Virus record (IMG/VR): IMGVR_UViG_3300042349_000541
Span: 30,773-94,772 of that record
Origin: a virus
Lineage: Duplodnaviria > Heunggongvirae > Uroviricota > Caudoviricetes
Strand: one strand, 5' to 3'
Length of the DNA: 64,000 bases
Of this stretch, positions 1-64,000 are shown one piece after another (positions within the stretch are counted from its first letter, which is position 1; every line of letters begins with the position of its first letter). The notes beneath the pieces were generated by a model. That model was not told the origin of the DNA and searched no databases. It saw nothing but the letters and a program-made list of their open reading frames with translations. Position numbers and translations under genes: made by a program.

Positions 1-469
1 GTTTTGCCGAAAAACCCGCTTGTGCTAAAATCCTACTGTATTTAGCTAATTCAACGCCCGATGCACCATAAGTTTCACCAACATTCATAATGGTTTTTCT
101 TAAGGTTTCGGTTGAATTAACAGCATTATCGGTAGCCTGTGCCACCTTAATCATTTCACGCTCAAAAGTAATAGCTTCGCCGACCGAATTTTTAATTCCA
201 CGGGCTAATCCCAAAAATGTTCCCGTAGCAACTGAAATACCACCGAATCGCCGTGCCGCAGTACCAACAACATTACCTAGTTCTTCAATGCCGCTACGAA
301 CTCTACGTACATTTTTATACATTTGGAGATATTCAGCATTTGCACCAGCTAAAGCAGTTCTCCCTATATCTACCCTCGGGGCAGAAAAACGATTTACCTC
401 CTTTTGTATTTTATCTAAGTCTTTTGCTTGAAATTTAATTGTTGCATTAAGATCGAATGGCGACGGCAT
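1..469 (-). CDS. Tail tape measure protein, N-terminal part (runs off the window edge)
   Basis: Not in the ORF track. Manual translation from ATG 469 is open to position 1: MPSPFDLNATIKFQAKD...AITFEREMIKVAQAT...GETYGASGVELAKYSRILAQAGFSAK, resembling a TP901-type tape measure core. Lies downstream of the tail genes. Confidence 0.8.
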   Translation of the reverse strand, partial: MPSPFDLNATIKFQAKDLDKIQKEVNRFSAPRVDIGRTALAGANAEYLQMYKNVRRVRSGIEELGNVVGTAARRFGGISVATGTFLGLARGIKNSVGEAITFEREMIKVAQATDNAVNSTETLRKTIMNVGETYGASGVELAKYSRILAQAGFSAK

Positions 470-490
470 TTTTTATGTCCAATATAATAA

Positions 491-514
491 GAAAAAGGGC
501 AGTATAAACTGCCC
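491..514 (-). terminator. Intrinsic terminator-like hairpin before the tape measure gene
   Basis: On the minus strand GGGCAG-TTTATA-CTGCCC followed by TTTTTC. Confidence 0.6.
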
Positions 515-550
515 GTGTGATCCCAAAATTATATACCCAATTACTTATTT

Positions 551-1351
551 TTATACTTCTACAGGATTGCCTTCATCGTCTAAAAATGGCTGGAATTCTA
601 CTTTTACGTTGTTATTTTCGTCAAGTTCTTTTCCGTCTAAAGTAATTCTAACTTTCTTTCCGTCTACATATTTAACATAGTAGCCTTCTTCGTCAATTAG
701 TCTTCCTTCTTCATCGATTAGGTGTCCATCCTTATTAATGAGATTAAGATCTTTATCGGCGAATTTATAATTTACCAAGAACTTGTTTTCAGGCAGGTTC
801 TTTTCGTAATCGGGATCTAGGCCATAAAGCATGTTTGCAAGCTTGGAAGCGGCTTCTACGGCCCAAGGTTCGAAAGAATTCTTGTCGTAGTCATCTAAAT
901 TTTTCCAAGTCTGTGTTTTGTCAGGATTAAATGTACAAGAAACGACAAGCTGGTTAAACCTAACATTATCCGCAAGAGCCTCGGCACAATTAGAATCGTA
1001 AGAATTTCTTTCTGAAATAAGAGATTGAAATTGATCGCGAACTTCTTTTAGTTTTAGTGCTACATCTTTGGCTTCCGCAAGTTTAATACCGCCCTTGAGT
1101 AAAGCAGCTTCGTAAGAACGAATATCCTCTACATGCTTTTTGTATTGAGATTCCTTCTTGTCGTCCCAAACTCCTTGCTGTCTAACGTAATCGGCTAATT
1201 TAGCACGAAGCATTGCTCCAGACTCTAAAGCGTCTCGTAATCCTTTATTGTACGCAACTTGTGCGTCTCGATATTCTTTAACTCCGGGCTTTTTAACAAA
1301 ACGAACAACGTCTTGACCATTCGTATCTTTTGACTTAACTTCTAATTCCAT
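551..1351 (-). CDS. Hypothetical protein, possible tail assembly chaperone
   Basis: 266-aa ORF between the tail tube region and the tape measure gene; function from position only. Confidence 0.4.
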   Translation of the reverse strand: MELEVKSKDTNGQDVVRFVKKPGVKEYRDAQVAYNKGLRDALESGAMLRAKLADYVRQQGVWDDKKESQYKKHVEDIRSYEAALLKGGIKLAEAKDVALKLKEVRDQFQSLISERNSYDSNCAEALADNVRFNQLVVSCTFNPDKTQTWKNLDDYDKNSFEPWAVEAASKLANMLYGLDPDYEKNLPENKFLVNYKFADKDLNLINKDGHLIDEEGRLIDEEGYYVKYVDGKKVRITLDGKELDENNNVKVEFQPFLDDEGNPVEV

Positions 1352-1653
1352 TATTGTCCTTTCCTTTTAACTGGTAAATATATAGTATTTAAATTACTGT
1401 TGTTTTGATTTATATTATAATCATGAAGGTCGTTTTCAAGATTCCTTATTTGATTATTTCCTCTATCTAGAATTGATGACCGTAATTCCTGAAAAAGTTC
1501 GGGGTTATCTCTTACTGCGTCCGGAAATAAAGATTCTATATCAGATATAGCCCCAATCATAGTGGTCCTGATTTTTGTGGAACATAAAGAAAATAGCTTT
1601 TCTCTAGACTTCCTCAATCTAATATCTTCTCTGTTTTTGCTGAAGTTATCCAT
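1351..1653 (-). CDS. Hypothetical protein (tail module)
   Basis: 100-aa ORF with start/stop coupling to both neighbours. Confidence 0.6.
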   Translation of the reverse strand: MDNFSKNREDIRLRKSREKLFSLCSTKIRTTMIGAISDIESLFPDAVRDNPELFQELRSSILDRGNNQIRNLENDLHDYNINQNNSNLNTIYLPVKRKGQ

Positions 1654-2687
1654 TATTTCTTCCTAAGATGATCGGACAGCATTTGTTGCGATCTTATACT
1701 GTTCTCAAGTTTTATATCTGCAAAATCCGTGTCCTGAACTCGCCCTTTTTCGTTAATTACGTCTTCTCTCTGTTTTATTATACTCCTAGCCATCATATCA
1801 TTCATGTTTTGTATAGCTTCTGCGTCTTTATTGTTATCCGCCATTATGAAGACTTCTTTCGCACTCTTAATCTTCGGGTTCTTGATTAAATCATCTGTTT
1901 GTCTTTGCTTCTTGTTTTTCTCGGATTTACGTTTTTGAGTTATGAACCATCCATCCAAACAATCGTCGTCATTTACAACTTTTTCGTCGGGCGATTCGGG
2001 ATGCTCAAAAACGTTATCGTACATTCCACTGTATGAACAAAGCGATAATTGATCGCGACTGTAATCCTGCGGGTCTCTATCGAATAATTTGCCGCCATGA
2101 TTTTTATTTAGTGACCATACTATTCGCCAATTATCATATCTGGCTAATTCTCTTATTTCGGGAACATCTATTGAAGAAGCTACATATAAATTATACAGCT
2201 TTGTAATATCAAAATCCTGATCATTTATTTTTTTTCCATTAAGTCTTGTGGAATGTAAAAGTAACCACTGCATTCTTGAGTTTTCGGCTACATACTTACA
2301 CGACAAATGATCAAGTGAAGTTTTTTTAGAATATAGCCCGGCAAGCTTTTTATATATTACAGATATTTGTAGTTTGCAACTACGCAATTCTTTAGTTTTA
2401 AAGCATGACTCGTAAGCCTGAACTTTTACATCTTCCAGTTCTTTTTTTAGCTTATCAATTTCTTGATCGTTTAGCGGATTCCATATATCATGATCTACTA
2501 AAATATTTTTTATTTCTTCATCGTTGTACAAACCGTGCATATATGCTTGCTCATAAGTTTCTTCATATATTTCATACGATTTTGCTATGAGTTTATGCTT
2601 TGGTTCATAAACGTATAAAAAAAGGCCGCACATTTTTAATTTTGTACGGCCTGATATTATTTTATATAATTTAGTGTCCTTCGTCAT
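1653..2687 (-). CDS. Hypothetical protein (tail module, possible chaperone)
   Basis: 344-aa ORF directly after the putative tail tube gene. Confidence 0.55.
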   Translation of the reverse strand: MTKDTKLYKIISGRTKLKMCGLFLYVYEPKHKLIAKSYEIYEETYEQAYMHGLYNDEEIKNILVDHDIWNPLNDQEIDKLKKELEDVKVQAYESCFKTKELRSCKLQISVIYKKLAGLYSKKTSLDHLSCKYVAENSRMQWLLLHSTRLNGKKINDQDFDITKLYNLYVASSIDVPEIRELARYDNWRIVWSLNKNHGGKLFDRDPQDYSRDQLSLCSYSGMYDNVFEHPESPDEKVVNDDDCLDGWFITQKRKSEKNKKQRQTDDLIKNPKIKSAKEVFIMADNNKDAEAIQNMNDMMARSIIKQREDVINEKGRVQDTDFADIKLENSIRSQQMLSDHLRKK

Positions 2688-2689
2688 CC

Positions 2690-3706
2690 TTAAGTCCAGT
2701 AAGCACCACCACCGTTAACAGTGAATGCATTGTAACCAGAGTATGAAAATGTAATTGTAGCATTTCCACCGCCGGTATCACCACCACTATAGTTAACAGA
2801 TGTTAGTCTGTTTCTAGTTCCGCAATCGATTACAGTACCAGCAGTGTCTTTAAGAGTAATCGCACGGGTGGTAGTTGCAGTACCGACACCAGAAACGTTG
2901 ATTAAGTCACCATTAGTAGCAATAACTTCGAATTCTGTAGTAACTTCTATAGGGTAGGTAGCAGTCTTGTTATAAGGCCCGAAACGTCCTAATTCGAATT
3001 GATCTTCTCGTCCGAAGTCAACACTAACCGAAACAGACTGAATACCGCTAGAACCCGGAACGTTATTAGCTTGAGATAAAACTTCCGCAGGCAAAGTGGA
3101 ACCATAAAGATCGAACCTATGTCTACGAACAACGCTTGAGGCAGGAACGTCTGTTCCGTCTAGTGAATTAACGCCAGTCGCGGGAGTACCGAACAAAGAT
3201 GTTGGGCTTGCGCTCAAAATGCCTGCCGTAGTATTATCCCAAAACTTATTGTTACCGACAAGACTAACTGATTCAGTAGCATTTCCGTCTACAGAATAGT
3301 TATAACTTACAGAGGATATAAACATACCAGAACACATAACAACGTGATCTCTGGTTTGGCCCGCAACGAATCTAACGCTATCGGGGAATATACCTAAATA
3401 AACGTCACACTGTTTATTAGAAGCATCAACAATGTTGGTTTTACCAGCCTCTCCAACAGATTGAAGATATAGTAACTTTTCGCCATCGATAACTTTTTCT
3501 AAAGTAACTTCGACTTCGGCGACATTTTCTTCGTTAGCATAAATTTCAAGCTGTCCTAGCTCGAAAATTTGTTCTAGAGTAATATTGGTAGAAATACCAA
3601 CGCTTTGAACACCCCTCATCATCGCGAATTCAGGGTTTTGAGTTGAATTATGCCCGGTTTTAGCAATACCAACTGCTTGACAGGCATAAAATATTCTATT
3701 TGACAT
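2690..3706 (-). CDS. Putative major tail (tube) protein
   Basis: 338 aa, G/S/T/V-rich with beta-strand character; strong RBS (GGAG); follows the neck genes. Confidence 0.55.
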   Translation of the reverse strand: MSNRIFYACQAVGIAKTGHNSTQNPEFAMMRGVQSVGISTNITLEQIFELGQLEIYANEENVAEVEVTLEKVIDGEKLLYLQSVGEAGKTNIVDASNKQCDVYLGIFPDSVRFVAGQTRDHVVMCSGMFISSVSYNYSVDGNATESVSLVGNNKFWDNTTAGILSASPTSLFGTPATGVNSLDGTDVPASSVVRRHRFDLYGSTLPAEVLSQANNVPGSSGIQSVSVSVDFGREDQFELGRFGPYNKTATYPIEVTTEFEVIATNGDLINVSGVGTATTTRAITLKDTAGTVIDCGTRNRLTSVNYSGGDTGGGNATITFSYSGYNAFTVNGGGAYWT

Positions 3707-3731
3707 TTATTTTTTCTCCGTTAATAATGGG

Positions 3732-4667
3732 TTAATTACCCCTAACTTCTGTTGTGCATTTTATTGTACCTAAAACTAAATCTGAATTTAATTCTGTTAG
3801 TTCTGGGTTCCCGGTATTAAATATATAGCAATCTCTATATTTAAAATTCGAAACTAATTGTGGATACATGCCGCTTGGCAAAGCCTGTGGACGTAAGTAA
3901 TTAGAAGCATCAAATGGATATACACCAGAAGATAATGCTGTGTTTGGATTGAATAGATTAATACTCAAGTCGTCCTGCTCAGCAATAATATCTAAAATAT
4001 TTCTAACCTCCCAAGCATTTTTAGCCATTACATAAAACATAATATTGTTATGCATCCATTTTCCGCCGCCTAGTTGATATGGTTTAGTGTCATGCACAGG
4101 TAATACATCAATAGCTACTGCGGGTAACTGAACTCTTTTTTCTGCGAAAATTGCCCAATCGCCAGAACCTCGCATGGTGAACTGGACATTATCGGATCTA
4201 TCTGAAAGCCTTTGTATATTTTTAAAGAAGCCTAAATCATTAGCGGGAAATACCTGTATGTATTTATGCGAGTAAGCAATTCTTACGTTAGAGCTAACAG
4301 CTACAGGATTATCAAAAACAACTCTTCCGTTTTTATAATCTATATTGTATCCAGAGGATGCAGGAACATTGTTGACGTATACACCCGTGGGCGATATGGG
4401 TGTTCCTTTTGATACTCCTGTTTCCCAAACCCAGTTAGATCTATTCGATTGCCAAACTTTTCCGTCTGTAAAATTAGGATCTTTAACAGGAGCCAGTTTA
4501 GATTTATCACTTTGGTATATTCCGGATGTAGGAATATTTATGTTGTAATAACCGCCCTTGTTTATAAAGCCCCAATCATACCGCATGACAAAATTTTCAA
4601 GCAAGATATTGGTTAGTCCCAAATCTTGAGTATTTTGAAAACCTTCTAAATTAGTAGTGTCTGCCAT
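3732..4667 (-). CDS. Putative tail completion/terminator protein
   Basis: 311 aa; position between neck and tail tube genes. Confidence 0.4.
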   Translation of the reverse strand: MADTTNLEGFQNTQDLGLTNILLENFVMRYDWGFINKGGYYNINIPTSGIYQSDKSKLAPVKDPNFTDGKVWQSNRSNWVWETGVSKGTPISPTGVYVNNVPASSGYNIDYKNGRVVFDNPVAVSSNVRIAYSHKYIQVFPANDLGFFKNIQRLSDRSDNVQFTMRGSGDWAIFAEKRVQLPAVAIDVLPVHDTKPYQLGGGKWMHNNIMFYVMAKNAWEVRNILDIIAEQDDLSINLFNPNTALSSGVYPFDASNYLRPQALPSGMYPQLVSNFKYRDCYIFNTGNPELTELNSDLVLGTIKCTTEVRGN

Positions 4668-5236
4668 GCTGCCTGCTGAATTTTTTGAGCGTTTTTGTTT
4701 AAAGCTCTAGATATAAAATTATCACCGCTAACTCCTGCGAAAGCGGGGTCTATCATAAATGGAGTTACGTTTTTAACGGTAATGGCTCCGTCAGTACGCC
4801 CGGCTCCTTCTTTATATAATACCCCAAAGTCAGCCATGATTACCTTCGTGCCGTTAGTTAATAGCCATTCCAACCAAGGAACTTTTTTGCCGTTTTCCGA
4901 TATAAAAACAGATTGTGGTAAATCCAGTAGGTTTTCGTATCTCCCCGGCTGTATGGAAATAGAAAAATTAAATATGTATTGATTAGAGTATGCGTACTGT
5001 AATTTCATTGTGTCTGCCACAGACCAAGAAATTAAAAGTGTGGGATCGGCTTTTACTCCTAAGTCATAACGTAACTTGCCCGAGCGAAGAGATTCCATTT
5101 CCGGGCAGTCATAAATTGCATCAACGATAACGGGCTTTACGGCCCTTCTTATCTTAGAGTAATTCCTTTGAACTAAAGATTTGGCACGCTCTCTCAATTC
5201 ATTGATTACGTTTTTTTTAAAACGTTCAAAACTCAT
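4646..5236 (-). CDS. Putative neck/tail completion protein
   Basis: 196 aa; position in the head-tail joining block. Confidence 0.4.
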   Translation of the reverse strand: MSFERFKKNVINELRERAKSLVQRNYSKIRRAVKPVIVDAIYDCPEMESLRSGKLRYDLGVKADPTLLISWSVADTMKLQYAYSNQYIFNFSISIQPGRYENLLDLPQSVFISENGKKVPWLEWLLTNGTKVIMADFGVLYKEGAGRTDGAITVKNVTPFMIDPAFAGVSGDNFISRALNKNAQKIQQAAWQTLLI

Positions 5237-5736
5237 CTGTTTTTAGTCCAAAGGCATGATATATACTTAACGGGGTTTATAACAAAACTAACTGACTCGG
5301 GCTGTCCATCTAATTGATATAATTCGTTTGTGTAATTGTATATCTCAGTTACTGGTATCATATATTTTGCCTGCATTATTTTTGAAAAAAATTGAAGCCT
5401 GCAAATAAAAAGAATAGCCCCTTCTGGAATATTTACATTCTTTATTTTTAGATATGGTTTTTCGGAAGTATATATTCTTCCGGGGATATTTTCTGTTTTT
5501 TCAATCATTTTATGTCCTTCGCCGTTACAGTACGGACATGGCATACCTTGATCAAAAGGAATCGGGCCTCCTTGCTTATATTTGCCAGAACTTTTAGATA
5601 TTCCGACAAAAGTATCCAGTGTGCAATTAAGACATTCCTGCTTGATTTCTGGATAAATTAATTTTATATCTTCCTCTAGATGGTCAGTGACCATATTATT
5701 GAAATCGGTAAAATATGAATCGTATTTTTTTACCAT
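5233..5736 (-). CDS. Putative head closure protein
   Basis: 167 aa with CxxC pairs (CLNC, CPYC); follows the adaptor gene. Confidence 0.4.
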   Translation of the reverse strand: MVKKYDSYFTDFNNMVTDHLEEDIKLIYPEIKQECLNCTLDTFVGISKSSGKYKQGGPIPFDQGMPCPYCNGEGHKMIEKTENIPGRIYTSEKPYLKIKNVNIPEGAILFICRLQFFSKIMQAKYMIPVTEIYNYTNELYQLDGQPESVSFVINPVKYISCLWTKNR

Positions 5737-6254
5737 GAGTTAGATCTATTTCTAGGTTCGTTTCTAGTCCAGTTCATTAAGAAACTACCGGGAGAATAAG
5801 GCCCGAGAATAGCTTCTCCAGTACCGGAATAGCCCGAGGGATTATTGCTTCCGCATAATTGGTATGTAGTCAACAACTGCTCGTAATTTTGACACATTTC
5901 TTTCATTAACTGTAGGGTGTTTTTACCGCCCTCGGTATTATCTAATGATGACGGGCCATCTTTAATTACTACCGCACCGCCGCCTTTTACACGAGATTCG
6001 CCTGTAAGTATTATACAGCAGGCCCGAAGAACTGTTAGAAGTGAAAAATCATAATCATTGGTTTCTACCGGGTCGGGACTAATTGATATATCAGAAGTGT
6101 TTATGGTATAACCATTGGTAAATTTAGCCCTTTGGTTTACCGAATATGCCGCATAAGTTAAAATTTGGCGAAGTCTAGAATCGCTATACGAATCTTCTTC
6201 AAAATCGCCTATTTCGGCCCGAAGCATATTTACCAAATCTACATCCCACGACAT
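5730..6254 (-). CDS. Putative head-tail adaptor protein
   Basis: 174 aa; N-terminus LRAEIGD...YSDSRL resembles adaptor proteins; position fits. Confidence 0.5.
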   Translation of the reverse strand: MSWDVDLVNMLRAEIGDFEEDSYSDSRLRQILTYAAYSVNQRAKFTNGYTINTSDISISPDPVETNDYDFSLLTVLRACCIILTGESRVKGGGAVVIKDGPSSLDNTEGGKNTLQLMKEMCQNYEQLLTTYQLCGSNNPSGYSGTGEAILGPYSPGSFLMNWTRNEPRNRSNSW

Positions 6255-6261
6255 ATTTCAC

Positions 6262-8418
6262 CTATGATTTTGGAGCGTATGAGACTTCTGCAAAGCCATG
6301 ACTTAATACTGTATCACCGCCCGTAAGATCTCGTAGTGCCCATAAATATGTACCCACATTTGCAGTAACTTCTGTAGAAATTCTTACTGATACGCCCGTG
6401 GAGCTTTTTGCAATATTTCCGTTGGATATTACAATCAGATTGGTCTTATTTTTTGTTTCTATAACAAACTCAAGAGTTTTTCCGGTTACGTCAATCGGGC
6501 CGTTTTCGTCTTCTAGCGTTATAAATATATCGGTTGATTCATTATAAAATAACGATATTGTTTCAGACTCAATACGCTTACGCATATAAGACTGTATAGG
6601 TAATATGTTAGCATTTACAGTGACATTTCCGCTGCCGCCGCCACCACCAGCGGGAGCTAGACTTAAAGCACTAGCTGTCCATTTTACCAAACCAGTTCCG
6701 GTTCCTTGGATCATTGCGGCTAAATCTCCGAATGTAGCAAAAACGCCAGCGGTAATTCTGCTCAGTAAAGTATTGGTGTTGCTTAGAATGGTTTGAGAAG
6801 TGCTTTGCAAAGCAAGTCCAGATTGAATTCCGGAAATTGAATGAACATGCAATAATGGTGCTATAACAAATTGATCACCAACCTGCGGAGCCTGAGTAAA
6901 AGCTTCTTCTGCGACTATTGTTCCGTTAGTATTATTATACGTTAAAATAGGAGAGTTTTGTTCTGCCAACGGGCCGGTTATCCATAATAATACTGTATGT
7001 TCTAATGCCCCACTGGGATAATTTACAGTAGAAGAAAAAGTAGTGGTGTTAGGTGTTACAGCCGCAGTTACTGTGCCTTCTATAAGAGTATTGGCTTTTC
7101 TCATAATATCCATGAGTTTTCCGAATGTACCCGCAGTAGTGTGCTGTGAGTATTGTTCGTCCCAAACGGCATCTGCTATTTCTGCTGATGCAGTACCGGC
7201 TAATGCTCCGGAGTTTATGACATCGACCTGCATTTCGCCTACGGTAGAATTTATTCTTCCATTTACCAGCGAAGCTGGTATTCTTGATTGTATATCAGTT
7301 GTATTGTTTGTTACTGTGGTTAGTTGAGTGTCTAAATTATTAGTAGCAAGTCCGACCGCACTTCTTACATCCGGGGCGGAAAAAGGTACGTTATTAGTTA
7401 CGCTTGTAACAATAGGTATTGTAACGCCAGTCTGTGACGGCTGTAGTAATACTTTTCCGCCTGCGTCTATACTCATAGAGGCAAAATTACTTGGAAATGA
7501 CTGACTTAATACAGAATTTACTCTTCCGGAGGTAAAAGTTATCTGATCAGTTATAGTTTTAATTGCACCTATAGAAGTGTTATCGGGCGAAACATAAGAA
7601 GTAGATGCTAAACGACTAGAAACAGCAGCGTCAAGATTGCTTAAGCTGTTAAGTCTTGCGTCATTAGTTAACAGTGGATTTAACGGTATTGAGTTTACGC
7701 TAGATTGTGAAGCCGCTGTTTTAGCAGCATCGTATGCAGTAACCAATGAATATCCAGTCTTATCGTTATTTGTTCCGACCGTAACATTAAAACCAAACGC
7801 TGTTAATGTTCTGGTTGTAGCATTCCAGACTAGGGTTGCTGGATCTTGTCCTACAGCGTATCCGCCAATGGTAACATTGCCTGACGGCATTCTAGATGAT
7901 ATTGTTGTGTCTAAATTGTTCAATCGACTATCAGTAGTCAACAATGGATTTGTCGGAATTGCATTAACACTGGTTTGTGTTGCTCGATTAGCAACTGTGG
8001 TTTCGTTTGCTAGCGAAGCCGGGAACGTGACAGGAGCGGCAGCACTGGCCGTCTGTCCTGCAATCCGAATAACATTGGCATCTGTGTTTCTGTTTTCAAC
8101 CGAAAATGTCCGAAGAATTGTTCGAGTCAGGTCTTTCCCGTCCACGATGCCTGAGGTAAACACAACGTCATAGTCTTTACCGACCTCATATACCGCATCG
8201 GAAGTATCGATTACCAACTCGTGGAATCCGGCTTTCCCGTCATAATCTACGCTCGGTTGCGTGATCCCTGTTACAGTAATTTCGGTTGCTGAGTCTTTGT
8301 AGACGGCAACCGTTGGATTTACTGAGGGAGTAGTAGGTACAATAGCCTGACTGAACGTGTTGAATTTAATACGAATGATTTGACCTTTTTCAAAATCTCC
8401 AATGTATTTGTCCGACAT
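6262..8418 (-). CDS. Virion structural protein with internal repeats
   Basis: 718 aa, T/S/A/G-rich; repeated NPLLTxDxRLNxL motif; lies in the structural operon. Confidence 0.6.
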   Translation of the reverse strand: MSDKYIGDFEKGQIIRIKFNTFSQAIVPTTPSVNPTVAVYKDSATEITVTGITQPSVDYDGKAGFHELVIDTSDAVYEVGKDYDVVFTSGIVDGKDLTRTILRTFSVENRNTDANVIRIAGQTASAAAPVTFPASLANETTVANRATQTSVNAIPTNPLLTTDSRLNNLDTTISSRMPSGNVTIGGYAVGQDPATLVWNATTRTLTAFGFNVTVGTNNDKTGYSLVTAYDAAKTAASQSSVNSIPLNPLLTNDARLNSLSNLDAAVSSRLASTSYVSPDNTSIGAIKTITDQITFTSGRVNSVLSQSFPSNFASMSIDAGGKVLLQPSQTGVTIPIVTSVTNNVPFSAPDVRSAVGLATNNLDTQLTTVTNNTTDIQSRIPASLVNGRINSTVGEMQVDVINSGALAGTASAEIADAVWDEQYSQHTTAGTFGKLMDIMRKANTLIEGTVTAAVTPNTTTFSSTVNYPSGALEHTVLLWITGPLAEQNSPILTYNNTNGTIVAEEAFTQAPQVGDQFVIAPLLHVHSISGIQSGLALQSTSQTILSNTNTLLSRITAGVFATFGDLAAMIQGTGTGLVKWTASALSLAPAGGGGGSGNVTVNANILPIQSYMRKRIESETISLFYNESTDIFITLEDENGPIDVTGKTLEFVIETKNKTNLIVISNGNIAKSSTGVSVRISTEVTANVGTYLWALRDLTGGDTVLSHGFAEVSYAPKS

Positions 8419-8420
8419 AA

Positions 8421-9464
8421 TTACCCTATCAAAATGCTATCGATTGGAGAATAAGAACCACCACCACCGCCTGCCCCGTCGTCGATTTGGTCAATAATGA
8501 GACCCATAGTAGGGGCTTGAGTCGCAGTATCTACCCACGCTGCTCCCGAAGATTCGGTGTAATACTGACTAGGCACAATCGCATTGCGGCGATCTGATGA
8601 ACCAAAGGTCGCGAGATTGAATCTAGTGCCAGTCCCGGCAGTAAAAGCAGCTACTAGCCTATAAGTTGTATTAGGTTCTAAAACTCGCGTGTCTGGAAAG
8701 TAAAAATCATGTGGTGAAATTCCGGCTGTAATAAAAGCAGAGGAAGGAATTAGTTGAGACAATAACGGAGTCCCTCCGGGAATGGTTGCATCATTGTACA
8801 GTTTTAATGTCACGTTCGATCGAATATCGGCATTGAACCACATTCCAGTCAGACGAGACTTGTTTGGTAATTGGAATAAAATACCTTTCTCGCCTGTTGA
8901 AAAAAATGCAGTTAGTGCAACAGTTCCGTAGGCGACGGAATCTATGCTTGGTGCTACATAAGTTCCATCTTGAAACCGCAAAAGGCATCTAGACCACCGA
9001 CCAGCCACAACAGACCAAGACCCGGCTGTATTTATTTGAGGCGAACACAAGAACGAAGCTAAAGTCTTAGCCGTTGAATTTAACCCAATCCCAATGCTTG
9101 TGCCAGAATTGTAATTCCATGAAATGCCAACTAAGTCTCCTTTGCTTACACTAGCCCCGGCTGTCAGCGTGGATTCGTATTCTGTGTTGGTTGCGAGTAT
9201 GCCTGTTATTACGTTTGTATTGGCCGACCAGAGCGTACCGCTCGGGCTAGAACCGGCAACAGTCTCTATTCTTACGTCTACTGTAGGTGAGCCTGTTGCC
9301 GTACCGCTGTACCAGACGATCCTATCTATAATTCCGGATTTTGGAGACTGAAAAACAAATCCAACTTTTCCGCCGGAAGTTAATGCTGTCGAGGACTGAA
9401 CAGCGGCAGTACCAGACGTATTAAACTTATAAAGAGATAGAGGCAGTATATCGACTAATGCCAT
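8421..9464 (-). CDS. Putative virion structural protein
   Basis: 347 aa, beta-rich composition, Gly-rich C-terminal linker. Confidence 0.5.
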   Translation of the reverse strand: MALVDILPLSLYKFNTSGTAAVQSSTALTSGGKVGFVFQSPKSGIIDRIVWYSGTATGSPTVDVRIETVAGSSPSGTLWSANTNVITGILATNTEYESTLTAGASVSKGDLVGISWNYNSGTSIGIGLNSTAKTLASFLCSPQINTAGSWSVVAGRWSRCLLRFQDGTYVAPSIDSVAYGTVALTAFFSTGEKGILFQLPNKSRLTGMWFNADIRSNVTLKLYNDATIPGGTPLLSQLIPSSAFITAGISPHDFYFPDTRVLEPNTTYRLVAAFTAGTGTRFNLATFGSSDRRNAIVPSQYYTESSGAAWVDTATQAPTMGLIIDQIDDGAGGGGGSYSPIDSILIG

Positions 9465-9466
9465 GA

Positions 9467-9976
9467 TTACAGCTCCGGTTCTGGTCCAATGCCATTGTAT
9501 TCAGTCAAAGCAATTCTATAGGATTGGAACCTGTCCCATGCCTGTTCTTCCAAACTGTTTTTTAAGTAATCTAATCTTAATTCTTTTAAAGATAAGTCAA
9601 TTTCTTCTAAGGAAGGATTAGTTAATTCATTCTGTTCTAACAAATTAATATTTCGTTTAACAGTTAATGCCAGTAAAGACATTCCGGGAACACCTACTGA
9701 ATGCAAATAATAGAGTGCATTCTGAACGTCGTCTTTACTTAAATTAATTCCTTTTCCTCCGAGTTGATGAATGGCCCAACCCATTCCTCCGTCATTTAAC
9801 GCAATCCTTAATGCTTCCGCACCTTGGTTTCCCACTAATTCTGCTATTCCGGCCCATGTCCAAAAACTATCGTCTATATATTGTATGTTTTTTTCATTAA
9901 GTTTATCGTAAACTTGTTGAGCTGACAAATTTTTATAATCTAAATCTTGAATTAAATTTTTTAATATTTTTTTCAT
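9467..9976 (-). CDS. Hypothetical protein
   Basis: 169-aa ORF in the structural operon. Confidence 0.6.
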   Translation of the reverse strand: MKKILKNLIQDLDYKNLSAQQVYDKLNEKNIQYIDDSFWTWAGIAELVGNQGAEALRIALNDGGMGWAIHQLGGKGINLSKDDVQNALYYLHSVGVPGMSLLALTVKRNINLLEQNELTNPSLEEIDLSLKELRLDYLKNSLEEQAWDRFQSYRIALTEYNGIGPEPEL

Positions 9977-9978
9977 GA

Positions 9979-10449
9979 CTATCTATATATTAAATTTAAA
10001 ACAACTTCATTTGCAGAAGGAGCAGCATTATCACTATCTGTAACGCCAGTAGTAGCTCTAACCGAAATGCCTATGGAGAAAAAAAGTAATGGCTGGTTTT
10101 CGGGCCAAGTAATAGTTTGACCTGCCGGAACAGCTATTGTTATAACGGGCGTATCAGAAGCAGTAGCTGCAACAGAGGTGTTATATATTTTTAAATATCT
10201 TATTGCATTAGCAGTATTTGTTACACTTAAGCCGTAAATGCTTCCGGGCCTACTTTTAACAACTTGTCCGACGTTGAGCAAACTTATGTTTCTATAATTA
10301 GTTGGATATGGTAGTAGCTGTTCTGTAATGCCCATATTAACATCTGTGTTTTCGCCCAATACTTTTTGTGAAATACCTGTGGGCATTGCACTCATTACGA
10401 CATTTCCTGCACGATATGGATTTGCCGGTATAATCTTTTGATATGTCAT
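9979..10449 (-). CDS. Hypothetical virion-associated protein
   Basis: 156 aa; RBS AGGAG; follows the capsid gene. Confidence 0.55.
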   Translation of the reverse strand: MTYQKIIPANPYRAGNVVMSAMPTGISQKVLGENTDVNMGITEQLLPYPTNYRNISLLNVGQVVKSRPGSIYGLSVTNTANAIRYLKIYNTSVAATASDTPVITIAVPAGQTITWPENQPLLFFSIGISVRATTGVTDSDNAAPSANEVVLNLIYR

Positions 10450-10492
10450 TGCTTTCTCCTAATAGGATATACTCATTAGCAAAAAAAAGACC

Positions 10493-10521
10493 AAAAAAAA
10501 ACGGGCCGAAGCCCGTTTTTT
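10493..10521. terminator. Bidirectional intrinsic terminator after the major capsid gene
   Basis: A-tract, CGGGC-CGAA-GCCCG, T-tract. Confidence 0.8.
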
Positions 10522-10540
10522 TATAGTCCCACCATGTTCA

Positions 10541-11533
10541 CTAGAATGACCCGGCAATGACTCGTCGCCCGTCAAGAACGCCGAATCCGAGTTCCGCCCA
10601 AGCATAATAGCCTTGTCGCTGTGATCGGTGAAGAGTTTCGTCTTCGAAGACCTGAACAGGTAACTTAACAGGCATTATAAAGGAGTCATTAGCGGCCTGA
10701 TCGACACCGATAACAAGTTCAGTATCTCCAGAAGCTAAGCTGCCACCAAGATCGGAAACGAAGTAGTCTTGGTATTCTTGACCGTCACCAAGCTCAAAAA
10801 GATCGTGAAGAGTAACACCATAAATTCTGGTGAGCGGTGCTCCACTATCTGCTGCTTGATAAACTTCTCTACGGGAAGTATCATCGAGTTGATCAATACC
10901 CCAGTTGCGAATATCTTCAACACCTTCAATTGAAGTGTAAAGATCGGTTAGCCTTCCACGGCTTGAGACGCTGTTACCGCCAGCATTTCTACGCATAACA
11001 GTCTTTAACAGAGAAACTAATCTCTTGGTTAATTGTCCGTTAGCAGCATCTGCATCATAAACTAAAATGTTTCGGTCAGCAGCAGCGGCAAGTACGGTGT
11101 GCCAAGCATCATCATTCATTTTCTTTACGAAAGAATCTTCAAGAACACTCATGGCTCGACCAAGAATATCCCAGTTAGCTTTTCTAGCGTAAGACAAAAG
11201 GAAGTCGATTGAAGAAGAAACGCTGTAGGTAGCAATTCTTACATAATCACTTTCAACTGATCTTTGAGGAATATATCCATGACCGGGATTGGTGTACGCA
11301 ACGTGCTGAGTTTCGGTTCCCGGTGCTAAAAGATCGAGAGGAAATTCATCAGTTCCGTCAGTTGAAGGCGTAAACAAATTAATGTCGCCAGCCATAATTC
11401 CTTGACGAAGAGGTAGCTCTAAAGCCTTGGCTATTTCTCGCTGAGCGGCAATAGCAAGTGTCTTGTCAGGATCGCCGGAACGTGCATAAAGTTCCAACAT
11501 TTCAGGTGAAGGGGCTTGTCTAGCTTTTCCCAT
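10541..11533 (-). CDS. Major capsid protein (HK97-like, inferred)
   Basis: 330 aa; order portal-protease-decoration-capsid; strong RBS; followed by a terminator. Confidence 0.75.
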   Translation of the reverse strand: MGKARQAPSPEMLELYARSGDPDKTLAIAAQREIAKALELPLRQGIMAGDINLFTPSTDGTDEFPLDLLAPGTETQHVAYTNPGHGYIPQRSVESDYVRIATYSVSSSIDFLLSYARKANWDILGRAMSVLEDSFVKKMNDDAWHTVLAAAADRNILVYDADAANGQLTKRLVSLLKTVMRRNAGGNSVSSRGRLTDLYTSIEGVEDIRNWGIDQLDDTSRREVYQAADSGAPLTRIYGVTLHDLFELGDGQEYQDYFVSDLGGSLASGDTELVIGVDQAANDSFIMPVKLPVQVFEDETLHRSQRQGYYAWAELGFGVLDGRRVIAGSF

Positions 11534-11570
11534 GTTTATTATCTCCAGTTATTTATTAATTAATTAATTA

Positions 11571-12047
11571 TTATCTTCGGGTTACAGGTAAATTAACTTC
11601 GACTTTAGCATAACCGTCTTGATCGACAGTTCCAAGCCAAGTTCCACAAACAGATTGAGTGCCAGCACCAACAAGATCGCTAGCAGCTAAGTTTCCGCTG
11701 TGAGCAACGAAAACGTTTCCGCCTGCTGTTGGGGCAGTGCCTTGAATTCTGTTAGTAACAACCCATCCCTTACGAAGAATGGTAACTTTGCTACCACGCT
11801 GAACTTCGTTTTTGTATGGATTAAGTTTTTGTCTTGTTAAATCGATGTTAACAACATCATTTAAAAGAATGCCCATTGGAACTTTGCCAGAGCCGGTAGC
11901 TGCATACTCAACTAAAGCCTGCCCCTGATCCATAGCCGCACCAGAACCTCCAGTGACAAGTGAAACCATGCCGCCACGCTCTGCAACTTGATTCATGAAG
12001 TATGAAATATCAGTTTGAAGTTCGTATCTATCTGCTTTTAAAGCCAT
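11571..12047 (-). CDS. Head decoration protein (putative)
   Basis: 158 aa, Gly-rich, immediately upstream of the capsid gene. Confidence 0.55.
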   Translation of the reverse strand: MALKADRYELQTDISYFMNQVAERGGMVSLVTGGSGAAMDQGQALVEYAATGSGKVPMGILLNDVVNIDLTRQKLNPYKNEVQRGSKVTILRKGWVVTNRIQGTAPTAGGNVFVAHSGNLAASDLVGAGTQSVCGTWLGTVDQDGYAKVEVNLPVTRR

Positions 12048-12062
12048 TTTATTTCTCCGTTA

Positions 12063-13442
12063 TTAAGATTTTAAAGTTTTGAGAACGTTTTGATTGAACC
12101 AGTCGCCAACGCTTTGACGTAAATTAGTTTCGTTTCCAGAATCAGTTACTGAATTAACAGACGCTTTGGTTTTTTCTGGTTCAACTACTACCTGAATAGT
12201 TTCTTGGTTTTCTTCGGAAGCCTTGCTCTTATCTTCTTCAGGCATTTTCTTAGCAGCTTTCTTTTTCATCATTGCTGCGATTGTTTCAAAAGCTTCGTCT
12301 TCTAGAGATTCTGTAGATGCTAAGGTGCTCTCTAGATCTTCGGATTCTAAACCAGCATCAACTAAAGCAGCCTTTCGCTTGGCCATTTTTTGTTCTTTCT
12401 TCATTTTGTTCATTTCTGATTCCATATCTTGCTTTTGCTTCATGGCCTCAGTTAATTCTAAACCTGCTTTAGCAAGTTCGTCTTTTAATGTTTGTAGATC
12501 ATTTTTTAATTGAGCTACTGAACCTTCTAATGTTTCAGCCTGACTTTTGAAACCATCTAAACTCTTTATGGTTTCTCTAGCTTGAGCTAGTTCCGCTTTA
12601 ACATTCTCAAGTTCTTGAGTTAAATCTAAAGACATTGTATTTTCTCCTGAAATTGATTTTTCTTCTGTGGCTATAACTTCTTGGGTAGTAGCCTGTTCGT
12701 CATTTGTGATAATTTTTGTTATAACGCTTTTTGGGTTAGCTGGTTTATTAACAAGACCCATTCCCGAAAACGTAATATTTCTTAAAACTCTACCAACGCT
12801 ATAACCTTGGTATACTCCATCGCCACCATATGCTCTTAAATACTTAGATAAATAAGCAGTTGCTTCACTTCTTGATATAAGTTTTTTCTCTCCAGCCTGA
12901 GATTTTAACTCGTAGTCAAAATTAGGAAATAAACATTCCATTGAAACAAACCACTTGCCTTCTTTTATACCTTCTATAAGATCTTTAGCTCTTTGTGCTA
13001 ACTTTTGATCTGACCAGCTTGTATAAATTACTGACCCAACATGTATATTAAAATCTTTAGGAACTTGATCCGGAAACATAGAATCGTAAGGGACTTCATT
13101 TCCCTCGCTATCAAGAATGTAATTTCCGGTTATATGACCAAATATATCTTTTTCATCATGCATGAAATTAAATTGCTTATCTTCTGCTGTAGATTTAGCA
13201 GGCCACAATTCTTCTGGATAAAAAATATCGTCATTGTTATTCCATCCCGTGCTAACTAAGATGCTTTCCATATAGAAAAGATCTATTTGGCTTAAATTAG
13301 CAGATGCTGAACTAACTTCAAATGGTCTTTTTATTTTTGTTCTATTAGACTCTCTAGCTAAAGATAAATAAGCTATGGAATTATTGTTGGCAATAATTTC
13401 ACCTAAACCGTCAGATATTTCTTGTGCATATACTTTTATCAT
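12063..13442 (-). CDS. Prohead protease / scaffold fusion (putative)
   Basis: N-terminal domain with FNFMHD and WFVSME motifs, followed by a long coiled-coil E/K-rich C-terminus. Confidence 0.6.
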   Translation of the reverse strand: MIKVYAQEISDGLGEIIANNNSIAYLSLARESNRTKIKRPFEVSSASANLSQIDLFYMESILVSTGWNNNDDIFYPEELWPAKSTAEDKQFNFMHDEKDIFGHITGNYILDSEGNEVPYDSMFPDQVPKDFNIHVGSVIYTSWSDQKLAQRAKDLIEGIKEGKWFVSMECLFPNFDYELKSQAGEKKLISRSEATAYLSKYLRAYGGDGVYQGYSVGRVLRNITFSGMGLVNKPANPKSVITKIITNDEQATTQEVIATEEKSISGENTMSLDLTQELENVKAELAQARETIKSLDGFKSQAETLEGSVAQLKNDLQTLKDELAKAGLELTEAMKQKQDMESEMNKMKKEQKMAKRKAALVDAGLESEDLESTLASTESLEDEAFETIAAMMKKKAAKKMPEEDKSKASEENQETIQVVVEPEKTKASVNSVTDSGNETNLRQSVGDWFNQNVLKTLKS

Positions 13443-13467
13443 AATAATTCCAATTTTTAATACGCAA

Positions 13468-15510
13468 TTAACTTCTTTGTGCGAAAATTATAGCATATAT
13501 ACTTCTTAATTCGTCTATAGTCGGTTTACGATTAGCTTTTGCTGCGAATGAATATATTTGTTTTGATACATCATTTAAAAAGTCTTGGCTGGGCATGGTT
13601 TCTTTAGAAATAAGTTGCTTTATAGATGCTTCTGTTATTTCTTGAAAAGGTTCGTGACCAACAAAAACAGATAATTTTAACTGTTCGAGTTTCGCAAATT
13701 GCTCCTTAGGAAGACTTCTCACATTCTTAGTCTCAGATATGGAAAGAAAAATTGGTGTTAGTATTTCTGAAATCTGATTCTGAGCATTCATGCCCCATAA
13801 AAACAAGTTAGCATCATAGCCTTTTGCTTTAGGTAAAACTCTTTTAGTTTTTCTTTTGCTAATATCTTTACGTGCTAAAGGGCGGCCAGCGTTGGGGTTT
13901 TTAGGTTTCTTTGCGGGCGAAACACCTGAATTACCCGGAGCACTCAGCATTGGTGGCTTTTGATATGGTAATCCTATTTCTTCAAAATACTCTTTGCCTA
14001 ATACTTGTGATTGTAATGCTATTTTAGCAATATCTTCTTTATGGTTAGCCTGATGAAAAGGACTAGCTTTTCTTGGAACATCCATATCTTTAGATCTTCT
14101 TCTGCTTTCGCGTTTAAGTCTTGATTGTTCAATATCGGGCATCTCCTTGAATCTTTCAAGTAGTGTTTCTTCTGACATAATTGATCTGTCTACAAGACTA
14201 ATTAATTGAGTCTTAATAGCTGCTTCATCGGCTAATATGATTGCATCGAAATGTATGCGGGCCGGTTCTTTAAATTTCATGGCCTTTTGGACTATTCTAA
14301 ATTCGTTGTCCCAAAATTTCTTAACAGCTTTACGGCCATATTCAAGACGTTCTATTAAAACTTTGATAGATACATAGTTATTGGTATAACTTGCATTTCC
14401 GCTAGAACCTGTTACTGCGGCAGAAATACCTAGTCCTTGATAGATACTGTTGAGTACAGGCTTGTATTTTTCTTCACCTAAAAATTTATATACTTGACTA
14501 TTGCTTTCTTGAAACTTTAGATCTGGACCCCAAACTAAATCGAAAGTACCACCGCCCGTATTGCTTGCTATAATATTTCTAAGTTTATTAATAACGCCTT
14601 CTCTTGGCACTATTTTATGATCTAAACTACCAATTGTCCAGAGTCTAATATTAGATATAGCCCCGTCTAATGCTGCTAAATCAGCCATTCTCATTTTATT
14701 TAGCATGGATATATCATCTAGGATCGGGTGAACCATAGGATTTGCCCATACCAACCAATCATCTTTTTTGTAATGAAATATGCTAATCTTAGAAGAATCT
14801 AGCTCGGCTTCCTTTTTCCCGTCTTTAATTTGTGCAAGCAAATAATCCGGTAAATAATCCAAGTTGTCTGCGGCCTTTTTATCTCCCAAAAATTTTTCGT
14901 TAACTTTAATGAAGTATTTTTTATCTCCATTAATAGTTTTTATATCTATTTTTATAGGATTTATAAATTCGTAAGACCAAGGTATTTCGCGTCTGTATAT
15001 AGGCATTTCAGATATAATGCTGTCAGCAGCCGCTGTTGATTGTTTAAACTCTGTTTCTTTTACCTTTGTAATTTTTGCAGTGTTTCTATGAACTACAACA
15101 TTACCAATTCTATAAAAATAATTTAAAAAACGTTCAGTTCTTTCATCGCCGTCAACTTGTTTATAAAAAGCCCGATAGAAATTTTGTATCTTAGGGTCAG
15201 GATGAACAATTGTAACACCCTGAGAAGAAAAGTCCGCCATCAAGTCTACGATATTTTTAATAATACCCAAATTTTCGTAGGCGTTATTGCATTCACCCAT
15301 AACCCGCTTTTGTTTTGTAGCGGTGGCTTCTCCGGGCCGAAAAGCTTCGTAGTCACGCCTGTCAAAAGAGGGCCTGACAGATATGCCCGGTTCTACATTT
15401 AGATACTCGCGGTTATTATATGCAGTTGACTTACTGAGTCCGCAGTAAGCATTAAGATCGTTTTCGTCAAAATCTTGATAATATTCACAGTTATTGTATA
15501 TTTTTTTCAT
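13468..15510 (-). CDS. Portal protein
   Basis: 680 aa between the terminase and protease genes; portal-like helical core. Confidence 0.7.
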   Translation of the reverse strand: MKKIYNNCEYYQDFDENDLNAYCGLSKSTAYNNREYLNVEPGISVRPSFDRRDYEAFRPGEATATKQKRVMGECNNAYENLGIIKNIVDLMADFSSQGVTIVHPDPKIQNFYRAFYKQVDGDERTERFLNYFYRIGNVVVHRNTAKITKVKETEFKQSTAAADSIISEMPIYRREIPWSYEFINPIKIDIKTINGDKKYFIKVNEKFLGDKKAADNLDYLPDYLLAQIKDGKKEAELDSSKISIFHYKKDDWLVWANPMVHPILDDISMLNKMRMADLAALDGAISNIRLWTIGSLDHKIVPREGVINKLRNIIASNTGGGTFDLVWGPDLKFQESNSQVYKFLGEEKYKPVLNSIYQGLGISAAVTGSSGNASYTNNYVSIKVLIERLEYGRKAVKKFWDNEFRIVQKAMKFKEPARIHFDAIILADEAAIKTQLISLVDRSIMSEETLLERFKEMPDIEQSRLKRESRRRSKDMDVPRKASPFHQANHKEDIAKIALQSQVLGKEYFEEIGLPYQKPPMLSAPGNSGVSPAKKPKNPNAGRPLARKDISKRKTKRVLPKAKGYDANLFLWGMNAQNQISEILTPIFLSISETKNVRSLPKEQFAKLEQLKLSVFVGHEPFQEITEASIKQLISKETMPSQDFLNDVSKQIYSFAAKANRKPTIDELRSIYAIIFAQRS

Positions 15511-15562
15511 TCTAAACCTAATCGTATTGATAATTGATTGCCGTACAATTAGGTATACTCAA

Positions 15563-18500
15563 TTACATGTAGTACCCGGAATTGTTTTCACCATTACTTT
15601 TAAACCATTCTGGTGCATCGTAATCATCACCAGTACCCAATTTTTCTCTTTCTATAGGCTGGGCAAATCCGCCGTACTGTTTATATGCGTCTAAGAAATT
15701 TTCTTTAGGTTTAGTGCGTGCAGACATATTTGCCATAACAAGTGCGGAATAACGGTCTTTTCTTAGTCTGCCCTTTTTACCTGTCCCGATGATGTATTCG
15801 GGAGTATCCCATCTTTCTCGTCCGGATGGTGTTTGCATTACATTGATCATGGACAGTTCGTTTTTTAGATTTTCTATATTAAATATGCAGTCTTCGAGGG
15901 TATCGTATATTCTCCCGTTGATATTGTCATATTCTATAGCCATTTCTATGCTAACGGGATCATAATATGGAAACAATAAAACTTTATCTTCAAAATCTTT
16001 TCTAAGCCCGTGATTTGCTTCTGCTGTCCAATCCGCTTTGGCAAAATTACAAAGCTTGAGAATATGCAGGCCCGCATAATCATCAGTGTCCTCGGGCTTT
16101 TCCGGGTCTATAACGGGCCATATGGCGAGTTCTCCTTCGGCTAGACGGCCTTTATCATGTAATGCTTCTGCAATCGTTCTACCGCCACCCTGAGAGTCCA
16201 TAGCGATTTCTTTACAAGGGAATATCCTGAGAAGATCTCTAATTTTTCTAGCACAATAAGAATAAAAATCTGTTTCGGTAGTAAGTTTTGAGTTTAACTT
16301 TTCTTTATGCTGTTGTCTGTTGGTTGTCCAAGAATAAACTATCCTTCTGTGGTCGGGACGAATTTCTAAAATTACTATACTGAAATTATCGACTTCCGAT
16401 GCAGGGTCGATGCCGTAAACATAATAACAGTCTTTATTGGCGTATAATGCCGGTTCGAACAGTACAGGCCCGCTAGGAAGGTTTACTTCGTTAGAATGAG
16501 ATACAACACAAGATTCTATAAGAGTTCGCTTAAAAAATCCTTGAGAATCAGAAGAAAAAATAGCACCATATTCCATGTCGAATATACCCGCATGAACTGT
16601 AGCTTTTGCTCTAGCTATCATACCTTCATCCATGAGACCGTCAGGTAATGAGCTTACAGGAATTCTTATGATTGAATAATGACTAGCCTTAAGAGCAGAG
16701 TGATTTTTATCTCCTAGCAATTCAGTCATTTTTTCGGGATCGCCCTTTGTGCTTATACGGGCATGATAATCTTTCCAGTATTTAGCAAAATGATTAAACT
16801 CGTAATATGCAGTACCGGCTAATACAATCTGGTTCCCAACACTTGAAGGATCAAATTCTTCCTCGGGTGGAGTCATTCCTAATTTTTGTCTTCTTTTATG
16901 CTTTACTTTTTCATTAGGAGAAGACGAAACGTTGGCAAAACCTGCTACAACTGTTTCGAAAATTTCGATAGGTATTGAATTATGCTGCCGAAAGCCTTCT
17001 GCGTAAAAACTGTTGGTAATCGGTAAATAATAATCATATAAATTTTGCTGGCTATTTAATTTCTGTACAGATACAATTTTTTGAAAATTATCTAAAGACT
17101 TTAAATATTCTACATAATTAAAAGCATCTTCATATTTTATAAACCTTTTTTGGATTTTTTCCCCAGTTAATAAATAGCAAATTTTCCATTTATTTCTATT
17201 TTTATCCCAAGTTATATATGACGGTTCTTCTGTTGTCACGCAATTATCTATTGCATTTTTAAATCTATCTACATTTAATAGTAAAGCAAAATTTTTAGCA
17301 ATATTATTATTCCACCTAACAAACCATTGACTGTTATCGCTAATATTTGAATTTCTTTTATTTATATAACCGTCAAATCCAAGCTTGTTTGATAAAAATT
17401 GAACATCCCTACATAATCTTTCCGAAACAGAATAATATGCTAAACCAATTTTATTTTCAATATCTCTATCCTGCCATAAAAAACAAGAACCGTCTCCGTC
17501 AAATAATCCAGAAAAAAAAGATATGATAGTTTTTTTTGTTGATTTTAAAATAGATTTTGGTACTATCTTAGTATGGGCAGTAACATAATCTAGGCCAAGT
17601 TTAAATAATTTATTTCTTAAGTCTTTATCATATAAATATAATCTATAAGATTTTTTACAACTCCATCCTCTTTTGTCAACATAAGCATCTTTAACGAAAA
17701 ATTTAAAATTGAATTTGCTTACAAGTTTAGAGCATAAGTTTACATCGGTGGTTGTAACCTGAATTAGTTTTTTATTAACTACAGATCCTTCGCTAACTAA
17801 TATTCCTAACAACCAAGCAAGATCTTCTGTTAAATCCTCTGGGTCAGTATTTGAAAAAATTGAATTTTTAGATTTTTCTACGAATAAAGTTTCGTCAAGT
17901 TCTTTTGGTTTTTTCCAGCCTTTATTCGTCATTACCTGATGATTTTCTGAACACCTGATGACATTTCCGTTTTCAAGTTTAATTTCATATACATCCGTTA
18001 ATGGTGTTTTAATAAACTTGGCTGGCAATTCTGTCGGGCATTTTTCATCCCCCGTAATAATTTCATGAGAATCAAAATCTTCAATTCTTATAAAACCGTC
18101 CGTTGTTTCAACTATGCTTCCGGCCTCTAAACATGCAAATTCGTCGGTAACAATATCATGTGCTCTAGCCCCTCTAATTTTATCACCAGTTCCTAGCGGT
18201 AAACAGGTAATAGTGCTATTATTTATTTTAAATATTAATCTGTCAGGATCTTTGTACGGGCCGCTTTCTTTAGTGCATAAACTTCTTAATATGGGTGCAT
18301 TATTCCATATTTCTTCCATGTAAGAAAAAAGAACTTTACTTTGCCTGAATGCAGAGCCTACGATAATAATTTTGCGTTTAGGAAGAAATAATGCTCTGAG
18401 TAATGCATAAACAGACATAGTCCAAGATTTAGAAGCTCCGCGAGAAGCTATAATCATTGGATATTTTTTAGTCCATAATTCTTTAAGTATTACCATTTGA

Positions 18501-18703
18501 AATGGTAAGATGTCTATGTTTAAAATAAATCTAGTTGCGAACCTAAAATAGTCCGGATTAGACATAATATAAAAAAGCCTCTTCATTGTTATTTCAGGAT
18601 CTGGATCTTGAAAAACATAATCGAGAGGATTATATATGTACTTATCTGGCCTTTCTAGTCCAAGCCATTCATTATCAAAATCATACCCTAGAATTTTTTT
18701 CAT
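15563..18703 (-). CDS. Terminase large subunit (intein-containing)
   Basis: Walker A-like ASRGASKS, Walker B IVTDEFA, nuclease motifs YGIDPA and KDRYSAL; interrupted by an intein. Confidence 0.9.
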   Translation of the reverse strand: MKKILGYDFDNEWLGLERPDKYIYNPLDYVFQDPDPEITMKRLFYIMSNPDYFRFATRFILNIDILPFQMVILKELWTKKYPMIIASRGASKSWTMSVYALLRALFLPKRKIIIVGSAFRQSKVLFSYMEEIWNNAPILRSLCTKESGPYKDPDRLIFKINNSTITCLPLGTGDKIRGARAHDIVTDEFACLEAGSIVETTDGFIRIEDFDSHEIITGDEKCPTELPAKFIKTPLTDVYEIKLENGNVIRCSENHQVMTNKGWKKPKELDETLFVEKSKNSIFSNTDPEDLTEDLAWLLGILVSEGSVVNKKLIQVTTTDVNLCSKLVSKFNFKFFVKDAYVDKRGWSCKKSYRLYLYDKDLRNKLFKLGLDYVTAHTKIVPKSILKSTKKTIISFFSGLFDGDGSCFLWQDRDIENKIGLAYYSVSERLCRDVQFLSNKLGFDGYINKRNSNISDNSQWFVRWNNNIAKNFALLLNVDRFKNAIDNCVTTEEPSYITWDKNRNKWKICYLLTGEKIQKRFIKYEDAFNYVEYLKSLDNFQKIVSVQKLNSQQNLYDYYLPITNSFYAEGFRQHNSIPIEIFETVVAGFANVSSSPNEKVKHKRRQKLGMTPPEEEFDPSSVGNQIVLAGTAYYEFNHFAKYWKDYHARISTKGDPEKMTELLGDKNHSALKASHYSIIRIPVSSLPDGLMDEGMIARAKATVHAGIFDMEYGAIFSSDSQGFFKRTLIESCVVSHSNEVNLPSGPVLFEPALYANKDCYYVYGIDPASEVDNFSIVILEIRPDHRRIVYSWTTNRQQHKEKLNSKLTTETDFYSYCARKIRDLLRIFPCKEIAMDSQGGGRTIAEALHDKGRLAEGELAIWPVIDPEKPEDTDDYAGLHILKLCNFAKADWTAEANHGLRKDFEDKVLLFPYYDPVSIEMAIEYDNINGRIYDTLEDCIFNIENLKNELSMINVMQTPSGRERWDTPEYIIGTGKKGRLRKDRYSALVMANMSARTKPKENFLDAYKQYGGFAQPIEREKLGTGDDYDAPEWFKSNGENNSGYYM
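16979..18133 (-). mobile_element. Intein with LAGLIDADG homing endonuclease (385 aa)
   Basis: Starts CLEAGS right after DEFA and ends QHN before Ser; contains WLLGILVSEG and FFSGLFDGDG motifs. Confidence 0.9.
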
Positions 18704-19154
18704 AAACTCTTTTTAATATTGAAGCGGCTGTTATGAATGCGTTGTTAGGATTGTCGCAAAACAGAAGCTGAAAACCATATTCTTGCTGTAATTCTAAAAG
18801 TACACGTATTAAATATTTTCCATTTACTTTTATGTTCTTTTTTACTGATGGTGGTATATCCGCATTACTTGGGTAACTAACAACATCGCTCATACTGAAT
18901 TCACATATGATGTATTTATGTGGGAACGGTCGCATTCTTTCCAGTTCACGCTCGAATCTTTCCCGTTCTTTTACGATGTTACCGGCTATTTCTATGACAG
19001 ATGCCTTTCTTTCAATGCAAACAACATCGGGCATTTCTTTAATTGCGTAATCACCAGTTTTTAAGGTGCCGACTTCCATGCCTATGCATTGTTGATACGG
19101 ATGAAAGCTCCATCCTTGTTGTTCTCTTGTGTCTCTAATTACTGTGTATGTCAT
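18681..19154 (-). CDS. ERCC4/XPF-like nuclease
   Basis: Motifs VIRDTREQ, LKTGDY and IERKAS. Confidence 0.75.
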   Translation of the reverse strand: MTYTVIRDTREQQGWSFHPYQQCIGMEVGTLKTGDYAIKEMPDVVCIERKASVIEIAGNIVKERERFERELERMRPFPHKYIICEFSMSDVVSYPSNADIPPSVKKNIKVNGKYLIRVLLELQQEYGFQLLFCDNPNNAFITAASILKRVYEKNSRV

Positions 19155-19774
19155 AATGTAGCCTTATATTTATTAAATGCTTGCGGCGTGTATATATCGT
19201 CTGCAAGCCCGTGAGATACAGCTTCTTGTGCCGATAACCACCAGTCGATTTTCGAAGAAACTTTCTGTTTGATGTATTTTTTTATCAACGAGTCTTTTTG
19301 ATCCTTAAATTGTTCTGACTTTCTGAAAGATTGGACAAATATATTGTAAAAATTATTTATTACTGATTGGTGAAAATCCATATATGATTTAACAACTTTT
19401 TGGTTGTCCTCAATAGAAGCATATCCTTCATGTAATAACCAAGAACAGTTCGGCATAGTAAGTATATAGCCTTTATTTAATACGGCTTGAGGTATAATGG
19501 TTCCCATAGATGCTGAAAGTCCGTATGTAATAAAAATAAAATTACATGGAGAGCTTTTGATTGCATCATACATAGCCATGCCTGAATTTATATCTCCGCC
19601 ATTGCTTAACTGATGTATTATTATTGGATCTTTTTTCTTTTCTAGAATTCGCAATCCTTTAAGAAAATTCTTAGCGACTTCATGATCAACAAAGTCATTA
19701 AATAAATAGATATCTCTTTTTTCTATATTTATATCTATATCGATATCATCAATTATCTGGTTTTTTGCGGCCAT
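19151..19774 (-). CDS. ClpP-like protease subunit
   Basis: SNGGDINSGMAMYDAIK, GLSASMG (catalytic Ser) and WLLHEG (His). Confidence 0.8.
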   Translation of the reverse strand: MAAKNQIIDDIDIDINIEKRDIYLFNDFVDHEVAKNFLKGLRILEKKKDPIIIHQLSNGGDINSGMAMYDAIKSSPCNFIFITYGLSASMGTIIPQAVLNKGYILTMPNCSWLLHEGYASIEDNQKVVKSYMDFHQSVINNFYNIFVQSFRKSEQFKDQKDSLIKKYIKQKVSSKIDWWLSAQEAVSHGLADDIYTPQAFNKYKATL

Positions 19775-20036
19775 TTTTAATTATCTCTAAAAAATGATAA
19801 GCGTAAGAACTTTCTTTGTTTTTGATTGATTTGTGACATTTTTTACAAAGGCAAATTAAATTATTCTCATCGAATCTTAAACCCGGAGAGTCGGACCATC
19901 TAAAAATATGATGTATTTCTATTCCGCTTGCCCTTTTCTTTTTTTTGCAAAGCTGGCAAGTGTGATTATCTCTTTCTCTAACTCGCCTATTTAAGTCCAG
20001 ATCTCTGTCTCTAGTAATTTTTCGGGGATTTGTCAT
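19749..20036 (-). CDS. HNH endonuclease
   Basis: RERDNHTCQLC...EIHHI...NLICLCKKCH. Confidence 0.85.
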   Translation of the reverse strand: MTNPRKITRDRDLDLNRRVRERDNHTCQLCKKKKRASGIEIHHIFRWSDSPGLRFDENNLICLCKKCHKSIKNKESSYAYHFLEIIKNGRKKPDN

Positions 20037-21111
20037 GTTCTACCATCTCCCTAACTATATCATCTATTGTTCGAGAAGGTTTCCATCCCAGCTCTCTCTG
20101 TACTAGAGACGAATCGCCATGAAGATAATCTACTTCCGATGGTCTTTTTAATGATTCATCTAATTTAATATAGCTTGCGTAATCCTCGATACCGGCATAT
20201 TTAAATGCTTTTACTAAAAAGTCTAATACGGATATAGAAGTCCCGGTAGAAATTACATAATCTTTATTTTTTCCTTCTGTAAACATTTTATATATGCACT
20301 GCATGTAATCTTCTGCGTGCCCCCAATCTCTAAATGCACAAAGATTTCCGAGTCTCAGTTTGGGAAACTTCGTCTCGGAATCTATAGAAGAAAAAATATC
20401 AGTATCATTAAATTCAACAGACTTACACTGTCCAACCGGAGACCGTAAGAATTCCCCGATCCACTTTGTAATTTTACGTGTTACGAATTTTTCTCCACGC
20501 CTCGGGCTTTCCATGTTAAAAAATATAGCTGAACAAACATTCATGCCGTAAGATTCTCTATAGTTACGGACTAAATGATGACCGGCCAATTTAGCAATTG
20601 CATACGGGCTTTGTGGAACCATAGGGGTGTTTTCGTCTTGATATTTTACTTCGTATTCAAACTCGGGTTCTTTACCGCTAAAGTCTCTAGCGGGAATCAT
20701 TCTTGTGCTGTAGTTCTTGCCAAACATTTCGCTGGATGAAAATTGCACAAGTTTAATATTCTTATCTGTTGTTCGTATGGCTTCTAGAATATTAAGTACC
20801 CCGAGTGCAGTAGCATTCCATGTAAATGCAGGCTGATCAAAAGATGTTGCTACGTGAGATTGTGCTGCGGCATTTGCAATGTATGCGGGCCTTACTTTAT
20901 TAACTATGTCAGTTACGGAAAAAGAATCTGTAATATCTCCTTCCACGAGGCTAAAATTAGTATTAGCCAGACAGGTTGTAAGTCTACTTACATTTGAATT
21001 GCTGGTACGTCTTGCAATTCCGTAGACCTTATAGCCTTCTTTTAGAAATATCTCCGAAAGATAAGATCCTGCTTGGCCCGTAACGCCCGATATCAATACA
21101 TTTTTATTCAT
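20011..21111 (-). CDS. gmd: GDP-mannose 4,6-dehydratase
   Basis: ISGVTGQAGSYL, AAQSHV, SSSEMFG, SPYAIAKL, ESPRRGEKFVTRKI, LGNL, RDWGHAEDY and RPSEVDYL. Confidence 0.92.
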   Translation of the reverse strand: MNKNVLISGVTGQAGSYLSEIFLKEGYKVYGIARRTSNSNVSRLTTCLANTNFSLVEGDITDSFSVTDIVNKVRPAYIANAAAQSHVATSFDQPAFTWNATALGVLNILEAIRTTDKNIKLVQFSSSEMFGKNYSTRMIPARDFSGKEPEFEYEVKYQDENTPMVPQSPYAIAKLAGHHLVRNYRESYGMNVCSAIFFNMESPRRGEKFVTRKITKWIGEFLRSPVGQCKSVEFNDTDIFSSIDSETKFPKLRLGNLCAFRDWGHAEDYMQCIYKMFTEGKNKDYVISTGTSISVLDFLVKAFKYAGIEDYASYIKLDESLKRPSEVDYLHGDSSLVQRELGWKPSRTIDDIVREMVEHDKSPKNY

Positions 21112-21903
21112 TTAAATAGTCTCCGAATTTAATAACGGTTTATCAACAATTCCGTTATTATAAACAATTTCCTGTGATAATCTATTATATTCTTCTTCCA
21201 TTGCAAGCCTGTATTTTTCTATTTCTATACCGGCTTCTTTTCTGAAATCCTTGTCTTCAATAAGGGCCGACACAAATTCGGTCCAAGTTTTTTTTGTATC
21301 TTCTATATTTTTAACACGCTGGTCCCGAGTACCTTTAATATCCTTTAATGCCGAAGCCTTACGGCTCATTAAATCCCGATACTCGTCCGACATGCTCTTG
21401 AGGGATATTTGAAGTGCCGAAATTTGTCTTTCGTTTAAGCTTATAAAATTAACATCCCATCCGGACTTGTCGCCCTGTTTTGCCATAGATATATCATATT
21501 CTAACTCCTCTATTTTTCTGCGGGAATCACCCTGAGATTTTAGAATTCTTTCGCATAAAACTTCGAGCTTGCATATATCTAATATCTGCATTTCTTCTGT
21601 GTGAAAAACATCGTCCTTAAACTGGGCATACATTTTTCTGTAATGATAATCCAGTAGTTTTAGTTCTTCGTCCGTAAACTGTTTCTGTAGGTGCCCGTAG
21701 AATGGCCTGCCCCTCAACTGATACTTTGCCTCAAGATCTACCTTCTGTACGGAAGTTACTCCAATGTTGTTGTGGACGTAATCCGCTATAACCGCAGTAC
21801 GTCTATTAAGTGCCGAGGCAATTTCTTCTATTGTCATTTTGTCCTTTTGGGACACTATGAAATTAATTTCTTCCGATGTAAGCTTACCTGTTTTTTTCGA
21901 CAT
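21112..21903 (-). CDS. Hypothetical HTH/coiled-coil protein, candidate terminase small subunit
   Basis: N-terminal HTH-like IEEIASALNRR and coiled coil; upstream of the large terminase. Confidence 0.35.
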   Translation of the reverse strand: MSKKTGKLTSEEINFIVSQKDKMTIEEIASALNRRTAVIADYVHNNIGVTSVQKVDLEAKYQLRGRPFYGHLQKQFTDEELKLLDYHYRKMYAQFKDDVFHTEEMQILDICKLEVLCERILKSQGDSRRKIEELEYDISMAKQGDKSGWDVNFISLNERQISALQISLKSMSDEYRDLMSRKASALKDIKGTRDQRVKNIEDTKKTWTEFVSALIEDKDFRKEAGIEIEKYRLAMEEEYNRLSQEIVYNNGIVDKPLLNSETI

Positions 21904-22351
21904 ATTCTTTGAGTATATTCATTATTTTTGTTTTGGCCGAGGCACTAATCTTTACGCCAGAACGTAGTTTTAAATAGGCTTTTCTATATTCTGCCGGTAT
22001 TATATCATCTAATTCATTCCAGTTAAACATGTTATTATATTCAACTTTTTTTATATCGAACGTGAGAGGTTCCGGTTGCACCAGATTTTTCTTGCACTCC
22101 TGAGCCTTTGTTATATCTTTATTGCCGTTAGGTCTAAAGTATTTGTCCCGTTTGAAAGTTTTTAAGCGGTTAGATATGTGTGTGGATACAAAATTCTCGA
22201 AGGGTCTTTTGCCATCCCATCTCTTATGTGCATCCATGCCCATAAGTATCGCCTCTTGTATTAAGTCCTCGGCGGTGTAATGGGCGAATTTGTACTTAGG
22301 AGCTATTGCTTTCGCAACTTTTATTATTAGGTCTATTTGTTCTTGTGACAT
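21884..22351 (-). CDS. Sigma70-family (region 2) RNA polymerase sigma factor
   Basis: EDLIQEAILMGMDAHKRWDGKRPFENFVSTHISNRL resembles sigma region 2. Confidence 0.7.
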   Translation of the reverse strand: MSQEQIDLIIKVAKAIAPKYKFAHYTAEDLIQEAILMGMDAHKRWDGKRPFENFVSTHISNRLKTFKRDKYFRPNGNKDITKAQECKKNLVQPEPLTFDIKKVEYNNMFNWNELDDIIPAEYRKAYLKLRSGVKISASAKTKIMNILKEYVEKNR

Positions 22352-22586
22352 AGTATATTATTATAGCTTCTGTAGAAGTAGATTGCGGGAGTCCTTGTAA
22401 CTCCGGTGTGCCTGTAGGCATTTAAAAATGGAGAATGCTCACTCCTTGTAAGTCGGGTGATTCATGTTTGGGATAAGGGGAAGATTGTGCGTAGACCACC
22501 CTCGATTTTATGAGGATATAAAGTAGTTTTCATTATGGCAGAAAATCCCCCCTAGTGGGGGGTATGTAAAAATTTTTCAAAAAAGA

Positions 22587-22928
22587 GTGAATATAGGCTT
22601 GCAATCTGTCGATGTATATGGTAAGTTCTTTGTGTCGGCTTGGGGGTTCCAAGCGGCAAAGGCTCCTTTTCTAAGGAACTTGATGATGGCAAGTTTGGTC
22701 GTTGTTACAAAAGTTTGGATTGAAGCAGAGGATCTCGTGCTGGCTACTTTAGCATTAAATGGATGCGGTACGAAAATGCTGAAAGACACTCATCCTTACG
22801 ACATGTACTGCTTCGAGAAGAAAATCGGTTTTAATATCACCGAATTAAATCGGTTATATAAGAATTTTCCGCGAACCATCGTGGCATATCCAGACGGAGA
22901 TGATTTTATTAGGAATCCGTTGGTATAG
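22587..22928 (+). CDS. Hypothetical protein (uncertain)
   Basis: 113-aa ORF with GTG start and no clear promoter. Confidence 0.3.
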   Translation: MNIGLQSVDVYGKFFVSAWGFQAAKAPFLRNLMMASLVVVTKVWIEAEDLVLATLALNGCGTKMLKDTHPYDMYCFEKKIGFNITELNRLYKNFPRTIVAYPDGDDFIRNPLV

Positions 22929-23098
22929 CATTCAGTCAGCAAAAAGAAAAAAGTCGGTTCATCTGTAGGGGCGGGCCGACTTTGTCGGTCTCGGCGTGTA
23001 AGTCTAAAGTATCTATTGCATTGTGCCGATATATATAGTACGATGTTAGTAGTCCGGTAGTTCCGGAAGTTAGTTTCTCGTCAGAAAGGATTCTGATC

Positions 23099-23230
23099 AT
23101 GCGATTGGTTATGTTGCTAGTGTTAGTATCGATTACAGGATGCCATGCAGTAGAAAAGGTAGCTCTCAAGGCTATACCTAAGGATCATGGACGATACGAA
23201 TTCGCGTTAGAGTTTACGCCTAAGCGATAA
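23099..23230 (+). CDS. Small putative lipoprotein (43 aa)
   Basis: Below the track cut-off. MRLVMLLVLVSITGCHAVEK... with lipobox-like ITGC, RBS AGAAAGGA and an upstream promoter. Confidence 0.65.
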   Translation: MRLVMLLVLVSITGCHAVEKVALKAIPKDHGRYEFALEFTPKR

Positions 23231-23400
23231 TAGTTAACAATCGATAAAAGGTCGGTCTATCCGGGAGGGTGGGCCGACTTTGTCGGTCTCGTGACGAAAT
23301 GTTGTAGTTACTATTGCATTATGTCGATAATATGATAGACTGGTTTGTGTTGGGTTTGGGAGTTCCAAGCCAACAAAAGTTTTTCGAAAGGGTTTGAACT

Positions 23401-23730
23401 ATGTCGGCTACTTACAGTGAATTCGTAGGAATGGCATCGCTCGCGAACACGCTCGCAAAGATGGTTGCTACACTTGAGGCTGAACAGATTGTCGAAGCAT
23501 TCTTGATTTCACAGAATGTTGCAAACTGCATCGCCTACGATTTTGCAGACAACGGCGTTGAGCTTCATAACAAAATGAAGTGGGTCTTTTCTGAGCTATC
23601 GAATGCAACGGTTTTCGACCCGGCAATCTGGAATACAATCGTTGATAACGAGATGATTGATGCATGTTCCAAGGTGGTAGAAAAGCATCGGCAGAAGCAT
23701 GAGATGAACAGGCTTATGGAAATTCTGTAG
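23401..23730 (+). CDS. Hypothetical early protein (cassette 2)
   Basis: RBS GAAAGGG; followed by a terminator. Confidence 0.8.
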   Translation: MSATYSEFVGMASLANTLAKMVATLEAEQIVEAFLISQNVANCIAYDFADNGVELHNKMKWVFSELSNATVFDPAIWNTIVDNEMIDACSKVVEKHRQKHEMNRLMEIL

Positions 23731-23745
23731 TAACGAAAACGAATT

Positions 23746-23776
23746 CCGGCCCCGCTTTTGCGGGGTCGGTTTTTTT
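23746..23776 (+). terminator. Intrinsic terminator
   Basis: CCGGCCCCGC-TTTT-GCGGGGTCGG plus T-tract. Confidence 0.85.
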
Positions 23777-23847
23777 ACGCCTTGATATTGATAGCGTGAG
23801 AATAGGCCGACATTGTCGGTCTCGTCCTTGAGTCAAAGTGTAAAGAA

Positions 23848-23876
23848 TTGACAAACTATTTAAGGTGTGGTATAAT
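23848..23876 (+). promoter_or_regulatory. Consensus sigma70 promoter with no downstream ORF
   Basis: TTGACA-N17-TATAAT with an extended -10 TG. Confidence 0.85.
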
Positions 23877-24095
23877 AGACGGATCATAGGTAATGTAGGT
23901 ATAATCGTTAGAATAGGTATAATCGTTAAGATGAGTAAGATTATTAAGTTGGTTATGGTTGGCGGGTCGGTGAGAAGGGCCGACTTTGTCGGTCTCGTCA
24001 TGAATGTTGCTCTTTTTTGTTGACATATAGCTAAATAGTGCTATTATGTTTATATCGGTTCGAGTGTTTTACAGTGTTTTTTTTAAGGGTGTATT

Positions 24096-24341
24096 ATGAT
24101 GAATGCAATTGATAGACTTCGCGATGAGAACCGCAGGATTAGGTTTCTTAAGCCTAACAATGTTATAAGCATAAAAGGCAGAGAAGGACTGTTTTTTGTC
24201 GAGTGCGTTTTTGGAATGCCGGGTCTTAATGATTCTGTTAAGGTCAGAGAGGTTTACCCGGAAGATTATTCCGATCTGCCATCAACTGAGAGTTTTGAGG
24301 TGTCGATATTTGATATCGAAAAAATCGTGGACAGAAATTAA
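24096..24341 (+). CDS. Hypothetical early protein (cassette 4)
   Basis: Promoter at 24020, RBS AAGGG, terminator at 24361-24384. Confidence 0.8.
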   Translation: MMNAIDRLRDENRRIRFLKPNNVISIKGREGLFFVECVFGMPGLNDSVKVREVYPEDYSDLPSTESFEVSIFDIEKIVDRN

Positions 24342-24532
24342 CTCAAGAGCATTTGAGATTGCCCCGCTTCGGCGGGGTTTTTTTATAAGCTTTAAAATGT
24401 AATAGATTGGAAAGGGCCGACTTTGTCGGTCTCGTCCCAAAATGCTTGACATTTGATTTAAATATGCTCTAATGGTTTTATCGCTGATCAACGTGATCGG
24501 CAAACAAGGGTTTTAGTTTAAGGGTTACAGTT

Positions 24533-24961
24533 ATGAAAATGTCGCAAGTGTTGGCAATTCCTCATCAAATCATCGATTCGGTTACACCTGAATCTTTTGC
24601 AAAAGAAACCGGAGCTTGCCTAGTAATAGGCAAAAGACTGATCAGGGATTCCACCGTGGGATCGGGATTCGCAGAAACCGAAAAAATCATGCCGGTTCTG
24701 TCACTGATTCCAAAGCAGAAAAAACGGAAGCAAACCGAATCTTCGGTCAAATTTGATACGACAGCAGAACGGCGGATCATTGACGGCGATTCCGAAAGAG
24801 CAAAACGAATCGAACGATACCGAACGATGGCCGAACAGGGACCAATCGAAGATAAGTTCGAAGAAAATGAGCGTGAATTGATGAAGAAACAAATTACTTT
24901 CTGCGATCTGGCTCTCAAGGCCGGATGGATGCAGGAAGATGAATTCGAAGACGACGAATAA
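24533..24961 (+). CDS. Hypothetical early protein (cassette 5)
   Basis: Promoter at 24446; terminator CCCCCC-GAAA-GGGGGG-T7 at 24979-25001. Confidence 0.8.
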   Translation: MKMSQVLAIPHQIIDSVTPESFAKETGACLVIGKRLIRDSTVGSGFAETEKIMPVLSLIPKQKKRKQTESSVKFDTTAERRIIDGDSERAKRIERYRTMAEQGPIEDKFEENERELMKKQITFCDLALKAGWMQEDEFEDDE

Positions 24962-25154
24962 TCAGTAGGTTCGAATCGCCCCCCGAAAGGGGGGTTTTTT
25001 TATGGAAAGAAAAAATATCCCTCGGGAGAATGGGCCGACATTGTCGGTCTCGTCGCGATCTGAATACTTTTCTGTTGACTTTAAAAATTGATATGGTAAG
25101 ATGTATTTGTGGTCGGAAAGTTTCCGATACGAAAAACCTTTTTTGGAGTTAGTT

Positions 25155-25505
25155 ATGAGAGCTAGTGAATTGTTGGCCCGCGAACATGCTATTCTAGGTA
25201 GTGTCACCGTTGAATCATTCGCAATTGATTGCAAAATCGGCATTGTCACAGGAACGGTCAATATCGATGGTCAAGAATTTGAGAAAACCACAACGGCAAT
25301 CTCAATCATTCGTCCAAAGCGTAAAAAAGCGAAGCCGGTTGATACTTCCAAAGCAATCAAGGCCCGTAACATTGGAATTTATCAGTCGCAAGCTGATAAT
25401 GCTGAGGAACTACCGTTTGTCGGCGGGCAAATCGATGAAATGGCTCAGCTTGGAGCGTACATGACGTTCCTGAATGCGATGCTTGCGGGCGTTCATGGGA
25501 ACTAG
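25155..25505 (+). CDS. Hypothetical early protein (cassette 6)
   Basis: Start moved to ATG 25155 (RBS GGAG); terminator at 25523-25548. Confidence 0.8.
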   Translation: MRASELLAREHAILGSVTVESFAIDCKIGIVTGTVNIDGQEFEKTTTAISIIRPKRKKAKPVDTSKAIKARNIGIYQSQADNAEELPFVGGQIDEMAQLGAYMTFLNAMLAGVHGN

Positions 25506-25700
25506 ACCTTGGTTGATTGAGACCCCCCGAAAGGGGGGTTATTTTTTTGGAGTATATTTTTGCTTACGTGCGAATGGGCCGACTTTGTCGGTCTCGTTGG
25601 GAATGTTTGATCAATTGCTTGACATTGGATTTTTATATGGTAGAATGATTACGTTGTCGGCGAGTGACTGACAGCAAGAAACCTTTTTGGAGTTAGTGCT

Positions 25701-25955
25701 ATGAAGTATTACCGAGTACAGGTAAACGGCGGATCTTGGGTTAATTGTACAACGCTTTCAAGCGTAAAGCAGGTAATCAAAGGGGCGAATCAAATCGCCA
25801 TAGTTGAAAGAATCATCATCGACAAAGGAGATGAAAAAACTGGAATCGTCATCACAAAAACACTGACTCAGTTGAAAAAAGATTCTTGGTTTTCGGAGAC
25901 TCGTAAAGACGATGTCAAGTTCATGCAAAGGGTCATGAAAGCCCGCATCAAATAA
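25701..25955 (+). CDS. Hypothetical early protein (cassette 7)
   Basis: Promoter at 25619, RBS GGAG, terminator at 25981-26004. Confidence 0.8.
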   Translation: MKYYRVQVNGGSWVNCTTLSSVKQVIKGANQIAIVERIIIDKGDEKTGIVITKTLTQLKKDSWFSETRKDDVKFMQRVMKARIK

Positions 25956-26166
25956 TCCAAAAAGGTGCTCGAAAGAGCGTCCCCCCGAAAGGGGGGATTT
26001 TTTTGTGTCCATTCTGCGTAGAAATGCTGGAATAGGCCGACTTTGTCGGCCTCGCGTGTGTCAAGTAAAATCTTTATATTTTTTTTCTTTCTATAATCGC
26101 TTGACATGCGAAAATCTCAGTGTATAATGTATGCATCGCCCCAAGGAACTCTCAAGGAGAAAAGTC

Positions 26167-26424
26167 ATGGCAAATGATTTAAGCGATTTCGATACTCAAT
26201 TGCAAGTTGAGGATACTGAGGAATATCAAGATTTCTTGGATTCTCAGGAATCGGCACAGCAACACCAAATCGACGGCGACAATGCACTGACGACCATCAT
26301 TGAGGATATTCAGTATCTTCAACGTAGGATCAACAAGTTCCAAGAAGAATTCGGAACGTCGTCGGCTATGCAAGGTGCTGTAGCGGCTCTCACAACGATC
26401 AAAAGCAAAATCGCTGAGCGATAG
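26167..26424 (+). CDS. Acidic hypothetical early protein (cassette 8)
   Basis: Promoter at 26101, RBS AGGAG; D/E-rich. Confidence 0.8.
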   Translation: MANDLSDFDTQLQVEDTEEYQDFLDSQESAQQHQIDGDNALTTIIEDIQYLQRRINKFQEEFGTSSAMQGAVAALTTIKSKIAER

Positions 26425-26677
26425 AAAGGTTTAAAGGTTTAAATAGTGCTAAAAGCTAGACCACCGCCCTAACGGGTGTATTTTTAAAGTCTTTTAGAAT
26501 AAGATTGCAGACGAATCGGCTTACCCCCAAGGACATGTTGCGGGTGGGCCGACTTCGTCGGCCTCGATCATGTCAAGTGAAATGTTTATATTTTTATTTT
26601 TAGTGCAAATGCTTGACATAGCGATTTAATCATGTATAATATATGCATGACAAGTTGATAACTTTCGGGAGTGAATC

Positions 26678-27016
26678 GTGGACAAGTTTACTGAGTCTTA
26701 TATCGGAACTGCTTTGTGGTCATCTACCGATTCTTCGGATCATCCATTGGATTGCAATTATGACACCGACGACATTTCGCCGGAATGCATGAAGCAAATG
26801 ATTGAAGATTGCAAGGCATTTCAGGAGACTGCTGGCGATATGATCGTCGGGAATGAAGAACGTGCAGGACACGACTTCTGGCTCACACGTAACGGTCACG
26901 GTGCCGGATTTTGGGATGGTGATTGGATTCAGCACGGAGACAAGCTCACGGGGATTTCCAAAGCATACGGATCAGTAGATTTGTATGTTGGCGACGACGG
27001 TAAGATTTATTGCTAG
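26678..27016 (+). CDS. Conserved phage early protein (GHDFWLTRNGHGAGFWDGD motif)
   Basis: Acidic 112 aa; I recall this motif from uncharacterised phage early proteins; promoter at 26613. Confidence 0.75.
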   Translation: MDKFTESYIGTALWSSTDSSDHPLDCNYDTDDISPECMKQMIEDCKAFQETAGDMIVGNEERAGHDFWLTRNGHGAGFWDGDWIQHGDKLTGISKAYGSVDLYVGDDGKIYC

Positions 27017-27172
27017 CTATGGCAGACGAGGTCGGCTGGGCCGACTTCGTCGGCCTCGTCAATGTCAACTGAAATAATAAAATATATTTTGTTGGCATGA
27101 ATGCTTGACATAGCCGAAAGCCAGTGTATAATTGATGCATAACGCCAAACAACTCTTTTGAAAGGTAGAATT

Positions 27173-27514
27173 ATGAGCAATCCAAAGTATCATTCAATGA
27201 ATTTTTGCAATGTTCCTATTTTCGTACAAAATAGGCAAACGTACAAAAATACATTTGTTCGTGCGACCATCGGCGACGATAAACAGGAAGTTTTCGAAGA
27301 AAATGAATGCTCGGAAATGCATCTGTACAAAGTGCTGCTGCCCGACGATACGACGAAGTTCGTTCTTGCGTGCGATGGATCAAGTGCAATCGGCCAAGCA
27401 ACTTGCGGATACAAATTCGAAGTCCTTATCCTTGAAAAGGCAGAGTTTGAAAAACGATGCTTTGCCTTGCGGGTGCCTTTGAGAATTCAGGGCTGGGGCA
27501 GCGAGGAAGTGTAG
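27173..27514 (+). CDS. Hypothetical early protein (cassette 10)
   Basis: Promoter at 27105, RBS GAAAGG. Confidence 0.75.
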   Translation: MSNPKYHSMNFCNVPIFVQNRQTYKNTFVRATIGDDKQEVFEENECSEMHLYKVLLPDDTTKFVLACDGSSAIGQATCGYKFEVLILEKAEFEKRCFALRVPLRIQGWGSEEV

Positions 27515-27705
27515 CGATCAGATGTCAAGCCCACCCCTAACTAATGGGGTGGGCCGACTTCGTCGGCCTCGATTGAGTCAAGTGAAATAATAATCTTTTT
27601 TTTATATGTATCAATCGCTTGACATGGCCGAACCTTGTGGTAAAATTAACGCATAAGCAACGACGGGTTGCAAGTAAGTTGGTTCTTTTTTGAGAGGGTT
27701 GATTA

Positions 27706-27984
27706 ATGAATACTTCTTCTGTTGGATTGCGAAAAGCCGAAACGATGGTTAAGGAATACTCGCCTGAGGAAATCAAGGAAGCGTACAAGATTCACGAACA
27801 GGCACAGCGAGAAGCAAGGGTGGTTGAAATTCGGCGTAAGCTGGAGCACCACCAATCCAGAATTGACGATCAGGTGCAGACCATTCGGGGTATTCGAGCA
27901 CGAGAACGTGTGGCTTTGGCGACACTCGCACAACTGAATGAAAAGTTGGAAGCGTTCAAGAAGGGCGATACGGAAGCGATCTAG
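27706..27984 (+). CDS. Coiled-coil hypothetical early protein (cassette 11)
   Basis: Promoter at 27619, RBS GAGAGG. Confidence 0.75.
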   Translation: MNTSSVGLRKAETMVKEYSPEEIKEAYKIHEQAQREARVVEIRRKLEHHQSRIDDQVQTIRGIRARERVALATLAQLNEKLEAFKKGDTEAI

Positions 27985-28314
27985 CCCGAAGCACAATACT
28001 ATATGCTAGACCCAGTCCCGTGAAAGCCGGGACGGGTCGCTGCAAAGCGGCTCCGGTGCTCATAATATAGTAATATTATAATAAAGGTTGAATTTCGGTA
28101 AAGCTTGACGTTTTACTTGCCAACTGCCTTGTGCGGAAAAAATTCACCGATTATGTTGGTCCACCCTTGACAAAGGGGTGGGCCGACTTCGTCGGCCTCG
28201 AAACTGTCAAGTGTAATAAAAATATTTTTTTTGTTTGTGCATTTACTTGACATGGCAAAACCCTATGGTAAAATATTAGCATGTAAGTTAGTCAATTACT
28301 TCATGGAGTTTGAA

Positions 28315-28770
28315 ATGGTTACTTTTGCATCGCTTCAAAAAAAATCCACGCTTTGCAGGTCCGGTTGTTATACGGTTTTTATGAAAATCGGTAAAGTTGG
28401 AGTAAAGCTGTTCCAACGGGAAGACGACCGTGATGTAGCATTCAGTGAACAATGCAAGGCTCACAACTGCGGTTTGGGACCGAGAGCCATCAAGAAATTT
28501 CATTTTTTCGATGCAGACACCAATGAATTTTGGTATGCTTACACAACAGAAGTCGTGAAAACTTTCAAAAGAGGCCGCATTCGTGGAAGGGCGGAACGTA
28601 GGATAAACACCATGATTGATGAGCTTCAAGAGAAGCTGCTAAAAGAAAACCTAGATATTGAAGATCTGCATTATTACAATGTGGGCGTTTCTAAGGGAAA
28701 ACTGGTACGAATAGATTTCGGACCAACAAGCAGCGGGCAGCTTCCCATGTGTATGCAACGTTGGGATTAA
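28315..28770 (+). CDS. Minimal protein-kinase-like (ePK/RIO/APH fold) enzyme
   Basis: Gly loop RSGCYTVF, VGVKLF (Lys), EDLHYYNV (catalytic loop) and RIDFG. Confidence 0.75.
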   Translation: MVTFASLQKKSTLCRSGCYTVFMKIGKVGVKLFQREDDRDVAFSEQCKAHNCGLGPRAIKKFHFFDADTNEFWYAYTTEVVKTFKRGRIRGRAERRINTMIDELQEKLLKENLDIEDLHYYNVGVSKGKLVRIDFGPTSSGQLPMCMQRWD

Positions 28771-28986
28771 ACAGTCGGTGAAGTTGGCCAGCGATTGGGT
28801 GGGCCGACTTCGTCGGCTTCGCCGGAATGTCAAGAACAAAATCCGAATAATCCCGAAAAAAGTAAAATCTAAAAATATCCCTTGATTGCTTGACATAGGG
28901 AAACGATATGGTAAAATAATTGCATAAGAGCGAATGACAGTCAAACGCTCAAAGTTGAAACGGTTTTTGATTCAAAGGTGCAAATT

Positions 28987-30189
28987 ATGCCAATTACTAA
29001 TCTTTCGAAGTTGGATGCTGCGGGTATGGGCAACAAAGGTGAATTCGTGAAAACACTGGAGGGGCAGGTCGGCGTAGGATTCGCGGCAGGATTCCATGTT
29101 CACAAGGACTGGATGTCCAAGACAATTGACTACGATACGGCGTTGGAAGAAATCAGCAAAGCCGAGCAGGAACGGCACGATTATATCCTCGATGCGGACC
29201 AAGTCAAGTTCGTTGTCACCGAAACCGACAAATTCGCGGTCGAAATTGACGGGAAGCAATATTCCCCCACGGAACACAGTTTCCCGCAAATGTCACAGAA
29301 AATCCTTGTTATGTCGTCGTCGATCCTTCGCGAGATGGCTGCATCTGAACCGGATAGGCAAGATGCCGAAACAATGGTTTCGCTTGCTCGAAATTCGCTG
29401 CGGCATGTCAAGACGGGAACCAAGTTTTTCGTCCGGACATACACGGATGGAACTTTGCGGGCTTGGTTCTCGGATAAGTATGCCCCGGTCGATAACCGAT
29501 GGTATTTGGAAACCCTCAGGGAATTACTACCAAGTGCCCGATTGTCTCACTGGAAATCCACCGAAGATACACTTTGGGGCAACTTGCTACTTCCGGACAG
29601 CATGAAAAACGTGCCAGACGATCAAGATTCCGATTTTGGCTGTATGCTCAGCGTGGCCAATTGCGAAATCGGCAAACGTCGGCTCAACTTGCTCCCCTCG
29701 ATTTTTCGGTCGATTTGTCTCAATGGTAATATTTGGGATCAAAAACACGGCGTAGCAATCCGTCGCAAGCATATGGGCAACATTGACCTTGCAACGCTCA
29801 AGACCGAAATTGGCGAGTCGATCAAGGCACAATTGCCTATCGCGACGGAAGCAATCGATAAATTCCTTGCAACCCGAAAGCTTGAAATTTCAACGAATGC
29901 CCGCGACGTTCTGGCGGTTATTGCGATGGACGAAAAACTCACAGTGGCGGAAGCATATCGGGCCTATAAAGCTCACGACTTGTTCGAGTCCGAAAGCAAC
30001 AATTTGTTCGGAATTGTCAATGCAATCACTCGCATGGGGCAATCGTTCAACGCTGAAACCAACTATTCGATGGATGTACTCGGCGGAAAACTTTCTCAAA
30101 TGACATCCGGCGGTTGGGATAGGATTGTTTCCAAGTCCCGCAGTATCAACGCTGATGATATCATGAGCGTTTATGGGGTGGCCGTCTAG
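28987..30189 (+). CDS. DUF932-family protein
   Basis: FFVRT...RAWFSDKYAPVDN and NCEIGKRRLNLLPSIFRSICLNG match the DUF932 pattern as I recall it. Confidence 0.7.
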   Translation: MPITNLSKLDAAGMGNKGEFVKTLEGQVGVGFAAGFHVHKDWMSKTIDYDTALEEISKAEQERHDYILDADQVKFVVTETDKFAVEIDGKQYSPTEHSFPQMSQKILVMSSSILREMAASEPDRQDAETMVSLARNSLRHVKTGTKFFVRTYTDGTLRAWFSDKYAPVDNRWYLETLRELLPSARLSHWKSTEDTLWGNLLLPDSMKNVPDDQDSDFGCMLSVANCEIGKRRLNLLPSIFRSICLNGNIWDQKHGVAIRRKHMGNIDLATLKTEIGESIKAQLPIATEAIDKFLATRKLEISTNARDVLAVIAMDEKLTVAEAYRAYKAHDLFESESNNLFGIVNAITRMGQSFNAETNYSMDVLGGKLSQMTSGGWDRIVSKSRSINADDIMSVYGVAV

Positions 30190-30503
30190 TGATTATTGTA
30201 ATAATCGCAGTTATACTACTCGTCATTGAATATTGCAGTGGCGAGTAGTTCGGAAAAAGTAAAAATTTTTATCGGCCTGCCCTTGACATAGGGTGGGCCG
30301 ACTTCGTCGGCCTCGCCGGAGTCAAGTGGAATCTTTCTTTTTTTTATTTCCACGCATTCGCTTGACATTGGCCGTTCATATGTTAAAATAATTGCATGAG
30401 CGAAGACGAGAGTAATTAACTAAGAATCGCTTTGGGTGGCCCACAGTGAGAACGTGAACTGTCTAAAAGTGACGTAATCTAAATTGGCAAGCAAATTGGA
30501 TTG

Positions 30504-30578
30504 GCATTTAATAGTGTGTCGGATATTGCACGGCTGGTGTTTGCCAGTTAGGGTTGGTTCAAATCCAACGTAAATGCT
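30504..30578 (+). ncRNA. tRNA-like RNA with a non-canonical 6-nt anticodon loop
   Basis: Acceptor GCATTTA/TAAATGC, T arm GTTGG-TTCAAAT-CCAAC, anticodon arm GCTGG-TGTTTG-CCAGT. Confidence 0.65.
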
Positions 30579-30580
30579 TC

Positions 30581-30654
30581 GGGACTGTAGCTCAATTGGT
30601 TAGAGCAGGAAACTCATAATTTCTCGGTTCTCGGTTCAAGTCCGGGCAGTCCCA
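30581..30654 (+). tRNA. tRNA with CAT anticodon (Ile2 or elongator Met)
   Basis: Full cloverleaf, loop CTCATAA, G1-C72, A73. Confidence 0.92.
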
Positions 30655-30677
30655 CTTTTATTAATAAGGATAAAACT

Positions 30678-31847
30678 ATGGCTAGCTGGAAAAACATTCG
30701 CGGCAAACTGCATTGCGAGCTAACAATTGAGTTTTTGTCATCGGGTTATTATATGCCCGCAAAAACCTATGGTCCGCCTGAAAATTGCTATCCCGAAGAA
30801 GGTGACGAAGAACGTATTTTTGATTGTGCCACCATTAATGGTAAAGCAATTCCTCAAGAAATCGGGCAAAAACTTTTCGATCTGTTGACAAATGAAATCG
30901 ATGATGTAGAATTAGAGCATGAAGACTCAAGAGAATTCGAAGGAGAACAATATGTCGATTAAACTTAGTCTTAAGCAGTTGCTATCAATTGTTTTCGATG
31001 ACGAAGGAAACAATCTGTATCCTGAATGCTATCTAATGAATGGTAGTCAAGTTCTTGAAACCGTAAAGTTATTCTCTGTTAACTTTGATGTATGTTATGG
31101 TTTCAAAATACCGGAAGAAGAAACTAGACAGCATTGGATGGTCTTTGACATTCATGCCGAAAACAATAAACTATTCGCAACTTCTTACCAAAGGATGTAG
31201 GTAACTATCATGGATCGAAAAACTATGCTTCAAATGCACGGCATTATTGGACTGCTTGGTTCTGGAGTTGATTTTACTTCAGGTAGTTGTGGAGAGCCAC
31301 CAATTAGTGTTAGACCATGTATTAACTGCGGAAAAGAAAAACAGCACAACAATGCATTTTGCTCTAGCGAATGTAGTAAGGAACATAAAAAAAAGAAAGT
31401 TTAAATCATGTCGTTAAAATTACCACAAATAGGTGAAGAAGCTGGAGTTACATATATTCTTTGCGAAAAAAGCTTCTATTCTCCGGACTATACAATTTGG
31501 AGATACAGAAGATGCAATGTTGAAACAGGTACAATTGAAATTGCGTACGTTGCAATACTTGGCGGAAATTCCAATGCTAATTTCATTAAACTTCTGACTT
31601 GTTGGAACCGCACGACAAGATGGGTTTACGGTCCTGTATAATGAAAATTTCAAAAATTAAAATCGACTATGACAACTGGTATATGTACCAATCGCTATAC
31701 CAAATTACAGAATACAAAAACGGTGCAGTCTACAAAACAAAAATGTTAGGATATGTCAAAAAAGGATATGCTACACTCGAAAATCAACAACTAAGTCCTC
31801 TTTCGACATCTCTGTTGGGTAAAGAAATTTCAATTCTTTCAGAATAA
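30678..31847 (+). other. Run of 5 small hypothetical ORFs
   Basis: 30678-30962, 30952-31200, 31210-31404, 31408-31641, 31641-31847; tightly coupled with RBSs. Confidence 0.7.
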
Positions 31848-31999
31848 TCCACTTGACAAATGCGGGCGGGCCGACAAAGTCGGCCTCGCAACGTACATCC
31901 TATTCTCGCTTTCTAGTTCTAATCGGTGGCTGTCAATTCAGCTTTCCGTTAGGAATGTTTATCCATTGGGATAATCACCGATTAAACTATTCTTTAGCG

Positions 32000-32206
32000 T
32001 TACCTGCCTACAACTAGATTATCTAGCGTATGTAGTTCGCCAAACTCATTACTGCCTCTATATGGGCTATAGCTATAGCATATGATATTGAGGTCGCCCA
32101 TATCTAACCAAACCTTCATTCGACGACCCGTACTAACGATAGTAACCGGGGTATCCTTAGCGATAGGTTGTCGTTGGGTTCGTTCTTGAGTAGCGTTTTC
32201 CGACAT
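32000..32206 (-). CDS. Hypothetical protein (inverted cassette)
   Basis: Own minus-strand promoter TTGACA-N16-TATAAT at 32296-32269. Confidence 0.7.
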   Translation of the reverse strand: MSENATQERTQRQPIAKDTPVTIVSTGRRMKVWLDMGDLNIICYSYSPYRGSNEFGELHTLDNLVVGR

Positions 32207-32296
32207 GATAAATCCTTTGGGCTTCGCCCTGTAGAAGAAAAAAAATAACAGTTGTTCGTTACGCCTTTATTATACTACTGTTTGCGGGCTTGTCAA

Positions 32297-32740
32297 TCAA
32301 ATTCCTCGCATGTTCAAAAAATTCTCGAAAGCCATAACTTCCAGTAGTCTTAAAGCTTGATTATGCTTTATGGTTTTTCTTTGGTTGCTTAGTTGCTCCC
32401 GTTTAGTTTTAGATTTAGCGTGATATTCCTTTACGGATTCTCGCCATTCCTTATTTACTGTTTCTGTCATTGCTAGATATGCTAGCGGGCAGGAATAGTA
32501 GTAGGGGTGCATTGATTCATCGAGGGGCTTGTTATACCAGTAGCCTTGTCGGTATTCTAGTATATCGCAAGTTATAAACTTGTCGCAGTGAAACTTATCT
32601 TCGAATTCCCATACTTGCCATAGTACGCCTTTAAAAGCGTTTCCTCTATAGCAGTAGCGAATACATTTAGTTCTAGCGTTTCCCGTCGTAAGCCTGCGGA
32701 TTTTTTCTTTGCGACTAACTTCATCGCCGTACCATCCCAT
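32297..32740 (-). CDS. Conserved hypothetical phage/plasmid protein (KPLDESMHPYYYSCP motif)
   Basis: MGW start, RBS AGGAG, minus-strand promoter at 32796-32769. Confidence 0.75.
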   Translation of the reverse strand: MGWYGDEVSRKEKIRRLTTGNARTKCIRYCYRGNAFKGVLWQVWEFEDKFHCDKFITCDILEYRQGYWYNKPLDESMHPYYYSCPLAYLAMTETVNKEWRESVKEYHAKSKTKREQLSNQRKTIKHNQALRLLEVMAFENFLNMRGI

Positions 32741-32904
32741 AGCATTCTCCTTTTGTTAGGTTTCTTTTATTATAACAGGCCCGAATGAATTGTCAAGTGT
32801 TATTTAAAAATAATTTTTTTTCTTCCATATGCTTGACATGGCGTGAGACTGTGGTAAAATGATTGCGTCGAGACAAACGATATCTTACTCTAACGGAGAC
32901 GATT

Positions 32905-33603
32905 ATGCAATTGTTGACTCAAGGTGATTCATCGCCTAAGATTGCGAAAAGTAATGCTGCGGGCTTGGGATACCATAGCGGTATTCTATATATGGCACCA
33001 TACAAGCTATCGGGCTACAATACTTGTGCTAGTGCTAGTGAGGCTTGCATCGAAGCTTGCCTTAATCTTAGTGGTAGGGGCCGAACGAATAGTGTTCAGC
33101 AAGCCCGTATTGCCCGCACAAAGTTTTTCTTCGAAAATAGAACTAAATTTATCGACCAACTATATGACGAAGTCGATGCTTTTGTTCGCAGGTGCAATAA
33201 GCTACAACTAAAACCAGCATTGCGTCTTAACGGCACAAGCGACCTATTTTGGGAAAAGCTTATTCCAAGCTTGCATTCTGATTTTTCCAATGTACAATGG
33301 TATGACTATACCAAAGTGTACAACCGTATGCTACGATTTATCGACGGTGATTTTCCTAAGAATTATCACTTGACATTTTCACTATCCGAGGTAAACTTTG
33401 AGCAATCGCTAGACGTTATTCAACGTGGTGGCAATGTAGCAGTAGTTTTCCGCAACAAGGATATTCCTACGGGGTGGCTAGGATACAAAGTACACAACGC
33501 CGATAAAACCGATCTTCGTTTTCTTGATCCTCATGGCTGGCAAGGATTGTATGCCAAGGGTAAAGCTAAACGTGAGACCAAAGGTTTTGTTGTGGAGAAC
33601 TAA
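32905..33603 (+). CDS. Gp88-like protein (Cys-cluster, radical-SAM-like)
   Basis: NTCASASEACIEACL, LRLNGTSD, YDYTK, YHLTFS, DKTDLRFLD, GLYAKG. Confidence 0.75.
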   Translation: MQLLTQGDSSPKIAKSNAAGLGYHSGILYMAPYKLSGYNTCASASEACIEACLNLSGRGRTNSVQQARIARTKFFFENRTKFIDQLYDEVDAFVRRCNKLQLKPALRLNGTSDLFWEKLIPSLHSDFSNVQWYDYTKVYNRMLRFIDGDFPKNYHLTFSLSEVNFEQSLDVIQRGGNVAVVFRNKDIPTGWLGYKVHNADKTDLRFLDPHGWQGLYAKGKAKRETKGFVVEN

Positions 33604-33660
33604 ATGATTATAATTATAATCGCGGTAGTTTTAATTATTATCGAGGAAAGATAATACTTT

Positions 33661-33733
33661 GGGAAGTTAGCTCATTGGTTAGAGTACGGCTCTTATAAGG
33701 CTGCGGTAATTGGTTCGATTCCAATACTTCCTA
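33661..33733 (+). tRNA. tRNA-Ile (TAT)
   Basis: Full cloverleaf, anticodon loop CTTATAA. Confidence 0.9.
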
Positions 33734-33773
33734 CTTGTCAAATATTTTCAGTTACTATTTTTAGGAGTTTAAC

Positions 33774-35265
33774 ATGCAAATTCACGACGTATTGGCTAGC
33801 ATTGATTCGGCAAAAATTGTTTCTTTGAGGACTAAAACTCAATGTAAGCTACTTGCAAAATCAAAAGTGCAATTTCCGAAGGGTGTAAGCAAAATTTCCA
33901 CACGCAATGGAATCATTGGTGCAAGCTACGAAAATGCCGTTAATAACGCACTCAAGCGAGAAGGTGAAGTACCGGACTTCAAAGCCGAATCGCTCTGGAA
34001 AGGCCAAGGACGTAGAGTTAGTAAATTCATCGTCCAACATATGGGTACTCAAAAGCAGTATCTAGCGTTTCTGCCTAAAACTAATGTTGACGGGCACAAT
34101 GTTACAAAGTCGGTTTATATCGACAATGCTACGGGACTTGAAGTATCCTATGAGAATATCAAGGATTATATGCCAAGCTACGGCACCAATTCATCCGGAG
34201 TAAATTGGCAAGTTATCGAGCTTACTAATGTTATCGGGCTGAAATCTGGCGATATCGAATTCAGTGTTTAGAACAAATGATGCATTAGTATAGTGGTATT
34301 ACACTATGATTTGCACCCATGCGTCTTTTTTTTGTTGACAAGCACAAACATTCTGTTATAATATGGAAGGAAAAAATAATGAAAACTAAAAAAATTTATG
34401 TTAAAGTTGAACTTGAAGTGCCTGCCAGAATGAAATCTGTAAGAGCAGCAGAACTGATTGAAAAATGCATCGAAATTGGGATATATGATGCCGAAGAGAC
34501 CATAGACGACGGAGATCTGGAAAATGAAGATGCAAATGATGCGATTTCGCTCAACGTCTTAAGTGTTAAATAAAAAATAATACACTTTTAGTATTAGGAT
34601 GACTAGGCTATGGATGATTACAAAAAAATTCTTCATTCTTGCGGTATAGGCGGTATTAAATGCAAATGCTGTCAACCACGAAAGAAAAAAAATAAAAAGA
34701 ATCGCAAACATAACCGATCAACGCGAAGAAAACTAAAACAGGTTTCCGAAAAACAAAATCCTTTATAGAAAGGAAAAAATAACATGAGTAATGATTGTTA
34801 CTACTTTCAATGCTATAAAACTGAATGGGTAACTAATCCTGTTTCCGGGCATAGCTACATTTCTTCTAGTTTTCCTTTGGAAAAATGGGAAGTACACGGC
34901 AAATTTTTACCAGTGTCATATCACGGATCTGAAAAAAGTGCTGAGAAAGAATATGAGCGACGTATGAAATTGCCTGATTATACACCGCCAAAAGGAAAGA
35001 GGACCGGAAAATGAAAACATGGGTATTGACACGAGAAATCAATGAGTACGATCAGGACGGAGAATACTTCGTGGCTGTTTTTAGATCTAAGCCAAGCATT
35101 CTAGATATAGCAAAAACATTAGAATGGAAAGGTGTAAAAACCATTGGAGATATTAATCCTGTAGAAAAAAAATACATAGAACATATTCTTGCTGGCGGCG
35201 GTCGGCGTGCCTGCATTAATGAGGATGTATGGTATCACTTAAGACAGGTAGAATATTCTAATTAG
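33774..35265 (+). other. Run of 5 hypothetical ORFs
   Basis: 33774-34271, 34379-34573, 34610-34768 (52 aa, very basic, below track cut-off), 34784-35014, 35011-35265; terminator at 35271-35304. Confidence 0.7.
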
Positions 35266-35324
35266 TTTCTAGCCCGCTGCATTTAGTTGCTTCGGGCTTT
35301 TTTTATTTCTGCGTCTGAAATGTC

Positions 35325-35790
35325 CGAATAATTCGGACTCGCACAAAGTATTTTAACCACGGAACATCCGATGTACCCCGTGCAGTATTTACGCACCGCG
35401 AGTTTATCTGGTTGGATACCTGATCCTGCCAGATTGGGTAGACTTGGGGAACAAGGAATGTTTACCTTATTACTCTCTATGGCTATACCTTTTATTCGGT
35501 ATCCAACACAGCCGAGTCGTTCTCCAACGTTGCTCGGATTTTTTTTTGTTATAGCCTAGAAAGATTTAGCGTTTGCGAGACGCTCTGGTTGTCACTGCCC
35601 GACGCAGCACTTTATTGGCACTACTAATGCCTCACCCCTCACTTACATTACTTTGTTATTTAACTTGGTTCCTTTTTGTTCTTGGACAGAACGGGCGAAA
35701 GCTCCAGCGAAACGCAACCCAGATCGTAATGTAGAATGAAAAAAAAGTAACAGTATGCCGGAAACCCATTCACATGCATACCTTTGTCCA
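35325..35790 (-). ncRNA. Candidate large structured non-coding RNA
   Basis: No credible ORF; minus-strand promoter TTGAAT-N16-TATAAT at 35823-35796; many perfect 5-10 bp helices. Confidence 0.55.
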
Positions 35791-35840
35791 GTTGTATTAT
35801 AGCATGAATTTGGGCGAATTCAACTGCTTTCGGGACTTTT

Positions 35841-36047
35841 TTAGAGAATTTCCCGCATTAATTTAACAAATTTTATAGAATTTAGGCATAAATCGCCCGC
35901 AGAAGCTTCAATTATAGACGTTTTACAGTCAAAACATATGTTGACTACCGGGCTTTTAGGTTTTTCCAGCCCGATTTGCCCCCAATTATATAAATTAGGG
36001 CGATATTTCTGTAGTTGTTTTTTCTCTCCACACAGTTCGCACTTCAT
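35841..36047 (-). CDS. Small Zn-ribbon-like hypothetical protein
   Basis: CELC...CFDC motifs. Confidence 0.55.
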   Translation of the reverse strand: MKCELCGEKKQLQKYRPNLYNWGQIGLEKPKSPVVNICFDCKTSIIEASAGDLCLNSIKFVKLMREIL

Positions 36048-36878
36048 GCTTATATTATAGCAACTACTGCCTAAAAATTAGGCAACCCTATAAAAATTTA
36101 TGCTGCCCGCACATAGAAAACACCCGAGCACAGTATGCTTAGCAGGCCCGCATTTTTACATGCATTTTTAAAACATAGCTTATGGCGGAATAATTCACAT
36201 TAGCAGGCCCGCAAACAGTAAAATCGCCCGAGAGCAATATATGCAAAAACATTGGGTTTTTTGATTTTAGGTGTTTTTTTTGGAAGGGGGATATAAACCT
36301 TGACGGTATATTGCTAAAAATGCATAATGGCGTAGATTCTTCCCATGACTACTATTTTTTTGTTTCTACACTAAAATCGTAAGTCGTTATGCCGCAAGGA
36401 GTTACGAAAAATGCGTAAAAAGTTTTTACTAAGCTCTTGCATTTCGAATTAGCTCCGGTATAATGATGGCATGAAAACAACGCTCACAAAAACAACCAAG
36501 CCAACACTCAAAACACTACTGGAACACTTTTTCATTCCATATTTAGACTTCCAAAAGAGCAGAATATCAACGAAAAGACAGGGATTTTGTTTGGGGGGTG
36601 TGTTTGTAAGACTTACACAACACAACCACCCCCAACCCCCCCTTTTCATCCTTATTCTACTGTTAGTATTGTTTACTTACTATTTATTTTGTTGGTTTTT
36701 TTGATTTCTCGATAAAAAATCTTTTCACAAAAGACTTGACAAGACGGTTTTAAGATATAAAATGTTACTACAACACGAGAACATTACTTTACCAATGTTT
36801 TCACTGATGAAACTTGTTGTTTCGTCAAACGATAGGTACGATTTTTTTACTTTTATTTAGTCTTAGGAGACTTAAATT

Positions 36879-37154
36879 ATGGCCAAGACCAAGAACTCTG
36901 TTGGAATCGAAACGTTTGTTCAAAAGTGGATGGAGCATGTTCACAAGGGATCGAACATTGAATCGCTCGCCGTAGAGCTTCAACAAAAGCCCGCAAGCGT
37001 CTACCAGCGATCTCGCGATGTATCGGAAAAGCTTGTAGACAAAGGACTTACGAAGCTTCCGCACCTGCCTATGAGTGTCCGTAAGGAACGTACTTTTGAC
37101 GTAGACAAGCTGGCACAACTGCTTGGATGCTCACGAACTGAGCAGACTGCTTAA
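36879..37154 (+). CDS. Putative DNA-binding (HTH-like) protein
   Basis: IESLAVELQQKPASVYQR; promoter at 36736, RBS AGGAG, terminator at about 37180-37206. Confidence 0.55.
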   Translation: MAKTKNSVGIETFVQKWMEHVHKGSNIESLAVELQQKPASVYQRSRDVSEKLVDKGLTKLPHLPMSVRKERTFDVDKLAQLLGCSRTEQTA

Positions 37155-37277
37155 GTTATAGGCAATCGTTTGCATAATAACCCGGCAGCTAACTATGCTG
37201 TCGGGTGGAATGGCCGACTTACTATTCTTATTAAAAATCTAATTTCTCCCTGTAAATGAGACAGATAAAGATATCAT

Positions 37278-39556
37278 ATGACGCAATTAGAAGAAAAAGC
37301 TTTAGTAGAAAAATACAACCGAATTGGAATCGTCATAACTGAAATTGAAGATTTTTATCGAGGAAAAGGCTGGAATAAATATTTGCTCAACGAATGGATT
37401 ATTTACAAAAGAATCTCTTGTGATGGCTGGGTTAAAGTAAGATTGTTTGATGGATGCCATGTAGACCACACAGATCATGCTACCCTAGAAGAAGCTTTTT
37501 TATCGGCTCATAAAAGTCTTTTGGAAAAGCAATTGGCTTATTTTGAAGGTAAGAACATAGACGAGAAACATCTTCGGAGCATAGGATTTAAAATAAAATG
37601 CAACTAAAAAAATTTGATGCAAAAATAGGCCGTTTTCAATGTAAGATTATGGCTTATGATTTTGATGAAGCTAAATCTAAACTTAGAGATGCACTTAATT
37701 GCGCACTTGCTATTTCAGAAGCACCAGAACTTTTAAATGGTTCTGTTACGGACGAAAATGGCGAAACATTTAGGCTTAATTTTTCAGATCTAATGAGTTA
37801 AAGGTATAAAAAATGAGTTTTAAAATTGAATTTAATAAAGCAACTGTAGATCTGGTTCAAGGATTCATTAATTCCGCACAGGATGCATTTATTCAAGAAG
37901 CTAAAAACATTTCAGAACAGCTTGGGGTTTCTGAATCTTGTGGAATAGATATATTATATCTTAGAGGCAGAAGTCGTTGGACACAGGAACTTGAGGATAG
38001 ATTAATCGAACTTTATAAACAGGGTAGCCCTCCCAATATTTGTGAGTTTGAATAATTAAATTACCAAAGGACTATCTATATAGGATTAATACTATGTATG
38101 TTTTAAAAAGAGAAAATGTAGATACAATTTTTACTGAGGATGTATTTAAAAAACGTCCAACAAAGGAAGAGTTGTACGAATACATCATTCGGTATTTTGA
38201 TAATCAAAAATCTTTAGATGCAGCACAAGAATTAGAAGATAGCGGACATGCTTCTATGAACGATATGTATTGTACTCAATTTGAACTTTATATGGTGTGA
38301 AATGGGTAACATAATCGGAGTCAGAGTATCACTTAACGAAGTCTACGAATACTTTGATGATTACTCTCTCAAAGAATTAAAAAATTCAGACTTTGAACGT
38401 GAATTTATCAAACCATATATAGCTTTAGATGGAATTCAGGTTGAGATCTATCGTTTTTACAAAAAAGACGAATATACAAAGGCTAAATCTAAATCTATCC
38501 TGTTTTGTATTTCATATTTTGATTTGCTTAACTCTGATTGTTACGTAAGTTTTCTTGACGAAAAAATAAACCTGCACTTGACAAAGCTGAGAGAAGAGGT
38601 AAAATAACACACGATATGAGAATTGCCATATCGCAAATTGTTCGGTGCTGGCGAATTTTAAAACTGAAATGTTCCGGGCTATAAATAAAATAGGTGCTTA
38701 AAATGAAAATTAGAGAAGATTTGATTCGTGATGCTAAAAGTTTATTTGCTGAATTATCAGCACTTTCCGATCATGTATTTGTAGATATTTGTGCTTTTTC
38801 GGAAGAAAATCCATATCCTGTTGGGAAACGAGCATTACAGATTAAACGTATGGATGAACTTGTAAAAGCCATTAAAAATAAACACGAAGAAATAATTAAT
38901 TATATAATAATGGCACCATTTCAAAATAATACTAAGGATTAGACAAAAAATGGCTATTAATACCGTTGGGGAACTGAAAAAGTTCATCGAAAATATTGAC
39001 CATGACACAAGAGTTAGAATATACACAGAAGATGGTGAGACTCATAACTTCTTAATTTCAATTATTTCAAAAGAAACACTTACTGAGGAAGAATACGTTC
39101 ATTACGATAAAGATGAACTTCCTATGCTAATGCTGCACATTTAAAACTATGAATACAACAGATAACATTTCTACTCGCGGTTTAAAACTTGCTAGCGTTC
39201 TAGAAAAGCCTCATGGTCATCTAAAACTAATTCTAGGCTATATCGATCTTGAAAACGAAGTTGAAGAACTTCGCAAGAAACAGGTTTCAAATGAAGATCT
39301 GTGGCCTACAATTGAATTTAACAATGTCTGCCAGATTGAATTAGATTCAGACGATGAATGTTTTTTACGCAAGCAGTTTGATGAAAAAACTTTTATCGAA
39401 TCTTTGTCTGCTTTAACAGGTTTTGATATCAGGATTATATGTAGTCCTATTCCTAAAGAATTAGGTTTATATATGGTAAAAATTGTATATAAACAAGGAG
39501 ACAATGCTTTACAAGGAACTATAAGACTATGGGTTGTTCCTATTATTAAAACTTAA
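37278..39556 (+). other. Run of 8 small hypothetical ORFs
   Basis: 37278-37607, 37598-37801, 37813-38055, 38094-38300, 38302-38607, 38694-38942, 38950-39144, 39149-39556. Confidence 0.7.
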
Positions 39557-39902
39557 ATAAGTAAATGAAAAGAAAAAACAATAGTGATCTTTGGTTTCTG
39601 CTTGATATAGCGTTTCTTTTAACGTTATTTTTCGGCCCGACTGTCTATGTTCTAATAATGGTTTATCTAACTAACTGGGGGATATAATGGGTGTATCTAT
39701 GAATACTGAAAATTGTCCTCACTGTGGAAAAAGTAACGGCAGGGACGACTTTGATGGTCCTGTTGATGATTGGGGTCTTTCTCGGAAAAATTCAGTTGAC
39801 AGTTGAGTTTCGTGTGGTATAAATGGGATGTTCAGCCGCTGTATTTTCAGACAACAGTATTTGTAACTTGGATCAATTAATTCCTATGGAGAATAAAATA
39901 AC

Positions 39903-40274
39903 ATGATTGAAATTCCAGAAGATCCGCAAGTAGTATTTGATAAAGTAGCCGAACATCTTCTAACTCAAAAAGAAAGAAGTGAATATCCAGTAAATTGCGC
40001 GTGCTTATATCGTGGTCCGAAAGGTCTAAAATGTGCGGCTGGATGTTTAATTCCTGATAGTGATTATAACGAAGAAATGGAAGGTAAATCTTGGAGTACA
40101 TTGGTTTCAAGCGGAATTATTCCGGATACTAATAACTACCTTATAGGTAGATTACAGCGTGTTCATGATGTTTTCGATCCTATTGAATGGCTTACTAAAT
40201 TGCATGAACTTGCTACGGAAATGAATTTAGATACATCAAAATGCTTGACAAAAACGATTGATGTTGTAAAATAA
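39903..40274 (+). CDS. Paralogue family A, copy 1 (CxYRGPxGxKCAAGCLIPD)
   Basis: Shared motif with 44393, 48376 and 54154. Confidence 0.8.
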   Translation: MIEIPEDPQVVFDKVAEHLLTQKERSEYPVNCACLYRGPKGLKCAAGCLIPDSDYNEEMEGKSWSTLVSSGIIPDTNNYLIGRLQRVHDVFDPIEWLTKLHELATEMNLDTSKCLTKTIDVVK

Positions 40275-40328
40275 CCGTATCGGTTCTGATAACTTTTTAA
40301 GATAATCATTATTTTTGAGGTTTTGAAA

Positions 40329-40670
40329 ATGATTGTTTATAGAATAGAAAAAAATGGTCTCGGGCCTTATCGCGGCTCCTCTGGAAATACTGCTAAACTT
40401 TATAGTAAACTTTGGAAACATCATGAATGCCATAGACATCCTACACCTATTAATGATGGCATAAAAGATTTTCGGCCTAACGATCATATTTTTGGATTTT
40501 CTTCCTTAGAACAACTAAAGAAATGGTTTCTTGGATCAAGGGCGGAACTTCGAAGAAACGGATACCTTATGGTATCATATGATGTATCGCCCCAAGAAAT
40601 TTTACATGGAAATCTACAGGTTGTATTTCCAAAAAATAGTTATAAACTTAAAACTACAAGGATTCCTTAA
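40329..40670 (+). CDS. Hypothetical protein, possible ADP-ribosyltransferase-like fold
   Basis: VYRIE...FGFSS...QVVF spacing is reminiscent of the R-S-E pattern; weak. Confidence 0.3.
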   Translation: MIVYRIEKNGLGPYRGSSGNTAKLYSKLWKHHECHRHPTPINDGIKDFRPNDHIFGFSSLEQLKKWFLGSRAELRRNGYLMVSYDVSPQEILHGNLQVVFPKNSYKLKTTRIP

Positions 40671-40671
40671 A

Positions 40672-43600
40672 ATGACAACTTTTACAAAAGAAGAAGAACT
40701 ACAATTTACTACAGCCAATGTAATCGCTTATGATTTATTGCGATTCAATGATCCTGAAACTACTCATCCTTGCTGGCTTTGCATGAGTGATGCAGCTAAA
40801 TATGAAGCAAGACTTAATACTGTAGAATGGCTAAATATAAATGCTAATCCCCTATTTCCTGTAAATTATAAAACACTGGATGCTTTTTGCGAGCTAAAAT
40901 TCAAGGATGCAACAAAGGATTTGGTTGAAAAATGGAAGGATGTAGAGCTTGCTGCTAAAAAAGAAAGGGAATTAAATAATCCTCTGGCTTTTTTTATGTT
41001 CAATAAGCCGCATAAGGATTAATATGACAAATAAAATTTATATAAAATCTTCAAAAAGCTATGAAACAATGCAAGAACAGGCAAGGCTTTTATTAGAAGG
41101 TAAAATTGAAGACGATGGAGATGATGAAGTTTTGGATATTGCTATTCTTATGGCTTACCAAAATGACTTAGATGTATTGTTTATCCGTTATGATAAAGAA
41201 ATTACTCCTGAAACGGCTTACAATATACGATATGGTAACGGATATAGAATTAGACCCTCTCTCTAGAATTTATAAAGGAACTTGTAATAATGAAAAATTT
41301 TAAAATTGGAGATTCTATCGCCTTACAATTTTCAAGTCATTACAAAATACTTAGAATACAAAAGATTACCAATTTTACAATTTTATTGGAATCTAGTTTA
41401 ATTTTAAGTCACGATTTAAAGCCTCTAGCAAATGTACCACATGGATTTGTTTGTGCTACAGAAGTTACAGAAGAAATTAAAAAGTCTGTCAAGAAATATA
41501 AAAGGCAAATGTTTTTAAATAATTATTTAAAACCTGAAAAGTTACATCTTATTGAAAATTTGAATGATGAAGATTTAAATACAATGTGTGCAATTATAAG
41601 AAGAATGAAAAATTTTACAGCAAAGCCAAAATTGTCTTGACAAATATTCGAACCGTGCTAAAATGATTACATTACCGGGGGGTGGCTTAGCCGATATCGT
41701 CGGACTCATTAATATGGTACAAGCATCTTTAATTCAAAAGCTTCGAAGGCCCGAGGGATTAGCTGCTTCTATTCATAGAAGTGATCTAGAGAATTATGCA
41801 GTAATTTTAACTATTCTTAGTCAATATATCATTGGTGAAAAATTAGAATCACGCCATAGAACTGGCGGCGATTGGACTAAATGTTCTGATCTTCCCGCTG
41901 ATTTTGTCGGATATTCTTACAGAGTTGTTTATGAAGATACAGGAGATTCACATGAATGAAAAAATCAAAGTAACAATTGATCGTAGTAAATGGAGAACTG
42001 GTGGTAACTACCCTAGTGCTACCGGAACTGGCCTCCTTACCAGACTTTTGAATGATGAAGGGTCTATGTGTTGTCTTGGGTTTTGTTGTAAAGCCGCTGG
42101 TTGTTCTGACAAAGATATAAGGTATATGACAACACCAGCAGATATTTATCGTCGTAATCCTGATTATTCATCGCTCGGATCAACTGTTTCTTTTTTACTT
42201 TTCGATACTTTTTGTTCTGAAAAAGATGGATACAGTTGGGTTAAAGATTCATCACTTGTATATTCTGCCGTACAAATAAACGATGGAACTCTACCTAGAG
42301 AATCTAAAGAACAAAGACTTCTAGAATTATTCAAAGATTCTAGTTTTGAAATAGAATTTACGGGCGAATATACGGACTTTCATTACTAAAATAAGGACTG
42401 AATCAATGAATTATGCAGTTAAATTTGCTTATGATGTTATTGACATGCAAAAAGAAATTACTTTCTTAAGAAATGAAGTCGAGGAACTTAAAAAATATAA
42501 AGAAATGTACGAAAAAGAACTCAATGCATCTCTTGAGCACGCAAGATATATGGCTGGCTCTCAATTGAAAATGCTTCTAACTCCGGGAGTTTTAGATAAT
42601 TTGCAGGAAGCCATTGTAAATGAAAGAAGTTAATAAAATGACACGTAAAGATCGCATTACTGGTTACATTGCTAGATGGATCGTAGTAAATATTGCTTCT
42701 CGTATTAACTCAATTGCAGTGATTTCATTATGTTTAGAAGTGGCTCGTTTATACAACAAAGAGAGTGAAAAATAATGAAAATCATGACTGTATCTGACCT
42801 AATTAAGTTTCTCAATACTATTCCTCATGATACTAAAATTAGTGTTTTGAAGGAAATGGTCTTGCCTTGGAGGGTTGAAACTGTTTTTTCTCATGTTGAA
42901 AATGAAAGCAGCTTTAGCCTTGTTGACGGAATTGATTACTTTTCAGATAATAAAACAATATATTTTGGAAAAAGGGGTTAAAAAATGTTTTATACTTTTA
43001 AGCAAAAACAATCCGGTGGAAATTTTTACGGCCCTTTGTATGTAATCATTGAGGCTGATAATGCCAATGAAGCAAATTATATCGCAGAAAACAATCCAGA
43101 TACAACTATTTACTTTCATGGTTGTAGCACTGGGGTTGACTGTAGATGCTGCGGTGATCGTTGGAGCGAAACTTACGAAGGATGCGGAACATCTTCTCCG
43201 GAAATTTACGGAAATACCGACATTGAATCTTGTACTGCCAGTGTTTTAGTTATTCGTCGAGGATATGTAAAACATAAAAATTCTTCTAATGAACAGCACG
43301 AAAAGATTATAAATGTACTGTCGGATTCTAGTATCGTATGGACTAAGTATGGTTCTGAGACAATTGAAGAACTTGCGGAAAAAATCCTGCGGGCCTTGAC
43401 AAATTAATTTGTTGTGTTATAATAATACGAAAGGAATAAAATGCTAGATATTACAATTGGTCCAACAAGACGCAAAAGATTTGTTTTATGCGGAAAAAAC
43501 GAATATAATCGTAGTTCTAATTATTTTTGCTTTGATTTTGACGTTACATATAATAGTCACGGCAATATTGAAGTTAAAATTGATAAAACATGTTCATCAT

Positions 43601-44381
43601 TTGTACCTTTTTTCCGCAGTAATACTTATGTATTCGACCGTAGCGGTGTTTGCATATCTCATCCCCCAAGCAAAAAATATCGTCTTCATAAAGTAAATGC
43701 AATGCTAGTTGATTCTCACACGTAAATTAAAAGGGCATCGCGACGATGTGGGGCAAGAACTTCCGCATGAATGGCGAGACGTTTGTTTTTACTCGCTGTC
43801 GCACCGATGGCGATGAATGGATGGGCGATGGGTCTCGACTCAAGATCGTCTCAGGCAAGGGCGATGATCTAGTATCTATTAAAGAGGCGGCAATTAATAA
43901 TACCTATGGTACTTTAGAAATTGTTAGGATTTAAATAATGAAATACATATCAATATCGATACTAGATATATTTGAAGGTAATACAATAGATCAAGCTATA
44001 GAAGAACTAAAAAAGCTAAAAGAAAAACATCCTGATGATATTTTTTATGTTGAAATTGTAGATAATTCCTATGATTGGGAAAATGGCTACAAACTCTATT
44101 TGCCAGAAAAATAAAAAGTCTCTTGACAAGCAAAATCCTTCGGGTATAATAACACCATGCAAGTAATAAATGAAGATGTAACAATTAATGTTCGATGTAA
44201 AGCGTTTAGCGGTGAGGGAGTTCAAGAACATTCTATTTTAATAGATACGCTCGGCAAAGTTTTGGTTTGGGACTCGCTTGCCGGGTATTATACTAGCTGT
44301 CATTCGCTTTCTCCAAAAATGAAAGCTAGAATACGTCGCAGGGCTGTAGATATTTATTTTTCCAACGTTACTTATTATTAG
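40672..44381 (+). other. Run of about 12 small hypothetical ORFs
   Basis: 40672-41022, 41024-41266, 41290-41640, 41663-41959, 41952-42389, 42406-42633, 42775-42981, 42985-43407 (DCRCCGDRW), 43441-43725, 43746-43934, 43938-44114, 44157-44381. Confidence 0.7.
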
Positions 44382-44392
44382 AAAGAAAAAAC

Positions 44393-44755
44393 ATGTTTAA
44401 ACTTCCAAGAACAAAACAAAGAGTATTCAACAAAGTTGTTAGACATTTGCTTAAACAGAATGAACGATCTATCATTGATCATTCTTGTCAATATCGCGGA
44501 CCTAACGGAGCGATGTGTGCTGCGGGATGTTTAATTTCTGACGAATATTACCGTAAGTCAATAGAGGGCCAAACATGGACTGTTCTTGTTAAAAATAAAG
44601 CTGTTCCTGCAAACCATGTCGATTTTATTCGTCATTTACAAAGAATCCATGATGGTGTAGATGTTGACCACTGGCCGGATAGACTTAAAGAACTCGGTCT
44701 AAAATACAATCTAGATGTATCATGCGTTGAAAAACACAGAAGGGATAAATCTTGA
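44393..44755 (+). CDS. Paralogue family A, copy 2
   Basis: CQYRGPNGAMCAAGCLISD...LQRIHD. Confidence 0.8.
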   Translation: MFKLPRTKQRVFNKVVRHLLKQNERSIIDHSCQYRGPNGAMCAAGCLISDEYYRKSIEGQTWTVLVKNKAVPANHVDFIRHLQRIHDGVDVDHWPDRLKELGLKYNLDVSCVEKHRRDKS

Positions 44756-46769
44756 TTTTACTTAAATATACTTTGTCTAAGATTTCTCTTTATGCTGCTT
44801 TAGTTATATTCGTATATTCATCAGTATATTTTTATAGGCAGCAAGCAAGAGAATTTTACCAAGACAGATTTTTTGCGTGTTCCACTGTATGTAGCATTGC
44901 ACTAATTTGTTTTTCAGCAGAAATAAATCCCGAATAACTCTTTACATTCTGATAAAGTCATCTAGAATAATCACGAAAGAAAAAACATGCAAGAAGAATT
45001 TTACAAAAAAAAGCTTGAAACTTTTCCTGTTTATTTAGCACAATATATATCAAAAAAGCTTGATATTGTTCATTCGGATATTATTAACGAAGAATCTGAA
45101 TTTTCCAAAGAATTTTACCGAGGTTATGTTACGGCTTGCGATAATATTTTATCGGCCTCGACAAATTATTTTACCGAAGCTGGAAATAAATTTGTTGACG
45201 AAATAGAAAAATCAGGTATAATAAATCATTAAGAGGATCAAATCAAATCTCATGGCTGCTTATACTTTCATCAAATCTCGCAAAGTCATGAAAGTTGAAA
45301 TTATAAATCAGCTTTTAAATGATTTGAATAATAAATTTTTCAAAAATTGTTTATCATTTGAATTCGATGACAAAAAAATTTTTTGGCTTATTAGGATTGG
45401 CAAATATGACACCCGCACTTTTTGCCTTAATACAAGCAGAACATTAGAATTTCGTCATGGAGGTGGATATGATTTTACTTGGTGGGTTAGCGCAGTTATA
45501 TTAATATCTTTGACTGATCGTTTCGACGGAAGGATAGAGGACTGTTCGGGTAATTGGGAACTTAAAATTGACGATATCGATACTTATCCAAAATATTTCA
45601 AGTATTGTTACGGAAATTCAAGGTATATAAAGAATTTGATTGAAATTAAAATAGAAGAAATGGAGATTAATGAATTACCTAAGGAATTCATCGATATCGC
45701 GAAATGAAAAGTGGTATCTACGGAAAACCTGTTGGGAATTGTTTGTTGATGGCTAGGATTGATAATGAAAGATGGATTATTCGCGGGTTTTTCAAGGGGC
45801 AAGATGAAAAGCTTTATGTTTGGGCAATCCGAAGTTTTGAATGTATTGAAACCTTGAAGTTGGCAGAACAAGAATGCTTCCATATAAGTTATACTTCGTC
45901 TAGTTTTGAGTTTTTATCTAATAAAGAATTATTGGAGAATTTAATATGAAAACTTTGATTATTTACAATGATATTGAAAATCCACTTCGTTATATTATTA
46001 TTGAAGGTGATTACTCTAGATGGAACGATGTAACTGTAAATGCAGTTCAAGGAACAGGATTTGAAAGAGAATTTTGTGACTGGATGTGGCATGAATCCGG
46101 AGTAGAAAAACACGATTCATGGTCTACTGACGTTTCAGTTATTGAATCCAAGCAATGGGACAAAGTAGCTGTTTGCACTTTTTTACCTTAAAGTAAAATT
46201 TATGATTCTATACCAAGACGAATTCCTTTTTCTAAAACAGGAAGATACTTTTAGATTTAGCGTCATCTGCAAAAAACCGTATGGAAAGATAAAAATTTAC
46301 GAAATGTCTAGTGAAAATGCTTTACAAACGTTTCACGAAGAGTATAATGATCTTTTAGAATATATGTTAAACGATTTGTGCAATCAAGAAAAAAATATTT
46401 TTAGCATAGGAGAAAAATATGCAGATTTCAATGGATAAAAATTATCAAACTCGGGATGGACAAAAGGTAAAAATTTATTCTTTAGAAGGAAATTTTGATA
46501 ATAAAATTCATGGTGCATTTCTTAGTCATGGTAAATGGCGTGCATTGCAATGGCATAAAGATGGTAAATTTTACATAGATCTTACTGACGGTCTTGATCT
46601 AGCCGAAACTAAAGAAAGAAAAAAGATCGAAGGGTGGGTGAATGTAGACCAAGACGGATCTGCGAGTGGTATTTATCGAAGCCATACTGTTGCTTCCTTG
46701 CATTCTCACTTAAATAGATTCGCCTGTGTTAAAGTAACAATTGATTGTGAAAAAGGAGAAGGATTATAG
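44752..46769 (+). other. Run of 7 small hypothetical ORFs
   Basis: 44752-44937, 44987-45232, 45252-45707, 45704-45949, 45946-46191, 46202-46438, 46419-46769. Confidence 0.7.
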
Positions 46770-46780
46770 AAAGGAAAAAT

Positions 46781-47905
46781 TTAATCTATGGTAGCACAGC
46801 ATTTAAACACTGGTTGCCAGAACTAAAAAGAACTCCGAAAGATTTAGATTTCATCGGGCCGGGCGAAAACTCTAAAGGCATAGAATATTTTATGCATACG
46901 GGCCTACAATATGTTCTAGATAATAACATTGATGATACATACGTAGACCTAAATTTTTTATATACTATCAAATGTAGTCACCTGCATTATGATATTAATT
47001 GGGATAAACATTGTATAGACGTAATGTTTATGCAATCCCACGGAGCTACAATAGATAATACGTTGTACAGCCTGCTGATGAAGGATTGGGAAGTTATTCA
47101 CGGCCCGAAGAAACTAAATCTCAATCAAGACCCCAAGGACTTCTTCACTCCGCACGTTGACCGAAAGATCGATCATGATGAATTGCACAGTCTAATCGCG
47201 TTCTACGACGAGCCGATGTTCAAAAAAATCTTGATGGACGGAAAAAAAGTCTTGACAGATAAGCATAAGTGGGATAGAATATCGGACGAAGACAAAATGA
47301 TTTGCATTCTTGAGGAAGTATACGTTACTGCTTTCGAGAGATGGCCGAGTTATCCGGAGATGCTTGTGGAGAAAATAATCATGCAAACAGTACAAAATCA
47401 TCCAAGAACCTCAAATTTTGTTCAAAGAGGTAAAGTGATGACGTTTAGAGAATTGCCTCAAACCGCACAAGATGCGTTGATTCACTATATGTCAGTTGAC
47501 GGTGCTGCGTGGGCAGTCAGTGATGGATGGGAAGATTGGAAATGGGGAGAAGGTCAACCTTTTACGCTTGAAGTTCGTGCAGAAGTATTATCAGACATTG
47601 AAAAATTCAGGGATAGATTCATTGAAGAATACGGAAACACCAAATTCGGCTATGTTATTGTTCCTTATGAGGAACTAATCGAAGCTGTGAATGGCGATGA
47701 TGTGTTCAATGGAGAAAGTAGAAAATATGAGCCTTGGACTTGTATGCAGGAGGGTGCTTGCACAAAAATCAAGGGAGAATACGATGTTCCAACTTGGCCT
47801 GTAATTCTGTCGGGGTTTCATGATGAAACTTTGCAAGACGGTTGGAATCGACTTGCAAATTATTGTAAACAGAAATTGCCTGTCCCTGTTGTTTGGTACG
47901 AATGA
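46781..47905 (+). CDS. Chimeric ORF: nucleotidyltransferase-like N-half fused in frame to a second gene (ATG 47381)
   Basis: LIYGSTA...PKDLDF motif at 46781 with no ATG; internal promoter at 47252 and RBS GGAG before ATG 47381. Confidence 0.5.
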   Translation, partial: LIYGSTAFKHWLPELKRTPKDLDFIGPGENSKGIEYFMHTGLQYVLDNNIDDTYVDLNFLYTIKCSHLHYDINWDKHCIDVMFMQSHGATIDNTLYSLLMKDWEVIHGPKKLNLNQDPKDFFTPHVDRKIDHDELHSLIAFYDEPMFKKILMDGKKVLTDKHKWDRISDEDKMICILEEVYVTAFERWPSYPEMLVEKIIMQTVQNHPRTSNFVQRGKVMTFRELPQTAQDALIHYMSVDGAAWAVSDGWEDWKWGEGQPFTLEVRAEVLSDIEKFRDRFIEEYGNTKFGYVIVPYEELIEAVNGDDVFNGESRKYEPWTCMQEGACTKIKGEYDVPTWPVILSGFHDETLQDGWNRLANYCKQKLPVPVVWYE

Positions 47906-48379
47906 ACAACAGTACCCCTTTGGTGCATATGCTAAAATCCAAGGGAATTAAATTATATTGTGTTTCACTTAGTAAGAATGAATATTTTAAATATGCTATT
48001 ACGCATATGAAAGAATTATTTAATCATTCTAGTAATAGTTATTTCGTTAATAAAATAAGGAGAATAAAAAATGATTACAATGCAAGAAATTGAAGGTCTT
48101 ATTGAAGGTGATATCAATGAATTTCTTGGCGAAGTTGATTATGATGATAATTCATTTGAAAACTTTAATTTCGAAGTCGTTGAACAGTTTGGCGGCGAAG
48201 GAAAGGGCGATCATTGTTACTACGTAATTAAGTTTACTAGAAAATCAGATTCGGAAGATTTTGTTTATGTACAATTTAACGGGTATTATGATTCCTATAA
48301 TGGATCAGATTATTCCTACGGTAATAGTTATATTGTAGAACCATACGAAAAAACTATCAGAGCTTGGAGGCAGGTATGA
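47902..48379 (+). other. Two small hypothetical ORFs
   Basis: 47902-48093 and 48071-48379 (acidic). Confidence 0.65.
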
Positions 48380-48735
48380 TTCAAATCCCACAAGACCCGC
48401 AGGTTGTATTTGATATCGTTGTAGAACATGCTTTAAGGCAAAATTGCCGTTCTGCCGATCCTGATAATCCTAACGACTGTATGTATCGTGGGCCTAATGG
48501 CACAAAATGTTTTGCTGGAGCATTAATTCCTGATGATAAATATTTACCTAGTTTTGAAGGAAGAAGCTGGATAACATTGATTGCGAGGGGTTCTGTTGAA
48601 AGTCATAACAGAGAACTTATTAATGCGCTTCAGGAAATTCATGACTCCTACATTACTGAAAGATGGCCAGAAAAACTTCGAGAACTTGGCAAAGAAAAAG
48701 GTTTAAATGTTGACAAACTGACTCCCACAGAGTAA
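48376..48735 (+). CDS. Paralogue family A, copy 3
   Basis: CMYRGPNGTKCFAGALIPD...LQEIHD. Confidence 0.8.
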   Translation: MIQIPQDPQVVFDIVVEHALRQNCRSADPDNPNDCMYRGPNGTKCFAGALIPDDKYLPSFEGRSWITLIARGSVESHNRELINALQEIHDSYITERWPEKLRELGKEKGLNVDKLTPTE

Positions 48736-48744
48736 AATAATGCC

Positions 48745-50513
48745 ATGAAAGCAAAATATTATATCTACTGGAATATCCATTTGAAGTGTTTTTCGGTAAG
48801 ATATCGAGGAAAAGTCATCGGGCATCATACTGCAATACTTGCAAAGAATGCTACTTTTAGCGTTTCGAAAAAAGGCCGCGAACGTGTGCTGCGTGAACAA
48901 TCTAAAAACGTACATGCTTTTGTTGTTGCAGAAGAAATCTTTACGGGATTTGATGCTTTTTCTTCCTATGAAGAACAAGTAGATCCTGTAGAGGCAAAAT
49001 ATAATCCATATAAGTATTCTACGTTTGTTGATTCTAATGGTAATGAAATCACTAAGGCTGGAGCCGTATATATGGCGGAAGACTTGGGAAAACCACAACT
49101 TTTAGTTTTTGGAGCACAAGAAAGATAAAAAATGGATGAAAGAACAAAACTATGCGTTCAATTAGCGAGCGAATGCGCAGAAATTTTAGATGATAAACTA
49201 AAAGAAATTGGACAGATATTAGAACCTCACATGGAAACAAGTCACTTTTTCTCTGTTTTGGATAATATTATGAAATTTCTGGTTTTAAGCTCTCAAATGA
49301 AAAAGTCTATAAATGAAAAAATCCAAATGATGAAAGGTGAAAATGAATAAACTACATCAAAAAGATGATTTTGAATTTATGTTTTCTTTATTTTTTATTA
49401 CATTAATGCTTACTAACGTTGTATCTGTATACTCTGCAAAATATATGGGCGAAAAAGATATAAAAAAACAAGCAATAGAAAACAATGCAGCAGAATACGT
49501 AGTTGATAAAGACGGTAAAGTAACTTTTAAATGGAAGGGACAAAATGAATAAACTTGAAACTGAACTATCTTGTGAAGTCGATGATATGATTCGCTGTAT
49601 CGCGAGAGATACAGGTAAAGACTATGCCGTAGTTGAACTTGCTATGTTCAAAGAATATCTATACCCAGAAAGCAACAAAACTTTTGTAACAACTAAATTC
49701 GGAAGAGATAAAGCAAAAAATAGCTGGCTTTATGCCAGTATCTATCGTATATTAGATGAAAACGGGATCGAGTCAATTAATATCACTAATGCTATTTAAG
49801 GTAAAAAAATGAAGATCACTCCAACAGAAAATTTTTCAGAAGAATTTTGGGCTTATAATCTTCCGCTTCAAATTTATGAAGCTGAATCTGACGACGAACT
49901 AGAAGATGAAGAATCAAAATTATATGGCATACTAAACTATATGCCACGCAATGATACAGTTTGCTATATTGAAGAAGTAATGACAAAAGAAGAAATGCAA
50001 AATCTTTGTAAAAATTCTGCCGAAATACTTAGAAATCTAGCTGGCTTATTTGATGCTTTTGCGGAAGGTAAAATAGGACACATATATTATCCTGATAGGC
50101 CCGTCTCTGAGGCAATCGAAGAATTTAGCAAAACGGCAGACTGCAAATAACCAGTAACGGTATAATATTAAGACAGGCGAGTGGTCTTGGATGGAGAAAT
50201 TTTCTCAAAAGTAACTTCCGAAATTGAAAAATTTTCTATTGACACTGAGGAATATCCTGTTAAAATGTACATGTTGAAACTATTTAGGTAATAAAAAGGA
50301 TATTAGAAAATGTCAAAAAAACACTTTATAACATTGAGTAATGCCGTAATTCTTTTTTTTGAAGAAGAACCTGAGTCTCAAAGTTTAAGTTTCGGTGTTT
50401 GGGATAATCATAATGATCGACCTGATTGTTATATAGGCGAGCTTAAAAATTGGAGCGTTGAAATATGCGGAAGCGTAGATCTTTTACTTGATGAGTTAAT
50501 AAAGGAAAACTAA
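48745..50513 (+). other. Run of 6 hypothetical ORFs
   Basis: 48745-49128 (GRERVLREQSKNVHAFV motif), 49132-49350, 49337-49552 (TM), 49545-49799, 49809-50150, 50310-50513. Confidence 0.7.
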
Positions 50514-50514
50514 C

Positions 50515-50916
50515 ATGACGTATGTATATAAAATTGGTAAGGAATTTTTACTTCGTAATGGTATTACAGCTACGGTTATTGATACTGACTTTGGCCGTCA
50601 TATACTTCTTAAGTATAATACCGAAGGCAATTGGTCTACTGTTGAAGTTATGCAAGACGGAAGATCATGTTCTGGTGACACAGACTATGATATAGTCTCA
50701 GAAAAACCTAAATTACTTAAAAAGACTACATATGCCTTTCTTTATCTAATGGAAAATGACAAATTAGAAATTTGGGGTTTGTATGATATTGACGATACCG
50801 ATGAAGCCGATATTGATGCAATAATGAATGTCATTATAAATAATGGATATAAGTTTTACGGTATTTCTAAAGTTTGTTTTGAATCAGACGGGACTAAGAA
50901 AAAGTTAAATTTTTAA
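50515..50916 (+). CDS. Paralogue family B, copy 1
   Basis: Shares GKE, DIxxEKP and the C-terminal SDGTKxxxNF with 53482-53868. Confidence 0.7.
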   Translation: MTYVYKIGKEFLLRNGITATVIDTDFGRHILLKYNTEGNWSTVEVMQDGRSCSGDTDYDIVSEKPKLLKKTTYAFLYLMENDKLEIWGLYDIDDTDEADIDAIMNVIINNGYKFYGISKVCFESDGTKKKLNF

Positions 50917-50955
50917 CTTGACATTTTTACGTGATACGATATAATAACATGTAAT

Positions 50956-51029
50956 GATGCTATAACTCAATTGGTAAGAGTATTCGCCTTTTAAGCGAAA
51001 GGTTGTGAGTTCAAGTCTCACTGGCATCA
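50956..51029 (+). tRNA. tRNA-Lys (TTT)
   Basis: Full cloverleaf, loop CTTTTAA; promoter at 50918. Confidence 0.92.
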
Positions 51030-51031
51030 CT

Positions 51032-51182
51032 GGACAGCAGAATCACAGCTTGTTACACAGGCGTAAGGAAGAACACTGTCTTAGGCTAGAACATAATCAA
51101 CTCTAGTAACATATTGCGTTCCGGGCAGGACGGAACTGGGGGAAATTGATGCCTTCGGAGGCGTGTGTAAGCCAAGCAATAT
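51032..51182 (+). ncRNA. Candidate structured ncRNA between tRNA-Lys and tRNA-Glu
   Basis: Helices GGACAG/CTGTCT, ATATTGC/GCAATAT, GTTCCG/CGGAAC, ATGCC/GGCGT; possible pseudoknot TTACACA/TGTGTAA. Confidence 0.55.
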
Positions 51183-51186
51183 CCAC

Positions 51187-51258
51187 GGCCTATTCGACTT
51201 CTGGTGAGGTCACTAGCCTTTCACGCTAGGCAGGCGGGATCGAAACCCGCATAGGTCA
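51187..51258 (+). tRNA. tRNA-Glu (TTC)
   Basis: Full cloverleaf, loop CTTTCAC. Confidence 0.92.
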
Positions 51259-51261
51259 CTA

Positions 51262-51330
51262 ATAGTTCGTCGCGGCGGCTACTCCGGAAACGCGCAGCCG
51301 GAATATTTGGTTCGACTCCATTGAACTATA
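51262..51330 (+). ncRNA. Degenerate D-armless tRNA-like element
   Basis: ATAGTTCG/TGAACTAT acceptor-like helix, TGG-TTCGACT-CCA T arm, CGGCT/AGCCG stem. Confidence 0.4.
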
Positions 51331-51347
51331 TTTTTAAGGCGTAAACC

Positions 51348-52310
51348 ATGAAAAAATTTTTAACAGTTTATGAAATATCAAGTATGTCAGAAGATGAATT
51401 AAAAAATGTCTATTCTCACACTAAAAAAAATGGACGTTTTAGATGCAGCACTTTAGGCATATACAATGTTAATTTTATAAATTTTGATAACGGAGATAGT
51501 GTTATGGAATGGTCGGAAGAACATGGCGAACCTAGAATTCTTTTAAAACCGAATGAAAAAATTAAAGACATAAACGGTGAATATGATTGCGACTACGAAT
51601 ATTCTTTATATATAAAAACATTTTAGCTTACTATCCAAATATACTTGCATACAGCCTTGGAGAAAACCAAAATGAATATTTTATTGTTTGGCGATATAGA
51701 TCACACATTTAGAATTATATCTTATTTTATATTCGGTTTATTGCTCTTTAATTTGATAATAGGATTTATACCTTACATACTTTCACTTTATAATAATATA
51801 CCATCTTTTGTTGTTCATATACTAGCTTTTACTGCCATATGCTCTGGAGTTAATCTTTTACTCCTCAATTTTAGCTTTTTTTCGCTTCTAGGATTACTAC
51901 CTATCTATCTTGGATGGATTTCAATCAGGAGCCGGATTTCTTCTGGCTGATTCGAAAAAAAATCCCTAAACTGTTGACATCGGGCGAATAGACGTTATAA
52001 TTAAGCCAAAGGATAAAAAATGAACGAACCTGTTAAAATTAATAAAATCAAAGATTCTAAAGCATACCTGTTTTATAATTCAACTGAAATTGGCCTTATT
52101 TCAAACCAGTTAGAATTAGATGACGTAAGGCTGCAAATAGCAAAGCAGAAGCTTAGTGGCTATTATATTATTTTTGCTAACCATGAAGGTTTGCAAGAGA
52201 TAGCTATACGTCCAGACGGTTCTTTAAGTCATTGGCCGAGCGGATTTTTCGACACTCACGGGAAAATACTTGCAGAAATTGTTCGAATAAAAAAGGTTTG
52301 TAACAATTAG
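51348..52310 (+). other. Three hypothetical ORFs
   Basis: 51348-51626, 51672-51950 (multi-TM) and 52020-52310. Confidence 0.7.
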
Positions 52311-52326
52311 CTAACGTTATAAACTG

Positions 52327-52460
52327 GGGGCTTGGATAGACTGGATCTATCGAATTCTACAAAATTAAGATTATTTTGCAAAATAAACTTGACACTGTTC
52401 AGTGGAAGCAGTATAATTCATCCATAAGAATTAGAAGCCGGTTCGATTCCGGCAGTCTCA
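52327..52460 (+). ncRNA. tRNA-shaped RNA with a long insert in place of the anticodon loop (insert contains a sigma70 promoter)
   Basis: GGGGCT/AGTCTC acceptor, GATAGA-CTGGA-TCTATC D-like arm, GCCGG-TTCGATT-CCGGC T arm. Confidence 0.55.
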
Positions 52461-52490
52461 CTTTAAAACTAGGTTTAAAAGGATAACATA

Positions 52491-61588: not shown

Positions 61589-63163
61589 ATGACTTTTAAG
61601 TATCTGAATCAAAAAACTTCTGTTCAAAATCCTATCGTCGGTCGCAAGGAAATGGTTCAAACCAACGGCGGCGGTTACGCTTTCAAGATTGACGATCTTC
61701 AAATTCTTGACAGATTTTTGAGTCTTGGAGCTACTTCCGGTACTTATTATATGTCGAAAGAAAAAGTACAGTATACCAATACTGAAAATATTGTTTCGTG
61801 CGTTCAGTCTGCTCCTAATGAAACATTAAATAGAATCGTTGAAGTTTCCAGTAAGGGTCTTGCACATAAGAACGATCATGCTATTTATGCACTTGCGTTA
61901 GTTTTTGTTCATGGAGATAACTCTGTAAAAACTAGGGCCGTTGTAGAATTTAACAAGATTGTACGAACTGCTACTCACTTGTTTATGTTTTGTGCATTTA
62001 TTAAAGAGATGCGTGGTTTTGGTAAGCTTGTACGTCAAGCGATTAACAATTGGTATGTATCAAAAGATACTAAGTCTTTTGCATATCAGGTTTCTAAGTA
62101 TCAACAACGTGAAGGTTGGTCTCACAAAGACGTATTTTGCCTGACTCACCCAAAGTTTGGTAAGACCACTAATATGAATAAGATTGCTAAGTGGGCTATG
62201 GGTAATTTGGATACTTCCAACCTAAAGCCTTCCGATGAAGGACTTGTTCTGTGTAAAGCAGTTGATGATGCAAAACACATCAAAAATGCTAAAGAATTAG
62301 TAGATCATATCTCGAATTATAAACTACAGAGAGAACATATTCCTACTGAATTTTTGAATAAGCCCGAGATTCAAGAAGCTTTGCTTCCGCATATGAACGC
62401 TACGGCACTTATCAGAAGTCTTTCGGTAATGACTGCTAGCGGGCTTATCTCGCCACTGTCTAAATCAACAAAGTATATTGTCGGCAGGCTAAATGATAAG
62501 GATTGGCTTAGAGGTCAAAGAATTCATCCACTTTCTATTCTAGTCGCAAATAGAATCTATGGGCAAGGCAGAGGAATGAAAGGTTCACTTACTTGGAATA
62601 CAGATAGAAATATTTTGGACGCACTAGAAAATGCTTTCTATAATGCTTTTGACGCTATCCAGCCTACTAATAAGAATTATATGTACGGAATTGATGTTTC
62701 GGGTTCGATGAGTTCCCATTTTAACGATACGCCATTGCGGTTCTGCGAGGTTGCAGCCGTTCTAGCGATGGCTCATGTGCGCACAGAGCCTTGGACATTC
62801 GTTGGCGGTTTTGCGAGCGGTTTTGTAGATTTAGGAATATCCTCCAAGGATACATTGAAGTCTGCTACTGAAAAATGCCTTAAGAATAATTTCGGATCGA
62901 CTAATCCTTCCGCAGTTCTTTCTTATGCCAAGCAAAATAAAATGGATGTTGATTGTTTCATAATTATCACAGATAACGAAGTTAATTCTGGTAATCACGT
63001 TTCGTCCGAACTTAAATCCAACTTCCCTAAGTCCAAGATGATTGTTTGCGGGCTTGCGGTAAATAACTTTAGCATTGCAGATCCTAAAAATCCTAACATG
63101 CTAGATATCGCTGGATTTTCCCCGGAAATCACTTCCGCTATTTCTTCGTTCGCACGCTCTTGA
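61589..63163 (+). CDS. rsr: Ro60/TROVE-domain RNA-binding protein (Rsr orthologue) with VWA domain
   Basis: NGGGYAF, LDRFLSLG, RTATHLF, KYQQREGWSHKD, TALIRSL, RIHP and MIDAS IDVSGSM. Confidence 0.93.
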   Translation: MTFKYLNQKTSVQNPIVGRKEMVQTNGGGYAFKIDDLQILDRFLSLGATSGTYYMSKEKVQYTNTENIVSCVQSAPNETLNRIVEVSSKGLAHKNDHAIYALALVFVHGDNSVKTRAVVEFNKIVRTATHLFMFCAFIKEMRGFGKLVRQAINNWYVSKDTKSFAYQVSKYQQREGWSHKDVFCLTHPKFGKTTNMNKIAKWAMGNLDTSNLKPSDEGLVLCKAVDDAKHIKNAKELVDHISNYKLQREHIPTEFLNKPEIQEALLPHMNATALIRSLSVMTASGLISPLSKSTKYIVGRLNDKDWLRGQRIHPLSILVANRIYGQGRGMKGSLTWNTDRNILDALENAFYNAFDAIQPTNKNYMYGIDVSGSMSSHFNDTPLRFCEVAAVLAMAHVRTEPWTFVGGFASGFVDLGISSKDTLKSATEKCLKNNFGSTNPSAVLSYAKQNKMDVDCFIIITDNEVNSGNHVSSELKSNFPKSKMIVCGLAVNNFSIADPKNPNMLDIAGFSPEITSAISSFARS

Positions 63164-63220
63164 CAAATGCTGATCTCGTGTTAAAATAGCCAGAGAACAA
63201 CTCTCTGGCTTTATTTTTTT

Positions 63221-63691
63221 ATGGAGACTACTGTGGAACTAATTATTTTTTTTATTATTCTTTCTCCTGTTATAGCAGCTCTGTATGTATCGTATCAAGC
63301 GAAGGACGGAAAATCTCAAGGATTCACACATAAACATGAGCCGGTAAAATATGTTACGCCAGAGCAGCTTATGCTTAGAAATACCTACATTCGTGCTTTA
63401 GATGGGGATTGGCGTGCCAGAGAATGGCTGACAAAGAACTTTTTTGATGCGGATAAACTTAAGGAGGAAAACAAGAAAAAGCCTCAAAAGCCAAAACCTA
63501 AAAAGCAAAATACTCCTAAGAAAAACACTACTCCGAGCGATAATAAGCAAAAGCTTATAGTTTCTGAGGCTGTGTCGGCTTTAATCACTCTTGGTCACTC
63601 TCCCACACAAGCTAAAATAATTGTCCAAAACAAGCTTTCGGAAAAAGTATATAAATCAACAGAGGAATTAATTACAGATGTATACGGATAG
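63221..63691 (+). CDS. Membrane-anchored protein with a RuvA C-terminal-like domain
   Basis: N-terminal TM helix; C-terminal SEAVSALITLGHSPTQAKIIV; promoter at 63160. Confidence 0.55.
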   Translation: METTVELIIFFIILSPVIAALYVSYQAKDGKSQGFTHKHEPVKYVTPEQLMLRNTYIRALDGDWRAREWLTKNFFDADKLKEENKKKPQKPKPKKQNTPKKNTTPSDNKQKLIVSEAVSALITLGHSPTQAKIIVQNKLSEKVYKSTEELITDVYG

Positions 63692-63917
63692 AGAAGTAAA
63701 TATAATATATGGATTATTTAGTACGTATTTTACAAATGTAAAAATAATCAACGAAGAAACCTCGCTAACAGTTTTTTTTGATGAAGTAGATTACGAAGAA
63801 ATGAAAAGAAAAATTGAAGATCAAGAACTGTTGGATGCGATAGGAATAACTTTAAAAGTAAACGGAATTAAATTTAGCACCTTTACTCTTACTCTAAATT
63901 TTTGCCAAATAATATGA
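63678..63917 (+). CDS. Hypothetical protein
   Basis: 79-aa ORF; a further ORF starts at 63914 and runs off the window. Confidence 0.6.
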   Translation: MYTDREVNIIYGLFSTYFTNVKIINEETSLTVFFDEVDYEEMKRKIEDQELLDAIGITLKVNGIKFSTFTLTLNFCQII

Positions 63918-64000
63918 AAACAGCAGATATTTTTATACTTAAATCTAATCACAATAACGAAGCAGCCTTTCACGAAGAAACTTCTTATTACAACGTTAAC

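Follow-up and report, generated by a model that had tools for sequence, protein, structure and literature searches.

The stretch of DNA analyzed here (the window, 64,000 nucleotides) belongs to the 168,799-bp (~169 kb) genome of an uncultured tailed phage; a 127-bp terminal repeat looks like an assembler overlap and lends no support to the initial idea of first-injected DNA. The early region of this phage opens with about 14 single-gene units, set among copies of a short palindromic motif, G-GGCCGAC-N3-GTCGGYC-TCG. A pattern search returned exactly 15 copies, all on the + strand between positions 22973 and 31888, where 0.01 would be expected by chance, and none in the rest of the genome; its matches start one base into each of the hairpin intervals given below, the first at 22974 and the last at 31869. 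Likewise, a covariance model trained on 77 copies recognized no further one elsewhere in the genome, its next best match reaching 15 bits. The initial annotation, which had proposed an array of 15 hairpin-bounded cassettes and suggested that copies be counted in the rest of the genome, was borne out in this respect, and so were the blocks of loop sequences it had described: TTT or ATT in copies 1-8 and TTC in copies 9-14, followed by AAA in copy 15. Copies are spaced 173-1573 bp apart, and in 15/15 of them the base 5′ of the stem is G or A and the stem is followed by TCG. The same array is present in about seven related contigs with 2-19 copies (G3 18, G1 19, G2 19, G4 3, L274 4, L280 11, L278 8-9, L281 2).

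22973..22993, + strand: hairpin copy 1, type A (GTCGGTC arm), loop TTT
23271..23291, + strand: hairpin copy 2, type A, TTT
23804..23824, + strand: hairpin copy 3, type A, ATT
23977..23997, + strand: hairpin copy 4, type A, TTT; left junction of cassette 4 (missing from G3)
24414..24434, + strand: hairpin copy 5, type A, TTT; right junction of cassette 4
25032..25052, + strand: hairpin copy 6, type A, ATT
25576..25596, + strand: hairpin copy 7, type A, TTT
26034..26054, + strand: hairpin copy 8, perfect palindrome, TTT; first with the long type B promoter module
26546..26566, + strand: hairpin copy 9, type B, TTC
27038..27058, + strand: hairpin copy 10, type B, TTC
27551..27571, + strand: hairpin copy 11, type B, TTC; left junction of cassette 11 (missing from G3)
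28180..28200, + strand: hairpin copy 12, type B, TTC; right junction of cassette 11
28801..28821, + strand: hairpin copy 13, arm GTCGGCT, outer pair G.U
30295..30315, + strand: hairpin copy 14, type B, TTC
31868..31888, + strand: hairpin copy 15, loop AAA, no promoter 3′; end of the array, before convergent minus-strand genes

A degenerate half-copy of the hairpin is located at 27021-27037, immediately 5′ of copy 10. The cassettes themselves are as follows:

22587-22928, + strand: c0, leading cassette
23099-23230, + strand: c1, 43 aa, lipoprotein-like
23401-23730, + strand: c2
c3: no ORF
24096-24341, + strand: c4
24533-24961, + strand: c5, paralog of c6
25155-25505, + strand: c6, paralog of c5
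25701-25955, + strand: c7
26167-26424, + strand: c8
26678-27016, + strand: c9
27173-27514, + strand: c10
27706-27984, + strand: c11
28315-28770, + strand: c12, kinase-like
28987-30189, + strand: c13, DUF932-like
30390..31847, + strand: cassette 14, with a leader, tRNA-Met (30581-30655) and five small genes

Nearly all cassette genes are ORFans, and the anti-defence or host-takeover roles suggested for them initially gained no support. A scan of 102 proteins, comprising 98 early-region ORFs and 4 neighbours, assigned a Pfam family to only seven and a Pfam DNA-binding domain to none. The earlier impression of GC-rich cassettes agrees with a GC content of 44% in the array vs 36.4% in the genome; the small genes of cassette 14, with 31-40%, are ordinary for the genome.

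A near-consensus sigma70-type promoter lies 23-80 nt 3′ of 14 of the 15 copies and is followed by a small gene, mostly an ORFan. Ten of these 14 promoters match 11-12 of 12 consensus positions. The succession of hairpin, promoter and gene described previously therefore holds for 14 copies and fails for copy 15, which has no promoter, lies between convergent transcription units and has no gene 3′ of it. Terminators, said to be frequent, were found at six junctions, one of them weak.

22599..22627, + strand: promoter of c0, TTGCAA-17-TAAGTT
23016-23044, 23314-23341, 23848-23876, 24020-24047, 24446-24473, 25075-25102, 25619-25646, + strand: type A promoters
26101-26128, 26613-26640, 27105-27132, 27619-27646, 28247-28274, 28890-28917, 30362-30389, + strand: type B promoters
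23746-23769, 24361-24378, 24978-24995, 25521-25540, 25979-25998, + strand: canonical terminators (GC stem and T-run), each 5′ of the next hairpin
26465-26478, + strand: weak terminator, likewise 5′ of the next hairpin

In type A modules the distance from the loop centre to the start of the -35 hexamer is 34 nt (23 nt in cassette 5), while type B modules consist of the hairpin, a GTCAAGTGAAAT box, an A/T-rich tract found in modules of this type, and gcTTGACAt, separated by 16 nt from TATAAT or TAAAAT. About 50 further consensus promoters are present on the + strand of the genome, so that use of the host RNA polymerase is general there, and the array forms the head of this genome half with host-type promoters. 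A phage sigma-like gene adjoins the array in divergent orientation; sigma-like proteins fall to 58% identity across lineages in which the motif is invariant. According to the terminator scan, canonical terminators precede copies 3, 5, 6, 7 and 8 and the weak one precedes copy 9. At these six junctions the hairpin is placed behind the terminator and would thus be transcribed only by read-through; conservation of the hairpins behind terminators is equally perfect. The hairpin itself has no U tract and is not called by the scan, hence it is not a canonical intrinsic terminator.

Comparison with the relatives revealed how the array changes. Altogether, about 25 distinct cassettes occur across four genomes, about nine of them common to this phage, G3 and G1, and the junction module is the sole sequence shared by otherwise unrelated cassettes. 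Between close relatives cassettes are present or absent as whole units; most cassettes shared with G3 are 93-99% identical. Members of at least three gene families (kinase-like, c4, c1/c2) change position between lineages. The G1 arrangement was found again in four independent assemblies. Other kinds of exchange are seen as well: between this phage and G3, identity is 55-85% in the c2 ORF but 100% in the promoter and terminator of that cassette, indicating allele replacement, and the c0 promoter is a chimera whose two source promoters stand separate in G3, G1 and G4. In all six indels that distinguish this phage from G3, the homology partner switches inside the hairpin block. Of the eight junctions examined, all lie inside the conserved module and six inside the hairpin block; the remaining two are situated in the promoter spacer or 15-25 nt 3′ of the hairpin. 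Cassette content and order thus differ between relatives, crossovers are found at the motif and the motif keeps to the array, so that none of the three refuting observations named initially was made, in line with the shuffling of the PeSL type (promoter-early stem-loop cassettes) anticipated from the window.

In regard to the mechanism, the initial annotation had also considered gene capture, but a dedicated mechanism for it was not supported. Phage_integrase (PF00589) gave no match in the whole genome while control genomes were positive, and neither the Resolvase family nor Y1_Tnp (PF01797) was found in the phage genome. Because integrase, resolvase and Y1 transposase are not encoded, homologous recombination is the likely mechanism, and the two junctions outside the hairpin also fit its ordinary form. 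On the other hand, the hairpin could serve recombination or mobility as a structure-specific signal on DNA that is single-stranded or extruded, much like integron attC sites or IS200/IS605 ends; cassettes would then be semi-autonomous mobile units, and the motif would be kept by cassette-level selection, not for gene expression. Such a signal would agree with pairing conserved beyond sequence alone, with the concentration of junctions in the hairpin block, with the undiminished conservation of the motif behind strong terminators, and with a cassette composition that differs from the genome. In several related contigs the break coincides exactly with a hairpin, and the loop of the terminal copy, AAA in this phage and G3, is flipped to TTT in the G1 ortholog, as arm-to-arm exchange could produce. 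However, tyrosine and serine recombinases and Y1 transposase are missing, two junctions lie elsewhere in the module, and 185,579 species genomes contain only 60 single chance matches to the motif. Moreover, the hairpin block is the longest exact identity within the module, so homologous recombination predicts the same junctions, and we regard a mobility signal as unlikely. A similarly doubtful extension of this idea sees the array as a phage "integron without an integrase", where sense-strand DNA hairpins would halt the machinery of replication and recombination or draw it in, excised cassettes would form circles that any other hairpin can capture, and cassette-level selection would keep the motif invariant.

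Genuine integrons do share with the phage array tandem single-gene cassettes bounded by hairpin-forming repeats with conserved pairing, and relatives that have or lack cassettes as whole units. They differ in possessing the integrase IntI, in their imperfect attC sites of 57-141 bp, as opposed to fully paired repeats of 19-21 nt, in cassettes that are promoterless, whereas each phage cassette has a promoter of its own, and in that some phage junctions fall outside the hairpin. REP/BIME elements are likewise short, highly conserved intergenic palindromes 3′ of genes, with conserved pairing and possible roles in mRNA 3′-end protection and as recombination points. In contrast to them, the phage motif has only 15 copies, all in one region, its family occurs in no host genome, and no RAYT-type Y1 transposase was found.

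What is selected in the motif can be deduced from its pairing. The stem of 8 bp with a 3-nt loop is paired in 77/77 copies from this phage and its relatives (560/560 stem cells), and an unbiased search found no unpaired motif copy. Two pairs are altered on both sides by compensatory double changes, while all one-sided changes are G.U- or A-U-compatible on the sense strand only, and none of 500 shuffles reaches the observed score. The covariation comes chiefly from one divergent contig, L278, whose array holds three arm sequences side by side with both arms co-changed in every copy. Folded as RNA, 31-nt segments with the hairpin reach -14 to -15 kcal/mol. Covariation together with wobble restricted to the sense strand indicates that the selected feature is a sense-strand hairpin, and neither a dimer operator nor a template-strand promoter of the N4 type. 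At the same time, sequence conservation of the stem is far above what pairing alone demands, which suggests protein recognition or homogenisation by recombination.

An array of protein-binding DNA sites, the other possibility raised initially, is accordingly disfavoured by the stem covariation. In its most explicit form, the palindrome would be bound as duplex DNA by a dimeric regulator of phage or host origin and serve as the operator through which this protein co-controls the immediate-early promoters, for example in shut-off. The 17-bp palindrome with its variable central triplet and arms invariant in six lineages would suit such a function, as would its position 5′ of the promoter in 14/15 copies, its restriction to one temporal block of promoters, and the two discrete classes of distance to -35 (34 and 58 nt) in this phage, G1 and G3. 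Yet distances of 23, 80 and 96 nt also occur, and in L278, counted from the sequences, they range over 36-65 nt. The co-changed arms of L278 are not predicted for a dimer reading half-sites, G.T pairing accommodates every asymmetry, though on the sense strand alone, and none of the 102 scanned proteins offers a DNA-binding domain, leaving an operator quite improbable. Early promoters of phage N4 have a 7-bp stem and a 3-nt loop. The stem and loop size of the motif (7 bp and 3 nt) fit this geometry, and type B copies present a C-GAA-G triloop on the template strand, so the hairpins could be imagined as template-strand DNA promoters read by a virion-carried RNA polymerase. Against this stand the sense-strand wobble pattern, the weaker template-strand hairpin of type A copies (-4.3 vs -8.1 kcal/mol), the consensus sigma70 promoters 3′ of 14/15 copies, and copy 15, which has no gene to serve. 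No virion RNA polymerase was found: there is no RNA polymerase-like match, the 2720-aa protein matches a tape measure, and neither the 2086-aa nor the 1087-aa protein has a PHROG match, although remote homology is conceivable. We consider promoters of this kind very improbable. The RNase III sites of the T7 early region are also conserved intergenic RNA structures between early genes that could define and protect mRNA 3′ ends; however, the phage hairpin is far shorter than an RNase III substrate, and here each gene has its own promoter.

The 15 copies are therefore best explained, and with reasonable probability, as the stem-loop parts of composite "stem-loop + early promoter" modules separating single-gene cassettes, which combine PeSL-like shuffling with a role of the hairpin in expression. 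In related phages whole cassettes have been deleted, inserted, duplicated, replaced and reordered, with crossovers within the module, mostly in the hairpin block; these exchanges would be the work of general homologous recombination of the phage or the host, with no site-specific enzyme. By analogy, the hairpin would act once transcribed with the upstream cassette, as a read-through attenuator or a 3′-end barrier, and could in this way insulate each cassette from its neighbour. The missing U tract, the equally perfect hairpins behind terminators and the excess of stem sequence conservation over pairing speak against this explanation. The outcome would be a hyperplastic early region whose accessory genes move with their own expression signals. 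PeSL cassettes are known from the T4-like myoviruses RB49/phi1, PST and nt-1, where the stem-loop was assigned just such an insulating role as attenuator or barrier (PMC2839356, PMC4122927). Both systems have the junction layout of stem-loop, AT-rich tract and sigma70-type early promoter, modules that flank ORFan genes in a hyperplastic early region, and close relatives in which cassettes have been inserted, deleted or replaced, the crossovers falling in the module and in part within the stem-loop itself. Terminator activity and mini-circles, further traits of PeSL, would be predictions for the present array. Unlike the PeSL phages, this phage is not T4-like: its DnaE-type polymerase shares no more than 29% identity with any cultured phage, and it encodes a 2720-aa tape measure. 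Its hairpin is one invariant 8-bp, 3-nt-loop structure without a U tract, distinct from poly-C/poly-G terminators that are likewise present, and a single contiguous array of 15-19 units replaces scattered regions.

To our knowledge, T4-like myoviruses have until now been the only phages reported to show PeSL-mediated modular shuffling. An uncultured 169-kb phage lineage unrelated to them follows the same logic, and in a very clean form, with one contiguous array, exact hairpin-bounded indels between near-identical genomes and a hairpin backed by covariation. The array also makes about 25 interchangeable early genes available as a defined set for screening, including a minimal kinase-like protein, a DUF932 protein, a small lipoprotein and a ribozyme-bearing cassette, and a 19-nt element that is a directly testable candidate for attenuation, mRNA protection and recombination stimulation. 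Finally, it suggests that a portable gene with its own expression signals and a shared recombination handle is a convergent route to the turnover of early accessory genes in phages.

The window, bases 30773-94772 of a 168,799-bp IMG/VR virus record, contains 15 copies of the palindrome GGCCGAC-N3-GTCGGYY, on the + strand only, where shuffled sequence gives an expectation of 0.01, and a G or A precedes the stem and TCG follows it in 15 of 15 copies. A pattern search of the rest of the 168,799-bp record returned zero further copies, and a covariance model of 77 copies recovered the same 15 in the genome and nothing more, the runner-up match reaching 15 bits. The right arm reads GTCGGTC in copies 1-7 (type A) and GTCGGCC or GTCGGCT in copies 8-15 (type B), while the loop passes along the array from TTT or ATT to TTC and, in the final copy, to AAA. 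The initial annotation had described the spacing, loop blocks, promoters and terminators correctly, and the higher GC content that it noticed in the cassettes holds as well (44% in the array versus 36.4% in the genome). On one point it needs correction: what comes after copy 15 is not a promoter but convergent minus-strand genes. The features discussed here are as follows.

Features of the window
15563-18703, - strand: large terminase, 1046 aa
21884-22351, - strand: sigma70-region-2 (phage sigma-like) gene, divergent, adjoining the array
22974-31885, + strand: the 15 hairpin copies
23099-23230: gene for a 43-aa product
23401-23730: ORF of cassette c2
23848-23977: cassette 3 (173 bp)
27529-27553, 28161-28184 and 30275-30299: additional upstream hairpins at three type B junctions
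27998-28073, + strand: twister-sister self-cleaving ribozyme match
28315-28770: cassette c12, 151 aa
31868-31888: terminal hairpin
32269-32860: two perfect divergent promoters
61589-63163: early-region gene for a Ro60/TROVE plus vWA protein

In a motif scan of metagenome contigs, the matches listed were only single chance matches in high-GC DNA, and single matches in viral contigs were likewise chance matches in high-GC sequence. The type B promoter box, searched without the hairpin, gave single chance matches only, being too unspecific a query. A host REP-like origin of the repeat was rejected, as 185,579 scanned species genomes held no host family of it. The terminal hairpin has the loop AAA in the window and in the related contig G3, and TTT in the relative G1 (L023:16202-16218), although arms and flanks are the same in all three; the loop seems to have been inverted, as at hairpins of other genomes.

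Read from left to right, a junction includes the upstream gene's stop codon and, in 6 cases, a terminator of the canonical poly-C/poly-G kind that ends in a run of T. The hairpin comes after 22-75 nt, then TCG and a box that is weakly conserved: it reads GAATGTT in type A and GTCAAGTGAAAT in type B, and in type B an A/T-rich tract of ~25 nt separates the box from the promoter. The promoter consists of gcTTGACAt, 16 nt and TATAAT or TAAAAT, and GCAT lies close to where transcription is expected to begin. From loop centre to -35 hexamer the distance is 34 nt in type A and 58 nt in type B, with exceptions of 23, 80 and 96 nt; in the divergent relative L278, counted from the sequences, it varies over 36-65 nt. 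The discrete spacing in the window is thus a matter of recent common descent of the modules and not of a positional requirement. Helical phasing was rejected because the five distances are out of phase and the L278 distance is variable, and the ideas of a fixed-position activator and of a collision with RNA polymerase were consequently dropped.

The additional hairpin of three type B junctions, GGCCYRCCC...GGGTGGGCC, often carries TTGACA in its loop and takes the first bases of the motif, forming a competing fold. Furthermore, the GTCAAGT box 3' of the motif is the -35 hexamer inverted. The two divergent promoters at 32269-32860 stand back-to-back with one A/T tract in common, the -35 hexamer of each being the 'GTCAAG box' of the other, and the type B module may have descended from such a pair.

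In regard to the surrounding genome, the minus-strand half of the window holds structural and packaging genes, including a 2720-aa tape measure, and sits behind the sigma-like gene. About 50 more near-consensus promoters (TTGACA-16/17-TATAAT), all lacking the hairpin, occupy the + strand between the array and the genome end (54-167 kb in genome coordinates, starting at 23.8 kb in the window), with almost none in the structural half. Judging from this distribution, host RNA polymerase probably transcribes the whole + strand half from the array onward; the hairpin is confined to its first 9 kb. For replication the phage encodes a polymerase of DnaE type that reaches no more than 29% identity with any cultured phage, which places it outside the T4-like group and without a close relative in culture; a search for near-identical DNA in cultured phages gave no match. 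The 127-bp terminal repeat of the record looks like a putative assembler overlap. An intein that includes a LAGLIDADG domain interrupts the terminase; the terminase of L277 (1074 aa) also has an intein, and those of L272 and L274 (659-661 aa) are intein-free.

The stem is invariant in six lineages, C-to-T changes excepted. In L278, where identity of the sigma-like protein is 58%, a single array has four arm combinations.

Arm combinations in the L278 array
1: GGCCGAC/GTCGGCC
2: GGCCCAC/GTGGGCC
3: GGGCGAC/GTCGCTC
4: GGCCGAC/GTTGGCC

In the 77-copy alignment, 560 of 560 cells of the 8-bp stem are paired. Two stem pairs changed on both sides, all compensatory changes coming from one contig (L278), and four changed on one side, each to G.U or A-U on the sense strand. 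None of 500 shuffles matched the covariation score, slid controls were only 22-50% paired, and a search that allowed up to 3 mismatches and did not ask for pairing yielded no true copy with an unpaired stem. The wobbles would turn into A.C mismatches on the template strand (for a type A copy, -4.3 versus -8.1 kcal/mol), so the selected feature is a hairpin formed within the sense strand. It would act as a transcript; action as sense-strand single-stranded DNA is less likely. A template-strand promoter of the N4 type is most improbable, given that its hairpin would be the one weakened by the mismatches while the selected hairpin is on the sense strand. The stem sequence is conserved beyond the need of pairing alone. 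An operator, bound by a dimeric protein on the two half-sites, is also quite improbable, since such a dimer does not predict arms that change together within each copy while the copies differ. Among 102 scanned proteins (98 early-region ORFs and 4 neighbours), no regulator candidate of an HTH or RHH family was found.

We propose, with moderate confidence, that the hairpin would act on the RNA of the upstream cassette, ahead of the next promoter, as a read-through attenuator or a 3'-exonuclease barrier. The same role was reported for the stem-loop of promoter-early stem-loop (PeSL) cassettes in T4-like phages (PMC2839356, PMC4122927). Nine junctions that lack any other terminator speak for it, as do cassette 3, which has no ORF, and the last operon, both of which have nothing but a hairpin at their end; against it, the hairpin has no U tract, and in 6 junctions a strong terminator already precedes it. 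Cassette 3 itself has a perfect 12/12 promoter with extended TG, no credible ORF and a 14-nt direct repeat, AGGTATAATCGTTA, present twice; G3 and G1 each have a cassette of equal size, and L280 has a hairpin interval of 171 bp. The cassette is a candidate for a small RNA whose 3' end would lie at hairpin 4.

Related arrays were found in four contigs by the exact-motif scan of IMG/VR and in four more through homologs of the neighbouring sigma-like protein, every one of them upstream of the same late-gene block.

Hairpin copies in related contigs
G1 (G2 arranged alike): 19
G3: 18
L280: 11
L278: 8-9
L274: 4
G4: 3
L281: 2

The G1 arrangement was seen again in four independent assemblies, so the arrays are not assembly artefacts. 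Five more distant contigs with sigma-like proteins 44-51% identical (L033, L276, L277, L279, L283) lacked an array of this kind over the few kb that each covered. Three contigs end exactly at a hairpin copy (L026, position 4-20, and the contig-end copies of L274 and L281), which fits assembly-graph branching from within-sample cassette polymorphism.

Most cassettes shared by the window and G3 are 93-99% identical, with two present only in the window and four only in G3. In 6 of 6 such indels the left flank belongs to one repeat and the right flank to the next, the switch falling inside the hairpin block. Two of eight junctions lie outside the hairpin, elsewhere in the module; a leading cassette was lost in the window by a crossover between two promoter spacers, and a G4-specific cassette is joined 15-25 nt 3' of the hairpin. 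Order differs too: the kinase-like cassette precedes the DUF932 cassette in the window and follows it in G1, the c4 family lies on the opposite side of c5 in G1, and the c1 and c2 families are reversed in L280. Cassettes c5 and c6 are paralogs. The shuffling platform proposed in the initial annotation is supported, content and order both differing between lineages and indel junctions lying in the module. The c2 ORF is 55-85% identical between the window and G3 and its promoter and terminator 100%, a pattern that points to allele replacement, anchored in these flanks, or to fast diversification.

Tyrosine recombinases, serine recombinases and Y1 transposases were not found in the phage genome, and integron, IS200-like and resolvase mechanisms were rejected for lack of these enzymes. 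As the hairpin block is also the longest exact identity between modules, and two of eight junctions fall outside it, general homologous recombination is the most economical mechanism, and we are fairly confident that it drives the turnover. That the hairpin directs recombination by its structure is unlikely.

Nearly all cassette genes lack a Pfam or named PHROG family; c13 has a weak DUF932 match, c9 viral hypothetical relatives only, and c12 shows language-model features like those of minimal/small APH/OspG/YrbL-type kinases, and its homologous cassettes in G1 and L278 stand elsewhere in the array. These early ORFan genes could plausibly have host-takeover or anti-defence roles. With an N terminus like that of a signal peptide and a lipobox-like ITGC, the 43-aa product is a putative small early lipoprotein and a possible candidate for superinfection exclusion. 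The ribozyme match scores 46.4 bits against an Rfam gathering score of 34; it lies in the 3' part of cassette 11, past the ORF and before the next hairpin, and is kept in the orthologous cassette of G1 (L023:11001-11076, 40.9 bits).

On the tested features, the array is not a member of the integrons, REP/RAYT elements or N4 promoters. The closest match are the PeSL cassettes of T4-like phages, alike in layout, gene content and evolutionary behaviour (PMC2839356, PMC4122927). The array described here differs in belonging to another phage lineage, in using one invariant hairpin that lacks a U tract and is distinct from the terminators, and in being contiguous, with 15-19 units. Its reading as a real, well-delimited PeSL-like shuffling array of a new phage lineage is comparatively well supported, and its main interest is as a convergent example with a hairpin backed by covariation.

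Follow-up and report, generated by a model that had tools for sequence, protein, structure and literature searches.

A conserved non-coding element and its leftward promoter in the early region of a freshwater phage: a candidate unclassified phage RNA

Results

Organization of the locus

The DNA studied here stems from an uncultured freshwater phage whose IMG/VR record is complete (168.8 kb, direct terminal repeats). The window, that is, the whole stretch of 64,000 nucleotides that was analysed, covers bases 30773–94772 of this record, and all positions given below are counted from its first letter. Structural genes are read leftward up to ~22.3 kb; beyond this point, a long early region is read rightward; it comprises numerous small genes and seven tRNAs, along with strong sigma-70-type promoters. 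Positions 35266–36470 form an ORF-poor stretch of 1.2 kb, and a gene-free part of ~500 bases sits within 35305–35823, with a leftward promoter (P1) at its right end. The features of the locus are compiled in Table 1.

Table 1. Features at the locus and sequence identity between the window and lineage C
Feature	Position	Strand	Identity (%)	Remarks
GP88-like gene			82	
165-aa gene			82	
77-aa gene			73	
91-aa gene			85	
tRNA-Ile(TAT)	33661–33734		84	
Intrinsic terminator of rightward operon	35273–35304	+		stem GCCCG/CGGGC, then T7; hairpin -13.6 kcal/mol
Perfect 17-nt palindrome, GTCCGAAT-A-ATTCGGAC	35322–35338			invariant in all lineages; -9.2 kcal/mol hairpin on the minus strand
Helix ACTCGC/GCGAGT	35337–35342 / 35398–35403			read from sequence
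Variable spacer	35347–35397		71	with GTGCG/TGCAC helix, not kept
Core	35398–35598		98	
Core folded domain	35405–35511			13-bp closing helix, near-invariant; alone z -3.0 (minus), -3.15 (plus)
Helix GTTGGATACC/GGTATCCAAC	35411–35420 / 35498–35507			lengthened by CTG/CAG to 13 bp (CTG-GTTGGATACC with GGTATCCAAC-A-CAG)
Hairpin CCGAG-CGTT/AACG-CTCGG, then T9	35512–35548	+		-10.7 kcal/mol; T7–T8 in relatives
Invariant 50-nt block	35549–35598			AGCGT/ACGCT hairpin (35568–35572 / 35580–35584); folding not above chance
Two small hairpins, CTGC/GCAG and GGCA/TGCC	35593–35631	-		loops change in lineages B and C, stems intact; wobble pairs gained on the minus strand
Second spacer	35599–35663		71	
8-bp helix TACATTAC/GTAATGTA	35644–35733 (35644–35651 / 35726–35733)			helix invariant; enclosed stretch not above chance
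Conserved stretch near P1	35664–35780		95	
Hairpin nearest P1, GGTATGC/GCATACT, then GTTAC and T-run	35741–35781	-		-10.2 kcal/mol; T8 here, T6 in all relatives
Promoter stretch	35781–35835		67	
Promoter P1, sigma-70-type	35796–35823 (read 35823–35796)	-		TTGAAT, 16 nt, TGcTATAAT; predicted start near 35788 (GGAC)
68-aa zinc-ribbon protein gene (CxxC...CxxC)	35841–36047	-	91	same length, 87–100% amino acid identity in relatives
Promoter P2 of the 68-aa gene	36057–36088	-		TTGCCT, 17 nt, TGcTATAAT; read from sequence

The intrinsic terminator at 35273–35304 is 97% identical to that of the relative G006, while the genes on its left have been replaced. As a result of this replacement, the exchange boundary of the module can be placed: the left edge of the conserved DNA is exactly the terminator stem at 35273. 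The left-hand genes themselves (34319–35265) share 23–65% identity with G006, and other DNA occupies their place in G005, L026, and L028. From 35273 to ~36105, both leftward promoters, the 68-aa gene, and the non-coding part are kept as a block, and on both sides of it the DNA of relatives has been exchanged or interrupted. In G005, a 552-bp insertion with two small ORFs lies at ~36106 (L015:2335–2885), and lineage C (defined below) has a 22-bp deletion within 36106–36163. These changes mark 36106–36163 as a point of exchange, where the leftward unit has its right edge.

Further motifs were noted nearby. GCCCGCA-type motifs cluster within 35895–36240 (at 35895, 36105, 36146, and 36207), together with two copies of TAGCAGGCCCGCA, 61 bp apart, and two of ATCGCCCG(C/A)AGA; all of these may represent putative binding sites. 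Between the two divergent promoter sets, 72 nt of non-coding DNA (36227–36298) that contain T-runs and a G5 run form another invariant block. Elsewhere in the window, a twister-sister self-cleaving ribozyme was matched inside the early cassette array (27998–28073, plus strand; 46.4 bits, gathering score 34), and a 118-nt tRNA-model match (61134–61251, plus strand) was found upstream of a Ro60-like gene (61589–63163, plus strand; phrog_850, E 1e-57).

The leftward gene and promoter P1

The 68-aa gene precedes the non-coding stretch on the minus strand and, by its kept length and amino acid identity, is clearly a real gene. The protein is weakly NinD-like (PF17466, E 1.5e-4, below the cut-off of that family; phrog_8091, E 7e-4). 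It is encoded by one of very few leftward genes within the rightward early region, and its promoter P2 is one of only four TGCTATAAT sites on the minus strand of the genome.

P1 is located 18 nt past the stop codon of this gene. In relatives it reads TTGATT, a 17-nt spacer, and TG-n-TATAAT, so that the spacer length shifts by one. Across the three lineages, 1 of the 12 hexamer bases differs, compared to 8–9 of the 17 spacer bases (Fisher p 0.04 and 0.02); the bases from the -10 element to the start vary as well, and TGGAC at the start site is kept. The same signature of kept hexamers and a variable spacer is displayed by an accepted rightward promoter at 36434–36463, and P1 matches the type of the many sigma-70-type early promoters of this phage. 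With hexamers at a spacing of 16 or 17 nt that persist while about half of the spacer has changed, P1 looks like a real promoter, and the minus-strand promoter that the sequence-only reading had placed at 35823–35796 was thus recovered at this position with its hexamers and TG kept in all three lineages.

Downstream of P1, the hairpin and T-run at 35781–35741 are the first element resembling a terminator that follows the stop codon of the 68-aa gene. Positions 35741–35780 are invariant, and 35781 is changed in lineage C. The hairpin is not a canonical terminator, as 5 nt separate stem and T-run; it may serve as a leaky terminator or attenuator.

Relatives and sequence conservation

Homologues were searched with DNA words, three neighbouring proteins, and a large protein collection. 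Thirteen further loci with the region were found, 84–98% identical to the window; together with it they make up three lineages: A (the window, L022, L030, and L031–33), B (L024 and L025), and C (L023, L026–29, and L034). The same three lineages, and only these, were retrieved from IMG/VR (two flanking proteins, the 68-aa protein, and two 21-mers), from a set of 5.8 billion proteins queried with the 68-aa protein and subsequently from the contigs of its matches, and from JGI metagenome contigs (one 21-mer). No match was obtained among GenBank phages by blastn, nor among GTDB genomes with one 21-mer. The next relatives as judged by the portal protein are only ~45–53% identical.

A covariance model of the core (R1) scored 204 bits on its own genome, where it occurs as a single copy; extra copies within the genome were looked for and none was found. 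The model matched none of 18 records with portal or other proteins 39–61% identical, five of which are near-complete. Two relatives with the upstream 84-aa gene, L003 and L004, have densely packed genes and no gap at that place. Given only three lineages at 84–98% identity and the null result of the model in the 18 records, the element belongs to a narrow clade of freshwater phages.

Between the window and lineage C, the core is nearly identical (Table 1). At the mean divergence of the region, the probability of four or fewer differences in its 201 bases is 3e-8. The core changes four to nine times slower than the adjoining genes, which indicates strong selection and hence usefulness to the phage. 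The tRNA-Ile(TAT) is likewise conserved less between the lineages than the non-coding core. The very high identity of the core could stem in part from recent exchange between phages.

Coding capacity

The sequence-only reading had described the stretch as devoid of ORFs. This holds in substance, not to the letter: ORFs of 37–62 codons are present, and none evolves in a gene-like manner, with lost starts, frameshifts, and almost exclusively replacement changes. For instance, the ORF at 35371–35559 lacks a start in lineage C and is frameshifted at the T-run.

Two short ORFs were considered as candidates for a small protein. On the minus strand, an ORF from the ATG at 35779, which begins 10 nt past the predicted transcription start, comprises 44 codons in lineage A (except for the window) and in lineage C. 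It is frameshifted in the window (T8 instead of T6) and extends to 61 codons in lineage B; all seven substitutions between A and C are replacements, and the position of its Shine-Dalgarno sequence is variable. On the plus strand, an ORF of 53 codons with a hydrophobic centre (35573–35734) is open and of the same length in all lineages despite a pair of +1/-1 indels, and one double change within it exchanges leucine for leucine. Its only start is TTG, an internal methionine is missing in lineage C, and five of seven changes are replacements, which corresponds to near-neutral change.

Neither ORF shows a kept start, a ribosome site, and a synonymous excess. Furthermore, no synonymous change was found in the first 13 codons of the minus-strand ORF or the first 9 of the plus-strand ORF, which reveals constraint at the level of nucleotides. 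Searches of the short ORFs against Pfam and PHROGs yielded no family match, and neither of the two ORFs covers the core. A small protein is therefore a highly improbable explanation of the locus, and the stretch is without a credible gene, that is, non-coding as read from its sequence. As seen from the pattern of substitutions, the region is under strong constraint that acts on nucleotides and not on codons.

The length of the T-runs deserves some care. The run at 35741–35748 is T8 in the window and T6 in every relative, and that at 35540–35548 counts 9, compared to 7 to 9; the long runs of the window could reflect true slippage or a homopolymer error of the assembly. For 35741–35748, this decides whether the 44-codon ORF is intact.

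Folding of the stretch

The helices listed in the sequence-only reading were all located to within one base of where it had put them. The further claim of a highly structured RNA over ~460 nt did not hold. The whole 499 nt gave z-scores of -1.62 (minus) and -1.72 (plus), with 7 and 5 of 100 dinucleotide shuffles, respectively, folding equally well, and a structure of the whole region was rejected on these grounds. What stands out from composition-matched sequence is the part at 35400–35550: for 35399–35548, z was -4.42 on the minus and -2.98 on the plus strand, and none of 200 shuffles was as good. Among 188 control windows of 150 nt from coding parts (mean z -0.19), 5 reached -3 or lower and none -4; in the hairpin-rich cassette region at 24–33 kb, z was -3 or lower in 23 of 234 windows. 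Positions 35586–35735 folded no better than shuffles (z +0.15 and +0.89 on the minus and plus strand). Only the ~150-nt part farthest from P1 thus folds above chance, and the half near P1 does not.

The 10-bp inverted repeat within the closing helix is not rare, as the window holds 84 pairs of at least 10 nt within 150 nt. A likeness of this helix to the docking helix of Y RNAs and Ro60 was considered and rejected, with no similar sequence at the Ro60 locus.

The five helices of the sequence-only reading (R1–R5) showed no variation across nine sequences, so that their support is neither gained nor lost. No compensatory change was found in any helix, a comparison whose power is nil with nine sequences from three lineages ~90% identical, and the RNAalifold covariation term was zero or penalising, with neither strand favourable. 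This lack of covariation is explained by the position of all helices in invariant sequence and by the presence of three lineages only. One proposed helix failed: in GTGCG/TGCAC, put forward with a G-U pair as specific to the minus strand, two of five pairs are lost in lineage C. The two small hairpins at 35593–35631 display the pattern expected of real hairpins, with four loop changes and one loop insertion and their stems intact.

An Rfam scan of the cmscan type, which the sequence-only reading had proposed as a check, matched no family at either gathering or permissive thresholds. With Rfam 15 at gathering thresholds, 35200–36300 had no match (the families include GOLLD, ROOL, 6S, tmRNA, RNase P, ribozymes, and riboswitches), and with E up to 10 the best scores were ~20 bits, compared to thresholds of 48–80 bits.

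Strand of the core

Signals for the strand of the core are mixed and point both ways. Fitting the minus strand only are two wobble pairs that extend CTGC/GCAG, a change from G-U to A-U in GGCAU/GUGCC, a change from A-U to G-U at 35644/35733 in one sequence, and a 7-bp helix AAUAAGG/CCUUGUU; the minus z-score is also better for 35399–35548 (-4.4 vs -3.0). Fitting the plus strand only are GGGC-GAAA-GCUC with G-U pairs and a change from G-C to G-U at 35753/35781. Moreover, the plus strand has two clean terminators, 35273–35304 and 35512–35548, the latter with T9 directly after the core. The hairpin of the latter (35512–35516 / 35533–35537) is kept in all lineages, with its sole change in the internal loop; it is a canonical intrinsic terminator on the plus strand, and on the minus strand it reads as an A-run followed by a hairpin.

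These observations would fit two convergent units, in which a plus-strand RNA terminates at the hairpin and T9 of 35512–35548 and has the core as its 3' end. This RNA would come from the upstream operon, through read-through or processing, or else from a promoter that escaped recognition. P1 would then make only a hairpin RNA of ~47 nt, to ~35741, and its hairpin and T-run, as the first beyond the stop codon of the 68-aa gene, would double as the terminator of that gene. The terminator after the core, canonical on the plus strand only and followed by at least seven T in all lineages, the plus-strand fold of core and terminator (z -3.0), and the base pairs that suit the plus strand only all agree with such an arrangement. 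We nevertheless regard it as unlikely: no sigma-70-like plus-strand promoter occurs at 35305–35405 in any lineage, nor is any plus-strand promoter recognisable between the two plus-strand terminators, the upstream terminator at 35273–35304 is strong (-13.6 kcal/mol, T7), the conserved positions 35549–35740 would be left untranscribed and unexplained, and the minus z-score is the better one. A late-promoter motif for the plus strand was also sought in the upstream regions of the structural genes, from which no clear motif emerged.

On the minus strand, no canonical terminator was found past the hairpin and T-run near P1. On neither strand do a promoter and a canonical terminator of the same orientation enclose the conserved part, as they would in a self-contained sRNA gene.

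Equal conservation on both strands and mixed strand signals would also be seen if the stretch acted as DNA, either as a replication origin, with the P1 transcript serving as primer or forming an R-loop, or as a platform for proteins that would bind the 17-nt palindrome and the 10-bp inverted arms, which are separated by 87 bp. The palindrome could be a hairpin or a putative protein-binding site. The ORF-poor region of 1.2 kb with promoters directed inward, the invariance of the inverted repeats and the perfect palindrome, the T and A runs, and a G-run on the P1 transcript (35629–35641) that is kept amid a variable stretch are in line with a DNA element. Such a role appears quite improbable, however, since neither iterons nor repeated boxes occur in the stretch, the near-identity extends over 200 nt, which is long for binding sites, and no replication genes were identified adjoining the stretch. 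The turn of the GC skew falls at window position 22126, together with the switch in gene orientation, rather than at the non-coding stretch.

Discussion

We favour a reading in which a non-coding transcript runs leftward and has the conserved core as its working part; we assign this reading a probability of roughly 0.4. It is the simplest account because it makes use of the real promoter, the block conservation of the leftward unit, and the nucleotide-level constraint together. The remaining probability, beyond the alternatives weighed above, goes to an explanation not considered here.

According to this leftward reading, a small transcription unit on the minus strand would be embedded in the rightward early region, in the order P2, 68-aa zinc-ribbon gene, P1, ~0.5 kb without a gene, and an end at the hairpin 35273–35304, with the non-coding stretch as its untranslated part. 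Host RNA polymerase with sigma-70 would initiate at P1 near 35788, and the conserved hairpin and T-run near P1 would probably halt part of the transcripts. The remaining transcripts would constitute a non-coding RNA of 250–480 nt, and its functional part would be the near-invariant core (35398–35598) with the 13-bp closing helix. We infer the minus-strand reading of the core, the end of the RNA, and the existence of a binding partner from this arrangement.

The RNA would work in trans, by binding a protein or a second RNA, and not through antisense control of an adjacent gene. The designation as antisense in the sequence-only reading was not retained: no conserved plus-strand gene lies opposite within 35305–35823, and relatives have exchanged the genes to the left of 35273. 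That reading had also proposed a large ncRNA of possibly new class. The stretch is indeed non-coding, conserved, and without an Rfam match, and the large structured form of 460 nt was not borne out.

We consider the element probably a candidate for an unclassified phage ncRNA, or else another conserved non-coding element, in either case of narrow distribution. A tentative and rather doubtful extension is that it founds a new family of phage ncRNAs of ~0.3–0.5 kb, expressed early from their own host-type promoter in a two-part cassette with the zinc-ribbon protein. In such a cassette, the near-invariant core of 150 to 200 nt would be the working part; it could, for example, bind proteins or act as a decoy, with the zinc-ribbon protein or a host factor as its partner.

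Many RNAs of unknown role are found in large phages, and the present one has an unusually large complement: tRNAs, tRNA-shaped RNAs, Y RNAs with Ro60, and a twister-sister ribozyme. The binding partner of the core could reveal a new use of RNA by phages in early infection. With the element known from three close lineages in lake metagenomes, we regard it for now as a lead and not as a discovery.

Comparison with known systems

Primer or R-loop transcripts at replication origins are exemplified by ColE1 RNA II with its antisense RNA I and by oriF and oriG of T4. Shared with these origins are a host-type promoter, a predicted untranslated and partly folded transcript of ~0.5 kb that leads into conserved DNA, a G-run, and features on the opposite strand that end in terminators. 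In contrast to them, the present analysis identified neither an origin function nor an antisense promoter or replication genes, and the GC skew is unsupportive.

sRNAs derived from 3'-UTRs, such as DapZ and MicL, share the 3' end and terminator of a gene and have their own promoter. Similarly, P1 lies 18 nt past the stop codon of the 68-aa gene and before the first hairpin and T-run on that strand. The hairpin and T-run here, however, are not canonical, and this class leaves the conserved 200-nt core, located 200–390 nt onward, unexplained.

The hairpin-plus-promoter cassettes of the same phage, which resemble the PeSL of T4-like phages, have edges that are exchange points and sigma-70-type promoters, as does the unit described here. 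They differ from it in that their GGGCCGAC-loop-GTCGGCC hairpin stops at 31888 and is absent from 35266–36470, and in that the leftward unit is mostly non-coding.

GOLLD and ROOL are large ornate ncRNAs of phages and prophages for which cryo-EM structures are available (PMC12286853). The element deviates from them in several respects: it has no Rfam match at E 10, only ~150 nt fold above chance, covariation supports none of its helices in the nine sequences compared, where power is nil, and it is known from three near-identical lineages only. It resembles them as a non-coding stretch of several hundred nucleotides, conserved above the neighbouring genes, in a large phage with tRNAs and other RNA genes. 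Its resemblance to these two RNAs appears to be one of setting rather than of membership.
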